The notes: a model not told the origin generated them from the sequence alone. Positions 1 to 64,000 are shown, counted from the stretch's first letter. The stretch is 64,000 nt of DNA from Basidiobolus meristosporus CBS 931.73 (GCA_002104905.1 MCFE01000017.1:186001-250000); one strand, 5' to 3'. Program-made: numbers and translations.

Positions 1-1089
1 CTCGGATTTAGACGACTTCGCACCGGGTACTTCTTTCCAACCAGTGATACCTGACACCGAGGCTAACGGGTTATTGTTTCTCCGAGTGATATTTGTATCG
101 GGGAAATTGTACTACAAATTACTGGAGGAAAGATCCAAGAGGGGTCTGAATGACTAGATAGCTTTGATCAGAGTGGAGGAATATTCCCCATTCCCTAAGG
201 AGGATTTGGAAGTGGAAATAGCAAAATAATCCATGGCGTCTGTATGGTGTCAACAGGAGACTCAAAATGGGGGAGCATGGTTCCTTATGGAATCAAGATT
301 CAACCAAATCCTACCAGCCCAACATCAGCTCGAATATGTTGGAAGAGCCACCTGTGCTGCTCCGGCGAATGGCATCATTATCTTGCCGTCAGATTAACAT
401 CGATTACTGGCCCAACAAACCTTCTTCATTGGTACATTTCACTAAACTGTTGAGATTTCCGTTCTAGCTATCAATATAATGTTTATGCATGTATTTGGCT
501 AGTGCAACCAACGTTGCTCTTATAAGCACTTTTTTGCATGCATTATGGCCCATCAATTCACGATGCTCCTGAACCGATTGGTAAAACAATCCGACACTCA
601 TGCAGTTATCGTGGCATTTTGACTACAAAATTAGAAAGTAGTTCTGGGTCCGCAACACGTTAAATATTAGTGCATCTAGAATGATAATTGGGGTGACATA
701 TTAACTCCACTGTCTACCAGTGCGATGTCAAATATCAGCTAATTTTATGCTTAACTATATTGGACTTTGATAGATCAAGCCCTGGGCCTTGGTTCTTCTG
801 GATTTGGACAGACAATTTCAAGGCACAAGGTATAAGGGGAAGAAGCGAGTTTCATAATGCACCAAGTACCGCAAAAACCTTTTTATGAAATCTCTACGCG
901 GTTTGATTGATAATAATGATGATTAAGAATCACGACCGCTTGCTCCATATTTGCCTACTCACTTCCGTTCAGACGATTATAAAAGAACTAAGGCAGACAA
1001 TGCTTGACACCATCTCAAAGATCTACAGGAATAGATCATTCATCTGAATTCTAGCAGGCTAGCTGGTTGCGTATATTCTCTTCGACACT

Positions 1090-2019
1090 ATGGTCTACTC
1101 AAAGCTTTCTCTATCCGTATTTGCATTATTGGCGTTGGTCCCGTACTCGTTGGGGCACATGGAAATGGTTCAGCCGGCTCCTCGCCAGTCTCGCTATAAT
1201 CCCACCTATAAAGGGACTCCGGATTATGACATGACTTCTCCCTTGGAACCAGGCCGCTGGCCATACCCTTGCCGTGGCTATGGAAAAGGTGGAGTTGTAG
1301 AGACCATCAAAGCTGGAAGTAATATTCCAGTGAAAATTGGTGGAGGTGCCCCTCACGATGGTGGTCACTGCCAGTTTGCGCTCTCATACGATGACAAAAC
1401 CTTTGTTGTTCTCAAGGACGTCTTCGATGATTGCTTAATAGCATCTCGCGATTATAGCGTTACAATCCCTGCGGGCGCACCTAGTGGCAGAGCCACTTTT
1501 GCTTGGGCCTGGATTAATAAGACTGGGAATCGCGAGTATTACATGAATTGTGCTGATATTGAAATCCAGGGGGGCTCGAGTGGTTCACTCACTGGACCCA
1601 AACTCTTGGTTGCCAATCTCCCAGGCTATGTCACAATTCCTGAATTTTCTCATGGTGGATATAGCGGTAAGGATTTGTTCCCAAAGAGACCAACAGTCAA
1701 GGTTACAGGGAACGGGAGTAGCGAGACTAAGCCTGAACCCTCCAAACCTACTGTTGCACCTAAGCCCACCCCTTCTACCAAGCCTATGCCCTCTGCTAAA
1801 CCAACAGCTACCCCCAAACCCGAGCCAAGTAAAAAGCCCGCCAAGCCTTCAAAACCAGGCAATAAATCTGGTGAATGCTCGGGCTTTGAGACCAAATGTG
1901 TCAACCCAGGAAAATCACGCGATTTCAAGGTTTGCACCAATGGTCACGAATACACCCAACGTTGTGCACCTGGAACTGTGTGCAGAGGAGGCATAAATCA
2001 AGTTCGCTGTGACTATTAG
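1090..2019 (+). CDS. Secreted AA11-family lytic polysaccharide monooxygenase with Pro/Lys/Thr-rich linker and C-terminal CBM19-like chitin-binding module
   Basis: Intronless 309-aa ORF. The signal peptide ends at SLG, leaving an N-terminal His (HMEMVQPAPR). Second His in APHDGGHCQF and Tyr in EYYMNCAD fit the AA11 copper site. KPEPSKPT-type linker; C-terminal Cys-rich C..C..C..CAPGTVC..C module. Confidence 0.85.
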   Translation: MVYSKLSLSVFALLALVPYSLGHMEMVQPAPRQSRYNPTYKGTPDYDMTSPLEPGRWPYPCRGYGKGGVVETIKAGSNIPVKIGGGAPHDGGHCQFALSYDDKTFVVLKDVFDDCLIASRDYSVTIPAGAPSGRATFAWAWINKTGNREYYMNCADIEIQGGSSGSLTGPKLLVANLPGYVTIPEFSHGGYSGKDLFPKRPTVKVTGNGSSETKPEPSKPTVAPKPTPSTKPMPSAKPTATPKPEPSKKPAKPSKPGNKSGECSGFETKCVNPGKSRDFKVCTNGHEYTQRCAPGTVCRGGINQVRCDY

Positions 2020-2619
2020 TAGCAATATTGACACCATTGTAAGCATGAACCGGGGAATTCAATGATCTCACTCTGCTGTTTCCCAGGATACCATCAAATA
2101 AAGTGACTCCATAATAGCAACGATATTTTGAAGTGTATATAAATCCAAGTGTGTCACCAGAAGATAAGCAATACCAAATAACAACCAATTTTTTTATGCA
2201 AATATTCAATGTTTGCTGTATGGTGAGTTCTTTGGTTTAACAAACCTGGTCATGATAATTATCTGTCTTGGCACACTGTTATATAGAATTAAAGATTACA
2301 TTGCGCGTATTGCTAAACTTCAGACCTCAGGGGAAAGTGGCTTCAAATACGTTCCAATTTACCCTACTGGATAAGCTACTGGCTTTTTCCATTACCCAAA
2401 ACAAACACATAATAGCTAGGGTGTGAAACACTTTTGAAATGCCTTGTAGATCCCTGTCTTCTGCAGAAAAACTACTGGATTTTTGGTGATGGACAAATTA
2501 CACTTATTAATGCTTGAGCAAAGAATGCTATCCTCTATTTGATATCACTAAGATAGAACAATGGACAGAGGGATATCTCGTAATAGTATCATAGTCAACG
2601 ATTGCATAGTTGGTTAGTA

Positions 2620-4612
2620 GTATTTATTATGTAATATATTTAAGTGGTGATTCTATTTGACATGTGTGATTAATGCTCTAGCTATCTTCCCCGGAAATCT
2701 CTTCCAAAGATTTGCCCTTGGTTTCAGGTACCCAGAAGGTTGATAGAAATCCAAGGAACATGATGGCAGCAAAGATTCCGAGGGTTTGAGGAAGGAAAGC
2801 GTGCTCTCCATCCTTACCACCAATCTCCACCAATTGATTGAAGCCGAAAGTAGCGATGATGGCTCCAAGCTTTCCGGAAGCAGCCGAGATACCGTGAGCA
2901 GTGGAACGGAAGCGAGTGGGGAATACCTCGGATGGAAGGACAAATGTAGTGGTATTTGGGCCGAAATTGAAGAAGAACTGGGCCAAGGTAAACAATGCGA
3001 CGAATAGAGCAACTGCTGTGTCCCGAATCTTGTAAAAGCCAGCAGAGAGTATGATGAAAATGATGGTTAAAAAGGCGAATCCCATCAACTGGATCTTGAT
3101 TCGGCCCATGCGTTCAATAAGGAACACTGTGAACCAGTATCCTGGGACAGTTCCCATTAATGAAATGATTAGATTTCCAACGGCCTCAGTCCACATGGCA
3201 TCGTAAGGAGAGAGACCTTTTGAGGAATATCCGATCGCTTGTAGGACGTATGACTGGTTAAGGGAGAGTCCATAGAAGGCAATGTCGAGGAAAAACCAGG
3301 ACAACGAGGTACCTAGCAACACCTTGAGATTCTTCCACTGTCCGAAATGCTCAGTGAAGGTCAGTTGTGGGCGTTCAACCTTAGCTATCTGATGATGCGC
3401 CTCCACGCGATCCTTGTCTTCGACATTCATGATTCCTCTCAAGTCCTCGGCTGCCTTTTCCGGATCTCCATTGACTTCCAAAGTATAGCGTGGTGACTCG
3501 GGCATGGTCAAACGGAAGTACACGGTAAAAATGGCAGGAACGCATCCAAAAGCAAGCATCAGTCTCCAAACATAATCGAAGTTGTTCTGATCCGCCCGGA
3601 TGGCCCCTTGGAAGATAGCCAACATGATCACAGTAAACAGCGCTCCGACCAAAATACCAGTTCCTTGGGACGCAAAGACGGCGGCAATCATCATGCCTCT
3701 TCTTTTTGTTGAGGCAAACTCTGATGTGATTACTGCCGACACTGGGTAGTCACCTCCTATGCCAATTCCGAGAATGAAGCGCCAAAAGCCAAGGATGGCA
3801 ATCACGTTCACTCCTTTCGCCCACGAACCAGCAATTGCACAGCAGATGGTAGCAAAAATAATGATAATCAACTCTGAGCCATACATCTTTTTTCTTCCAA
3901 GACGATCCCCTAGGTAGCCAAACAGTAGTTGTCCAATCAATGTACCAAAGGCAGTGGCCCCTTTCAATGGGCCTTCGTACTGTTTGGGAATCTTGTTGTT
4001 GTTATTGGTATAATAGACATAGCCCATCATCGGAACTGCGAGGTTGATGATAAAGATATCATAGGCATCGGTGAAGAATCCAATACCTGCCACGATAATT
4101 GCTCGAAGATGCCAGCCAGTGAGCTTAGACTCACCCAAAGAGTGAAGCGAATTGGACATTATTGTACTTATCTGGAGACTAGAGATAGTATGGAAAACAC
4201 TGAAAGGGCTCTGACGATTTATATACCTTGAGAGTGGGTGTGTAACTTGCCGCCAATGAACTACCAATCTTGAGAAGGGGAGACCGCACGTAGGTGTACA
4301 GAAGCCAGAGGTTGGTCCCAACTCAACCTCCAGAACACTTTGTGTGTTACTCTTGCCAACTGGTTATCGTAGCCAATGAACCTTGGAGATTTTGGCACGC
4401 ACCGACGCTAGAATATATTTGGTATATTTAGTTGGTGGTTGATTTTTACTTGTGAGTTGGTGATACGGGTATTCTTACTATAATTGGTGTACCTGCTGGG
4501 GAAAACACTTTTTTACGGATATGATAACCTCTAGGTGCTACTACGAATTGAATCTTACGATCAGTTACCTTCTCGTGGGTTTTTGGGACTTGATTATCAT
4601 TCAGAGATGGTG
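2620..4612. repeat. About 2-kb segment duplicated in inverted orientation at about 59647-61650 (Pho84 gene, promoter and 3' flank)
   Basis: The reverse complement of 2620-4612 aligns by eye with 59647-61650. The CDS is near-identical and similarity decays toward the distal promoter. Confidence 0.92.
2678..4159 (-). CDS. PHO84: Pho84-like phosphate:H+ symporter (MFS), copy 1, intact
   Basis: Intronless. Motifs AGIGFFTDAYDIF, GYLGDRLGRKK, GIGGDYPVSA and SEVFPTRFRSTAHGISAASGK. Likely start is MSNSLH at 4159; the ORF-track extension to 4321 is probably promoter/UTR. Confidence 0.93.
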   Translation of the reverse strand: MSNSLHSLGESKLTGWHLRAIIVAGIGFFTDAYDIFIINLAVPMMGYVYYTNNNNKIPKQYEGPLKGATAFGTLIGQLLFGYLGDRLGRKKMYGSELIIIIFATICCAIAGSWAKGVNVIAILGFWRFILGIGIGGDYPVSAVITSEFASTKRRGMMIAAVFASQGTGILVGALFTVIMLAIFQGAIRADQNNFDYVWRLMLAFGCVPAIFTVYFRLTMPESPRYTLEVNGDPEKAAEDLRGIMNVEDKDRVEAHHQIAKVERPQLTFTEHFGQWKNLKVLLGTSLSWFFLDIAFYGLSLNQSYVLQAIGYSSKGLSPYDAMWTEAVGNLIISLMGTVPGYWFTVFLIERMGRIKIQLMGFAFLTIIFIILSAGFYKIRDTAVALFVALFTLAQFFFNFGPNTTTFVLPSEVFPTRFRSTAHGISAASGKLGAIIATFGFNQLVEIGGKDGEHAFLPQTLGIFAAIMFLGFLSTFWVPETKGKSLEEISGEDS

Positions 4613-6193
4613 ATGGTATTTTACCATATTACCATAAATACGGTATTTCCCTACCTGGTATCGATTAGGCATCTGGGCATCAATCAACACGAACTAACCA
4701 TGGTATTGCGCAATAATATCGAAGATTGAATAGTATTGATAATCCAACACATTGGAAAGACCACTTTTTTTTGTATCAGATTTACCTAGTTTTTTTATGT
4801 CAGCGTAGTTAAAATGCAGTCAAGATTTCCTCATTAAAGACGCTGTCACTTTGCGGAGTATTGCTAACATATCGTATAGCAACTCATACACAAAGCTAAA
4901 TCCTGTTGCACTACTCAGTGTTAAGGCTTTGTGGATAGATTCTCGAATAATCGGTTGCATACGAAAATGATAATTCGTATATGAAAGTAAAATCTTAGAA
5001 TGAATGTGACCTCAACGAGTGACTGATTTATACTTGGGATTAGGCAGAAACATATCTCGACTCTTTTCTGATAATAGATTCTACATTCCTGGCTTTTCTC
5101 GTGGTATGATAATCTTCACCATATACTATACTCTTGAAGTCAAACCTTCTTGTTGTATCGGCTGGAAATAGGCATGAGGTGAACAATATATACTTCCAAT
5201 CTTCGTAAACTCATAAAGTATAACCCAGTTAGCAAGTAGCTGTCAACCGCTTCAAAGCTCAGATATATGTACACCTTAGTTCTTCTACCACGTGAGATTC
5301 GTATCAACTCTATTTTTGGATGCTACTCCTTAGACACGCGCAGCAAACATAGGAATGTAGAAAGTTTGATTGGATTTTGGAGGTTGTCGATAAACAACGA
5401 TTAGGATATTAATACAGTAGGGACTGCGATTATCCATAAGCCCTGGACACTTCATACCCAAGTCATCAAATAGAGTAGCAAATACAATGAAAATTGGTGC
5501 TTGGCATAGAACGTAGTTGGCCAATGATCCATTTATTTGTTGAAAACGGGGATTACTGTACTTTGGAGTAACATTAGTTAACCCCAAGTGTTATTTGTTA
5601 TATCCTATAGCGCAGGGAAGTTGCGCCCAACCCAAACTTGATTGACCTCACACCTGAGTGATTTTTGTCGTCACATGATTTTCCATTCCGAGTTTGATGA
5701 GACTTATGAGCTCCTCTCGCTTGATAAGCATGGTTGGCAATCCATTGCTACTGCTGGCATAGCCAAAAGAAGTCAAAAAATGGCTATGAATACCCAAAAC
5801 CGAATATACATTGCAATATTTTTCAAGTTGATTTCATTCGCACGGGGACATTCTTGTGTCATACAATTATGTATTATGCAAGGAGACGACCAATCTCACG
5901 CGGATGGTCCAATGATGTAGGATGGCGTAATACGATTGATTCGATGGTGTTGCACACTCAGGAGGATGTCGTCGATTCCTTGGTTTTCGATATTGCTATT
6001 GCATTACTCCACATCAAATTGTTAGTTTAAGTAATAGAAATTCCTAACAGTGGTGCAGCTTAAGACATGGCGAATGAGAAGCCACAGACAGGGAATCTCT
6101 ATCGCTTGAGGGGTCAAATGACCAAGACTAGCGCCTCCAATATAAACCCACTGCCTGGCAAGTCTGTAGTCAATCATTTTGAGTCTAGTGAAT

Positions 6194-7666
6194 ATGCTAA
6201 CAGGTGAACTACCACTGAACTCCAAAGCCCCCACCAAGTTCGACTATTCAAATGAACCGATCCGTTCCTCCGAGTTGATTGTACAGAAGGATCTACCCTT
6301 CAATGCTGAGCCGCCTCTCAAGTCGCTAATCCAACACTACATTACCCCAACCGAGTTGTTCTTCAAAAGAAATCATGGCCCGATTCCTCTCATTGATGGT
6401 AGCACATATGTATTCAAAGTGGATGGGCTTGTCGAGAAACCAATTGTCGTTGACCTCCATTCATTGAAAACTAAGTTTCAAAAGCACGAAGTGGCTGCAG
6501 TGATTCAGGTAAATGGAACTGTACTTTCTTGTTCCTTCAGACACGTGCCAACCAATTTTGTGACGTCTCTAGTGCGCAGGTAATCGACGTGATGGTCTAG
6601 CCAATGTCAAAAAGGTGAAGGGCGTTATTTGGGGACCTGGAACTGTGGGCAATGCCGTGTGGGGCGGTGCTAGACTTTCCGACGTGTTAAAGGAGGCCGG
6701 AGTACCCATGGGTTTAGCCTCGCAACTCCACGTTGCTTTTGAGGCATACGGCGATTCAGAAGAAGATACTTGCTATGGTAGCTCAATTCCTCTGGAGATG
6801 GCAATGTAAGCAAGAGATATGAGTTTCACGGATAGAGTATAAGGCTAACCTTCTCTCTCAGCAATCCCTCCAATGATGTACTCTTGGCTTACGAAATGAA
6901 TGGCTGTGAATTAACCAGAGACCACGGATTCCCTTGTCGGGTTGTTGTGCCAGGTTAGCACATCATTACCTCATTTACATGACAGATTATCTAACTTTAG
7001 CGATAGGAGTTATTGGCGCCCGGTCGGTGAAGTATCTTAGCAGGATCACCATCCAGAGTGAGGAATCACAAAGCTTTTATCAAAAAATGGACTATAAGGT
7101 TCTACCACCTTATGTTGATGAGCATAACGCCGATGAATGGTGGGACAAAATGGCAGCATTACAAGAGATGATCATTCAGAGTGTCATCTGCGAACCATGT
7201 TCTGGGCAAGTTCTTCCACCTGGTCCGGTCACGATTCGCGGCTACGCTTTGTGTGGGGGTGGTAAAGGAGTCGATAGAGTTGGTAAGTAAGGTACAAGGT
7301 TGATGCGGCATTTGATCACTGGAACTTACCGGATCACCATAGATGTATCTCTGGATAATGGACTGACCTGGCTGCCAACTGATAGATATCAAGCAGCCAC
7401 CAGAAACAAGCATTACGCCTGGTGTTTATGGAAAACTACTGTCGACAGTATTCCTGACAATTGTAAAATAATATGCCGAGCATGTAAGTAGCACTAGTCT
7501 CTTCCCCACCCCAGCACCCGTTCAAGCAACTAACCGCATAAATACTCTAGTTGACACCTGTGGAAACACACAACCGGAATTCCCGATTTGGAATTTCCGT
7601 GGTGTCATGAACAATTCATGGTTTGTAGTAGAGAATGTACGTCAGCAATCGAACACGAAACTGTAG
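6194..7666 (+). CDS. Sulfite oxidase (molybdopterin), multi-exon, no cytochrome b5 domain
   Basis: [10 protein letters not shown], spliced QCAGNRR (Moco Cys), GNAVWG, YEMNG..L..DHGFP.R and GARSVKYL motifs, plus a dimerisation domain with [13 protein letters not shown] and WCLW. TATAAA at 6141. Ends ...SNTKL*. Confidence 0.9.
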
Positions 7667-7877
7667 TAGTGGTGTTAATATATTTGAATACAAGTTCAAT
7701 CGGGCTGTTATAAATAGTTTCAAATCTTCATGTATAGTAATGAATAAACCAACTGGACTATATCTTAGGAACAGCACACAAGAAACTGTGATGGAGAAGA
7801 TTTATTTTGGGGACTTTGGGCAGGTGAGTCCACTTGGCAATGAAAAGAAAGAGTGGACAGAGAAATCAGAAATCAAC

Positions 7878-8916
7878 TCAAACTTTTTGCTTCTTTTGAG
7901 GTGGCTTCTCGTCGTTCTGTTCGTCGTCTTCATCATCTTCAGATTCCATCTCTCCCATATCCTCCTCGTCACTATCACCACCTTGGTAGTAAGAGAAGGC
8001 ATTGGGGTAGAGTTCATTGGCGATCAGCTCACCAAGCTCAGCACCCTCCTCGTTGAACCAGTTGAAGAAACTATCAAGCTCAGAATCACCGTTATGAGTA
8101 AGGTTCTAAACAAAAAAGCTTATTAAATCCAAATTTCGATAGATAATACGACCTCGAGAGCACGCTACCTTGCCCTCCTTCCACTCGATAGGATGGTTTT
8201 TGACCTGTGCGCTATCCTTATCAACTGTAAATTCCTTGATCAACTGGGTGTTGGTGAAGAAAGGATTTTCACTGAAGGTCTATGAGTTCAAGATTTCGAG
8301 CGTTAGAGAAAGGTATTAGTTGCCACCCATACTGCTTTGCTGCCAATTACCATGATGAGTTTGTGGCTGTTGGCGCTTTCTTCTTCCCTCTCGATGGTGA
8401 TGTCGACCAAGTGATTCAACACCTCCAAATCGTCCTCTTCAAGAAGAGAGCCTAATTTTCGAGGAGTAAAGATCAGCAACTTTCCCTTTGGTGAGAACGC
8501 GTACAAAACTACAAACCAAGGATAGGATGGTTGGAGAGCTACATATTTATAGATACGCGTTTTCAAACGTCAGAATTATCTATAACACGAACCAAAGTGA
8601 AAGTGGCGAACACATACCGCAGTGGCCCAGAATTTGGGAATTGAAGTGATAACTTCCTTGCGCTTCTCGTAGACTGGAGCCTTGATCTTTTCGTATTTGG
8701 CAGCTAATTTAGCACTCTCCTCCACTGAAAATATACCAATCAGGTCTTAGTTATCCGGAGATCAACACCGCAAGCGTCTGAAATCTACTTACACATCTGC
8801 TCCTCTATGCTTTCTAATTGTTGTTCTACTTCGAGCACCTTGGACCAGGCCTCTTTTAATTTAGGGTCGTTTTCTATAGCTTCAAGGCCATTCTTGACTG
8901 GGAGTGGAGTGGACAT
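7878..8916 (-). CDS. NAP family histone chaperone (SET/TAF-I/Vps75-like), multi-exon
   Basis: Spliced translation gives KRKEVITSIPKFWATALSNHPILGSLLEEDDLEVLNHLVDI, then NHPIEWKEGK, an acidic tail and a C-terminal PPQKKQKV NLS-like motif. Confidence 0.85.
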
Positions 8917-9413
8917 AGCGTGTTCAAAGTAAATTACAGTAACAAGTGGAAAGGAAATTCAAACAACCGATTCAATAAAATAGAATGGTTGGGAACCGGA
9001 TCAAATCTGAACAAAAGCGACAAGAAAAAAAAAGAATATATCACATCAACAAATATGTCGACTTCCTGAATTCGATCTACTTCGAGTCAAGCACGTGCCC
9101 CGTCTCGATGTGACTACTGAAACGAAGATCAGTAATAGTCTGGTTGCTAGGTTTTGGGGTGGTTCCCACGGCTTGACTCCAAAATTAATTAAATTGAAAT
9201 TCATGTCAATAAACATTCCCCTGATAAATTTCTGATTCATGTAGCCACAGATTAAGGCTTATAGGCAGGGACTTTGGGAGGTCAAGCACTCCTTTCACCA
9301 AGATGCTCGCCTCCTTGTATTTCGACCTTTACATCTGGCCAATGCTTTGTCCATATGCAGAAGCGGATTTATTTTACTATATAACCTAGGCCACAACAGA
9401 TTTTTATTCCTCA

Positions 9414-10025
9414 ATGATTCCTATACTATATTTACTTGCTGCTGTGTTTCTCAGCTTCACCCCTGTCAACGCAAAGGTAGAATTCCTGAGCCCTTCTGGA
9501 GAAGACATTTATACTGGCAGCACCATTACTATCGAATGGTAATACTCAATCAGCATACAGAAACGCATACTCCGTCTAATCTTCGATTTATTTACCAGGA
9601 AAGAAATTAGTGGTCAGCCCACAGATAACATCATGAACTTACAGCTTGTTCAGACATTCCCAAATTCCAACAACAAACCACAACCTGCTTTTAGCATCGT
9701 GACGATAGACCCTAAGATAGGATATTTCGAATGGGAGGTTTCACACATGATACCTAGTGGCAGCAACTATACCTTAGGTGGTGGGTCAGCTGGCGGAGCT
9801 TCCTACGGTGTGCCTTTTAATGTTATCAACACTAGCTCCCTACCGAAACATCATCCGCATGTCAAAAAGCAATTGGTAAATACAAATAACTCAACGAATA
9901 CCCAGGGCAATTCAACCACAACAACCAACGCTGCAACGACCCATAGAAACACCGGCAACTCCGGAGATGTGTCCAAGCATTTCTATCTGGTTACATTCAT
10001 CGTGGTCTTTGTCACTTGGATCTAA
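9414..10025 (+). CDS. Secreted, probably GPI-anchored Ser/Thr/Asn-rich protein (Kre9/Knh1-N-like beta-sandwich domain)
   Basis: Signal peptide MIPILYLLAAVFLSFTPVNA, then FLSPSGEDIYTGSTITIEW. One intron (about 9539-9598). T/N-rich stalk and hydrophobic C-terminus FYLVTFIVVFVTWI. Confidence 0.7.
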
Positions 10026-10231
10026 TTATAATTGTCTGTTCCTGAGGAGCAACAACCATTAAACATATCATCGCACTCGTTGTGAACCCACGCATACTAC
10101 ACGTATCATGATTGTGTAAGACCAATCCAATTCACCTAATAAGCATACAAGCCTTTATTCCGCATTCATCTTTGATGCAAGATGGTATGAATATCAACCT
10201 ATACGACATGCAAAGTTGAGCAAAGTTCCAT

Positions 10232-10748
10232 TTAAGCCTTGACGGCAAACTTTCTTTGAGGGAAGTGGATATCCTTCTTTTGTTGCTTGACAGTCTTGCG
10301 GGTAGCCTCGAACTTGGTCAAACGACGACGGATAGCACGGGTCTTCTTGTGACGAAGATCCAAAGGCAAGTACTTGCGGCCTTCTTGTTTATACAAGAGA
10401 CGAATGTTTTGACGCTCAGTTTGGGTAATAACGGTGAGAACACGGGCGATGGATTTGCGGACGGTGTTGCTATGAATGACTAATGGTTAATACAGAGTGG
10501 TTACATTTAGTCAACGGCTCTCTTACATCTTGGTCAACTTGGAAGCAGCACCACCAGCAACCTTCTGAACTCTCAAGGAAGAAAGCTCTTGCTTGAGTTC
10601 ATCAAGTTCCTTCTTGAGTTCGTCCTTGGACTTGTTGCGAAGTTCGTGAGCCGATACTTTAGCCTAGGTGGTCAGCAGGGAGAAGCCGTAGCATAAGCAA
10701 CTATACACGTTGGATGGATGGATCATCAATAGATAAGAAACTTACCAT
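10232..10748 (-). CDS. RPL35: 60S ribosomal protein L35 (uL29), two introns
   Basis: ATG followed directly by an intron. [37 protein letters not shown] and [20 protein letters not shown]...RKFAVKA*. Confidence 0.95.
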
Positions 10749-11067
10749 TTGTCTAATTGAATAAGTTAAAGGCCTCCAGAGAGAGAAAGATCGAAATCCA
10801 ACATCTACCACTTACTTTTATGAATTGCCACTGTCAAACTTGTTTTGATCTCACCAAAAAATTCCATACATATATATACGCCTATTCCATGACCAACTAA
10901 TCCAGGATAGTTTAATCAATCAGGATAACACTAATTTCACTAGAAACAATATTGGGTGGTTTTGGGTAAAATTATTTATATTTACTATACAATTTCTTTG
11001 AAATGCGAAAAAAATTTCATCCATTGCGCACCTAGCGGGGTAGGTACTTTTATTCTTTAGAGAATAT

Positions 11068-11834
11068 TTAACGGTAACGTCTAAGAGACAAAGTGTTTCT
11101 CTTGATCCAGTTGTTACGTCTTCCAGAGCCGATGGTCTTGTTGAAAGCATGTCCCTTTCCGTGACCACGGTTCTTCTTACCGATGGCAGTAAGGCCGCGG
11201 GCTTCACGGCGTTTGTGAACAGGGTTGCAGATCCAGTTGATGCGTGCGTCACGACGAATAGCCTTGTGGGAGGGATCAACAAGGATAACTTCGAAGTACT
11301 TGTAGGTGGAATCTTGGTTGACCCAGTAGGAGTTCAGGACGCGGAGATTGGCACACTTGCGTCCGACACGCTCCTCAGCAGTAGCACGGAGAGAGCGTTG
11401 GTACTTGAGGTGGTTGATGCCTTGGTTGACGGGCTTGCCAAATTGAGCACCCTTGGCAACAGGTCTCTTACGGTTACCACGACGAACTCTGACACGATAG
11501 ATAACGTATCCTTGCTTGGCCTTGTAGCCAAGTCTGCGAGCCTTATCGGGGCGAGAGGGGCGGGAGGCACGATGAATAACATTCAATTGTCTACGATAAA
11601 ATTGAAATTCGAAAAACAAAGGTTATTCATGTTATCCCTGAACAATAGTCATCGGAATATTGGGGGAACCAGTACACAGATCAAAAGATGCTGCAGGTCT
11701 TCCCATCGCCCAATATTAACCTAACAGGGAAACAATCAATACCTATACTCCCAGCATCTGACACGAAGCAAGAAGCCCATGACATCGGATTGCTTCTTCT
11801 TGTATAATTCTTCGATATATTTATAGGCACCCAT
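11068..11834 (-). CDS. RPL15: 60S ribosomal protein L15 (eL15), one intron at 11591-11742
   Basis: [31 protein letters not shown] spliced to [27 protein letters not shown]. Confidence 0.96.
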
Positions 11835-12113
11835 TGCGAACTAAGGTCGAGAGAGTTAGTGTGAGTTCTGCTGGATGGATGTGGGTCGGTTGGCTTACCT
11901 AGTATGTGACAATGATGAATGAGGAGGAGGGGGGTGATTTTGCACAAACATAAATCTTATATGGTGGATCCGACAGGTGGCCCGGTGCCAATAATTTTTA
12001 TCTTTCAGCCAACCACGCAGCTCGAAAGCCATTTGTAGTGTACACAATAGCCAGTTTTGGGGAGTCGTAAACCTAACCCTAACCCTCCCCCTAGCATTCT
12101 ATTTATTGATCTT

Positions 12114-13088
12114 TTATACACCATACATGTTTCTGGTGTTCTCGCGGGTGATACCAAGGACTCTGTCAACTGGAATGTTGCTTAATTCCCCTACTTTCTC
12201 TGCAATATAAGGGATCATACCGGGGTGTGAGGCCTTGACTTTCCCGTATCGACGAAATTCATGCTGAACTCGATTCGGCACCATGTATGGGCCATCTGTT
12301 TCCAGCAAAAGTCGGGATGTTGGCGCAACATTTCTTACAATTTCTTGAATATCTTTGGCAGAGGCAAAAGTTACAACACCCGTGATACCGAGATAGAGGT
12401 GACTGAAATGAAACAGTAGGCGCTCTGCTAAACCTGGGGAGGAGGTAAAGCAGTGAACATGAATCTTCCAATTTTGGGGGATATATGCTTTCATGATTTC
12501 GAGGGTATCTTCTTCAGCTTCTCTGGTATGCACTACTATAGGTTTGTTGTTTCGCAGGGCAAGCTCAATCTGCTTCGTGAATACCTTTTGCTGGACTTTG
12601 GGCGGACTTTTGTTGTAGTGATAATCCAATCCCATTTCTCCACAAGCGACAACCTTGGGCAGGGATAGGAGCTCTTCAAGCTGTTGCTCAACCCTATGAG
12701 TATATGCTAGAGCTTGATGTGGATGCACGCCAACTGAATGATACACCAGCTCATGCTGAATCATATGGTATTTATCAAGATCCGAAGGAGAACATAGTAC
12801 GTTGATGCAAGAGGCCATATTGTTTGGAAAGCAGCTTTTGTAGAGTGTCGCGTAATCTCGGATGTTTTCGTTGTGAGCGGCATAGTCAAGAATGTAATTT
12901 AAGTGGCAATGTGTATCAACAAACGGTGCTCTAGATATATTGCGCAATTCCCGAGTGTGTGGGAACACAAGCAGCTCCTTCCTGAAGTTCGATATTGACC
13001 TTCGCAAAGCTCTCGCTCCGATGGAACATAACTTACCTAAGCGGTCCTTTTGTCTAGGTATCATTTGATTGACGAGCAAAAGAACCAA
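12114..13088 (-). CDS. TatD-family deoxyribonuclease (start codon uncertain)
   Basis: FVDTHCHL, GVHPH, VACGEMGLDYH, HTRE, HCF and LLLETDGPY motifs. Confidence 0.9.
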   Translation of the reverse strand: MVLLLVNQMIPRQKDRLGKLCSIGARALRRSISNFRKELLVFPHTRELRNISRAPFVDTHCHLNYILDYAAHNENIRDYATLYKSCFPNNMASCINVLCSPSDLDKYHMIQHELVYHSVGVHPHQALAYTHRVEQQLEELLSLPKVVACGEMGLDYHYNKSPPKVQQKVFTKQIELALRNNKPIVVHTREAEEDTLEIMKAYIPQNWKIHVHCFTSSPGLAERLLFHFSHLYLGITGVVTFASAKDIQEIVRNVAPTSRLLLETDGPYMVPNRVQHEFRRYGKVKASHPGMIPYIAEKVGELSNIPVDRVLGITRENTRNMYGV

Positions 13089-13222
13089 GGCTCATTGATA
13101 CCCCAAATATTTCGGTGGTTCTGTTGAAATAAAAATGGATGGGCTCAGTAGTACGAGATATGATGTTTGAAAGTTAACTTGGTTTATTCAGAATGAAGAA
13201 TAAGGGATTCACTCGCAAAGAC

Positions 13223-13663
13223 TTATTCTTGACGACGACCACGGAACTCAGGCTTGAAATCGCCAGAGGCACCTTCCTTCTTGGCACCGTCATCACGGCG
13301 TCTGTAACCTTCGCGATCACCACGAGGACCACGGAAAGGACGGTCACCTTCTTGACGAGGGCGGATACCAACGGGTCTAGCGGTCTTCTTCATGGTAGCG
13401 GGGACGATCTCGGCGGGCAAGTGAAGGAATTCACGGAGATATTCAATACCCTCGTTGGTGAGGAAGTAGTAGTAATGTTGCCACGAGAATTGGGTCTTGA
13501 CGTAGCCGCGAGAGTTGAGGGATTGCAAAGCCTTGATGACTTGAAGGTTAGGAACATCAAGTTCATCATGCTTAGGAGCATTGAAGTCCTTCTTGGCAAC
13601 CATGACGCCCTCCTTGAAGAGGCTCTCGTAGATGAGCTTTCTGTTCTGCTTGGGAATAAGCAT
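13223..13663 (-). CDS. RPS10: 40S ribosomal protein S10 (eS10); probable 5'UTR intron at about 13677-13823
   Basis: [28 protein letters not shown]...[31 protein letters not shown]. Confidence 0.96.
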
Positions 13664-14603
13664 TTTTGCAAGGTAACTATACGAAGAGGAGGTTAGCTAT
13701 TTGAATACATTGGAGACGAAATGGATGGGTCGTGTCTACGGATGGATTCACCTGGGACATGATCCATCCGAGCCAGTTCGTTCACACGTTTACTTGATCC
13801 ATCCAGCTTTGAACCTTACTGACCTTTCTAAAGGAAAATAATTCCGAGTTACGGCAGAAGAGAGGGATCTAGGAACCTGGCTTCCCAATAATTTAAGGCA
13901 CTACCTTGGTCATCCCTGTCAAGATTTTTCTGAAAATTTTGGCTTCGTTGTGATCCTCCTTGTGAGCCATTTCATTGGCTCAGGGCCACAGTACAGGTTG
14001 ATCAGAAAAAAAAGCATCGCGCTAAACATCGCCACCACTTTCGCCATTCCCCAACCCTAACCCATCATTTTGCTCGACCATCCGAATTGTAGGATTTGGT
14101 TTAGGAGCATAGAAGTGTGCTAAGTTGAGCAAAATTCGCCAAATCTCGATTAGCGTGGAATTAGTAATCGGACATTCATGGAGCTATCGGTTTAATGTTC
14201 GGAAAGCATCCTTGATTAATAATTACGACGTTCCCTTGGATAATCCATATCCTAGGTGACCAATAATTCACACTACGTACTGTAATTTATTAGTCATCAT
14301 CATCAATAATTTCTCCCCACTGATCCAAAATAGGTGAACAGATTCCATGATTGAAGTTTAAGCTACATTGCAGCCAATCTAAGTTGACTAAGATTATACT
14401 CATCACTCACATGGCTATGGTTTACCCAAAGGTCAATCAGTGGGAGTCGGAAATTCTGCCATCCAAGTACAATATATCAGTAGCCATTTTCTCTGACACT
14501 CCGACCTTGCTCATGAATATTCCTGTTTCATATTTCTTTGGCAAGAGCGTTTCCCTTTATAATCCTATCCTTTGCCTTGGTCGACCCATAATTATCTTTG
14601 CGA

Positions 14604-15573
14604 ATGGATTCTCTATTGCTCCAGAGCTCTAAAGGAGCTATAACACCCCCCTTTCGACAAAAGATCTCCCACGGCTTGATCGGTAACTACTCATTCGTGA
14701 ACTTGGAGCGATCCATATTCGCAGACACCATGTTCCATGATACTCCGCTAACCTCGCTATTTTGCAGATGCGACTGCTTCGATCATAGAGTCGATATGGC
14801 CCAGTCATTCATTCTCTAAATCAATCACCTTGACTCCGTTAAAACCCTTTCTCGTGCAAACTCTGCGCGAATCCAAGGTGTCCATTATCACATTGCAAAT
14901 AGCTTTGTTGTATTTGCTTCGCGTCAAGATTGCGGGGAAGTACGAGGGCGGCTGCAAGGGTGGCCCACCCAACTTTGCCAAGTGTGGACGCCGAATGTTT
15001 ATTGCTGCACTTATCGTGTCCGGAAAATTCCTAAACGACAAATATCTGAAGAATTGCACGTGGGCGCAGCTCACCAAGACTCCGGTAGCCGAGATCAACA
15101 TGGTCGAGCTCTCTTTTCTGAGGCTGATCGATTACAATCTTTTCGTTCCCGTATCTGCTTTTGTGCGCTGGTCCACGTTGCTCAGCAATTATATATGTAC
15201 GAAGGAGTCTTGCCCACCGTTAACTTCGTCCTGTGTGGAATTGTTCGGCCATCTCTCCAAGCCCAATCGAAAACAAGCACGATATGCTCCGTATGCGGCA
15301 CATCGAAGATCCACCCATTCCAAAGCCACTAGCGCAAGCAACAGCTCTAACACCAACGAACATCTCCGTCTTGATGGCGTTCCATTGATGTCAATAGCAA
15401 AACCATTAGATGATACCCTACCTTGGAGCCGCACGGAAATCCTGAATTTGGAGCCACCGAATAAGCCGCCTTCCGACCTGTTCCATTCGTTACCAATCAG
15501 CCCCTTATCAAGTAGCGGCACACTTGAACCATCCATATTGGCTCTGTCGCCTTTGCAACAGAGAGATGCCTAA
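14604..15573 (+). CDS. Pho85-type cyclin (Pcl/Clg1-like), one intron near the 5' end
   Basis: Cyclin box TLQIALLYLLRVK...CGRRMFIAALIVSGKFLNDKYLKNCTWA..INMVELSFLRLIDYNLFV. Exon 1 MDSLLLQ...HGLI splices to DATASIIESIW. Confidence 0.85.
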
Positions 15574-15813
15574 TTTCTAACAAAAACTGTACAGTTTTCT
15601 GGATCACTCTCACAGCTAATCCATTGTATCATCACTCCAACTTTTTAATACACTCACTACCAAATCGCGTGGCTGCCATTCATATATTTGGTAGGGTGGA
15701 GCGGTCACTAATTATTGGCACAATGTAAATAGGTGCACTTTTTGAATCTCATAAACAATCGAATCAGTTCTTTATTTCCATCACGAATGGGCCTTGAAAG
15801 GGATTTCTATTGC

Positions 15814-16961
15814 TCAGAAGCTCTCATCGGAATCGTACTCTTGCAGATGCATATCGTTTAGGCTCTTGTGCAGCGCCTTCATGTTGTTCACTTCGTCAGG
15901 CGCAACAAATCCCTCCTAGATGTTGGTGAAAGTCAAAGAATGCTTACTACCACTGGCCGTAATTCTGAATGTTGGTGACCCTTCCTACCGTTGAACCATA
16001 CAGAACCTCGTGTAGTTCTCGCAACACATCCACTCCGCTTCTCTTTTCCTCAACCCCAAGACTGGCTACCTGCTCCACTTCTCGAAGTTTCGTGTAATAA
16101 TAGTCTCTTTCGCGCTCCAACGTATCCAGTTGTCTCTGCATCTCGGTCAGCTGGCGACGAAGCTCTTCGACCATTGGCGCATGCCCTGGTGAGGTATTGT
16201 TAAGAGGACGTGAATGTCCATTCCGGCTGATTCTTGATGAAGAGCGCTCTAGAGTAATATATGACCGGACGGCAAAGTGTTGAGAACCTCTTTCACCGGT
16301 CCTAATATTCACTCAGCACCTACCATAGTTCGAGGTGCGCGAAAACGTGGCACGTGAGGAGCTACGTCTGCCGTTGGTGGGCGAGGGTTGGTCTGCTCTT
16401 CTTGCGACCGGGTCGTATGGTGGTACATCGACAGTATCATGGAAATGTTTGAGCCACTGTAGGAACTCCAAATTATTCTGAAATTTACATTTTACTAGTT
16501 TGTCGATGGGTATTTCCTACAAAGCGGAGAGTTCCAAGGTTAGAAAGTCTTCCGGAAGGCTTAGCCTGACAAAGATACCTTCTCAATTTTATGTTTATTA
16601 AATGCTACTTGAAGAATCTTGAAATTCTGGATATATTCATACTCCTGGTTGGCGCTGAACTTGACTTTGTTCATCTGAACGTCACCTGCAACCAGATATA
16701 GTCAGCAAAGGTTTGCGTCTCACTTGAAAACCACTGAATGAAACGTGTTTCGGTGGCTTATTCGTACCATAGATAGAGTCAATTATCTGACAATATGCCG
16801 CGCCTAGGTGAGCGAAAGTATATCAATTCACAGGAGAAAATGGACGTACGTTTCGATAGGAGCTGGCGCTTACCTGTGCCGAGTTGCTCTATCTTGGTAA
16901 AGCTCAGTTGCAGTAATTCGTTAACCCAGGCCAAAAGTTCGATTCTACTTTCGCCCATCAT
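15814..16961 (-). CDS. BIM1: EB1/Bim1/Mal3 microtubule plus-end tracking protein, multi-exon
   Basis: [29 protein letters not shown] (CH domain). Coiled coil [16 protein letters not shown] and acidic-aromatic C-terminus DSDESF*. Confidence 0.92.
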
Positions 16962-17767
16962 TTTATTGAATGAAGTCTAAATGGTGGCAAGAGAGTTGGT
17001 GGAAAACGGTAGAGAAAACCTGAGAAGGGGAAAAGTATTGTATAAAATAGCAACATCCAGTCGGTGCATATTACAATGGGGGGGGGGTCAGATAGAGATT
17101 AGTCTGGTAGCTGATGTGCGTCTTATTACATGAATTAAGCTAATGTGTGAAGAATAGATTGAAATCTGATATTCTTCTGCAACTATATTGGTAGATAAAT
17201 GGTAGATTGATGGAAATGCTCGATGTATTTGACATGGTCAATTAACCTTAATCGTTCGCCTGCAAGGATAATCACTCAATAATCCACGTCAAGCAGGAGT
17301 TTACTGACCGCATGCACTTTAGATTGGCAGTTAATAGTGCACTGTTGACACCTGCTATTCCTGAAGCAGTGTTGGTTTCACCAAAAGAACAATATCAAAC
17401 GCAGCAACTGACATACGTTGCTATATCCAGCCAATTCATGACTATATTTCGTAGTCGTAGAGAATCTATTTGCCATGCAGCTGCCCTCCGAGCTACCAAG
17501 TTGTTTCTTAATGGTCACTCCATGTCCCACAGCCTCATACCTGTCAAATCTATCCATACGATAAGCAATATATCGATCGAGATGACACTTGTGTCACAGA
17601 ATTGCTGCAAGAGGCGCTTGGTATTCTATTGTATGAGAGCATGATGTTTATTTAGAAAGATTGGTGATTAAAGTGAGCAGTGTATATCAGGGTTTCGTAC
17701 ATGTACTGGATGGTAAAGGTAGTGTCAAATGTGATGTTATAGCGGGTGATTCTTGGAAATAAGTTGA

Positions 17768-20266
17768 TTATAGATTCCACAGATTAACTATATTATCTTT
17801 GCCACCGCTTACTAACACATCTTCCTTCATTCGGATTGTGCGTGCGGGTTGGCTATGACCAAGGAACGTGGTGTGTTGGAAGGAGATCCGGTTATACACC
17901 TAGACGATGCACAGTTAGAAGACCTGGTGGAGTGCAGTTGGGAGCAAGATGGGTACCTGTAGTTGATTCTGACCAGCCGCGGAGACGATCTTTTCCTTGT
18001 CGTACTGTAGACTAGTCACGCTGTTCTCGTAGTGCAGAGTATCGAAAGTTTTTCCGGCACGGATATCCCATACCTTGAGATAAGCATTAGATTAGAAGAT
18101 CAAAGGGTGCCAGGTGGAGGAGAACTCACTCGGATAGTTTTATCAAGAGATCCGCTGAAAATGTAATTGTTATCAAATTCCAAGGTGGTGATGGGAGCTG
18201 AGTGAAACGGTTAGGAACGGGTGGCTGGATGGCTACAGGTTAAATGACTTACCAGAATGACCAGACAAAGTACGGTGAGTTTGCCCGGTACGTACTTAGG
18301 TTAGTTAAGGCATATATAGAGGGGTGTGTGAAATAGAGTTTGAGGATTATTACGAAAGGATACAGTCCCACATGCGCAGGGCTCCATCGGCAGTTCCGCT
18401 AACTAGTGCGTATTTCCAGAATTTCAAAGCCCCAACGAAACCACCCACTCCGTACTCGTCACCGATGCTACTCCACATACTATAGTTACTGCCTTTCATG
18501 TTCCACAAGATATCCATATTCATGACACATTGTCCAGTTTCCATGTCCCATTGTTTCATAGTTTTATCAGCCGAGCCAGTAACCTTTAGAACGAACGGTT
18601 GGTATACGGTAAAATAGTTGTTGTGGAGATGCACTTACCAAGGTGTTGTTGCCGAACTGCAAACAGCAGATTGCATCGTTGTGTCCAGCAATAACATTAA
18701 GGCAAGAGGGATCCCCGTGGAAGTATTCGCGGACTGGCGATTGAGGGGTAACCGGATATTCTGAAGTGTCGTTTTCTGGATCGCGAGGGTTTTCTGTGCT
18801 TGTCTCGGTATCAAGCTCCTCAGGGAGTGGCTCCTTCTGAGGAATCACCGGGGAAATGGAAAGGTCCCAGATACACACGGTACCATCATTAGAGCCCGTG
18901 GCCAAAATGTGGTCTTGAACTTGTACACATCGAACAATATCTAGCAAAATCACCGATCAATTAAACTGGTCACTACAATGGGGATGGCTTTGTAACTCTA
19001 CCAGTATGGCCTTGAATGGTTCGAACACATTCGTAACTGTCCAAATCCCAAACTCTAACGGTGGTATCAGTAGAACCTGATACAAGTATCCGGCTACTGA
19101 GGTCAAAATCGACACAGGTTACAGTGTTATCATGGCCGTATAATGACTAGCGAAAGTAGTATAAGAAATCAGGTTGATCAAGATTTGATACATTAATTCA
19201 AAACCCACCTTTTTGACAGTTCCATAGTTGCTCTTCTTAGTGGTATCTACAGCATCTAATTGATATGTTATCAAGAGTGACGATGACTATCGTGGCGTTC
19301 CAGTTACCATTGGTGTCTGGTGTGCGGAGTTCAGGCTCGGGCTCGGGCTCGTCATCAGCCATAAGAGCAATTTTATCCTGCAGGTCAGTCACTGCAAAGC
19401 GTAAGCAACAGACTTGGATTCAATCATGGCGAAATCAACCTAGGCTTACATATCCCTTCAGTTTTCTTTTCGTGCTTTTCTAGCTTTGTTAATTGTAGAA
19501 GGAGGGCATCTTTTTTCGAAAGCAGGTCGTCTATCAGGTTTTCAATTTTCTCAATCTCTTTTTGAAGATGTTTCTGCATGATCGTAAATCGGATGTCAGT
19601 GACGCAATATGATTGGTATCGTTTCCACTCGGCTATCTACCTTTTTGTCTTTGGTGTTTTCCATTTCAGAGAAGGCTTGGTCTCGTTCAAGCTGAAGATC
19701 ATTACATATGCTCGAGGTCAGACCTGTTTCCTCCGCAGGAATCGAAGACAGTTAGTTTCTTAGAACGACGAAACAGGCGGCGGTTACTAACCATTTGTTT
19801 TGGCTTGTTCAGAAGCATCGGAGTTGTCGTCAGATTTCTTACCTCGGCGGCGATGCTTCCTTGGCGAATTCAAGGTAGTTTCGGCGGTCTCCTTCAGAGA
19901 CTCACTTAGGCCGAGTTGAAACCCTTCAAATAAGGACATCCCGTTGTTCATTTCCGATTCACCGTGTGGGATTCCTGCCAACAACAACTTATCGGTGGAC
20001 CTTCCCACCTCTAGTTGAGAATCCAGCTTTCTCGTTGGGTTTTTGGTCATCAAAAAGCGTAAAGTTTGCTGATGGGTATCGGATTTATTTGACCAGCTAG
20101 AGGAGCCGACCAGGGTGGAGGAGAGAAGCGAGTTGGTAAGAGGAGACATTACTAAAGAGGCGGTGTTCGCCAATGCGCTCAACGGTCTCCATACTTCTGA
20201 GGTTAAAGATCTCGTTTCGTTACTTCGATTATCCGAGAGGGGCCTCCCTGGCTGAGGAGTAGACAT
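17768..20266 (-). CDS. MDV1: Mdv1/Caf4-like WD40 mitochondrial fission adaptor, multi-exon
   Basis: N-terminal extension with SLFEGF, a coiled coil, and several WD40 repeats (LATGSNDGTVCIWD, TGSADKTMKQWD, GGFVGALKFWKYALVSGTADGALRMWD). Confidence 0.85.
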
Positions 20267-20666
20267 GCTTGCGCTTAGGTGAATTAACGAAATCACGTAA
20301 AAATTCAATGACCTGGATAAAGCTAGAATTTCAATCGAAAATGAAAACCCCCAAAAAATCCATTAGCTATTCCTAGAACAGTCACGCATTTGGTTGATTT
20401 TGAATTTGATCACAAATTCACCATCCAATTGAACAAGCCACTTGTCATAGGCCCGATCTATGCTTAGGCAACGTACTTGAGAGTGTATCCATATATGTAC
20501 TTTTGTAGTGATCGCATAATGGCGTAAACCGAAGGGAAATAGTGGAAAGATAATTTATGAGCAAAGTCCTATCAAAAATAGAGCAAACAATTTACATGGA
20601 GAAACACTAGTGCTATATAATCAATCCTCAATCTCTGAAAATGTTGTGTAAGTTATGCCAGTCAAC

Positions 20667-22114
20667 TTACAACGACCTCTGTCTTAAATGTCCAATTCCA
20701 AGCCCAACAGCTGGATGTTCTGGAGAGGCCTTCACTTGCTTTGAAGCTTGTTTTTCGTGTGTGCGCATGTGCTGTCCAAGATTATCTCTTCGCGAAAATG
20801 TCTTGTGGCACCCAATAAAAGTACAAGTAAAAGGTCTCTCAAGCGTATGTACCCGCATATGTCGTTTCAAGTGTTCTAAGCGTTTAAAGCGCATCTTGCA
20901 CCCAGAAACAGTGCAGATGTGATTTTTGGCGTTGGAAGTCCTTGGTGTAGTGGTGGTAGGCAAAAGATGGGACGGTGACTCCTGGATTGTAGCAAGAGGC
21001 GTACCAATCATGGATGGAATATGGGAGGTATGGTTGGTCAGGAAAGCTAGTGGCTGTCTTTGGGAATGAGGATGTGGAAATGGTAGTGATAATGCTTGTG
21101 CCAATAAGGGCATATTGGGGTATGTATGTGGGTATAGATGATGCAAAACAGCAGGAGGGAGAGTGTTTGAGCTTGGATGTTGTCTTTCAAAGGTACCAGG
21201 CGCTGAAGTCATGATTGCAATGCTATGTCTTCGTTCCGATCGACCCCGATTGGGTATTTTCATAGGTTGCTGTTCGCTGCAGTTTTGGCCAGTCGGGATG
21301 GTATATTCCGAATAGCGACGCTTGTGATGGTACGGGTTTGGTGCGTGTGCCTCAGCCTCATTTAGAAGCATGTGGATGTTACTGGTTTTGGATGGGGATA
21401 GTAAGGGTTCCTCCACATGACTAGAGGTGGACAAATTCAAATCCTCCAACTTGACCTTGGTAACTTGAGTCTCGTCGCCTATAGCTAAGCTTCCTCTTCG
21501 ATGGGTCAGAGCCGATCTCTCTTGCTTCAAATCGGGCGAGATGCGAGGATAGCTGTCAACTAGACTTTTTCGCCGCTGGTGGGTGCGATAATGAGCAGAA
21601 TAGTTGTCGCTTCTACTGAAACTCTTTCCGCATCCGGGGTATTCACAGACGTATGGACGCTCTTTGGTGTGAACCAGTTGATGTCTTTTCAAGTGCTCAC
21701 AGCGCTTGAAGCTCCAGTCGCACCCTACATAGGGACAGACATATGCATGCTTGCCAAGATCCGCTTCATCTCTCATTCTAAGCTCTGTATCAAGGCAGGC
21801 TGCGGTACTAGCAGGTGTTTCAAGTGCTCGTTCATCCTCAGAGTCACTGCTTATCTTTGAGGAATGACTGTACTCACTGTGGGAAGGGCTACCCGAATCG
21901 ATTTTATCCTCAGGAAATCCTTCTTGCGCTGTAGCTATAGTTGGAGGCGGGAATAAAAAAGATGATGCATGTATCTTGTGAGGCAAGTTGTCGGATCTTA
22001 GCTGACATATTGACGGAAGAACGCATGTGGAGGTGTCATCTGAGGATTGTCAAGTTAGTGACACGAAGGAGGAAGAATCAAGAACATTAACTGACCATTT
22101 GATGGGGAGGACAT
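20667..22114 (-). CDS. C2H2 transcription factor with two separated Msn2/Seb1-like zinc-finger pairs
   Basis: Pair 1: [10 protein letters not shown] / [10 protein letters not shown]. Pair 2: [10 protein letters not shown] / [10 protein letters not shown]. Probable short first exon MSSPSN at 22114 spliced in frame. Confidence 0.85.
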
Positions 22115-23120
22115 CTGAACGACTCTGGAGAATCCTGATTCCTGCGTGAGGGTGAACGGCTTGTACAATGGGCAAAGAGTGCAATCGCTTGCAAAAGTGT
22201 ATTTCAAAACAATAGCAACCGACGAGGGGATCGTATGCTAGAATCATTCGAGTCTTTCACCAGATGGGAGAACATTTATACCTGCCCAGGATCCATTAGC
22301 TAGACCATATTGTTTTAGGGATGAATTGGATGACTCCTTAATAATATAGTGCTGCAGATTCCCTCATGCGCTCCATAGCGCCATTGGCTATATGACTAAC
22401 CTTGCCTTCAACCAAAATGAAAATCATTGCGAGAATAAAATGACACCAGTTGGTGTATATCTGAATTGAACTCCAACCCTACTTATTGGATGATATGGCA
22501 GTAGTGAGCATCAGTCTTAGCCTTAGTTGAATCACGATAATTGTAACACAATAGTCTAAGGGGCCCTTCACCCTCCCTAACCATCATTAATTTTAAACAA
22601 TGCTGCAGCATCCCGAGAGAACCACCGATGAATTCAATACTTGGCTTACATAACCCACTTTCACAGTTACAGAAACACACGAATGCATATACCACCAGTA
22701 TAAAGAGCAACTGCAGTTAGCAGATTCATCTTCGCATGGACTCGGAGACACGCTTGCCAATTATCAAACGGAACGGGTAAACCAAGACAATCCAAGGAGG
22801 CTCTCCTGATTGACTCCTCCATCCGCTTTTGTATTTATTCAAAGGAAGAACTCAGTCCATTCAAGCAAGCTTAGTTATTTTAAATCCCCATGTTACACGA
22901 CTCTCTGAGACGTGCGATCATTTTGAGTTGAAAGCACTTCAACTCCCATGTGGTGGATGTCGAAGCAATCTCTCATGTATTTGGGCTGTTATTTGTCAGA
23001 AAAAAGGCCCACACTGGTAAAATGATATCACATGATCATCAAGATTGAAAGGCTTTTGTCAAAATGCTATCGAGCCTTTCACATCAATATTTGCCTTTGT
23101 GTTGACGTTCGTTTGCAGTC

Positions 23121-23525
23121 ATGTCGTTTTTCAGCAATGCAAGGCTTTTCTTCTCAGCCAATCCAATGGCCGCTCTCTCCATAGCAGTTGTCCCTGCTGG
23201 AATGTATGTGGGATATCGTCTCCGGGATACTCGCGAAGAAGCTAACGAAAAGCTGCCTCCTAGAGAAGTAAGTCCTATTTACTCTGACACTTCATGCTCT
23301 CCACCACTCATGCCACCTTATCACATTAGCTTACACCTGAAGAACTGGAACAAAACGAGATGTTACGCCGAGAAGAGTAAGTACTCTACAAACTGTATAT
23401 ATAGTTGCGCGTTGGTTAACCATATATGAAGTTTGAAAACCAGAAGAAATCAGCTATTACGAGATCGTGAAGCTATCCTTAAGAAATTTGCTCAAATGGA
23501 GAGAGAAGAAGCAGAAAGTCAATAA
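23121..23525 (+). CDS. Small (about 95 aa) hypothetical protein with one hydrophobic segment and a coiled coil, two introns, possibly mitochondrial
   Basis: Two GTAAGT introns give a continuous frame: MSFFSNARLFF...AVVPAGMYVGYRLR...LTPEELEQNEMLRREEDLKTRRNQLLRDREAILKKFAQMEREEAESQ*. Confidence 0.6.
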
Positions 23526-23711
23526 TATCACTTAATACATACTCTACTGTCAACCACTACATACATTGTATTTACTCAACAGACATTCAATGATTAAATA
23601 TGCATCCAACTTTTTTGACCTCTCTAAATTGTGTAACAATAAGCCCAGTAAATAATCCCGTGACTAGAGATTTAATATCGGGTTGCCAGCATTTTTCGAG
23701 GCTACCGAATT

Positions 23712-26273
23712 ATGACTGCAGCTATTCGAACAAGAAAGCCAGTCTTAATAGGAGGAATAGCCAAAGCATTTCGGCTACTCTCAACAAACGTAGCTCCCTC
23801 GCTTCGACCATACCAACAGGAATGTCTCGATGTATGTATTGAGCAGTTCAAAAAGGGGATCAAAAAACAGGTTGTGTCGCTACCTGTAGGTAAATAGAGA
23901 ACCGGTATCCGTGAGACAATTGTTATGTTCATTAACTCTTCTTGAATTGATGCTGTCTAAGGGAGTGGAAAAACGGTATATACAACCTTGCTGATAGATT
24001 TCGACTTGGCCAACATGACATTGATCCGAAATTCTAGGTTATATTCTCCAATTTAATTTCAAAGCTCCCAAATCCTACACAGCAAGCCACAAAAGCTCTT
24101 GTCATTGCACATAGAGAAGAATTGATATACCAAGCATACAAACAAATCCAAAGAATCGCCCCCAACCTGGTTTGTAAAGATCGAGCAGTTCAACACTGGA
24201 GTATCATTTTGACTGTTTGAGATAGACCATTGAAATCGACAAGGGAAAGCAACATGCAACTGGTGCAGCCGATGTTATCATTGCCAGTGTCCCGACCTTA
24301 GGAAGGAAAGAATCGCTACGTATAGAAAAATATGATCCTCAGGAGTTTAAGTGCATTATCATAGACGAGGTAATCCGCTAGACACTCAAGGCTGCTTGAA
24401 ACCAATATGGACTAACCATAAAGTAGGCTCACCACGCAGCCGCATCCACATATCTAAAAATTTTGGATCATTTCGGTGCACGAGAACCTGAATCTCATAT
24501 GTTGGTGTGGGGTTGTTCGGCAACAGTAAGGCGACATGACGGCCTTAAACTGGATGGAATATTTGATTACATTGCCTACCACAAGAGCTTTTTAGACATG
24601 ATTGAGCAGAATTGGTATTGTTCGCAACAACAGGAAGTCAACACTAATGCTTATCGTAACACTTTTCTCTCAACACTGGTGCTTCAATAGGCTGTGTAAT
24701 TTGAAAATCACTACTGTCAAAACCAACACCGACCTCTCAGGAATTCGACGCTATAACTTTGATTTCAATACAGCACAACTAGCCTCTCGGACAAACGTCC
24801 CTCAAAGAAATGAAATTATCATACACAGCTATCTCAAATATGCCGGTAATGCCGTGCATTGAATATTGATCATTGCCTGCATTTTCCAACCGTATTTTGC
24901 ATTTTTAGCGGATCGCGCATCCACTCTGGTTTTTGCTGTTGACATTAAACATGCTGAAACGTTAGCCGAGTTATTCACATCCTACGGAGTTGAAGCCAAG
25001 TGTGTAACCAGCAAGACCCATAACACAAGCCGCGCCGAGATCCTAGCCGATTTTCGAGCACGCAAATTTCCAGTATTGATTAACTGTGGTAACTTCATCT
25101 TTCATTGGATGTTACATGTCGTATGACCCTAAACTTTTTGCGATCTAGGAATTTTAACCGAAGGAACTGGTATTGTGTTCATGAACAAAAAACCTTCGGT
25201 CATTTTGTCATTAACGAAATGTGGTGTAGATATCCCTGGCATAGACTGCGTTATTATGGCACGCCCAACGCAAAGCCATGTGTTATTTCAGCAGATGCTA
25301 GGCCGAGGAATGAGGCTACATCCTGAGAAAACTGACTGCCTAGCATTAGATGTTGTGGATAACTTTAACAGTCATGACTTGGTTACAATCCCTACTCTGC
25401 TTGGCCTCGACTACAACGTGGAATTCTCAGGTATCCCTCACCAAATTTATCCGGCTATATCCTACAACACTAATCACCGATAACTAGGCAAAGATGCAAT
25501 AGTAGCACAAAAGGAGGCTAAAAACACCACAGGTACATACTTTGAGCCAATGGTTTTACCGACTACGTTAACCGGAATTTCACTTGTAGATGATCAATCT
25601 GTCGAGGTAAACATTCTCTCGGTGGATGTTACAGAGTATGACAATCCCTACGAACTTCAACGTTCCAAGTCATCTACCACATCAAAATTGGAAAAACTAT
25701 CCAAGTACCGATGGTTAACTATTGGTCATGACACTTATATCCTGAATACAAACAAAAGAACAATTCGCTTAGAGAAAGATCCCGATGGTCAGTACTATCT
25801 TGTATCCCAAGCTAGGCATCAGCAACAAGCCTCACCATATACGCATCGTAGGGAATTATCGTGCAAGATTGAAAAATCGAATCATGTCCCCAAGCAGCAC
25901 CATACTCTACAGCAAGTCGCAAGAACTGCCAATCGTTAGCGATACATTAACTTCTGCAATCCACGCATGCGACACATATCTAGATTCTAAATACGGCCTC
26001 CAATTCTTTGCCTTGCGAAATGCCCCTTGGAGAAATCAGCCGGCCACTGCAGGCCAATTGAGATATTTGAAGCGATTGATGGGCGATAACTTCCCAACTC
26101 AAGAGAAACTGCGCAAAGGAGAAGCGAATGATTTGATTGCCAAGCTGACCGAGGGAGCTGGTAAGGTCTATAAAGAGAAACTGAAGCTTGCCAAAAACAT
26201 GGAAAAACTAGAAAGCAAAAAGCAAGAGAAGATGGAGCGTATGAGAGTGGCAGTTGGCCCAATATCCGAATGA
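23712..26273 (+). CDS. IRC3: Irc3-like mitochondrial superfamily-2 helicase, multi-exon
   Basis: LRPYQQEC, VSLPVGSGKT (spliced), IIDEAHHAAAS, WGCSATVRRHDG, STLVFAVD and ARPTQSHVLFQQMLGRGMRLHPEK. Confidence 0.9.
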
Positions 26274-26640
26274 GCTCTGGACTATACCTAGCCACCAATC
26301 CCGATACTCCTTGATTCCCAAGGATACTCGGGCCAGATCTTTATTCATAAATTACTCAAACTCGGCCATAGAGTATTGAGTAACGTCGAGATGATGGCTT
26401 CCACTAAGCACCCTATAGGAGAAATAAACAAAGAACAAATTAGACGGAATGGGGTGGTAAGCACGTAGACACCACTTAAAATCATCACTGTGATTCAATT
26501 GTTTATAATAGGGATAAATAAATTAAGGGAAGGGAGTTCGTCATCAGAAATTTAGTATCTTTTCTTGAAGTTGTGCACAATACGCATTTGTGCTTCCCTT
26601 GCTCACCATCATGGCAGCGTTAAACCGTTCCAATGCCACT

Positions 26641-28071
26641 ATGTTCAGAAAGAAGAATCGAAACCTCACTGGGCTGAAGATTTCTCCTATCGTTGGCACT
26701 CCAGAGCAGCAATCCCCGAATGCATCCACGTTTGCCACAAACACAGTAGCACTGAAAAGCGCCGTGGACAGGAGTAATTTACATTCGAATGGCGAGAACA
26801 GTGATCCGACGACGGAATTCTTGGATTTGAATCCAAGTAACATTGTGGAGATCAAAAAGCTTGGCGAAGGCGCGGGTGGCTCAGTTTCCCAAGTTCGCCA
26901 CGAGCCTACGGGGATGATTATGGCACGCAAGGTAAATTATTGTTTTTGAATCCGTCTCAGCAATTCCTTAAAACCAACCCATCCGCCCATCAACCACCGG
27001 AAATCCTATGAAGATGTGAATTTCCTGAAACTAACTGGCTCTCCATTGTCCCGTAGACTGTCCCAGCTGATCCTGATCCAAACATGCAACGCCAGATCAT
27101 ACGAGAACTATCCTTCCTTCGTACCTGTAAATCACCCTATATTGTATCATTTTATGGTGCATATTTAGATGAAGAAGACACATCGATTTCGATCTGTATG
27201 GAGTACTGTGATGGCGGTAGCTTCGATGCCATATTTAGAAGGGCAGCTGAGAAGGGTGGGCGTATTGGCGAAGGCGTGCTTGGGAAAATAGCGGTAGCGG
27301 TATGATTATCTGAGTTAGCTGCATATTGCTGGTGAAGTTTCGTCTAAATCACGCGTCGATCTACATAGGTTCTGAATGGCTTGGTTTATCTCCACAGCCG
27401 TCACATCATCCACAGAGGTATATTCCCCAAATCGATACATACCATGTAGATGATTTCTGACTGAAAAAGCTAGATGTCAAGCCATCCAACATTGTAGTGA
27501 CCAGCGACGGAAACATCAAGTTGTGCGATTTTGGAGTCAGTGGGGAGCTGATTGACTCGATTGCTGCCACATTCGTAGGGACGAGTTATTACATGGCGGT
27601 GAGTTGAAATAGTCGATTGTAATGCTCAACCAGCTGCTGAGATCCCTTTTTCTAGCCGGAAAGAATCCAAGGGGCACGGTATGCTGTGCAATCCGATGTC
27701 TGGTCACTGGGATTGTCCATCATCGAAATTGCCAATTCCCGCTTCCCCTTCCCGCCACCTGGGCACCCGCCCCTTGCCATTTTTGAGTTATTAGATTACA
27801 TCGTACGCTCGCCAGTGCCAGGACTACGAGTTGAAGACGGCTGGAGCCCGGAGATCTCCAACTTCGTTGCCAAATGGTTGATATTGCTGATTCGTCATCG
27901 TCTACCACTGAACCTGTACTAACCGCCCTTGCCCACCCTCTTCAACCCAGTCTTATCAAGGATTCATCACAACGACCAACTCCAAGACAGCTGTTGAATG
28001 ATCCGTTTGTGGTGCGCTACACGGAAACACCCGTAGACCTAGCCCGATTTGTGCGTGAAGTATGGGCTTAG
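26641..28071 (+). CDS. MKK1: MAP kinase kinase, Mkk1/Mkk2 (Pek1)-like, multi-exon
   Basis: N-terminal docking site [71 protein letters not shown]. Confidence 0.88.
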
Positions 28072-29382
28072 ACACTACCAAGGTACCAACCCCTCACCTT
28101 CTCATCTACACGTATTTCGGATCACTTGGACCAAACACTCGACCTCAAAAGGAAACCCAGCCTTTTTGGAATCATCCACTTCATGTAATTTTTATTTCGA
28201 AAACAAGAAAATCGGTTATTGTCCTATATTCCTGCTCACCCCTGCCCATTCCTGAATATATGTTGTTAGAGGCATCCGTACAATCCAAATAAAAATCCAT
28301 TCCAACCGCCGCCTGCATGAACTTGCATACAGTGATTGTCGCAGAGTCGCACAAGTCGCTTGGGTGATGAATCACAGAAGCACCAAGAAATCCACGTGCA
28401 TCCCCTCAAAGCTGATTAATTAAAAATCCATTTGGGAAATGACTCCAGTTCGATTTAATTTAGCTCAATGTATTTTCCACGATGTTTTTCTCGAAACGAT
28501 GACGAGTCAGGCGCGTACGAATGGGCCGATGTCCCGGGTGATCTCGCTATTTACTGGCATTTTGATGCTAATTCGATGGTAATCTCATTTCCCGAAATGG
28601 CCTTAACCACACTTCTATTGGCGATGGCCATTTATTGGTCACGCTGTTACATTCCAACGGCAAGCTCGGTATGTTACGGCTGGTTTGGTTGAGGTCTGCC
28701 GTTCGTGGCATCGGGCTTCGTAGCTGCTGGTGGAAACGGGCTTATGTGCAGGAAACCGCCCCAAAATCTGTCAATGTGGACTGTTGGCTAGCTGCCACAT
28801 ACAATAATGACCTGTTTAATAACATCTACTGAAGAGTCACCCACACTTCGGAACCATCCTGATCGATTAATCGACTGCCGTTGCTTTCTAGATGTCCCGT
28901 AATCCCTAACCCTCATGCTGAGCCATCCTTTCTATGAAATCCAAAATATGGACTGTTACCCAACTAGGAAGGTTTCCCATAATAGGAAAACCCCATAAGT
29001 TGAAATCGATTTTACTTGGTGTGTGCCTACCAATCAAGTAGTAATGCGGCTCATCTTCGAACCACACATGATTGGATAAGGTCTAGATTTTGCTGAACTG
29101 GGTTCCTCTCGAGGTGGTCCCTAATTTATTTTCCCTTTTATCTCCTTCCTACTCTCCCCGTGGGCTCGCTCTTGATTCTACTTAATTTCTTTCGCCTTTA
29201 ACTTAGTAGTTATTGCTTCAGAAAATCTCTCCCCCCCAAACCGTGTTGTTTAGTCGCCAAGAAAATTCGTAGCAGCGTCGCGCAAGAAAATACCGAGGAT
29301 TTTCTTGTTCTATAACTAATTTTCTAGTAGGAATTTTCATCAACAGGAGCTGCAGTATATTGACTATTCAATATACCTAAAC

Positions 29383-31248
29383 ATGGCACCCATCATATTA
29401 TCCATCAAAGGGAACAAATCTTTCACTTCCTTTTCGAACCTTAATACAGAAGAAGACCTGTCTAAAACATGGCGCGTGTGCACAAAGGTCAAAGATTCCC
29501 TTGAGAATGGCAACCGTCTTGAAAATCTGTCTTGGAGGTTGTGGCACTTACACAAAAGCATGGTGCATGGCCAAAAGAATTCTAAAAGCCAATTCAAGAA
29601 ATACGCTACTGCCAAGACCAAGAAGCTTGAGAGTGACACTGGGATCGAAAGTCCTACAGCGTCCCCTAGAAACCCTCCAATGCAGTCGATGCCGGCGGAG
29701 GATAAGGAGCCTGTTAAGAAGCTTCCCTTGCTGAAGGAGGCTACCACGGAGCCAAAAGAGTCCACCTCTTTACCCAATACTCGTGCTCCGTCACCTACCA
29801 CAAAGCCCAAGGAGAGCTCAACCAATTCAGCGTCGGCCGCTGCAGGCACTGCCTCGGTTAATCCACCTGAGCAGAGTGTAGTGCAACCTGGCTTTGTAAG
29901 TCAGCCTACACAACCCGCCGCTGTACCTAGCACCAGTGCTATGGCTATCGGTGCGCAGAGCGTCAGTAATAACTTCACATCCCATTATTCGCACAATGTG
30001 GCAGAACAATTTCCGCAGCAAGCAAATGGAACTCAATCTGCCCAAGTGATTGGATTGGAAGACATCTTTGGGACGTACGCTGCATCGGCTTTCTTAGGTG
30101 CTTTTGATGAGCCACCTTCGCTGGAGATTCCTCTTGAAGACATTTCCGGCCCTCAGGACTGGGAACCCTACGGCGGAAATTCTACTTTTAGCACACCAGC
30201 TATATCGCCTATTTCCACCCCAGCCAACGACTCTATGCCCTACTATTTATACAACAATCAATGGTATGAACAAAGCATGAATCAGCAAGGAACCGGGCTC
30301 CCATACAATGGGGCCAACAACCTGAACATGACCAATATGCCAACCACAAGCTTCCCTCAATCCTCATTATCTTCCATGGTGCCTATGAATCGACAAGGCT
30401 TCAATTCTGTACAAACTACTTCAGAGAGCCCTGCTCCTACGATGAATGCATCCAACCCATATATTGGCAATTTCGGTAGCAACCCGGTGACTTCGGCGGC
30501 CGCCCCACCTTCCTCCAACTATAACGGAATGCAAATTCCTTCCGGAAGCTCCGACTCGTACGGATCAAGCACCACACCAAGTGCCAATATCTCCGAGAAC
30601 GAGAAGGTAGATGGGAAGGTCCAATGCAAGAATTGCAACGCTACATCCACACCTTTGTGGAGACGTTCTGCGAACGATGAGTTGCTCTGCAATGCCTGCG
30701 GCTTATAGTAAGTTTCTCCCTCTTTATCGTATCAGAATCGATCGAAGGATGAACGCTAACGTTAATTCCAGCCTTAAACTACACAATGTAGCACGTCCGA
30801 AGACCATGAAGCCTCATATTGTCCGCAAAGATGCCAGGAGCGATGACTCCCAGTCACAGCCAATCTGCTCAAACTGTAGCACCACAACCACCCCGCTGTG
30901 GAGAAGAGATGACAAAGGAAATACCTTATGCAATGCCTGTGGCTTATAGTAAGTTCTTGTTAATGCAGTTGCTCCTGGCCTTCGATGAATGTTTACGTTT
31001 TCTATCATAGCCTGAAGCTCCATCATGAGATGAGACCGCTTTCCATGAAAACGGACATCATCAAAAAGCGTCAAAGATACGATAGTGGACAGTCGACAGC
31101 CACTAAGAGAAGTGTGAAGAAGCAAAAGCCAGCAGAGCCACAAGCCACGCCACTCCCAACCCATCAGATCTCGGGGCCTTCTCACGTTCCCCCACAGAAT
31201 CAGTCACAGATCTACCTGATGTCTTCCGATAATATGGGATACCACTGA
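29383..31248 (+). CDS. GATA transcription factor with N-terminal DUF1752 (AreA-type NLSWRLW) and two GATA zinc fingers; introns 30708-30771 and 30949-31010
   Basis: [39 protein letters not shown]|LKLH and [28 protein letters not shown]|LKLH. Confidence 0.9.
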
Positions 31249-32156
31249 ACATCCGATTGGCGTAAACATTCAAGTTTGTATTCCCGGAAGCGAAATTCAT
31301 CTGGCTGGTTCTGTACACTTGAACATGCTTCGCCCTGCTCGCTTTTGCTATTCGCACTTGGCTAAATCGTACTAATTTTGATCCGCTAGCGAACGGTAGT
31401 TTCAACCTTATGGAAGTAATTGTATAAAAAGATTTACATTCGGTTCAGATAGAGTTTTATTTTATTGTTTATAATTTCCATTCTCCAAATCCCTTTTCAC
31501 TTCTCTAGCACCACGACCACGACCACCATTTACACTGGAACACTTTTCCCCTTCCCCAGACTTCCCCCCCACCCACTCGAGTATATTTATAGCTGTTTGT
31601 GTTCTAATCCATATTTACAGTTCCTAATACACCCGTCCGCTTTCCTCTCATATAGCTTTGGTGTATCTTTCTTGGTTGCTTGTTTACATTTTCACATAAT
31701 CCATCAACCATCTTGGTATGAATAAACTACTCCGTATCAAGGTATCCGGTTATCGATATGCAGGGCTTTCAGACAGGGTGGGTGAACGGGATGGCGGAGT
31801 TGCGAGTGAACGGTTAACCGAATATTTCCCCGATCTAGAAGGTGGTCGGAACGTATGGTTCTTGGGGATTGCCCTTGCTGATGGGTGATTGATTCCCCGC
31901 CCAAGAGATTGGTAATTCATTTCTCGACTGCTTCGGCGGACATTTTCGGCATGTGATTGATAGGAACCGTGATAAGCTCCCAAAATAGATGGCCACCTCA
32001 CCTTCGATTAATCATCGACTGAGTTTGATCTACATGACGTTGAGTCATTACACGTGATACGATGATTGGGTGGTATCCATCATGCTAGGATGGAGCAGTT
32101 TATTATAGGGATGCAGTAGGGTAAGGATAGGGTAGGGCTGGTTTGGTTTGGGGGAC

Positions 32157-32805
32157 TTAGGCTTGTTGCTTTTGCATTTGTTCCTGATACAAGGTTTGGA
32201 GTTTAACAATCTAATTCAATAATGGATAAAGATACGATTAGGATACACAGGTAGATTAGGAAGGGGGCACATCTCCGACAAACCTCAGTCTTCTTCTTCT
32301 CCTGCTTCTCGCTCAAATCCTTGATCTGCTCCTCGAGGCGTTTGCTTTGTTTGAAAAGGTGATGGCGGTCGTTAGCAAGATGGAGAAGGCACGAATGTCG
32401 GTAAGTAAATGCCTACATTTCTGCCTTGATGAACTCGATACGTTTCTGCACGTTGGTGTTAGCCTCGACCTTCTCTTGCTTTACGAGTACGGGTCCGATT
32501 AGCTTGTAGATGTTGGCATCGTCTTTCAAAACGGAGAATTCCTGCAAAGGGTCGGGGGCTCGTCAGTACGTAACGGAGAGCAAACACGTCTAGGTGGGGT
32601 GGCTACCTTAGCGACGATCTCGTTTTCTTGAAGCTGAGAATCCAGTCTTTGACGGGACTCGACGACCTTGGCAAACTCTGTGGTGGGTGGACAAACCGTT
32701 ACAATATGGAACAGGTGAGGTCGGGAACGGCCAAGCTTCGAACCAACCTTTCTGCAGATTTTGGAAGGCTAGGGATTCCGCTTCTAATCTAGCTTCGACT
32801 GACAT
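32157..32805 (-). CDS. YKE2: Prefoldin subunit 6 (Yke2/Gim1), multi-exon
   Basis: MSVEARLE...QRLDSQLQENEIVAKEFSVLKDDANIYKLIGPVLVKQEKVEANTNVQKRIEFIKAE. Confidence 0.9.
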
Positions 32806-33095
32806 GATGTAAAGTAAGGCGGAGGGAGGTCTGGCTTGCCGGTGGTGATAAGTTGAGGGCCAGTTTTTTTTCTTGCTCTAGTCTGGTTGAAATCAGAGAA
32901 AATCCACCGAGATTTAATCACTCTAGTTTATTGGTGGGTAAAAAGGGTCGATGATCTTGAATAAATAAACGACCTTCACCATGGTGTTGAGCATGATCAG
33001 AAGACAGAGGAAGGTGATGGAAACAATGTTTATACATTTCTAAGGCTCGTTACATGGATTTTATATTGAAGATATGGGAAGTGGTTTGTCGGCGT

Positions 33096-34126
33096 TTATA
33101 AACAGAGTCTATATGTTAAATATCTTCCGGCCGTTTCACTAGGACGAATGATCTTCACCACCTATCGAGGGATGTTAGTGACAAGGAAGATCGAAACGCA
33201 TCGCGAACTTGGCGATCCGTACCTGTCCTCTCTTAAGACCATAATATCTGGCAACGGGGTCCGATGGCTGGATACGAGGTAATTGGGTCTCCTTTAAGCG
33301 ACTAAAGCTCGGTTAAGGATACAGGTCGATTGGATGGCGACAAATGATACGGATGAGACATAAAAAAGGATACTATCTTTGTAGTAGAGTTTTCTTTTCG
33401 TCGGGAGTCAACACAACGTGAATGGGGACGAGCTGATGCTCAGTGATGTTGACCAACAATTCACTCTCATGGAAAGACTCCAGGTTGTATTTGGCCGACA
33501 TTTGGTCAATAACCTAGAGTAGATTTAGCAAATAGTCTGAACCAGCAGTTCGACCGGATTTGCAGTTACCTTGTTGGCGGAGGAAGTCATGGTACCTTGG
33601 TAAACGATGACTCCCTTGGGAATGCCTTGGGTCACCATTCTCTCGCAGTACCTAGGGAGTAAGGTATCAAAAGATCAGCCCAAACTCCTCCCTCTTATCA
33701 TATGTCCAAACACACATACTTTCTGATAGGCTTGACACCAACGGACTTTTCCTCTGGGAAGAACACAAGCAATTGATCCGAAGGATCGTCCTTCTTCTGG
33801 ACCAAGAAGGTGAGGGAATTACGACTATGGGAAAAAACCAGGGCAAGCATCAGCATATGTCCAGAAGGTTCCAGCGGGCTCTTTCCTGCCTAGAAGACGA
33901 TTACTCACTCAACCATGCCAGCTCTGGCGTACATATTCTTAAACTGCTCTAGATCCATATCCAACTCAGCTTGACTCACCAGATAGCCCTACGTCCAGAT
34001 ATTTAAGCAACATGAACAGGTAAAACGTATCGAGGAGGAAAAGGTAAATACTCTGTCGTGGGCCAATTGGTGAACGGTTCTGTAAACCCTCCATAGTTTG
34101 GCGACTTCTCTTTGGTCTTGGTCCAT
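33096..34126 (-). CDS. RPB5: RNA polymerase I/II/III shared subunit Rpb5 (RPABC1), multi-exon, includes one U12-type intron
   Basis: [25 protein letters not shown]...[13 protein letters not shown]...[18 protein letters not shown]...[42 protein letters not shown]. Confidence 0.95.
33302..33373 (-). other. U12-type (minor spliceosome) GT-AG intron, 72 nt
   Basis: 5' splice site GTATCCTTTT. Branch site ATCCTTAACC (+ strand 33311-33320) lies about 10-12 nt from the 3' AG. Removing it restores TA|T CGC TTA AAG (Y R L K). Confidence 0.9.
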
Positions 34127-34403
34127 TGTGTGAATAAAATCAACAAGATACCCCTATTGCTGGTTAGCCATCCAATATAACTACCAAAAAAAAATCGACT
34201 TGGAGGGGATTTTTTTTTTGTTTCCAAGAATTCCCCTCATCTCCCGTTCGTGGCTAAATTCATGCAGGATTCTAAGCAATTTGATTGTTTTATTGATCTT
34301 TTGCCTGGCCAGACGGCCGGCTCCAATGGGGATGGGTTTGGATGTTGTGCTGGTAAGCAGGTTGATGCGAACAGATGGAATGGTGCGGCAACTCATCAGT
34401 CTC

Positions 34404-37400
34404 TTAGTCATTTCGGCCCTTGAGCAGATCGAAATTCTTTCGGCGATACTGTGTGACAAACTCGGTGAACAAGATGCCCAGTCGTCTTTTGTGTTGGTTT
34501 TGAATGGCCCTAGCGAGGTGAAGTTTCAGTAAATTGAGGGTGAGTTTGAGGAGCCAGTTGTGAGATCTTACCCATGATACTCCGTCAAGAAAGATTCACG
34601 TTCACCGGCGCTCAATGCTTCGGGCGGGAATTGATCGATCGTTCCTACCATCCAGTTCTGATTCTCCTCGGGGTAGAGCTCACCAAGAAGTACAAAGATA
34701 TTCCCTACGTCGCCTACGAGGTCCAAAGAGAAGGTTTGAACCATTCCGATCAATAGGTATCTAACGAAATCCGCACCCAAGTCACATATGATTTTCTGGG
34801 AGAGGCCTACTACAGCTGGCTCTTTGCTGCAGGCTTTCATGAGGTCCAGAAGCTTTGTAAAGAACTCTAACACCGAAGTCAACACCCGGTGATAATCACT
34901 TCCAAATGCTGCAATGCCACAGCGGATGATGGAGGATAGCATTGGGGTTTGCAGCAGCATGTGTGGCAGTTTCGAGAGGAATGCAGTGACCAGCATGAAA
35001 TATTCTTCAGCCACTAATATGCAAGGTTGAGGTTAGGTTGATGGGCACACTAGGCCTTGAACAAAGGAAGCTTGCTCCTACCATCTGGAACGTCAGTGAA
35101 TCTCTTGTTCTGGGCAATTTTAAACATAGACTCGCTGAGGTTTTCAAGTAAGTTAAAGAGGGTTGGTCGGCTCTCGGGGACGTTTTCAGCGTACTCCTCG
35201 ATGATGATTTTAGAAATCCTCAGATAGCAGCTCAGACCGCCATTACGAAATGCGGAGGCGATTCGTTCGATACATGAAGGAAGAAGCGGGATGAAGTCTT
35301 GGCGATAGTAGACAAAACAGGGCTTAAGACAGACACAGAGTGATTCCGACACAATGGGCTCACTGCTAAATGATACCAACAGCCTCTCAAAAAGGGGCCA
35401 TAAGTCCTGGATTAGACTAGCCACCGGGCTTCTTTCACCAAAATACAGCTCTTCTGGAGCAATGTATTCTAGGAAGACCCCAATACGCTCTACCAAATCT
35501 AAGTTCAAGAAAGAGTTAGATTGCATTTAAGGCGAATCCATGGATGGGCTGAGGGTACCTGAGATTTCCGTGATATGCTCTGGGGTATACGTTCCCTTGC
35601 TCAGCAGCTCATTCAAAGCCTCCGAGATTGGGAAGCAAAAAGTTTGCACTGTGGGCAAAATGTTGCTCAAAGGCACAGCTGAGATAACATGTGCTAAGGC
35701 TTCGGTGATTTCCAACATTTCCTTCTGGGTAAGGCTTTTTGCAGCCGCCAAGTAGAATGGATGTAGTTGGGAAAGGTAATCTACAAGATGCTACAAAGTA
35801 AATTGAAGCGAAAGCATTAGAGAGTGATGGTGAAACCAATCGAGAGATAAAGAGAGCATATGCTAACCCGACTACAATCTTTACACAAGTAATTCAATGC
35901 TATTGCCGCAGCGGAGGCCACCTCAGGATGTTCGAAGCCGGCCGAGATGTAGTCAAGCTGCGACGGGATATATTCGGGATGTTCTGCTGTCCACGCAGAG
36001 AAATACGAGATCACCAGGGTAGAGGCGGTGCGTACTTTGGGATGGGAAGGGAGGTGAGGTATGAGCTTCATGATTTTAGGAACGATCACGCTTTCCGTTT
36101 CCTCCACCTGGGCGGCCATGAATTTCAGTGCCACCAGCGGTGCTTCTATATCTTGCCACTGGGCATTATCAGGGTTGGCAATATAGTTTGAAAGCAGAGT
36201 GTATGGGCGCGCCAGGCTGTTTTCCGCTCCTAGAAGATGACAGCAATCCAGTAGTACGTCGCTAATCTCTTCACGGAAGTTCATGAAGTCTTCCCGGTCC
36301 TCAGATGTCCAGTCGTCAAGGTTGTATGGATAATGTAGCTGTTTGATGATAATGTCGACAAGGGAAAAGAAAATCTCCTGGAAATCGTGCCTGGTATCCG
36401 AATCGTTGATTTGTTGAAGACGTGAGGCCAGCGAACACCAGAAGTAGAATGTCATTGGGACGGTGTCCAAATCGGGCAGATTAACGCATTCAAGGATTCC
36501 GTCAACTACATCTCGGAACCTCTCTAAATTCTCTACTATGAGTTCCAGGTAAGCTTCGCCAGCCTCGGTGAAGATGCGGCAAAATGCTTTGAGTCGGTCA
36601 CGGTCCTCGAGGTCAGTCTGTTTCATCATCTCCTTCAGCGGCTTGAAGTTTTCTCGAAGTCGGCCAATTAATGGAATACACTCTTCGGTCTCTCTAGATT
36701 CATCGATGATCTCACAAATGACGTCGACTGCGATGTCGAAAAGTTCCTCCGACTCGAGCGCCTTGAATACTAGGTCTGGCAGTGGGCTTTCATTAAAGTA
36801 AGTTACTGAGATATCTCCAGACTGCAACCAGCTGCGAAGACATGTGAAGAGCTTCACTTGGATGTCACTATCTGAGCCTGTCATCGTTGACACGGTTAGC
36901 TCGCAATCAGCTACGAAGGGGTACATCAATTATTACCAGAGTTCTGGATGCTTGTTATCAACAGTTGAAGAACATGTTCGGAATTCCCAGTTAACAGTTG
37001 TCCAGAACGTTCAATATACTCTTGTCGCTAACCAATTTTCTGCGGGTTAGTGCACGTGCTTGGGTATTACGAAGACCTGGCCTACTCACAGGCATAGGGA
37101 TTTTTTGATTTCCATTGATTTCTTCGGGGAGTACAGTTAGGAATTCGAGTAAACAGCCGGCAGTTTCTGGAGAGCCACCAAGCATTTGAATGAGTTCGTT
37201 GACTGGATCCTCCCACTCCTTAAGTTGTAGAGCTAAGGCCACTAGTGCAAGACACAGCTGAGTTTTAACCAGGTTCGGCCCTGAACGAAATTTATAGAGC
37301 AAATTTATCAAAGAGTCGCGTAGCTCAAAACATCTTGAGGTATCGAGATCCCTTAAATCGGCGACGACCTACACAGCCTTTAGAGGACGGTTTGAAGCGA

Positions 37401-37692
37401 ATAGCGCAGGTTGCGTAATATACCTTGTTTCTCAACATTTGCGCACTAAATGTATGAACCTCAACACTGTTGTTTTGCTCTCCAAGAAGCTCGGCAGCAA
37501 GGGACCATGCTTCAGGCTGGGAGGAAAGAATTTAGCTAAGCTCCAGGCGAAGTTTACAAGTAACCAACAATCGATTACCGTTTTCTGGATCTGTTGGAGC
37601 CATAAATTGGCTTCTGATTTGGAGCTGGCATTACTACTGCTAAAGAGGGTTTGTATGGCCTGAACAACCTCAGTAACCTTTGCTGCTGACAT
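34404..37692 (-). CDS. MTR10: Mtr10/transportin-SR importin-beta family karyopherin, multi-exon
   Basis: EANLWLQQIQKT, GPNLVKTQLCLALVALALQ, LLEFLTVLPEE, WQDIEAPL and a HEAT-repeat body ending QYRRKNFDLLKGRND*. Confidence 0.9.
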
Positions 37693-37908
37693 GATAGGAA
37701 CAACCAAAAGCTACAATACACAAGGGTGATTACCGCTGTGTGATGAATAAATTAAATGAAAATGTACACTCCACCATAACACGGGATGGTGATCAACATA
37801 ATATTTACTAGGTGATCAATAATTTATTCATCAAGGAAAAATTTCTGGGAACGTGTAGCAATCTCTTGGCCTAGGTTGGATCCACACCTCAAGATTATTC
37901 ATAATCAC

Positions 37909-38918
37909 TCAGCCCCGATGTAGTTTGAAGGTTGATCTGATGTCCTTTCCCGACTTCAGGTCAGCCATGCATTTGGCGTCAACAACCGAAGATATGGCGC
38001 AGATCTCAATCACCTCTTCCAGCTTCTCCAGCGGTATTACCACCACGCCATTCAGGTCTGCCACAATAATATCCGACGATTGAACAGTCACTGCTGATTC
38101 ACCGGCCCCAATCTTTACTGGTACTCTTACTCCTCCACATCGAGTAAATCCTCCGGCGCCTAGGCATGAGAGTCCACGAGCAAAAATCTAGCCGGGTTAG
38201 GCAACACAATGGTGGTTGGAGGAGGCGGAGACACTGGTGGTTACTGGCTGCATGATAACGATAGAACAGATTGATTGACATACCGGAAAATTCATCTCGC
38301 GTTGCTCCTCCAAATCTCGGAATCTTCCGTCGATGACTACTCCCTTAACACCAAGATGTTTGGCACGTGTAGTCATAAGGCCGCCCCACACGGCATTGAT
38401 AGCACCTAATAGGAATTTCGGATGAGTGCGTTGTGCCCGGTCGACTACACTGTGTGTTGAAGTGGTGAATTTTACCCGCTGGCGCACTAATAACTACTAC
38501 ACTTCCTTCAGGTGCGGTATCAACCTAACATCAACTCTGATATGAATGGTGCCCAGGAAACAACAGTGTGCTGAATACTTAGTTACGAAATGCTCTTGCG
38601 GCGTAGGAGGGGCCTGAGTATCCTTCACCGAAACCATCTACAAATTCCATTACTCTTTCAAATCCTTCCAAGGTCACAAACTAACCCACCCCTCACCTGT
38701 ACAGTATATGCCGGCCCAATAACTTTGGTCTCACCACTGAGATACTCGGGTGAATACAAACACAAATCTGGAAGAAAACAAGGCGTGTTGAGTTTGGTCA
38801 ACGCATCCCCCACCTAGGCTCAAGGTTAATACGTACATTAGGTCTGGTAAGGATTTCCAAAGCATACCTCACAGGAACCGTAGTTTTCTAACTTTAATAG
38901 TGAGTTATGGACGTCCAT
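37909..38918 (-). CDS. RraA-like protein / putative HMG aldolase, multi-exon
   Basis: AVWGGLMTTRAKHLGVKGVVIDGRFRDLEEQREMNFPV and DIIVADLNGVVVIP. Confidence 0.88.
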
Positions 38919-39285
38919 AGTGCAATATGACAATATGAAGGGTGGGGTGTATATGAAGCTGCTCTCAAAGTATGCGGCAAACTATGATTCTAGCTAGAAT
39001 ACTGATTCTATATTATGACCGGGAACTGTCGGGTGGATTCAATGTGGCTTGGCTCACACATTACAGTGATTATTTTAATATGGCGATTGAGGTGGAACAA
39101 ATTCGAGTTTAGCAATTACATCGGATGATATCCCATCCGGCTGCATACTGAAGCAATGGTGTAGTTCAGGCGCACTAATGCTCTATAAGTGAGAGTAAAA
39201 TACACGGACAGTCGGACCAACACGAAACAACTAAGCAAAGAAAGTATACATAGTCTACAAGTTCTTTCGATGAGTGGTGTGCTAT

Positions 39286-40277
39286 CTAAATGCGTCGTCT
39301 TTTCTTTGGTTCACCGGAAGCAGGCTTTAGTGGCTGCACCGGTCTGCTTGCTTCCTTCAATTTCTCACGAATGTTCAAAATGGATTGGGTGATGTGCTAT
39401 TGCATCCAAGTGTTAAGTACTATTTGATATTGGGATATCTATCACACTTACATCCACTTTCGGAACTGGCTTTATCAACATCTCGGGACTTACCAAAATA
39501 TCGAATCAATCTTGGGTGACTGGCTGAAATGAACGGTCAATAGCGAACTTACTTTGTCGCCTCAACAGTAGCTACTGTGTCCGCCTCCGGGTATAGAGCT
39601 TTTTCCGCGATCGCACCGTCAAACAAGGGATCTGGGGCTAACAAGGGGAGAGTCGATGTTAGCGCTACACTCCATAGCCGGGTTTAATTTATGAGCGTAC
39701 TGTTTGTTTTCAGGGACACTACCCTTCTACGATCTATCAGTTTCTCTCTCGTATCCTCGACAGTTTCGTACTCGGGACAGTAGCGAATTTGCAACGGTGA
39801 TCCAAAGAACACGTAGTCGTCCAGTTTACGTTTGGCCATTCTTGGATAAGCTTGTATCAGTTTTTCGTTTCTGATGAGTAATGACAACACAACAAGATAC
39901 CTTGCATCCAACAGGGATCCATATTTTATCCAGTACACATCGTAGAATTCCTCGGAGGGGTAGTCGTCCAGCAACCGATACCTAGTTTGCCACCGTGAAT
40001 ACGTTTAAGTGCTGTTCGGTGCACTGAATCAAAAAGGCGGTACTCACTCTTCAATGGATCCATACAAGGAGCAGATCTCCAGGAGTTCCTTGGTGTTTCC
40101 CAATGCGGGAACCCGTTCTATCAATAAATACCTTTTCCAGTTCAATTCAACGTTCGTAACGCGTGGTTATAAGAATAGAGTGACAAACCTTGATTCCTGA
40201 TGGACCGTATAAACTTTCACAGCCCTAATCCGGCGCCCAGCTCTGTATTTTTTTCTGACTGGCGGCTCCTGTTGCAT
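39286..40277 (-). CDS. RBM48: RBM48 orthologue (RRM protein of the activated minor spliceosome), multi-exon
   Basis: YRAGRRIRAVKVYTVHQESRY, YGSIEEYRLLDDYPSEEFYDVYWIKY, AKRKLDDYVFFGSPLQIRYCPEYETVEDTREKLIDRR and C-terminal KKRRRI*. All match the RBM48 signature as I recall it. Confidence 0.88.
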
Positions 40278-40734
40278 CGGTTTGGTGAGTGGGATTACTG
40301 GCCTTGCCAGTGTTGAACAAGGTAGGGAAATCACATGACAGACATCCACAGCAATCCCAAAAAATTCCAGCCAAATAAGGATGGGCTGTTCGGGAACAAG
40401 GTAACCAAGTAACAGTTACATAAGCAGTGGGGATATGATATTCGGCTGGGATCTGATTGGTATTACGAGCAGACTTCCAAGAGTTTCAGGCCTATAGACA
40501 ACCAAAGCTCACTCTCATTTGGCATGGCAAAAACATGACTAGGTCATCTCGTGAGGGAAGGCCAATGCCCGGCCATGGAGCGCGCTGTGTGGGGGCGGCC
40601 ATTGGCAAACGTTCGCCCAAGTTTCTGAAACAGAAGGTTGGTACACCACACAGCAAAACTTATAAAAGCCTGGATCAGATGATTGCATCAAACCAGACTG
40701 TCTTCTGCTATCTACTCTCACCATAACTACAATA

Positions 40735-41124
40735 ATGCTGTTTACATTGGCTACTCTTCTTTTGAGTTTGACCGCGGTCAAGGCTGCTTGTGATACTTTC
40801 CAAATCACCAATCCTGCTCCCTCGCCTCAAGCGCTTGTCTACCGTTCCGGTCGGCCACTTACCGTTTCCTGGGACATCGGATCATCTACTGTCAACCAAA
40901 TCACTGGCGTGAATCTTGCCTGGGCATATGCAGAGAGCGACACCTCCTCCATGGCCATTAGTAAAATCATCACCTCTCCACTGCAAGCCAGTCAACGCTC
41001 CGTCGCCCTAACACTGCCTACAAATGCTCTTCTGCAAGCATCCTATTATTATGAACTTTATGTCTCCACTGCTGAGGGACAAACGTGCTACTTCAAGACC
41101 CCCTCTTTTTACATCCGAGACTGA
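40735..41124 (+). CDS. Small secreted protein (129 aa, 2 Cys), Ig/Kre9-N-like beta-sandwich pattern
   Basis: Signal peptide MLFTLATLLLSLTAVKA, FQITNP...YRSGRPLTVSW motif, intronless. Confidence 0.65.
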   Translation: MLFTLATLLLSLTAVKAACDTFQITNPAPSPQALVYRSGRPLTVSWDIGSSTVNQITGVNLAWAYAESDTSSMAISKIITSPLQASQRSVALTLPTNALLQASYYYELYVSTAEGQTCYFKTPSFYIRD

Positions 41125-41371
41125 TGCTCTCTTCCCATTCTTTGTATATTCTTCCGGCATTCCCTCATCAGATTCCCAGCACTCTTCATTTTGATCAAGA
41201 ACATTAAAGATTCCACTTCTACTCTGATATCGAGTGTATTGATAACATTGATCATTGGTAACCTTTTTTTCATAGAGCACTGTTGTGAGATCAATACTAA
41301 ACAGAAATACTATACTAAATATCTGACAAATAGGCTAGCTTCTGTTGCAAATAATCAGTTTATACCTAAAC

Positions 41372-41705
41372 TGTTGTAAGAGTTTTGGAGATATTGGAAG
41401 TGATTAGGAGAACATGTAGGTTATGTGGTTTTCACTTAATGATTTATTGAATGTAAAAGTAGTATTTATACTTCTACACGGTCTTGACAGAAAAAACACG
41501 TAGAGCATATTTTAATGGTCCCGAGAGCATATGTGCAAAGTTTGGGCTGTTTTGACAACTTAACAATTTTTCATGTTCTGGGTACCCAATATTTTGCTGT
41601 AATATTTGAAGTAATTTGGCCAGAAATCATTAAGACTTGTATACTACGATCTAAGTGGCCAAGTCAAGTGAAAATTTAGGTACAGAGTTTATAATACTTG
41701 ACAGC
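41372..41705 (-). mobile_element. Solo LTR of the copia family at 62706, degenerate
   Basis: Starts TGTTGTAAGAG on the + strand and aligns with the reverse complement of 62706-63055. Confidence 0.85.
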
Positions 41706-41728
41706 TACACTGTATTCTCTGCATGTCT

Positions 41729-42050
41729 TGTTGTGAGAGTCTTGGTGATATTTGAGGTGATTGGGAGAACAGATAGATTATATGATTTTCATCTAATGAC
41801 TTGGTAAGTTAAAAGAGGTATTTATGCTTGACATAGCTTTGACACTAAAAATTCATACAGTATATTTAGGAAGGTTCTAAGAGTATGTATGCAGCATTTT
41901 TGGGCTTTTGACTAGCATCAAGAATTTTTATATACTGCATACTTAACAATTTGGTGAAAGTACTCTAAGTAGATCCCAACAAGGAACTTGGGCAAGAAAT
42001 ACTAAGGCCCATACACTTTAATATCAGTGACTAGGTGTACTTATCAAACT
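41729..42050 (-). mobile_element. Solo LTR of the same family, strongly degenerate
   Basis: TGTTGTGAGAGTCTTGGTGATATTTGAGGTGATTGGGAGAAC matches the LTR end, with weaker similarity further on. Confidence 0.7.
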
Positions 42051-42062
42051 TATATCATTCTT

Positions 42063-42410
42063 TGTTGTAAGAGTCTTGAAGATATTGGAAGTGTTTGGGA
42101 GAACAAGTAGATTATGTGGCTTTTACTTAATGATTTATTGAATGTAAATTAGAATTTATACTTCTACTTGGTCTTGGAATAACAAGAGCATATAATATGT
42201 TTAAGAAGGACCCAAGAACATGTGTGCAAAGTTTGGGGCTGTTTGGACAGCTTTGAGAATTTTCATGTTCTAGGTGCCTGATATTTTGGTGAAAATATTC
42301 CAAGTAAATCCCGACAAGGAATTTGGTCAGTATTCTCTAAGATTTGTAGGTAATGATCCAAGTGACTAAGTTAAGTGAATATTTAGATGGTATTCCAAAT
42401 TTTTACAGCA
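42063..42410 (-). mobile_element. Solo LTR of the same family, full length (348 bp)
   Basis: TGTTG...CAGCA, colinear with the reverse complement of 62706-63055. Flanks TTCTT / TTTTT may be a decayed 5-bp TSD. Confidence 0.9.
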
Positions 42411-44469
42411 TTTTTAACATAAGCTATTGGAAACTCAATTGATTCTTGTAATTGGCTAGTGGACTTGAAATTAATATCAAATCATCCCAAGCCAATCTTC
42501 ACAAACAGGGGAGAAACTGCACTTCCACAAAAGTTTGCTTGCAGACTTATCTAGTGGGCAATTACGTACACTTGAAGGTCTAATTGTTTAGCTTAGGCTG
42601 CTGTTAATAGTGGTCATTGTATCTTTATTCTATTTTCATACTATATCTACAGGTTGGAGATGGTTATCAGATATTTTTCTCGATTCTGAGGGATTTTGGG
42701 AGTAATCAAGAGTCAATAAGCATTGGACATATCTTTCCATGACCTTCCTCAGCACATTACAAAATTGCAAATCAATTCCTACCGTAGTGTCAATATATTA
42801 ACTCATCCGTAATAGCGCTGGATGGTTTGTTTCATTGATTCTGTCAAAATACAATCAATCATATATAAAATTCAACTTGGGCTTTAACTTTCGAAAAAAG
42901 TGGGCTTTAAGATGATATTGAGTTACTGAATGAAATGTATCCTCATCATGCACAAAATATGGAACCTAGCCACTGGTCTTCTAGCAAGTTATTAGCAATC
43001 CAAAATGTTTGAGACGATTGGGCGTTGCTGAGGCATGATATGTACTTGCTGCTTTATCAGTCTATAATAGCCGTATATATTGTAGAGTGTCATAAAGCCA
43101 CTTGGTTGTTTTTTGATATTTCCACCATTCTGAGGAGAAAGAATACCGATACTTGCTGTTGTAAAATCCACATGAATGGATTGGAAATCGTTTTAAGCAT
43201 AGTAGAAAATACCAGACTTCATGATATAACTACTGAAGGTAAAGTACTTTTCAGTAATTCCATAACCCCTCAAAATTGATCAATTTTCAACAAATCAACA
43301 GGTTATTAAATTGTAAGATCGGAATAATTATTTGCAACAGAGTTTACCAAAATATGGATGGAAAATTGCCATGAAAACAAATCGATGGCTGAATCCAATG
43401 TTACGAAACATGGGCTAAAATTGATTTCAAACTAAATTCGTGATTTGGTAATTAAAAACAAAATATGGGTTAAATTACATTGACTAGAACAGCTTTGCAT
43501 AATAACCGCCGATACTTCAAAGGGGGCTCATTGAAGCAGTCACTTTGAACTTATGATATGATCAGGAATTGGTGATCTTACGCAGTGAATACCTGGTAAT
43601 ATCAAAATTAAATGTAACTCGATGCTATAGAAAACACTCTGGTGGATGTGGGCAAGGGTGTTAGTATATCCGTCGGGTTTCGTTTGGACGTATGAAATCG
43701 CGATAGTGTGTCACTACATTTAGTCAAATCGGTGTGGCTTGAAAGTTCTCCAAGATCCGTTGAAGGAGGACTAGTTCCGCTACGCTGCATCGTCGAAAGT
43801 GGATTAGGAATAAGGAAGTCGCAGTCCAAGCATTCCTCACCAATGTTGGAGTTGCCGTGTGAGATCTTATGATAGTTCCAAGTTGTAGAAATGATATTAG
43901 ATGGGATATCAAGTTCCAAAGCAATCTAGAGCGTGGTAGTCTAAAGGACTAATCAGACCAGGTGGATCTGAGGGGTTTGAAATACCCAAATCAGGTTAAG
44001 CTAGCTCATTGGCAGACTGTGCCAGTGGCCACTACAAAGTACCAGCCATCAACCTCTTTCTAAGTGCCGACTACCGTGCGAGTTACCGGTAATGGTCCCA
44101 CTCCAATGTAACCCAGACATCTCCAAATGAACAGAAAATGGAAAGGTAGAGTCAAGGGAGCATTGGTTGGCCCATTCAAATAGGCAATCAGACTTCGAAC
44201 AGATAGCGCATTTGTATGAGAATAGATAATGAAAACTAACAACGAATTGGATCATTTGAGATACTACAATGGCTTTCCCACTGCTACATTAGAAATCATC
44301 CCGCCTATTGACACCATACCTTATGTGGGAATAGATTTGCAAGCTGAATTTGACTTCAAAGTGATTCCCAGTGAGGTATTCGAAATCCAATACTATAACA
44401 CAGCCATGTTGAGTCAATCAAAACATTTATTTAAAGTACGAACAGAATACCAGTCAGTTCGTATTCACT

Positions 44470-45204
44470 TCAGGCCCAAGTGCACACCACACTTCCGTGA
44501 TCATCTTTGCATACGGTACCTTGGGCGCATTGCTCACGTTCAACGATGCCATCAGCACATACTTCAAAATCCGCAGAGAGACCAGGTTCGATGCATCTGC
44601 TTTGGAATTTACAGAAGGAGGGTGCCGTGGGAGTAGAGGTGGTGGTAGAGGTAGCTGTAGGGCTGGTCAATTGAGCTTGCTCACTTGTGCTAGGAGATGG
44701 GTGAACACTAGACCTCAGCTCGGAATTTGATTGATTAACGTTGATGAGCTGGTTATTACCTTCACCATCGCTCTCACCATCACATGGCACATAGTTCCAG
44801 GTGATATGGACACGGCCTTGCACAAGTTCAGCAATGTGCTCAAATGCTGAGGGGCTAAGGTCAAGTGAGCCTTCTTTGCAAGATGGGCATGTATCGACAA
44901 TCTGCACCTTGACACTCCCCTTGGGACCATGAACCATGGCACATTTAAAGCATGCTGGACTATCACTGGGATTAGCGTACTCGCCAAATTGTGGCGCGTT
45001 CATGGCAGCAATCAACTGACTAGATGTGGATACGATCCCACAGGAGCCCAGCCCTGGGGCGAAGTATGTGCCATCTCCGGAGAACGACTCGCGCTTACTG
45101 AAGAGAAGACCAGCTTCGGCATGAACAGGAGCAGCGGTTACCTTGGAAGCGAGGAAGCAGACAGCCAATGTGGCGGTGGAAGCAAGGATTCGGAGAGCGG
45201 TCAT
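44470..45204 (-). CDS. Secreted expansin/loosenin-like DPBB (RlpA-like) protein with S/T linker and CBM19-like module, paralog 1
   Basis: Signal peptide, KR (Kex2) site, FSGDGTYFAPGLGSCG, IAAMNAPQF, VQIVDTCPSC, GSLDLSPSAF, C-terminal CAQGTVC..CTWA. Confidence 0.88.
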   Translation of the reverse strand: MTALRILASTATLAVCFLASKVTAAPVHAEAGLLFSKRESFSGDGTYFAPGLGSCGIVSTSSQLIAAMNAPQFGEYANPSDSPACFKCAMVHGPKGSVKVQIVDTCPSCKEGSLDLSPSAFEHIAELVQGRVHITWNYVPCDGESDGEGNNQLINVNQSNSELRSSVHPSPSTSEQAQLTSPTATSTTTSTPTAPSFCKFQSRCIEPGLSADFEVCADGIVEREQCAQGTVCKDDHGSVVCTWA

Positions 45205-45906
45205 GATAGCGATAGGTTAAAATAAGGTGACTTTTCTTTTGATAGGGTTTGGAAAACTAGTGATAATGAGTGTTAAGGTACAAGACATCTCTAGTCTTTA
45301 TAGTCCAACGCATCACATACAAGCGAATCTTGCTGGTCAGTACCCGACTCACTTGCTCCCAATTTTGACTTGCGTTGGACCCAGTGACGTGCCCAAAACG
45401 CCTCCTCTGAAGCCCGTATAACTACTAAAAGAATATATTTAAGGGACCCATCTTTGCTAGCCTCACCACCATATAATAGATTACTTTATACAAGGTAGAG
45501 TACATTCATGAATACAATAAAAGAGTAAACCAGCCTTAACGATCGATTCGATGATCAGAAGATTCCCTTGGAATGCCGACCCAAAAATAAACCGGCAAGC
45601 ATCGAAGTTAAGCATAGGCTATACGTGCAAATAAGACGAATTCCCGCCACCAAATTTGGACCCAGGACTTGCTCAACCAAAGAAAAAAATTGACGAATTT
45701 CGTTGGACTGGAGTTTCCATTTGGATAACTAGTTGTGATGAGAATTGCCTTTTTTGTCCTAGTCGGGACATTGCCTAGAATCCCCAAGGACCTGACCCGC
45801 ATTTATGTTCACCAAAGATCTAACCAGCATATCATAGGATATTAAAGCATTTATTGATATAGAAATAATTATTAGGGGGAATAGTCAATGATATAGCGAA
45901 GTTGGT

Positions 45907-46725
45907 TTAAGCCCAAGTACAAATGATGTCTCCGGCATCGTTCTTACACACTGTGCCTTCAGCGCACACCTGTTGATCGATCTCTCCGTTGATACATGTT
46001 TCGAAAGCACCAGTTAGTCCAGGATTAACACAGCGTCTCTCGAAATGACAGCTGGAGGATTCGAGCAGCGTGCTCTCATTTTGACTGATTTTGTTTGAAG
46101 GTACAAGTACTGGTGTTACTTTCTTCACCTCAGTCTGAGTAGCTTGCTGTATGGTTTTGGTTACCTTCTCTACCTTAGTCTGAGTAGTTTGGTGGGTAGG
46201 TTTAGGATGCTTATTTACGACCTTGGTTACTTTGGGTGTGGACTTTTTGATTGTGACACTTGGGGCATGGCTTACAGTGCTAGTAGAACTACTCTCCCCG
46301 TTGCAGGGTACGTAGCTCCAATCGATATGAACACGACCCTGCGCAAGGTCAGCAATGTGCTCAAATGCAGCAGGGCTAAGGTCAAGCGAACCTTCTTTGC
46401 AAGATGGGCATTTATCGACAATCTGTACCTTGACACTCCCCTTGGGGCCATGAATCATGGCACATTTAAAGCATACTGGACTATGACTGGGATTAGCGTA
46501 CTCGCCAAATTGTGGCGCGTTCATGGCAGCAATCAACTGACTAGATGTGGATACGATCCCACAGGAGCCCAGCCCTGGGGCGAAGTATGTGCCATCTCCG
46601 GAGAACGACTCGCGCTTACTGAAGAGAAGACCAGCTTCGGCATGAACAGGAGCAGCGGTTACCTTGGAAGCGAGGAAGCAAACAGTCAAGGTAGCGACGG
46701 AAGTAACAAATCTGAGACCAGTCAT
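45907..46725 (-). CDS. Secreted DPBB-CBM19 protein, paralog 2 (K/T/V-rich linker)
   Basis: Same architecture as paralog 1: GDGTYF, VDKCPSC, LDLSPAAF, C-terminal CAEGTVC..CTWA. Confidence 0.88.
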   Translation of the reverse strand: MTGLRFVTSVATLTVCFLASKVTAAPVHAEAGLLFSKRESFSGDGTYFAPGLGSCGIVSTSSQLIAAMNAPQFGEYANPSHSPVCFKCAMIHGPKGSVKVQIVDKCPSCKEGSLDLSPAAFEHIADLAQGRVHIDWSYVPCNGESSSTSTVSHAPSVTIKKSTPKVTKVVNKHPKPTHQTTQTKVEKVTKTIQQATQTEVKKVTPVLVPSNKISQNESTLLESSSCHFERRCVNPGLTGAFETCINGEIDQQVCAEGTVCKNDAGDIICTWA

Positions 46726-48538
46726 GATGGATATGAAAGAAAAATATATTTGTCGTTTGGTAAATTCCTGTTATCAAAACTAGGAAGGTTAATTGTGAGG
46801 TTACAAGGAGCGTCAGCGCAACACTTTTATATGTGTTGGTGACTCTGGTTGGATGGCCTCATGGCAGTCACGTAGACCTGGAACTCGTACATTTTACTTG
46901 AGCAGTTTTCATGATTGCCTCTTAGTGTAGGGGTATATTGACATGCCCTCAGCTCACATCAGCCTTGTCATTAGTTTTTCCCACTTTTCACATTCCCTTT
47001 CGCTCCTATGAAGCCTCCCCTGGTCAGGCTGCGGGCCAATGAGGGGCCTCCATATCCCTGGTTTTTTCCAGTACGATACATATGGTAAGATTGACATGAA
47101 AAGCAGTCGAAGTTCATTTAATTTTGATTCTTACTTGGTAACCTGGTTGCATACCCGGCAAACTCAGCTGCGTGGCTTCCAATCAACATGTCGATTTTTC
47201 GCATGGTATTTGGTAATTCGATCCTCCGGCAAGACTGCTGTTCGTTACTACTTAGCAGTAGATATTTTCCTATTGGAGGAGGCGGACTGCACATGATACC
47301 CGTGGGCTCTCTAACACGCGAACCTTCAAGACATTTGCTCTGGTACAGCATAATTCGATTTTGCCCACGCGGTCACTAACGCGAACGATTTCTGGAATCT
47401 TTGGAGAGGGATTTGGATTTTCATCTCTAACCAATCCTTCCCCTCTCGTTCTAGTTTTCTTGCCTAAACCAGAACCGATGGTTGACTTGGTTGAGAGTGC
47501 ACACCTTTTTTGCCTTTTCAGAAACATCAGCGCTTACTCTTATGGTTTACGCTTATATTGCTTTAGATACGCAACAAGCTACACCTCGGCGAGTTTCTAA
47601 TGGATGTGCGTTACGCATTATGATGTTATATTTGATTTGGGCTCATGGTAGAGCGGGCAGGCTGTAAACGATAGATGGCCTGCTAGTAATCGACTGAAGG
47701 TGAACTGGCCAACATGCTGCAGATGTCGATGGGACAATGACAAAGATAGTCATACTGATCCATGATCGGTTGGGCCATATACATATTTGATCTACTAGTT
47801 GATCGCTCAAAAATGTCTTCAACACATACTTTATTAAAACATACACACAACTTGAATGGCTTTCGATAGGGAAAAGACGCAACTGCCGTCGGCCGAAGTA
47901 TTTTATTCATATATCTCCGAGTATGTTGCCCAGCTTTGCGTAAGAAAAGTGACAGGTGGATATCCAACATGCCGTTTGATTTACTTCATAAAAGGCATAT
48001 CAGAGCGATACCTAGCATACGTTTGTCAGCAGTTCGTACTTCCAATGATGGTACCAGTGGATGGCCGTGCTGCATGGCACAGAGGCGTGGCAAAGTAGGT
48101 TGCTTCTAATAGGTCATTTGTTTTCCATTTAGAGGGAACTTTAATCTGGGCATGTACCCGACAGCCACTGATTTCTTGGAACTTGAGTGGTGTCCTGGCA
48201 ACCAGGGGTTGCCCATGAGCAACAGAATGTTCCATCTAACTGAGCCCAGATAGGTGGTGGATAGGAGGAATATTTTACCACGGAATCATATTCCCTTCTA
48301 GAATAGAAGGACCATAAACAGCTGGGATAAATCAATCATGAACTTATGGGATCGTGGGAATTTTTTTTATTTTTTTTCAATTTTTTGGAATCGTTGAGGC
48401 TGGTCAGTCAGCAACAACACCAGTGATTGTCAGAATTTAACCAAGTTGTGAAGAATCCAGCTCTATGGAACAACTCACTTAAAATGCCAATCGAGGTGGT
48501 GTGGATGAGCAAACCTTAGTCAATCGATCTATGGTTAC

Positions 48539-49306
48539 TTAATCAGCCCAGGTGCAAATAATATCACCGAGGAGATTCTTGCAGACAGTACCAGAGGCGC
48601 AGCTTTGAGTAATGGCCTCGCCGTTAACGCAGGTCAAGTACTCAGGTTGAAGTCCGGAGCTGATGCACTTTCTTTCAAAGTCGCAGGCACTGGAAGCGGC
48701 AAACTCGTTGCTGGAGGCAACGGTAGGGACGACGGCACGAGTCGAGGTGGTGGTAGAAGCAGGAGCAACAGAGTGGGTGGTGGTAGGAACTGGAGTCTTG
48801 GTGGTGGAAGTAGGCTTGACAGTTGAGGTATGGGCAGCAGGGGTAGTCTTAGCAGGAGCAGGCTTTTCTTCATGTTCAGAGGAACCATCACAGGCGACGT
48901 AAGTCCAAGAGATTGGAACACGGCCTTGAGCCTCTAAAGCAATATGGTTGAAGGCAGCAGGACTGAGATCAAGAGAACCGAATTTGCAGCTGGGGCATTT
49001 GTCAACGATCTTAACCTTGACAGATCCCAATGGGCCAGTAACCATAGCACAGCTATAGCAAGCAGGACTATCACTGGGATGAGAGTAAGCACCAAATTGA
49101 GGAGCATTTATAGCAGCGATCAATTGATCAGCGGTGTTAACATTTCCACAAGCACCGAGACCAGGAGTGTAGTAAGTACCGTCACCAGAGAAACTACCAC
49201 TGCGCTTGCTGAGGTGAATGCCAGCTTCACCCTTCATTGGAGCAGCGGAAACTTGTGAGGCAACAAACAAAATGGCCAGGGTAGAGAAATACTTAAGACT
49301 AATCAT
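48539..49306 (-). CDS. Secreted DPBB-CBM19 protein, paralog 3 (T/P/A-rich linker)
   Basis: Start MISLKYF at 49306. SKR|SGSFSGDGTYYTPGLGACG, VDKCPSC, LDLSPAAF, C-terminal CASGTVC..CTWAD. Confidence 0.88.
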   Translation of the reverse strand: MISLKYFSTLAILFVASQVSAAPMKGEAGIHLSKRSGSFSGDGTYYTPGLGACGNVNTADQLIAAINAPQFGAYSHPSDSPACYSCAMVTGPLGSVKVKIVDKCPSCKFGSLDLSPAAFNHIALEAQGRVPISWTYVACDGSSEHEEKPAPAKTTPAAHTSTVKPTSTTKTPVPTTTHSVAPASTTTSTRAVVPTVASSNEFAASSACDFERKCISSGLQPEYLTCVNGEAITQSCASGTVCKNLLGDIICTWAD

Positions 49307-49699
49307 GATCGTATAATATAAATGAATCGCTGAGTTATCAAAACCAGTTGGATACACTTATTTCTCACGAGCGATGCTGTGCTTTTATAACATTCGTTCT
49401 GCTAGCTAAAGGAAGGTCCCAACCACCGTATTACTACTTTAGAATAGGCAATGGTGAGGCGCAAAGTTTGCCAACTATTCCGGAAAGAATGTACATACAA
49501 TGCTGGAACACTTTCTTCGGTTGCTTCTACAACTGATAGCACGTGGATTTGTAATTCTTTCCTATATCAACAACCAATATAGCTTATCCTCTAGGCAATC
49601 AATCTCTTCGGAAACCTGCAAAGCATTTTGGGATTATCTTGTGCTTTGAAGTCCTGGAGTTCCATGACCCGATCCGCCGCTAACCCCCAAACGCCAAGG

Positions 49700-51050
49700 A
49701 ATTGGCGCAGGTAGTGCTTATCCATCGCTATAATAGGGAAAACAACCTAGGCTCGAATCAAATAACTCAGCATCTTGACCTGAACTTCCACTTGACCATG
49801 GATTAGATTTCGGTTGTGGTTGTGGCTTAAAGGAAGGGCTTAGAACAATTAGGAATAATGGATTGACAGTGGAACCTATCCTGCGGTGTAGCGTCTTCTA
49901 CTTGTGGACAAGAGGTTCCTTGAGGTGTTTGTCAATGAGACGGGAATTTGAAGGATTGGCTAGCAGAATTCCTCGCTAGATTCCAATATTCACATCAACT
50001 CTGTGGGTAAACAATATCCCTCAAATCTAAGATTTGTTTGTTTATTTTTCATGAAATCGACTCGGATTATATGGAAGCAACCTGCCAATATTGGATGGAC
50101 AATTTTTCATGGATTCAGCATGAAATTTAGCTTTTAGTCTTGACAGGATTTGGCATCTTTGTTGACATCGATAGGATTACTTTTATGGGACGGAATTCAA
50201 CCAAAACCATGGTTGAGTTATCAGTCCGCATCATTCGTTTATGGATTTGTTTTGACCTGCAGAATGGATGATTGCTATCGTTGGCACATTCCATTTCCCC
50301 AATACGTATGCAAAATCTCCATTCATGCGTTTGGAATCCTCTGGAAGATATCCCGTCATGCATTGATAGGTGTGCATTGATGGAATTTTTTCTCACCCTG
50401 TCGGATGAACTATTATGGTCGGATTACTCTGTTAAAGGTTGTATTACGAAAACTCCAATTTTGGCCAAGGGTAAGTGCGGTCATGATAGTTGATGGAATC
50501 TTGGGGATGATAGTAGTTATCTTGATTAAATTTCAATTAGCAATTGTGCTTATTTTGGTATTCGTTGATAGAATCTTGGGGATGATAGTGGATTTCTTGA
50601 TTAAATTTTAATGAACAATAGTGCTTGTTTTGGCATTCATTGATTACTGATCTGGAGTCATCAATGCTGTGGCTTATTTCTAAACTCCTGTGCAATTTAT
50701 TCATGAGAACGCTGTTAAGAAAGTTGAAGGAATCTTGGTTACATTTAATCACACCTCAACAGAAATGTATGATCAGGTATGCATTTCCCTCTGAAAGAAA
50801 AACATCGTAATGCGGTGCTGTCTGATAATACTTCAATACTCAGTTTCTTAATTACTCTACAAGAACACTGATATAGATTGGTGGTCCAGATCCATACTTG
50901 AGCAAACATAGTTTATTGTTGTTAACCCTTCACAGAGCGTTGCAAAAATCGATTATAACCTAAATATTTATGCAGCGTATTTGTCAAGTACATACAATCA
51001 AGAAATAGTGCCTTTGCTGTGATTCTAAAATTCCTGGATTTTGCACACAT
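49700..51050 (-). pseudogene. Probable decayed ORF of unknown family with an internal 75-bp tandem duplication at about 50490-50640
   Basis: Long near-open minus-strand frames broken by single stops. The repeat unit encodes about 25 aa (INEYQNKHNC-LKFNQ-I-YHPQDS). Confidence 0.3.
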
Positions 51051-51150
51051 ATTTCGAGGTCTTTCAAAATTATAATAGCATCAGTCAATTTGTGGATTTT
51101 GCTTGCAGCCGATATATCAATTATTAAGCATCCAACCCAACCTTATTTCG

Positions 51151-51477
51151 TGTTGTGAATTTTGTAATTACACCTTGATATTCATCTGATTTATTCACTT
51201 AGATCATAGTCTACAAATCACAGAGAATTCTGGCCAAATTCCTTGTTGGAATTTTCTTAGAATGTATTCACCAAAACATCAGGTACCCAGAACATGAAAA
51301 GTTGTTAAGTTGTCCAAACAGCCCAAACTTTGCACATATGTTCTCGAGACCATCCTAAGCATGCCCTACGTGTTTGGTTTGTCAAGATCATGTAAAAGTA
51401 TTAATACTACTTTTACATTCAATAGATCAATATGTGAAAACCACATAGACTACTTGTTCTCCCGAACTTATACAACA
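51151..51477 (+). mobile_element. Solo LTR of the copia family, internally deleted
   Basis: TGTTG...CAACA, colinear with 62706-63055. Flanks TTTCG / TTTCC are a 4/5 TSD match. Confidence 0.88.
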
Positions 51478-52757
51478 TTTCCTTCACTAAAGAGGATTAG
51501 TAAATATACTGCATACGTCTCAAATCATGCTTTAGCTTTTGTTTGTGCTTGAAAACTTGTTCTTTTTCTGCGAAAGTTGACTCTCAGGCTGTAAAAAGTG
51601 AGCATTATCTGAGCTTTCATATATCTTAATATCTCACTAGCAAAAAAATGATTGTAAAATTTGAAGGTAATTACTTTTCTTTACCCAACCTGATAATGCC
51701 TTCATTCTCATACTCCTGCATATTATAAGTTCAATGAATATCTTCAATTTAGGCATAACACTCAAGTAGAGCTTGGGTACAGGACACTGCAAACTAACTG
51801 AAGAATAGGCAGATAGGCAAGTCCTGTCAGTATACTGACATATAAGTTCGAAATACATTGCAAATTAGTACAGGATATTAGTAAGATTGCAGAATCCATA
51901 GACAGCTATGAGAATGGTTGAAAATATGCTCCAAGGATTTACCAATATTATCTTTAGTACATATATTTGCTGGATCTCATCAGAGCACAAAATGAAAATC
52001 AACAGAATGTCAATACAAACAAAACCAACAATTATAAACAAAAATAAAGACTGCATTTAGGAATAATACTAAATAGACTATTTGGGCCTACATATTCACC
52101 ATTCATGTCCAGAGTACTCACACAAATTACTTACATTATAGCTAGGTGTGCACAACAGAAAATTTTTGGAATGGAATACTATCACAAAACTGATGAAAAT
52201 GTATGAATACCATCAAAAAATCCATTGCTTAATAAATGGACTATTGAACTAGAAATAATTTCTCAATATTCTGGCCTTTCTCAGTAGAATTAGAATATGT
52301 TGGTGATTGGATCAGTATGCTAACTTGTAGATTACTTTGTCCTCTGATGGAATATTAAACTGAAGGTGTGGACGTCTTCGGGAAGTGATGAAAACGATCA
52401 CCGATTTCAAACAAACTGGCAGCGGCCCCATATGCATATAAATAAATATGTGTGGCACTACTTCGTATTTAAACTTTGTATAACATACAAAACCAATAGT
52501 AATTAGCACTAAATTAGTTAATCACAGCCTCCAGCATTTTGAGCATATTATATTCTAAAACCTACAGATAAGATACGTGAATCTCTACCAGGGTGAAGCC
52601 AAAAAAATGGATATAAATTAGGTTTATTGATATCTATGAAGTAAGGAGATGTTGGATCTAGTGCGACAGGGCAGGTGGTAATGAAGAAGTTATGTTTGGT
52701 TCCCGGACAAAAAAAATCCCGTCCCCTTCGACTCTATAAGAAACAGGTGAGGGTTGC

Positions 52758-55700
52758 TTAATCACTGTCGGTGTCAGGTTCCTTGGGGGCACCGGTAGGG
52801 TCCGAGAGCCATTTCAGATGTCTCTCTCTACGGCGAACCTGTTGCGCCTTCAGCTCGTTTCTGGTCATCTTCTTCTTTTTCTTCTTGATGACCGGAGTCT
52901 TTGTTTCTGTAGCATCGGCGAAACTCTCCTCATTGACGGCGGCGTTTCCTTTCTTCGTCACCTTACCAGCTTCCACATGCCATTGCTCCGGGCAGAGCGC
53001 ACCAACAAACTCGTCATTGTGGGAGATCATAACCACCGCACCTCCCCAGTCACGAATGGCAACTGCCAAACCACCCAGACTATCTCTGTCCAAGTAATTG
53101 GTAGGTTCATCCAAACAGAGCAGATGTGGCTTAGACCACATGGCAGCGGCGATGACCACCTTGACCTTCTGACCACCACTGAGTCCGGCAATCTCGTTGT
53201 GGTCCGCAATATCCCCGTCTAAGCCAATATCCTCGAAGTGCTTACGAATTTCGGATGGCTCCAAGTTACGATAACCAAGACCCTCCGCACTGGCCACATG
53301 TTCATCGAACTGGAGCACGATCTTGGAGAAGCCGAGTTTCAGCAACTCCTCTCTTGGAATTCTTGTGTTGTGTCTGTGGTGATATCCAACCCACTTGACC
53401 TCGTACTGGAAGGACTTGTCCAATTTGGTTCTTCCAATGATACACTAGAAAATATTGATCCCGTTAGATTTGGGGCAGAGGTGTCAGCCGGAAAAATGCT
53501 TTCTTACCTCGATCTTACGTTTCTCTCCCTTCACCTCAACTGGAACCTCCATCTGCTTGAGATCATCCTCGTCCATGACACGGGTGGCCTTTTCCAAGAC
53601 CTCTCTGTCATAACCTTGGCGATATCTCCATTGGATATATTGGTTGGGGGTCTTTTCAAGATGACGCTCCAAATGATGGAATGCATGCTGGGCAACATAA
53701 CCCACACGAAGGTTGGGGTGCTTGTTGACTAGACCTTCTTGGGGGATAATTTCACCGGTGAGGAGCTTGACGATGGTTGATTTACCCGCACCATTGGGTC
53801 CAAGGATGGCCACGCGCGATGAAAGAGACAAATTCAGGGACACATCGGTCACCGATGGCTTGGATGCCTGAGGATAGGTGTAGGATACACCGGCCATACG
53901 GATGATGGATTTGGTCTTGGACTTGACTCCCTGCAAGAGGCCAGGGTTGGGGAACTTGAATTTCACGTTACTAGCGGTAAGGGTGTAATACGACTTGGCT
54001 TCAGGTCGGACTTTGACAAATCTAAGAAACTCCATGATTAGATGACGTAGGGTTACGACAGTAGACTGTGTTACTTACTCGGCCAAGTTTCCTTTGTAGT
54101 ATGCGAGCTTCTTGGTCTCATAGTGAATAATGTCGGTAGTGACATTGTCGAGGAAGGAGGAGTCGTGACTGACAATGATACTGGTGACTGCCTTCTGGGA
54201 TTTGAGGTAATTCTCCAACCAGGCGATGTTGGCAACATCGAGATGATTGGTAGGTTCGTCCAACAGAAGAATGTCTGCATTAATCAGAATGGCCCTGGCA
54301 AGCTCCAACTTCATCTTCCATCCTCCTGAAAGTGACTTGACAGCATTCTTCTGCATCTCGGCGGAAAATCCGACACTGCTCAAGGCTTGAGCGACCTCCT
54401 CGCGACTGACGTGACTCAACTTGGGGTCTATAATGAAAAATGTAAGATTTACGAAACAGTCCCAAATACAGATAAGGGCGTAGCCTACCATTAGAGATGA
54501 AGTCAATGATAGGGAGCATAGCATCCTCTCCTTGTAAAGAATGCTCAACAAACACAGTTTTGAGCTCATCTTGTGAGGGGAACCCTTCCAATTTGCCATT
54601 GGAGATGGCTCGCATAAGCGTAGATTTACCCGCACCGTTGGCACCGCATAGACCATATCTGCGGCCACGGACTAAACGAAGGTTGGTGTGATTCAACAAC
54701 ATCATACCACCATAAGCCAAGGAAAAATCGATATCACACAACACTTCGCCCTCATCCTCGTCAGTATTATCTCCAGAAGCAAACTTGACCTACAAAGATG
54801 GGTAGGTCAACTATCTATCGTGACTTTGTGCCGTAAGAGTTCATTTTTAGATACCTTGTCAACCTCCAGGTAGTGAGCTAGGAGCTCTTCAGTAATCTCG
54901 GTGGCAAGGCTTTGATCGATAAATGGCTGCAAGTATGGTGCAACAAGCTCATCTAACCATGATTCCTTGGAGAATTGACGGCTTTCTGTCAATTCAGCAA
55001 TGATTGCAGCCAAGTATTGCAACTGGGTTAGCAAGTTCTTTTCGAGAATAATATCCTTCTTGGCAATCAAGGTCTTCAACTGATCCAGAACCTCTGCACG
55101 CTCGGCTTGAACATTACGATGGGTAGCTCCTTGAACAGAGCCAGCTGCCTTGACGAGGGTGGCACGAGCTTGCTGGTCAAGGCACTGACTTCAGGGGATG
55201 ATGTCTCGATAATACGATCCAATCCTGGCAAAAGTTCAGGCAGATACTGGCCTGCCTCTTTAGGGTTGTTAACAAGACGGCACAAGTTGTCGACAATGAT
55301 CACCGTTTTACGGAGAACTGCTTGGGAGCGATTGCTAAGTGCTCGTACCAACAACGGAATAAGAATGGCCAGGGTAGGTCCTAATAGTCAATAAAAATTC
55401 TGATTAAGCAAACTGTACAAGGTACATATAACTACATAACACATACCGTTAACATCAGCGACGAAAGTGGTCGATGATAGCTTGCTAATGGTAGCAGGAA
55501 CATTATCTGGCTCAGCCATACACTGAACCAGATCTGATACAAATGGCATGATATCTTGATTGTGCACTACACTGACAATCTCTGTCATAGCCTTAGTGGC
55601 AGCAGCAGCAACCTATAATTCATTGGGGGGGGTATTGGTCAAGTCTCTGCCTTCATTCACTACAGCAAAAGTTATTTAATTACCTCAGGCTTGGTATCGT

Positions 55701-56259
55701 GCAAGCATTCAGACAGAGGTGGAACAATAGTCACCAAGTTAGCAGCAATCAGATCAGAAGCCTTATCTGGGATTTGACTGACGAGCTCACACGCGCCAAC
55801 CTTGGCTTGCCAACGAGCGTTGCCAGACAAAACCTCGAAAAGAGCTTCCAGGAAAGTAGTTGCCAGGCCCTCAGGAGGAGCTAGCTGGAACATTTCCTTG
55901 GCAGCCAACTCAGCAGCCTCTCGAACAACTTCACCCTTATCAGCGTAGGCACCAAGAATCAAAGGTAGAAGGGATATGAAAAGAGGCTCACTAGTGCGGC
56001 CCATGGTACGGAACAGGGATTGGAAGCCAATCAGACCAGATTCACGGGCAATTCCAGATTTCTTGTTCTTCACAGCTGCAGTATAACTTTCTATAACTCC
56101 ATACCGGTCAAGTCCAGCTACGCCGTCTTGCTTCAGCGTAGCAGCAACTTTATCGGCATATTCGGCACATTCCTTGGAAGTTTCGGCGTTGTAAAGGCTG
56201 TTTAGTAGCTCCTTTACTTCCGCGTCTCTACTTTCGTACAAACTTCCGTCAGCCGTCAT
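52758..56259 (-). CDS. NEW1: New1/Elf1 (eEF3-like ABCF ATPase), multi-exon
   Basis: HEAT N-terminus, two ABC cassettes ([27 protein letters not shown]; [17 protein letters not shown]) and a chromodomain insert. The tail [26 protein letters not shown] is typical of New1/Elf1 rather than Yef3. Confidence 0.88.
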
Positions 56260-57545
56260 AGTCAATAGAATAATACAGACTTGTGTAAAGCCGGAATAAG
56301 CAACCCATTTGATCTGGATATATATTTATATGTCTTGGGGAATAGTTGTAAAAGAAATCCCCTTCTGGACTGAACTCGGATGATGATTGGGCTGACCTCT
56401 CATATAAATAATTTGCACAAGCATCGATAAGGTAAAATAGCCAATTATAGAGCAGTGACATGACTATGAGATGAATGATGTAAGGTTGGTTTTTTTCATC
56501 ACGTTCCCAAGGCATTCGTTAAAAGTGACCAGAAAGCTGTTCGTTTATTACTGCAAATAACCAGGAACACCCGATGCTAAACATTAAAGTGAGTGTTCTG
56601 TTTAGATGTGTAGGCGTCCTGAAGCCGAAGCCAATTTTGGAAAAAAAAATATTGAAAAAAAATCAACATCGCAGTCACGATCTAGATACTATAAATTCTT
56701 GATCAGCTCCTGATATGGATTAAAGCTCTACATATCTGTAATATCGAGTATATTTCTCAAGTATGTGAATTAAACAACTTGCCATGACGATTAGCCAGAA
56801 GTGTTCACATTCTTGCATATTTCGGAAAATCTGAATTGTGGCAAGTCTGTCTAGCAGCTGATAACTATGATGTGTCACATGAATGGATAACGTAAACCCA
56901 AAACCATAGCTTGATATTCCACATGATATTGGTTGTTTCTCTGCCTCCAAATCTTTTATGTATGGCGCTTTGGAAGCTGTGTGAATGTATATTCCCTCTA
57001 TTAAGAAGATAACATAAAGCTCCCAAGTTTAACCAAATAGAAGGTGTTGTGTACACTCAGGTTATTAATTCTGCTTACCACCAGTGCAATATCATAACCC
57101 ACATAGTCATCCAAATAGTGAAGAAAACAAATAACTAGTGACGCAATTTTGGTAATATATAAACACCACTAAAAAGCCCTTCCCAACTTTTCGCACATCT
57201 TTCCTAAACCTTTCACAGCGCAACACAGTGGCATCGATATTAGACGTGAGAGAGAGAATAATGGCTTTGGATTTCATTTATTTCAAATAATCATTTCATC
57301 CAACTTGGGATAAGAAAATGTCCAGAGCTTCATAGCTTTGGACAAAAAAGACATGTTTTTGTATGTACTACACGGTGTAACATTGCTCACTAAGAAGGCA
57401 TTGAGAAGTCACCGAGTTACATCATTGCCACAATGATAGTTGCATGTGCATTGATTTAATAAATCATCCCACACATGCCGTGGCTTTTGCATTGACCAGC
57501 CCGCCTTATAAATAATGCCCCATTTTTTGAGCCTAGCACATTATC

Positions 57546-58439
57546 ATGTCCCAAATCACTACGGTTGCTGTTGCTGGAAGCGGTGGAGTTGGCAGTTTTA
57601 TAGTCGATGCACTCATCCGTCATCATTATCGGGTTGTCGTATTAACGAGAAGCTCAGAGTCCAAGATCCCAGGGGCAAAAGTTGTATCTATTGACTATTC
57701 TAACCATTCTGAATTGGTCGAAGTACTCCGCGGCGTAGATGCAGTAGTCTCGGCAATTTCTGGGACTGCCATTCTTGAGGGGCAGCTCCCTCTGATTGAT
57801 GCAGCTTTAGAAGCTGGGGTTCAGTGGTTCCTTCCTTCTGAGTATGGAATCGATATCCGTACTCGTGAGGGCATCCGGTCTGAATTCCCTTACTACAACG
57901 AAGCTATCATCACCACAAAAGACCGTATCCGTGATAAATTAGTGCAGCATCAAGAGACCATGGCGTGGACTTTCTTGAACCCCGGGTTTTTCATCGATAT
58001 AGCGCTCTCTCCTGAAATCGGATTCGACTTGGCTAACAAGAAGGCCGTAATTGTTGGGGATGGCAATGCATTAGTATCCTGGTCCACCCGTTACGATGCT
58101 GGAGAATATGTAGCGGCAATTCTCGCCAATCAAGACACAAGAAACCAAGAAGTCACACTAGCTGCTGATCTAAAGAGCCTAAACGATGTTATATCCGATA
58201 TTGAATCCATTCTGAAAATCAAACTTTCAGTTACCCATCTTACAACTGAAGAGGCGATCTCTATTGTGAAGAACTCTACCTTCGCAACGCCATACGACGG
58301 ATTTATTGAAGAGACTAAAAGGATTTTGGGTGGCGGCTATGTCCATCAGGAAGTCAACGAGATTCACAGATTCCAAAATCTTAAAACTATATCAGTCAGA
58401 GATTACATCAGTTGCCTACAAGGTGGAGCGTTTCACTAA
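57546..58439 (+). CDS. NmrA-like / isoflavone-reductase-like NAD(P)-dependent oxidoreductase
   Basis: VAVAGSGGVG Rossmann motif, LRGVDAVVS, AGVQWFLPSEYG, WTFLNPGFF. Intronless; TATAAA at about 57508. Confidence 0.88.
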   Translation: MSQITTVAVAGSGGVGSFIVDALIRHHYRVVVLTRSSESKIPGAKVVSIDYSNHSELVEVLRGVDAVVSAISGTAILEGQLPLIDAALEAGVQWFLPSEYGIDIRTREGIRSEFPYYNEAIITTKDRIRDKLVQHQETMAWTFLNPGFFIDIALSPEIGFDLANKKAVIVGDGNALVSWSTRYDAGEYVAAILANQDTRNQEVTLAADLKSLNDVISDIESILKIKLSVTHLTTEEAISIVKNSTFATPYDGFIEETKRILGGGYVHQEVNEIHRFQNLKTISVRDYISCLQGGAFH

Positions 58440-60106
58440 CTCTGAAACGCCACCCGGAAGACAACACGACATTTATAGAACGTTGCTAAACAATACGAAT
58501 CAAGTAATAGGCGAATGGCATTGTTATTTTAATATATTTTGATCAATATTTCCACTTTATCTTTGCCATTATAAAACCAAAAATACACTGGTCATTTACT
58601 TGTGTTTCATTAATATGTTAGTAGTGTTCTATCAACTCATTTCATTATGCTGGTTGATCTCATGTCATTAGATTGTTTTTTTGGGCATAATATGAAGTGG
58701 GCCGAATAGGGTGCTTTGACTTATTTCAAAGTGCGAAGTTTCCTATGTTACCTAAAGGCATTCCATGTTTTGATACTCTCCAACATGTTTATCACTTGCT
58801 TTTATAAATTTCATTACAAATATATACATATCTTTTATTTCTGCTCAACAAATTTTTGAAAGAATGGCATGCATACTATTAGTTATCTTGACATTGTTTC
58901 ATTTTAACATGTACCTTCATGAATTCCAAGTGAGGTAATTGTTTCTTAGGATGAATAACTCTATGGACGCCAAGTTACTATATGGAAACTCTGACTTTTA
59001 TACATATTTGGCTTTGTATTTGTAACCACTTGATAATTTACCCAAATCCGTTGTCTTATAACAGAATCAAGCCATGTTGGATATAACCCGCTTCAGCATC
59101 ACCATTTAACAACATATAAATGCCAATATCCTGTTGAAATCAGCACAATTCACTGGACTTTATGTTTTCGGAATATACTGTACTGTGCGATACTAAGTCC
59201 AGAGATAGGCACATAATAAAAAATATGGTTATTTAGTAGCCATCTACAAATAACCCCAACTAGTTCAGGGTTTTTTGACAATGAATCACCATACTCTGTA
59301 GCGCAGATAACTGGGCTTTGTTCATTCCACAGAGTTTATGAGTTGGCCCAGGTAATAGACCACAGAGGTAAGCATAAAATATAGCCGTTTGTGGTAAAGT
59401 TTCCAACATTGCGATTCATTCAGATACATCGAATTGTTGTTGTACTAAAGCCACAGCATCCTTATAAGGAGATTTTAACACTGAGTGGACTTTGATCTAG
59501 GGACCGAAATTTGCATCCGGTATCCACCTCACCAACTACAAATACCAAATATATACTAGTAATAGTGCGTGCTAGAATTCACATGGTTAATTGGCTGCGA
59601 CAACCAGTTGACAGGACCAGGCAAAAAGTTAACTTATATTGTAATACACCATCTCTATCTGCCTACGATAATTAAGTTCCAATAACCTACAAGAGGGTCA
59701 CTGATTGTAAGATTCAATTCGTGGTAGCACCTAGAGGTTATCATATCCTTAAAAAAGTGTTTTCCCCAGCAGGTACACCGATTATAGTAAGAATACCCAT
59801 TTCACCAACTCACGAGTAAAAATCAACCACCAACTAAATATACCAAATATATTCTAGCGTCGGTGCGTGCCAAAATCTCCAAGGTTCATTGGCTACGATA
59901 ACCAGTTGGCAAGAGTAACACATAAAGTGTTCCGGAGGTTGAGTTGGGACCAACCTCTGGCTTCTGTACACCTACGTGCGGTCTCCCCTTCTCAAGATTG
60001 GTAGTTCATTGGCGGCAAGTTACACACCCGCTCTCAAAGTATATAAATCGCCAGAGCCCTTTCAGTGTTTTCCATACTATCTCTAGGTCTCCAGATAAGT
60101 ACAATA

Positions 60107-61590
60107 ATGTCCAATTCGCTTCACTCTTTGGGTGAGTCTAAGCTCACTGGCTGGCATCTTCGAGCAATTATCGTGGCAGGTATTGGATTCTTCACCGATG
60201 CCTATGATATCTTTATCATCAACCTCGCAGTTCCGATGATGGGCTATGTCTATTATACCAATAACAACAACAAGATTCCCAAACAGTACGAAGGCCCATT
60301 GAAAGGGGCCACTGCCTTTGGTACATTGATTGGACAACTACTGTTTGGCTACCTAGGGGATCGTCTTGGAAGAAAGAAGATGTATGGCTCAGAGTTGATT
60401 ATCATTATTTTTGCTACCATCTGCTGTGCAATTGCTGGTTCGTGGGCTAAAGGAGTGAACGTGATTGCCATCCTTGGCTTTTGGCGCTTCATTCTCGGAA
60501 TTGGCATAGGAGGTGACTACCCAGTGTCGGCAGTAATCACATCAGAGTTTGCCTCAACAAAAAGAAGAGGCATGATGATTGCCGCCGTCTTTGCGTCCCA
60601 AGGAACTGGTATTTTGGTCGGAGCGCTGTTTACTGTGATCATGTTGGCTATCTTCCAAGGGGCCATCCGGGCGGATCAGAACAACTTCGATTATGTTTGG
60701 AGACTGATGCTTGCTTTTGGATGCGTTCCTGCCATTTTTACCGTGTACTTCCGTTTGACCATGCCCGAATCACCACGCTATACTTTGGAAGTGAATGGAG
60801 ATCCGGAAAAGGCAGCCGAGGACTTGAGAGGAATCATGAATGTCGAAGACAAGGATCGCGTGGAGGCGCATCATCAGATAGCTAAGGTTGAACGCCCACA
60901 ACTGACCTTCACTGAGCATTTCGGACAGTGGAAGAATCTCAAGGTGTTGCTAGGTACCTCGTTGTCCTGGTTTTTCCTCGACATTGCCTTCTATGGACTC
61001 TCCCTTAACCAGTCATACGTCCTACAAGCGATCGGATATTCCTCAAAAGGCCTCTCTCCTTACGATGCCATGTGGACTGAGGCCGTTGGAAATCTAATCA
61101 TTCTCATTAATGGGAACTGTCCCAGGCTACTGGTTCACGGTGTTCCTTATTGAACGCATGGGCCGAATCAAGATCCAGTTGATGGGATTCGCCTTTTTAA
61201 CCATCATTTTCATCATACTCTCTGCTGGCTTTTACAAGATTCGGGACACAGCAGTTGCGCTATTCGTCGCATTGTTTACCTTGGCCCAGTTCTTCTTCAA
61301 TTTCGGCCCAAATACCACCACATTTGTCCTTCCATCCGAGGTATTCCCCACTCGCTTCCGTTCCACTGCTCACGGTATCTCGGCTGCTTCCGGAAAGCTT
61401 GGAGCCAATCATCGCTACTTTCGGCTTCAATCAATTGGTGGAGATTGGTGGTAAGGATGGAGAGCACGCTTTCCTTCCACAAACCCTCGGAATCTTTGCT
61501 GCCATCATGTTCCTTGGATTTCTATCAACCTTCTGGGTACCTGAAACCAAGGGCAAATCTTTGGAAGAGATTTCCGGGGAAGATAGCTAG
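60107..61590 (+). pseudogene. PHO84: Pho84 copy 2 with two +1 frameshifts (about 61103 and 61408); pseudogene or sequencing error
   Basis: Protein identical to copy 1 up to GNLII. ATCATTCTCATTAATG versus ATCATTTCATTAATG, and GGAGCCAATCATC versus GGAGCCATCATC. Confidence 0.75.
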
Positions 61591-61869
61591 AGCATTAATC
61601 ACACATGTCAAATAGAATCACCACTTAAATATATCACATAATTAATACCATAAGTTGACCATAAAACCATGCACTTTGGATAAATATAATGGTACTCCTA
61701 TATTTCCTGCTCAGTCATGGGATATTAGTGACAAACTATATCTCAAATATTGCAAGTAACTAGCGGGTTCACTCCACCAGCCAACTGAAATTAAACTAAT
61801 TCCTCAAGTAAACTAGGCTTGGAGAGTACAATAATTACCAAAAGTTAAAATATCAACTTCAGTAACTTA

Positions 61870-62645
61870 AATTAAAGAAGCCAAGTTCTACTGGGATATA
61901 TATTTATAGGGTTATGGGAGGGAAAGTCACCAAGGTAGGTGAAATCTTTATTTGATTTCAGACAAGTCTTAGGGTTAGGGGGGGAGACAGTCACCAACAG
62001 GTGAAATCTTTATTGCAGTTGAAACAAAGAAGCCAGCGCTACTGTTGTAGCTTTGATACAAGAGTGTGTAGCTGGGGGGAATTTGTAGGTAAGTTAATAA
62101 GAAGTGATGATAGTTCTTCAGTGCTCAAGACACTGTTCAGTGGAAAGGGGGGTAGCAAGAGAGGTAAGAATGACTTGTGAACAACTTAGGGTTAGGGGGG
62201 AGGAAAGTCACCAAGTGGTGAAATCTTTATTTACTTATGACAAGTATCTAAAGAAGCCAAGTTAATCTGAAGTTATTCCTAGAAAGCTAGGTCTGAGAGA
62301 TATCTTTCTGGTAAGCCAGGTCTGAGAGTTGAGAAGCTGAGTGGTACTATATTTCCTAGTTAGCTAGGTCTGAGAGAGGTTTCCTGGAAAGCCAGGCCTG
62401 AGAAGTGAGAATCTGAATATATCTGAGCTAATTTATACTGGTTTGCGGTAGCTGAATTGTGGCTGGGATGGCCAGTAGACTGGGGGAACTGAGAGGAATT
62501 TCTGGGCAATCACGGGCCAAGATTACTAGGCAAATTTAGCCAATTAGCATTTCAAGGATTTCAGCCAATCAGAGCCTTTTACATTGGGTAAGGGGGAAGA
62601 CAGTCACCAACAGGTGAGATCTTTATTTCTTAGGGTTAGGGTTGA
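61870..62645. repeat. Composite modular repeat containing TTAGGGTTAGGG, G-runs and TCACC-N4-5-GGTGA hairpins
   Basis: Four copies of a roughly 45-bp unit (about 61908, 61969, 62186, 62586), three AAAGAAGCCA modules and paired CTAGGTCTGAGAG / AAGCCAGG modules at 62287-62404. Confidence 0.8.
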
Positions 62646-62705
62646 GGCGAAGGAGGATAATCGGGACCTGCTAGCGACTAATATTTCAAACCGCAAAGTG
62701 ACTTA

Positions 62706-63055
62706 TGTTGTAAAAATTCGTATTTTCCACCTAAATATTCACCTAACTTAGTCACTTAGATCATCATCTTCAAATCCTAGAGAATACTGACCAAATTCCT
62801 TGTCGGGATTTACTTAGAATATTTTCACCAAAATACCAGGTACCCAGAACATGAAAATTCTCAAAGTTGTCCAAACAGCCCCAAACTTTGCACACATGTT
62901 CTTGGGACCTTCCTTAACCTATTCTACGTGTTTGTAATGCCAAGACCATGTAAAAGTATAAATACTACTTTTACATTCAATAAATCATTAAGTGAAAACC
63001 ACATAATCTACTTGTTCTCCCAATCACTTCCAATATCTCCAAGACTCTTACAACA
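62706..63055 (+). mobile_element. 5' LTR (350 bp) of a Ty1/copia retrotransposon
   Basis: TGTTG...CAACA termini followed directly by PBS GGTTATGAGCCC. Four related solo LTRs occur elsewhere in the window. Confidence 0.9.
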
Positions 63056-63086
63056 GGTTATGAGCCCCGAGCTGTCACTCTCTGCA

Positions 63087-64000
63087 ATGTCTACTACTGC
63101 TATTACTGGAATTTTTCCCTCTGCTGAAAAGTTGGATGGATCTAACTACCAAGTGTGGAAGGTGAAGATGAAGATGCTGCTACAAGAAAGAGGCCTTTGG
63201 GATATTGTCATGGGAGAAGAATGCCCTCCTAAAAACGTGGGAGAGGAAGCCTTGAAGTACCAGAAGAAAGAACAAAGTGCCTTTAACTGCATTTGCCTTA
63301 ATGTCAAGGACAAATTGCTAATTCAATGCTCAAGAGCAAAAACGGCAAAGAATGCCTGGAAAGCATTAGAAGACACCTACCAGTCATGTTCAGCTGCCAA
63401 GAGAATGTATCTGAGAAGAAAATTCTTTACTACAAAGATGCTGCCAGGAGAAGAAATGAAAAATCTAATTAACAGAATTACCCTGCTGGTAGATGAGATG
63501 GAATCTGTGGGCGTACCAACTACTGATGAGGATGTGATAGTTACCATCCTGAATAGCCTGACAGACAAGTTTCAGGGCCTTGTATCAGCCCTAGAGTCCA
63601 GAACTGAAGATTTGACCTTAAATTACGTATATGGAAGGCTCCTGGATGAAGAATTAAGAAAATCAAGCGCCAATAAGAAGGAAGAAGAAAATGCTTTAAT
63701 AAGCAATGATAACCAACAAAGGAGGTACCCAAGACCCTACAAAGGCAACAGCAACCTATTTTGCAACTACTGCAAAAGGAAAGGACACACATCAGACCGG
63801 TGTTTCAAAAAGAGAGATTATCAGCAAAAGAAGCCTGAATATGGAAATGCTGTAACAACTGAAGATAGACTATTCATATCTGCACTAAATATGACCACAA
63901 ACAAGGATTCTCAGACGTGGTATATTGACTCTGGAGCTTCTCAACACTTTACACACCAAAAAGAACTTTTTACCCAATATCAAGAAATTCCAATTAAGAA
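63087..64000 (+). CDS. Ty1/copia gag-pol polyprotein, N-terminal part (open to the window end)
   Basis: My translation: KLDGSNYQVWKVKMKMLLQERGLWDIV (gag), zinc knuckle CNYCKRKGHTSDRC, protease WYIDSGASQH. No stop seen before 64000. Confidence 0.93.
   Translation, partial: MSTTAITGIFPSAEKLDGSNYQVWKVKMKMLLQERGLWDIVMGEECPPKNVGEEALKYQKKEQSAFNCICLNVKDKLLIQCSRAKTAKNAWKALEDTYQSCSAAKRMYLRRKFFTTKMLPGEEMKNLINRITLLVDEMESVGVPTTDEDVIVTILNSLTDKFQGLVSALESRTEDLTLNYVYGRLLDEELRKSSANKKEEENALISNDNQQRRYPRPYKGNSNLFCNYCKRKGHTSDRCFKKRDYQQKKPEYGNAVTTEDRLFISALNMTTNKDSQTWYIDSGASQHFTHQKELFTQYQEIPIK

Follow-up and report, generated by a model that had tools for sequence, protein, structure and literature searches.

Gene Models and Layout of the Array

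We analyzed a window of 64,000 nucleotides from Basidiobolus meristosporus CBS 931.73 (GCA_002104905.1 MCFE01000017.1:186001-250000), and all coordinates are counted from its first letter. Three genes form an array at 44470-49306, and ORF analysis showed that these limits coincide with the gene 1 stop codon and the gene 3 ATG. All of them lie on the minus strand as intact ORFs: gene 1 at 44470..45204 (244 aa), gene 2 at 45907..46725 (272 aa), and gene 3 at 48539..49306 (255 aa from the ATG at 49306). They are intronless, with uninterrupted ORFs that align end to end with homologues from Basidiobolus ranarum. Apart from the tail of an AA11 gene, tblastn found no further array copies or fragments in the 64-kb window.

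The three proteins share one layout, that is, a signal peptide with a propeptide, a DPBB domain (the head), a stalk, and a six-cysteine tail. In gene 1, by its segment limits, these parts occupy 45091-45204, 44782-45090, 44614-44781 (a Ser/Thr stalk, acidic by its pI) and 44473-44613 on the minus strand, with the stop codon at 44470-44472. The corresponding minus-strand parts of gene 2 are at 46612-46725, 46303-46611, 46051-46302 (a basic, Lys/Thr-rich stalk), 45910-46050 and 45907-45909; those of gene 3 are at 49202-49306, 48890-49201, 48686-48889 (a Thr/Pro stalk), 48542-48685 and 48539-48541. The tail alignment also supports the tails of genes 1 and 2. Each predicted signal peptide shows a hydrophobic core, with a Kyte-Doolittle mean of about 2.0 in its best 12-aa stretch, and A-A-P after it. 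In ten aligned family members, a K-R pair (replaced by R-R in one of them, P0010) stands 4-5 residues ahead of GDGTYY, and the K-R site was also seen in P0143-P0145. From the sequence, the mature protein would start after this Lys-Arg (Kex2-type) site with an acidic DPBB domain of the expansin-D1/loosenin type.

The linkers of genes 1, 2 and 3 measure 56, 84 and 68 aa, with pI values of 4.1, 10.0 and 7.0. They are rich in Ser, Thr and Pro, with abundant Lys as well in gene 2, and could not be aligned with each other. In the AlphaFold2 model of gene 3, pLDDT was above 90 in the DPBB domain, below 50 in the stalk, and about 93 in the tail; the stalk of 56-84 residues is disordered and probably O-glycosylated. 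An earlier, sequence-only reading had described three intronless, co-oriented genes with a signal peptide, a KR site, DPBB motifs and three very different linkers. The ORFs, the alignments and Pfam agree with this description, and the linkers do differ in length, pI and sequence.

The DPBB Head

Pfam DPBB_1 matched genes 1, 2 and 3 above its gathering score, with E-values of 3.3e-9, 1.6e-9 and 4.1e-9, respectively. The GDGTY, VDxCP and LDLS motifs are present in all three heads. Residues T44, D102 and D113, the equivalents of T12, D71 and D82 in BsEXLX1, are each kept in 46 of the 47 aligned homologues. The dN/dS ratio on the DPBB domain was 0.06-0.17, which indicates that the head is under purifying selection. 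The pI of the domain is 5.1-6.0, and acidic fungal expansin-related proteins have been shown to prefer chitin in binding (PMC12779228).

We searched the sequences against solved structures and found that the closest match was a Streptomyces expansin (9ms5; E = 1.4e-16 for the DPBB region and 3.9e-16 for the whole protein, 41% identity). The DPBB region also matched Talaromyces EXLX1 (E = 5.4e-10) and the loosenin PcaLOOL12 (E = 5.9e-10). Foldseek on the head model (pLDDT > 90) returned 9ms5 with an E-value of 1.5e-10 and PcaLOOL12 with a TM-score of 0.80. These sequence and fold matches support an expansin-D1/loosenin type for the DPBB domain of the head, in line with the expansin-like reading proposed earlier. 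Barwin and sugarwin structures were also among the fold matches of the head; Pfam Barwin (PF00967) reached only E = 0.073, below the cut-off, and Chitin_bind_1 gave no match in the three proteins. The Pfam scan gave no Expansin_C/CBM63 match in genes 1-3.

Position 47, right after the T-aromatic-aromatic motif, is equivalent to Asp25, the proposed catalytic base of GtEXPN_133317, a protein that cleaves xylan. Asp occupies this position in 19 of 46 homologues, five of them paralogues (P0003, P0006, P0007, P0009 and P0010).

The Six-Cysteine Tail

The tails are 47-48 aa long and contain six invariant cysteines. They scored below the Pfam cut-offs for both candidate families. For CBM_19 (PF03427), the tail of gene 3 reached 15.1 bits against a threshold of 20.1, and those of genes 1 and 2 gave no match; for CBM_14 (PF01607), the score was 17.2 against 22.1 bits (E = 0.018 in gene 3). 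In UniProt, P0002 still carries the label 'Chitin-binding type-2 domain-containing', and the UniProt names of tail-family members are 'Chitin-binding type-2' or 'CBM family 19'.

We built a profile from the four tails in the window and searched it against 1.84 billion representatives, which yielded 70 proteins at E <= 1e-3. Among the 64 matches that were scanned, CBM_14 occurred in 20, CBM_19 in 13, GH18 in 3 and GH19 in 1. Single C-terminal tails were found on GH18 proteins (P0086 from Massospora, and P0118) and on an AA11 protein (P0078), and the alignment showed that the six-Cys pattern is common to the tails and CBM19 domains. Using hhalign, the tail matched Pfam-positive CBM19 domains with 98.8% probability over 45 columns and CBM14 domains with 93.7% probability, the score being inflated because the segments were picked using the tail HMM itself.

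The tail model has a pLDDT of 91. In the fold search, CBM14-type modules were enriched, accounting for 8 of 18 chains at Z >= 2, with matches that are weak for so small a domain (Z at most 4.7, best Foldseek E-value 0.13). These modules were both Avr4 proteins (one chitin-bound), Der p 23, Der f 23, Blo t 12, the CBM14 of CHIT1, tachycitin, and the Aplysia protein EHEP, which we take to be of CBM14 type because it consists of peritrophin-A domains. Even the best of the CBM14 matches had Z values that are low for a 53-aa model (4.3 for Avr4, 4.3 for Der p 23 and 3.1 for the CBM14 of CHIT1).

Profile search, profile-profile comparison and fold search all lead to the chitin-binding modules of GH18, GH19 and AA11 enzymes. 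The tail is predicted to be a divergent CBM19-type module inside the CBM14/CBM19 chitin-binding group. The CBM19-like assignment made earlier is upheld by the hhalign match and by the fold matches to Avr4 and Der p 23, although the Pfam score stays under the threshold. Within this group the tails form a subfamily with a C-x-F-E/D-R-R/K-C start, common only to these proteins and the Basidiobolus AA11 tails.

Duplication and Gene Conversion

Blastn detected a tract shared by genes 1 and 2 (44771..45207 and 46292..46728, both on the minus strand) with 90.8% identity over 437 nt, whereas the flanks, stalks and tails are without similarity. The tract covers the signal peptide and the DPBB domain only. 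Nucleotides 61-240 of the two coding sequences are 100% identical, and identity falls off on either side. The dS between the two genes was 0.27 in the DPBB domain, compared with saturated synonymous change in the tail (pS = 0.84).

The DPBB tree and the tail tree are in conflict. The tail of gene 2 groups with the tails of P0005 and P0008 from B. ranarum, and both trees make gene 3 the orthologue of B. ranarum P0004. The array would have arisen by old duplications. The sequence comparisons indicate that a recent gene conversion homogenised the 5' halves of genes 1 and 2, whereas their stalks and tails have diverged.

An AA11 Gene with the Same Tail Subfamily

An AA11-type LPMO gene with a Pro/Thr/Lys linker lies on the plus strand at 1090..2019 (309 aa; PDB 7p3u, E = 4.7e-31; the AA11 structure 4mah, E = 1.2e-14). 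The tail alignment and the tail tree place its tail (1861-2016, plus strand) in the subfamily of the array, and the tree separates the DPBB and AA11 tails from generic tails with a support of 98/96. The LPMO had been suggested as a working partner of the array. It does have the tail subfamily in common with the array, but it is not adjacent: about 42 kb containing many unrelated genes separate the two. The AA11 gene and the array do not form a gene cluster, and the tie between them is the shared module alone.

Distribution and Origin of the Fusion

About 15 genes with the signal peptide-DPBB-stalk-tail layout were found, all in Basidiobolus. In the DPBB tree, the family branches within the fungal DPBB proteins that have a single domain and not among two-domain expansins, which implies that the tail was added. 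The idea that a chitin-binding module had replaced CBM63 was thus rejected as a history of the family. The same DPBB subfamily is fused to LysM in Umbelopsis and to CBM18 in Planoprotostelium, and these two fusions lie on separate branches of the tree.

A chitin-binding module joined to a DPBB fold is already known from class I PR-4/prohevein. The sequence-only reading had known of no characterised protein with the present architecture. Our literature searches likewise found no paper that characterises DPBB with a CBM19-type module, but the pairing of a chitin module with DPBB has precedents. The design, seen here only in Basidiobolus, varies a theme that is already known.

Proposed Function and Alternative Explanations

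Sequence and models together suggest that the Basidiobolus family consists of chitin-tethered, probably non-hydrolytic wall-loosening proteins, a reading to which we give slightly better than an even chance. The tail would anchor the protein to chitin, and the flexible stalk would allow the DPBB head to sweep the nearby polysaccharide surface. The groove of the head (T44, D102 and D113) may then loosen chitin or chitin-glucan packing without hydrolysis, as has been reported for loosenins and ScExlx1. Chitin binding and loosening by fungal expansin-related proteins have already been published (PMC4372547, PMC9888185, PMC12779228). Both ScExlx1 and the PcaLOOLs are chitin binders with effects on chitin networks, and expansin-like proteins have been implicated in the extension of fungal walls. 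The target could be the own wall, during growth or spore formation, or foreign chitin, such as insect remains or other fungi; the own wall is slightly favoured.

A more specific version of this proposal would be a 'swollenin for chitin', in which the tail docks the head on crystalline chitin and the head disrupts the packing and boosts AA11 LPMOs and GH18 chitinases. We regard this version as possible rather than probable. PcaLOOLs fused to CBM63 apparently weakened cellulose filter paper less than the wild type, so a tether is no guarantee of more loosening.

The least unlikely rival is that the proteins are wall-anchored cysteine-protease inhibitors. The head would block papain-type proteases, and the tail would hold the protein at the fungus's own wall, where it would give protection inside animal guts or from the proteases of insects or amoebae. 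The Streptomyces papain inhibitor SPI (5ntb) was the second-best structural match of the head (E = 2.1e-10, TM-score 0.84, 35% identity; sequence E = 8.4e-11). The DPBB motifs are equally present in SPI, and therefore they are no proof of a carbohydrate role. The DPBB protein RsRlpA of the fungus Rhizoctonia is an inhibitor of papain that also binds a plant cathepsin B (PMC7662947), and the habitat of Basidiobolus, a frog-gut fungus, is herptile guts. However, the closest sequence relative is a true expansin D1 domain at 41% identity. Moreover, the DPBB subfamily is fused to three unrelated types of chitin module and the tail clusters with those of AA11 enzymes, so that a carbohydrate-directed head fits somewhat better than an inhibitor.

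It is rather improbable that these are generic wall or surface proteins, in which the tail replaces a GPI or covalent anchor and the head, instead of loosening polysaccharides, has a part in adhesion, immune masking or antigen display. Shielding of chitin is known for CBM14 proteins such as Avr4, and in other early-diverging fungi the DPBB domain carries long low-complexity extensions typical of wall proteins. However, the strong conservation of the groove residues in more than 45 homologues and the low dN/dS of the head argue that the head has a specific biochemical activity. The generic-protein explanation also overlaps with the own-wall version of tethered loosening.

A chitin-targeted catalytic enzyme, that is, a hydrolase or lytic transglycosylase on chitin, chitosan or wall glucan like GtEXPN_133317 or the bacterial RlpA and MltA, is the most doubtful reading: D102 and D113 (the acid common to GH45 enzymes and expansin-related proteins) are conserved, Asp stands at the Asp25-equivalent position in the five paralogues, and a catalytically active expansin-related protein was reported in 2026 (PMC12846793), but that position is Thr in gene 3 and Ala in genes 2 and 1 with no other candidate base identified, which weakens any lytic or catalytic reading, including the lytic-transglycosylase-like one suggested earlier, and most expansin-related proteins tested, including PcaLOOLs on chitin, released no lytic products.

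If the family does act as a 'swollenin for chitin', the independent LysM, CBM18 and CBM19-type fusions would make chitin-containing walls, rather than plant cellulose, the native substrate of this widespread early-fungal DPBB clade.

Comparison with Known Systems

Loosenins and single-domain expansin-related proteins (LOOS1, PcaLOOL12 9ce9, GtEXPN_133317) are likewise secreted fungal DPBB proteins with the T-aromatic-aromatic, DxCPxC and (L/I)D(L/M)S motifs, and members of the group show stronger binding to chitin than to cellulose. In contrast to these single-domain proteins, those of Basidiobolus add a stalk, a chitin-binding module and a Kex2-type propeptide, and PcaLOOL12 is matched with only about 29% identity. 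SPI and RsRlpA belong to the same DPBB subfamily, as the match to SPI shows, but they are single-domain protease inhibitors without a chitin module.

Canonical microbial expansins (BsEXLX1, Ss_EXLX1 9ms5, ScExlx1) have a homologous D1 and the same logic of a head plus a CBM, and ScExlx1 enhances chitinase action on chitin. However, the second module in Basidiobolus is not CBM63/Expansin_C, and a long disordered stalk takes the place of the expansins' short rigid linker, which makes a continuous D1-D2 binding face impossible. In swollenin (Trichoderma SWO1), a small Cys-rich fungal CBM and a glycosylated linker also deliver an expansin-type module to a crystalline polysaccharide. Its CBM1 is N-terminal and directed to cellulose and its D2 is kept, whereas the Basidiobolus CBM is C-terminal and of CBM19 type, with no D2.

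The plant class I PR-4/prohevein proteins (hevein CBM18 plus Barwin) also combine a Cys-rich chitin-binding module with a DPBB superfold domain. They differ in that the module order is reversed, the module is CBM18 and not CBM19-type, the DPBB domain belongs to the Barwin subfamily, and the protein serves plant antifungal defence. Finally, the tails resemble the CBM19/CBM14 modules of yeast and fungal GH18 enzymes, peritrophin-A, Avr4 and the CHIT1 ChBD in having about 50 aa, six cysteines and beta-strands, but they fall under both Pfam gathering thresholds and form a distinct subfamily.

Structure and Integrity of the Three Genes

The three genes lie on the minus strand at 44470–45204 (g1, 244 aa), 45907–46725 (g2, 272 aa) and 48539–49306 (g3, 255 aa counted from the ATG), and each is an uninterrupted ORF. 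Over the whole length, g2 is 68% and g3 54% identical to g1. All three can be aligned with Basidiobolus ranarum proteins from one terminus to the other and are thus intact and intronless. The N-terminus of each is hydrophobic and is followed by A-A-P, which predicts a signal peptide. A K-R pair is kept in ten aligned family members (as R-R in the homologue P0010) and is visible in P0143–P0145 too. The DPBB head matches Pfam DPBB_1 above the cut-off (E about 1e-9) and carries the motifs GDGTY(Y/F), VDxCPxC and LDLSP. With a dN/dS of 0.06–0.17, this domain is under purifying selection. The disordered stalks of g1, g2 and g3 comprise 56, 84 and 68 residues (pI 4.1, 10.0 and 7.0) and are mutually unalignable, and the tails, of 47–48 residues, have six invariant cysteines. 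The sequence-only reading had described three co-oriented intronless genes with a signal peptide, a KR site, DPBB motifs, differing linkers and a tail, and every one of these details was borne out. No further family copy was found in the window by tblastn.

The public model of g3, P0002 (ORX63315.1), is without three conserved internal stretches, which were probably removed as false introns. Neither homology search returned a public protein above 62% identity with g1 or g2, so both genes may lack an annotation or have been absorbed into another gene model.

Fold of the DPBB Head

Sequence comparison with solved structures matched the DPBB region to a Streptomyces expansin (9ms5, E = 1.4e-16; 3.9e-16 with the whole protein as query), the Streptomyces papain inhibitor SPI (5ntb, 8.4e-11), a Clavibacter expansin (4jcw, 3e-10), Talaromyces EXLX1 (5.4e-10) and the loosenin PcaLOOL12 (9ce9, 5.9e-10). 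The AlphaFold2 model is confident over the head (pLDDT >90, residues 36–140). A comparison of such a model with expansins had been proposed from the sequence alone, and by Foldseek the head indeed matched expansin D1 and loosenin structures: 9ms5 was found at E = 1.5e-10 with 41% identity and PcaLOOL12 at TM 0.80, together with SPI at TM 0.84. Kiwellins, plant expansins, GH45 enzymes, barwins and cerato-platanins occupied lower ranks. The groove is conserved; T44, D102 and D113, which correspond to T12, D71 and D82 of BsEXLX1, are each kept in 46 of 47 homologues.

The Six-Cysteine Tail

The g3 tail remained below the Pfam cut-offs for both CBM_14 (E = 0.006, 17.2 bits against 22.1) and CBM_19 (E = 0.024, 15.1 bits against 20.1), and the g1 and g2 tails alone gave no Pfam match. 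We built a profile from four window tails, namely those of the three DPBB genes and of an AA11 LPMO gene, and found 70 proteins at E ≤ 1e-3. Among the 64 of these that were scanned for domains, CBM_14 occurred in 20, CBM_19 in 13, GH18 in three and GH19 in one. Single C-terminal copies were mostly CBM_19, at or near threshold; their carriers include the GH18 proteins P0086 (Massospora) and P0118, the B. meristosporus AA11 protein P0078 and many short Basidiobolus proteins. The multi-repeat matches were CBM_14 peritrophin-like proteins. UniProt names members either "Chitin-binding type-2" or "Carbohydrate-binding module family 19".

Using hhalign, the tail aligned with Pfam-positive CBM19 at 98.8% probability (45 columns) and with CBM14 repeats at 93.7%, and CBM19 with CBM14 at 93.0%, on segments delimited by the tail HMM itself, which favours high scores. 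Against solved structures, the four-tail profile placed a squid beak chitin-binding protein and the insect chitinase 3w4r on top, and a wider tail profile 3w4r, the chitinase 6g9c and human chitotriosidase; all of these top matches are CBM14 chitin-binding domains, although none was individually significant.

Modelled alone, the tail has five beta-strands at a pLDDT of 91. In an exhaustive structural search (VIA), only 18 of 48,161 chains reached Z ≥ 2. Among them were two Avr4 proteins, one at Z 4.3 in a structure with bound chitin and the other at 3.9. Der p 23 scored 4.3, Blo t 12 3.9, Der f 23 3.2, the CBM14 of CHIT1 3.1 and tachycitin 2.9, and Aplysia EHEP, a protein built of peritrophin-A domains, scored 4.5; such low Z values are expected at 53 residues. 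Foldseek on the isolated tail returned nothing at E ≤ 0.001. Thus, the CBM19-like tail of the sequence-only reading is supported by hhalign, the profile matches and the fold search, though it lies below Pfam cut-offs. On profile and model comparison, it is classed within the CBM14/CBM19 group as a divergent module of CBM19 type, and the predicted binding of chitin is very likely.

In the tail tree, the tails of the DPBB family and of AA11 fall together and are split from generic Basidiobolus tails (98/96). This grouping suggests module exchange between the two gene families.

Some Zoopagomycota proteins carry multiple CBM19-like repeats and have no Pfam-recognised catalytic domain, as fungal counterparts of peritrophin-like proteins. 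P0077 of B. ranarum (517 aa) has 7 tail-like repeats, and P0080 and P0142 of Smittium and Furculomyces (about 1050 aa) have 6 CBM19-like repeats.

Distribution and Origin of the Family

The closest matches of g1–g3 belong to Basidiobolus meristosporus CBS 931.73 and B. ranarum, and proteins of the full layout were found solely in Basidiobolus. The B. meristosporus members are g1, g2, g3 (P0002), P0143, P0145 and P0003 (ORX96405.1), in which two adjacent family genes are joined in one model and the two DPBB domains are identical; those of B. ranarum are P0004–P0010 and P0144. We infer a tandem arrangement beyond the window from three signs alone: genes on a common contig, neighbouring locus tags and the fused P0003. 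An exhaustive search of 1.84 billion representatives gave no tail-profile match with a DPBB domain outside Basidiobolus. A word search restricted to the tail returned the query's own cluster alone, a result set by the word-index limit and uninformative on rarity, and the ESM Atlas search returned DPBB clusters only.

Elsewhere among early-diverging fungi, for example in Coemansia, Paraglomus and Mucorales, the homologous DPBB domain is at the extreme C-terminus, behind a low-complexity extension, and the closest of these domains are 57–66% identical over the aligned part. The DPBB tree recovers the Basidiobolus family as one clade (support 88/90) within the fungal sequences and leaves the bacterial EXLX sequences outside. 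Because the clade is nested in this way, the family is a lineage-specific Basidiobolus elaboration of a fungal single-domain DPBB protein. The proposal that a chitin-binding module had replaced CBM63 therefore fails, since the relatives are single-domain fungal proteins and no CBM63 was swapped. A recent bacterial origin was also ruled out by the position of the EXLX sequences and by identity, which is 60–66% with fungal DPBB domains versus 41% with Streptomyces.

The same DPBB subfamily has been joined to other chitin-binding modules. LysM-DPBB proteins occur in Umbelopsis (P0040, P0157) and in metagenomes (P0025, P0158), and a hevein-type CBM18-DPBB protein, P0044, occurs in Planoprotostelium fungivorum, an amoeba named for fungus-feeding. 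The LysM and CBM18 fusions are on separate branches of the DPBB tree and are independent events.

Gene Conversion in the Array

Heads and tails alike identify g3 as the orthologue of B. ranarum P0004 (support 96/88 in the head tree, 96/94 in the tail tree); its separation from g1 and g2 is therefore older than the two species. The heads of g1 and g2 are sisters (98/100) with a dS of 0.27. Synonymous change between their tails is saturated (pS 0.84, 58% nucleotide identity), and in the tail tree g2 groups with B. ranarum P0005 and P0008 and g1 falls outside.

The DNA match between g1 and g2, on the minus strand at 44771–45207 and 46292–46728, is confined to CDS positions −3 to +434 (90.8%). Nucleotides 61–240 of the CDS are 100% identical, and identity decays on either side; stalk, tail and flanks are unrelated at the DNA level. 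Read from this pattern, the match is a gene-conversion tract that homogenised the head and left stalk and tail distinct. The identical DPBB pair in P0003 suggests that the same process acted at a second locus.

Genomic Surroundings

The AA11-type LPMO gene at 1090–2019 on the plus strand is intact (309 aa; PDB 7p3u, E = 4.7e-31). In the encoded protein, His1 follows the predicted cleavage site of a signal peptide, and a Pro/Thr/Lys linker leads to a tail of the DPBB-gene subfamily. As a suggested partner of the array, this LPMO is indeed present in the window with the same kind of tail. However, it is about 42 kb away, and a gene cluster was ruled out by this distance and by the unrelated genes between: a sugar transporter, TatD, a cyclin-like gene, zinc-finger and GATA factors, RPB5 and transportin. 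The other neighbours of the array are EF3, an NmrA-like gene and an MFS transporter, and no chitin-related cluster surrounds the array in the window.

The translation elongation factor 3 gene (52758–56265, minus strand; HEAT_EF3_N, two ABC domains and a chromo-like insert) adjoins the array and is an ordinary fungal housekeeping gene, split across several ORFs by introns. The array flanks at 42001–44000 and 50001–52000 are AT-rich and ORF-poor (GC 0.36 and 0.35 versus about 0.45 elsewhere). The direct repeat located at 50489–50644 has a period of about 75 bp. Just upstream of the first AT-rich flank, a 129-aa ORF (40735–41124, plus strand) with a signal-peptide-like N-terminus and no Pfam match may encode a small secreted protein. 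No shared promoters were apparent, as the 300-nt flanks up- and downstream were no more similar than shuffled controls.

Predicted Function

SPI carries the same DPBB motifs as the window proteins. Motif conservation was therefore rejected as proof of expansin function, because the motifs do not discriminate between action on carbohydrate and protease inhibition. A wall-anchored cysteine-protease inhibitor has precedents in SPI and in RsRlpA, a Rhizoctonia DPBB protein that inhibits papain; we consider it unlikely here. A generic wall, adhesion or masking protein seems slightly less probable again.

According to a 2026 paper, the fungal GtEXPN_133317 cleaves xylan and requires Asp87 and Asp25, the latter directly following a Thr-Trp-Phe motif (PMC12846793). 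Asp87 corresponds to D113 here. At the Asp25-equivalent position 47, g3 has Thr and the other two window proteins have Ala; 19 of 46 homologues, five paralogues included, have Asp there. Judged by this residue, the three window proteins would not be catalytic, which argues against the lytic-transglycosylase-like activity once suggested for them. Weakened by these substitutions, a catalytic enzyme is the least probable of the roles weighed.

We favour a chitin-directed, non-hydrolytic action. The tail, which is homologous to modules borne by chitin-active enzymes, would anchor the protein to chitin, the stalk, probably O-glycosylated, would give the head reach, and the head would loosen chitin or chitin-glucan packing, be it in the fungus's own wall or in foreign chitin. 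The grouping of the tails with AA11 tails favours substrate targeting. ScExlx1 binds chitin and increases GlcNAc release by chitinase (PMC4372547). PcaLOOLs show much stronger binding to alpha-chitin than to cellulose and alter mycelial density (PMC9888185), and the extension of stipe walls has been linked to expansin-like proteins (PMC10282164). In tests of 20 fungal expansin-related proteins, the acidic ones bound chitin preferentially (PMC12779228); the DPBB domain here is acidic (pI 5.1–6.0). The LysM and CBM18 fusions lend independent support to a chitin-directed mechanism.

The natural substrate of microbial expansin-related proteins is debated. Several fungal ones prefer chitin over cellulose, but through weak charge-dependent contacts only. 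A head joined to a dedicated chitin-binding module is genetic evidence for chitin-containing walls as a real target of this DPBB clade, and the parallel fusions in other lineages point in the same direction. With its three kinds of stalk, and heads with or without the Asp25 equivalent, the family supplies ready-made constructs for asking whether tethering aids loosening, whether some members are catalytic and whether they cooperate with AA11 or GH18 enzymes. These are relevant to chitin bioprocessing and fungal wall biology. Because the family is lineage-restricted and uncharacterised, the gain is incremental and leaves the overall picture unchanged.

Comparison with Known Systems

CBM63, the second domain of the canonical expansin, was looked for and is absent from the window proteins, so they are not canonical expansins. 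By membership they are expansin-related DPBB proteins, and they are not strict single-domain loosenins. In a literature of partial coverage, we found no paper on DPBB joined to CBM19 or CBM14, in agreement with the sequence-only reading, which knew of no characterised protein of this architecture. The nearest designs are swollenin, which combines CBM1 with expansin, and the plant class I PR-4/prohevein proteins, in which a chitin-binding module, CBM18, is joined to a DPBB-type domain, Barwin.
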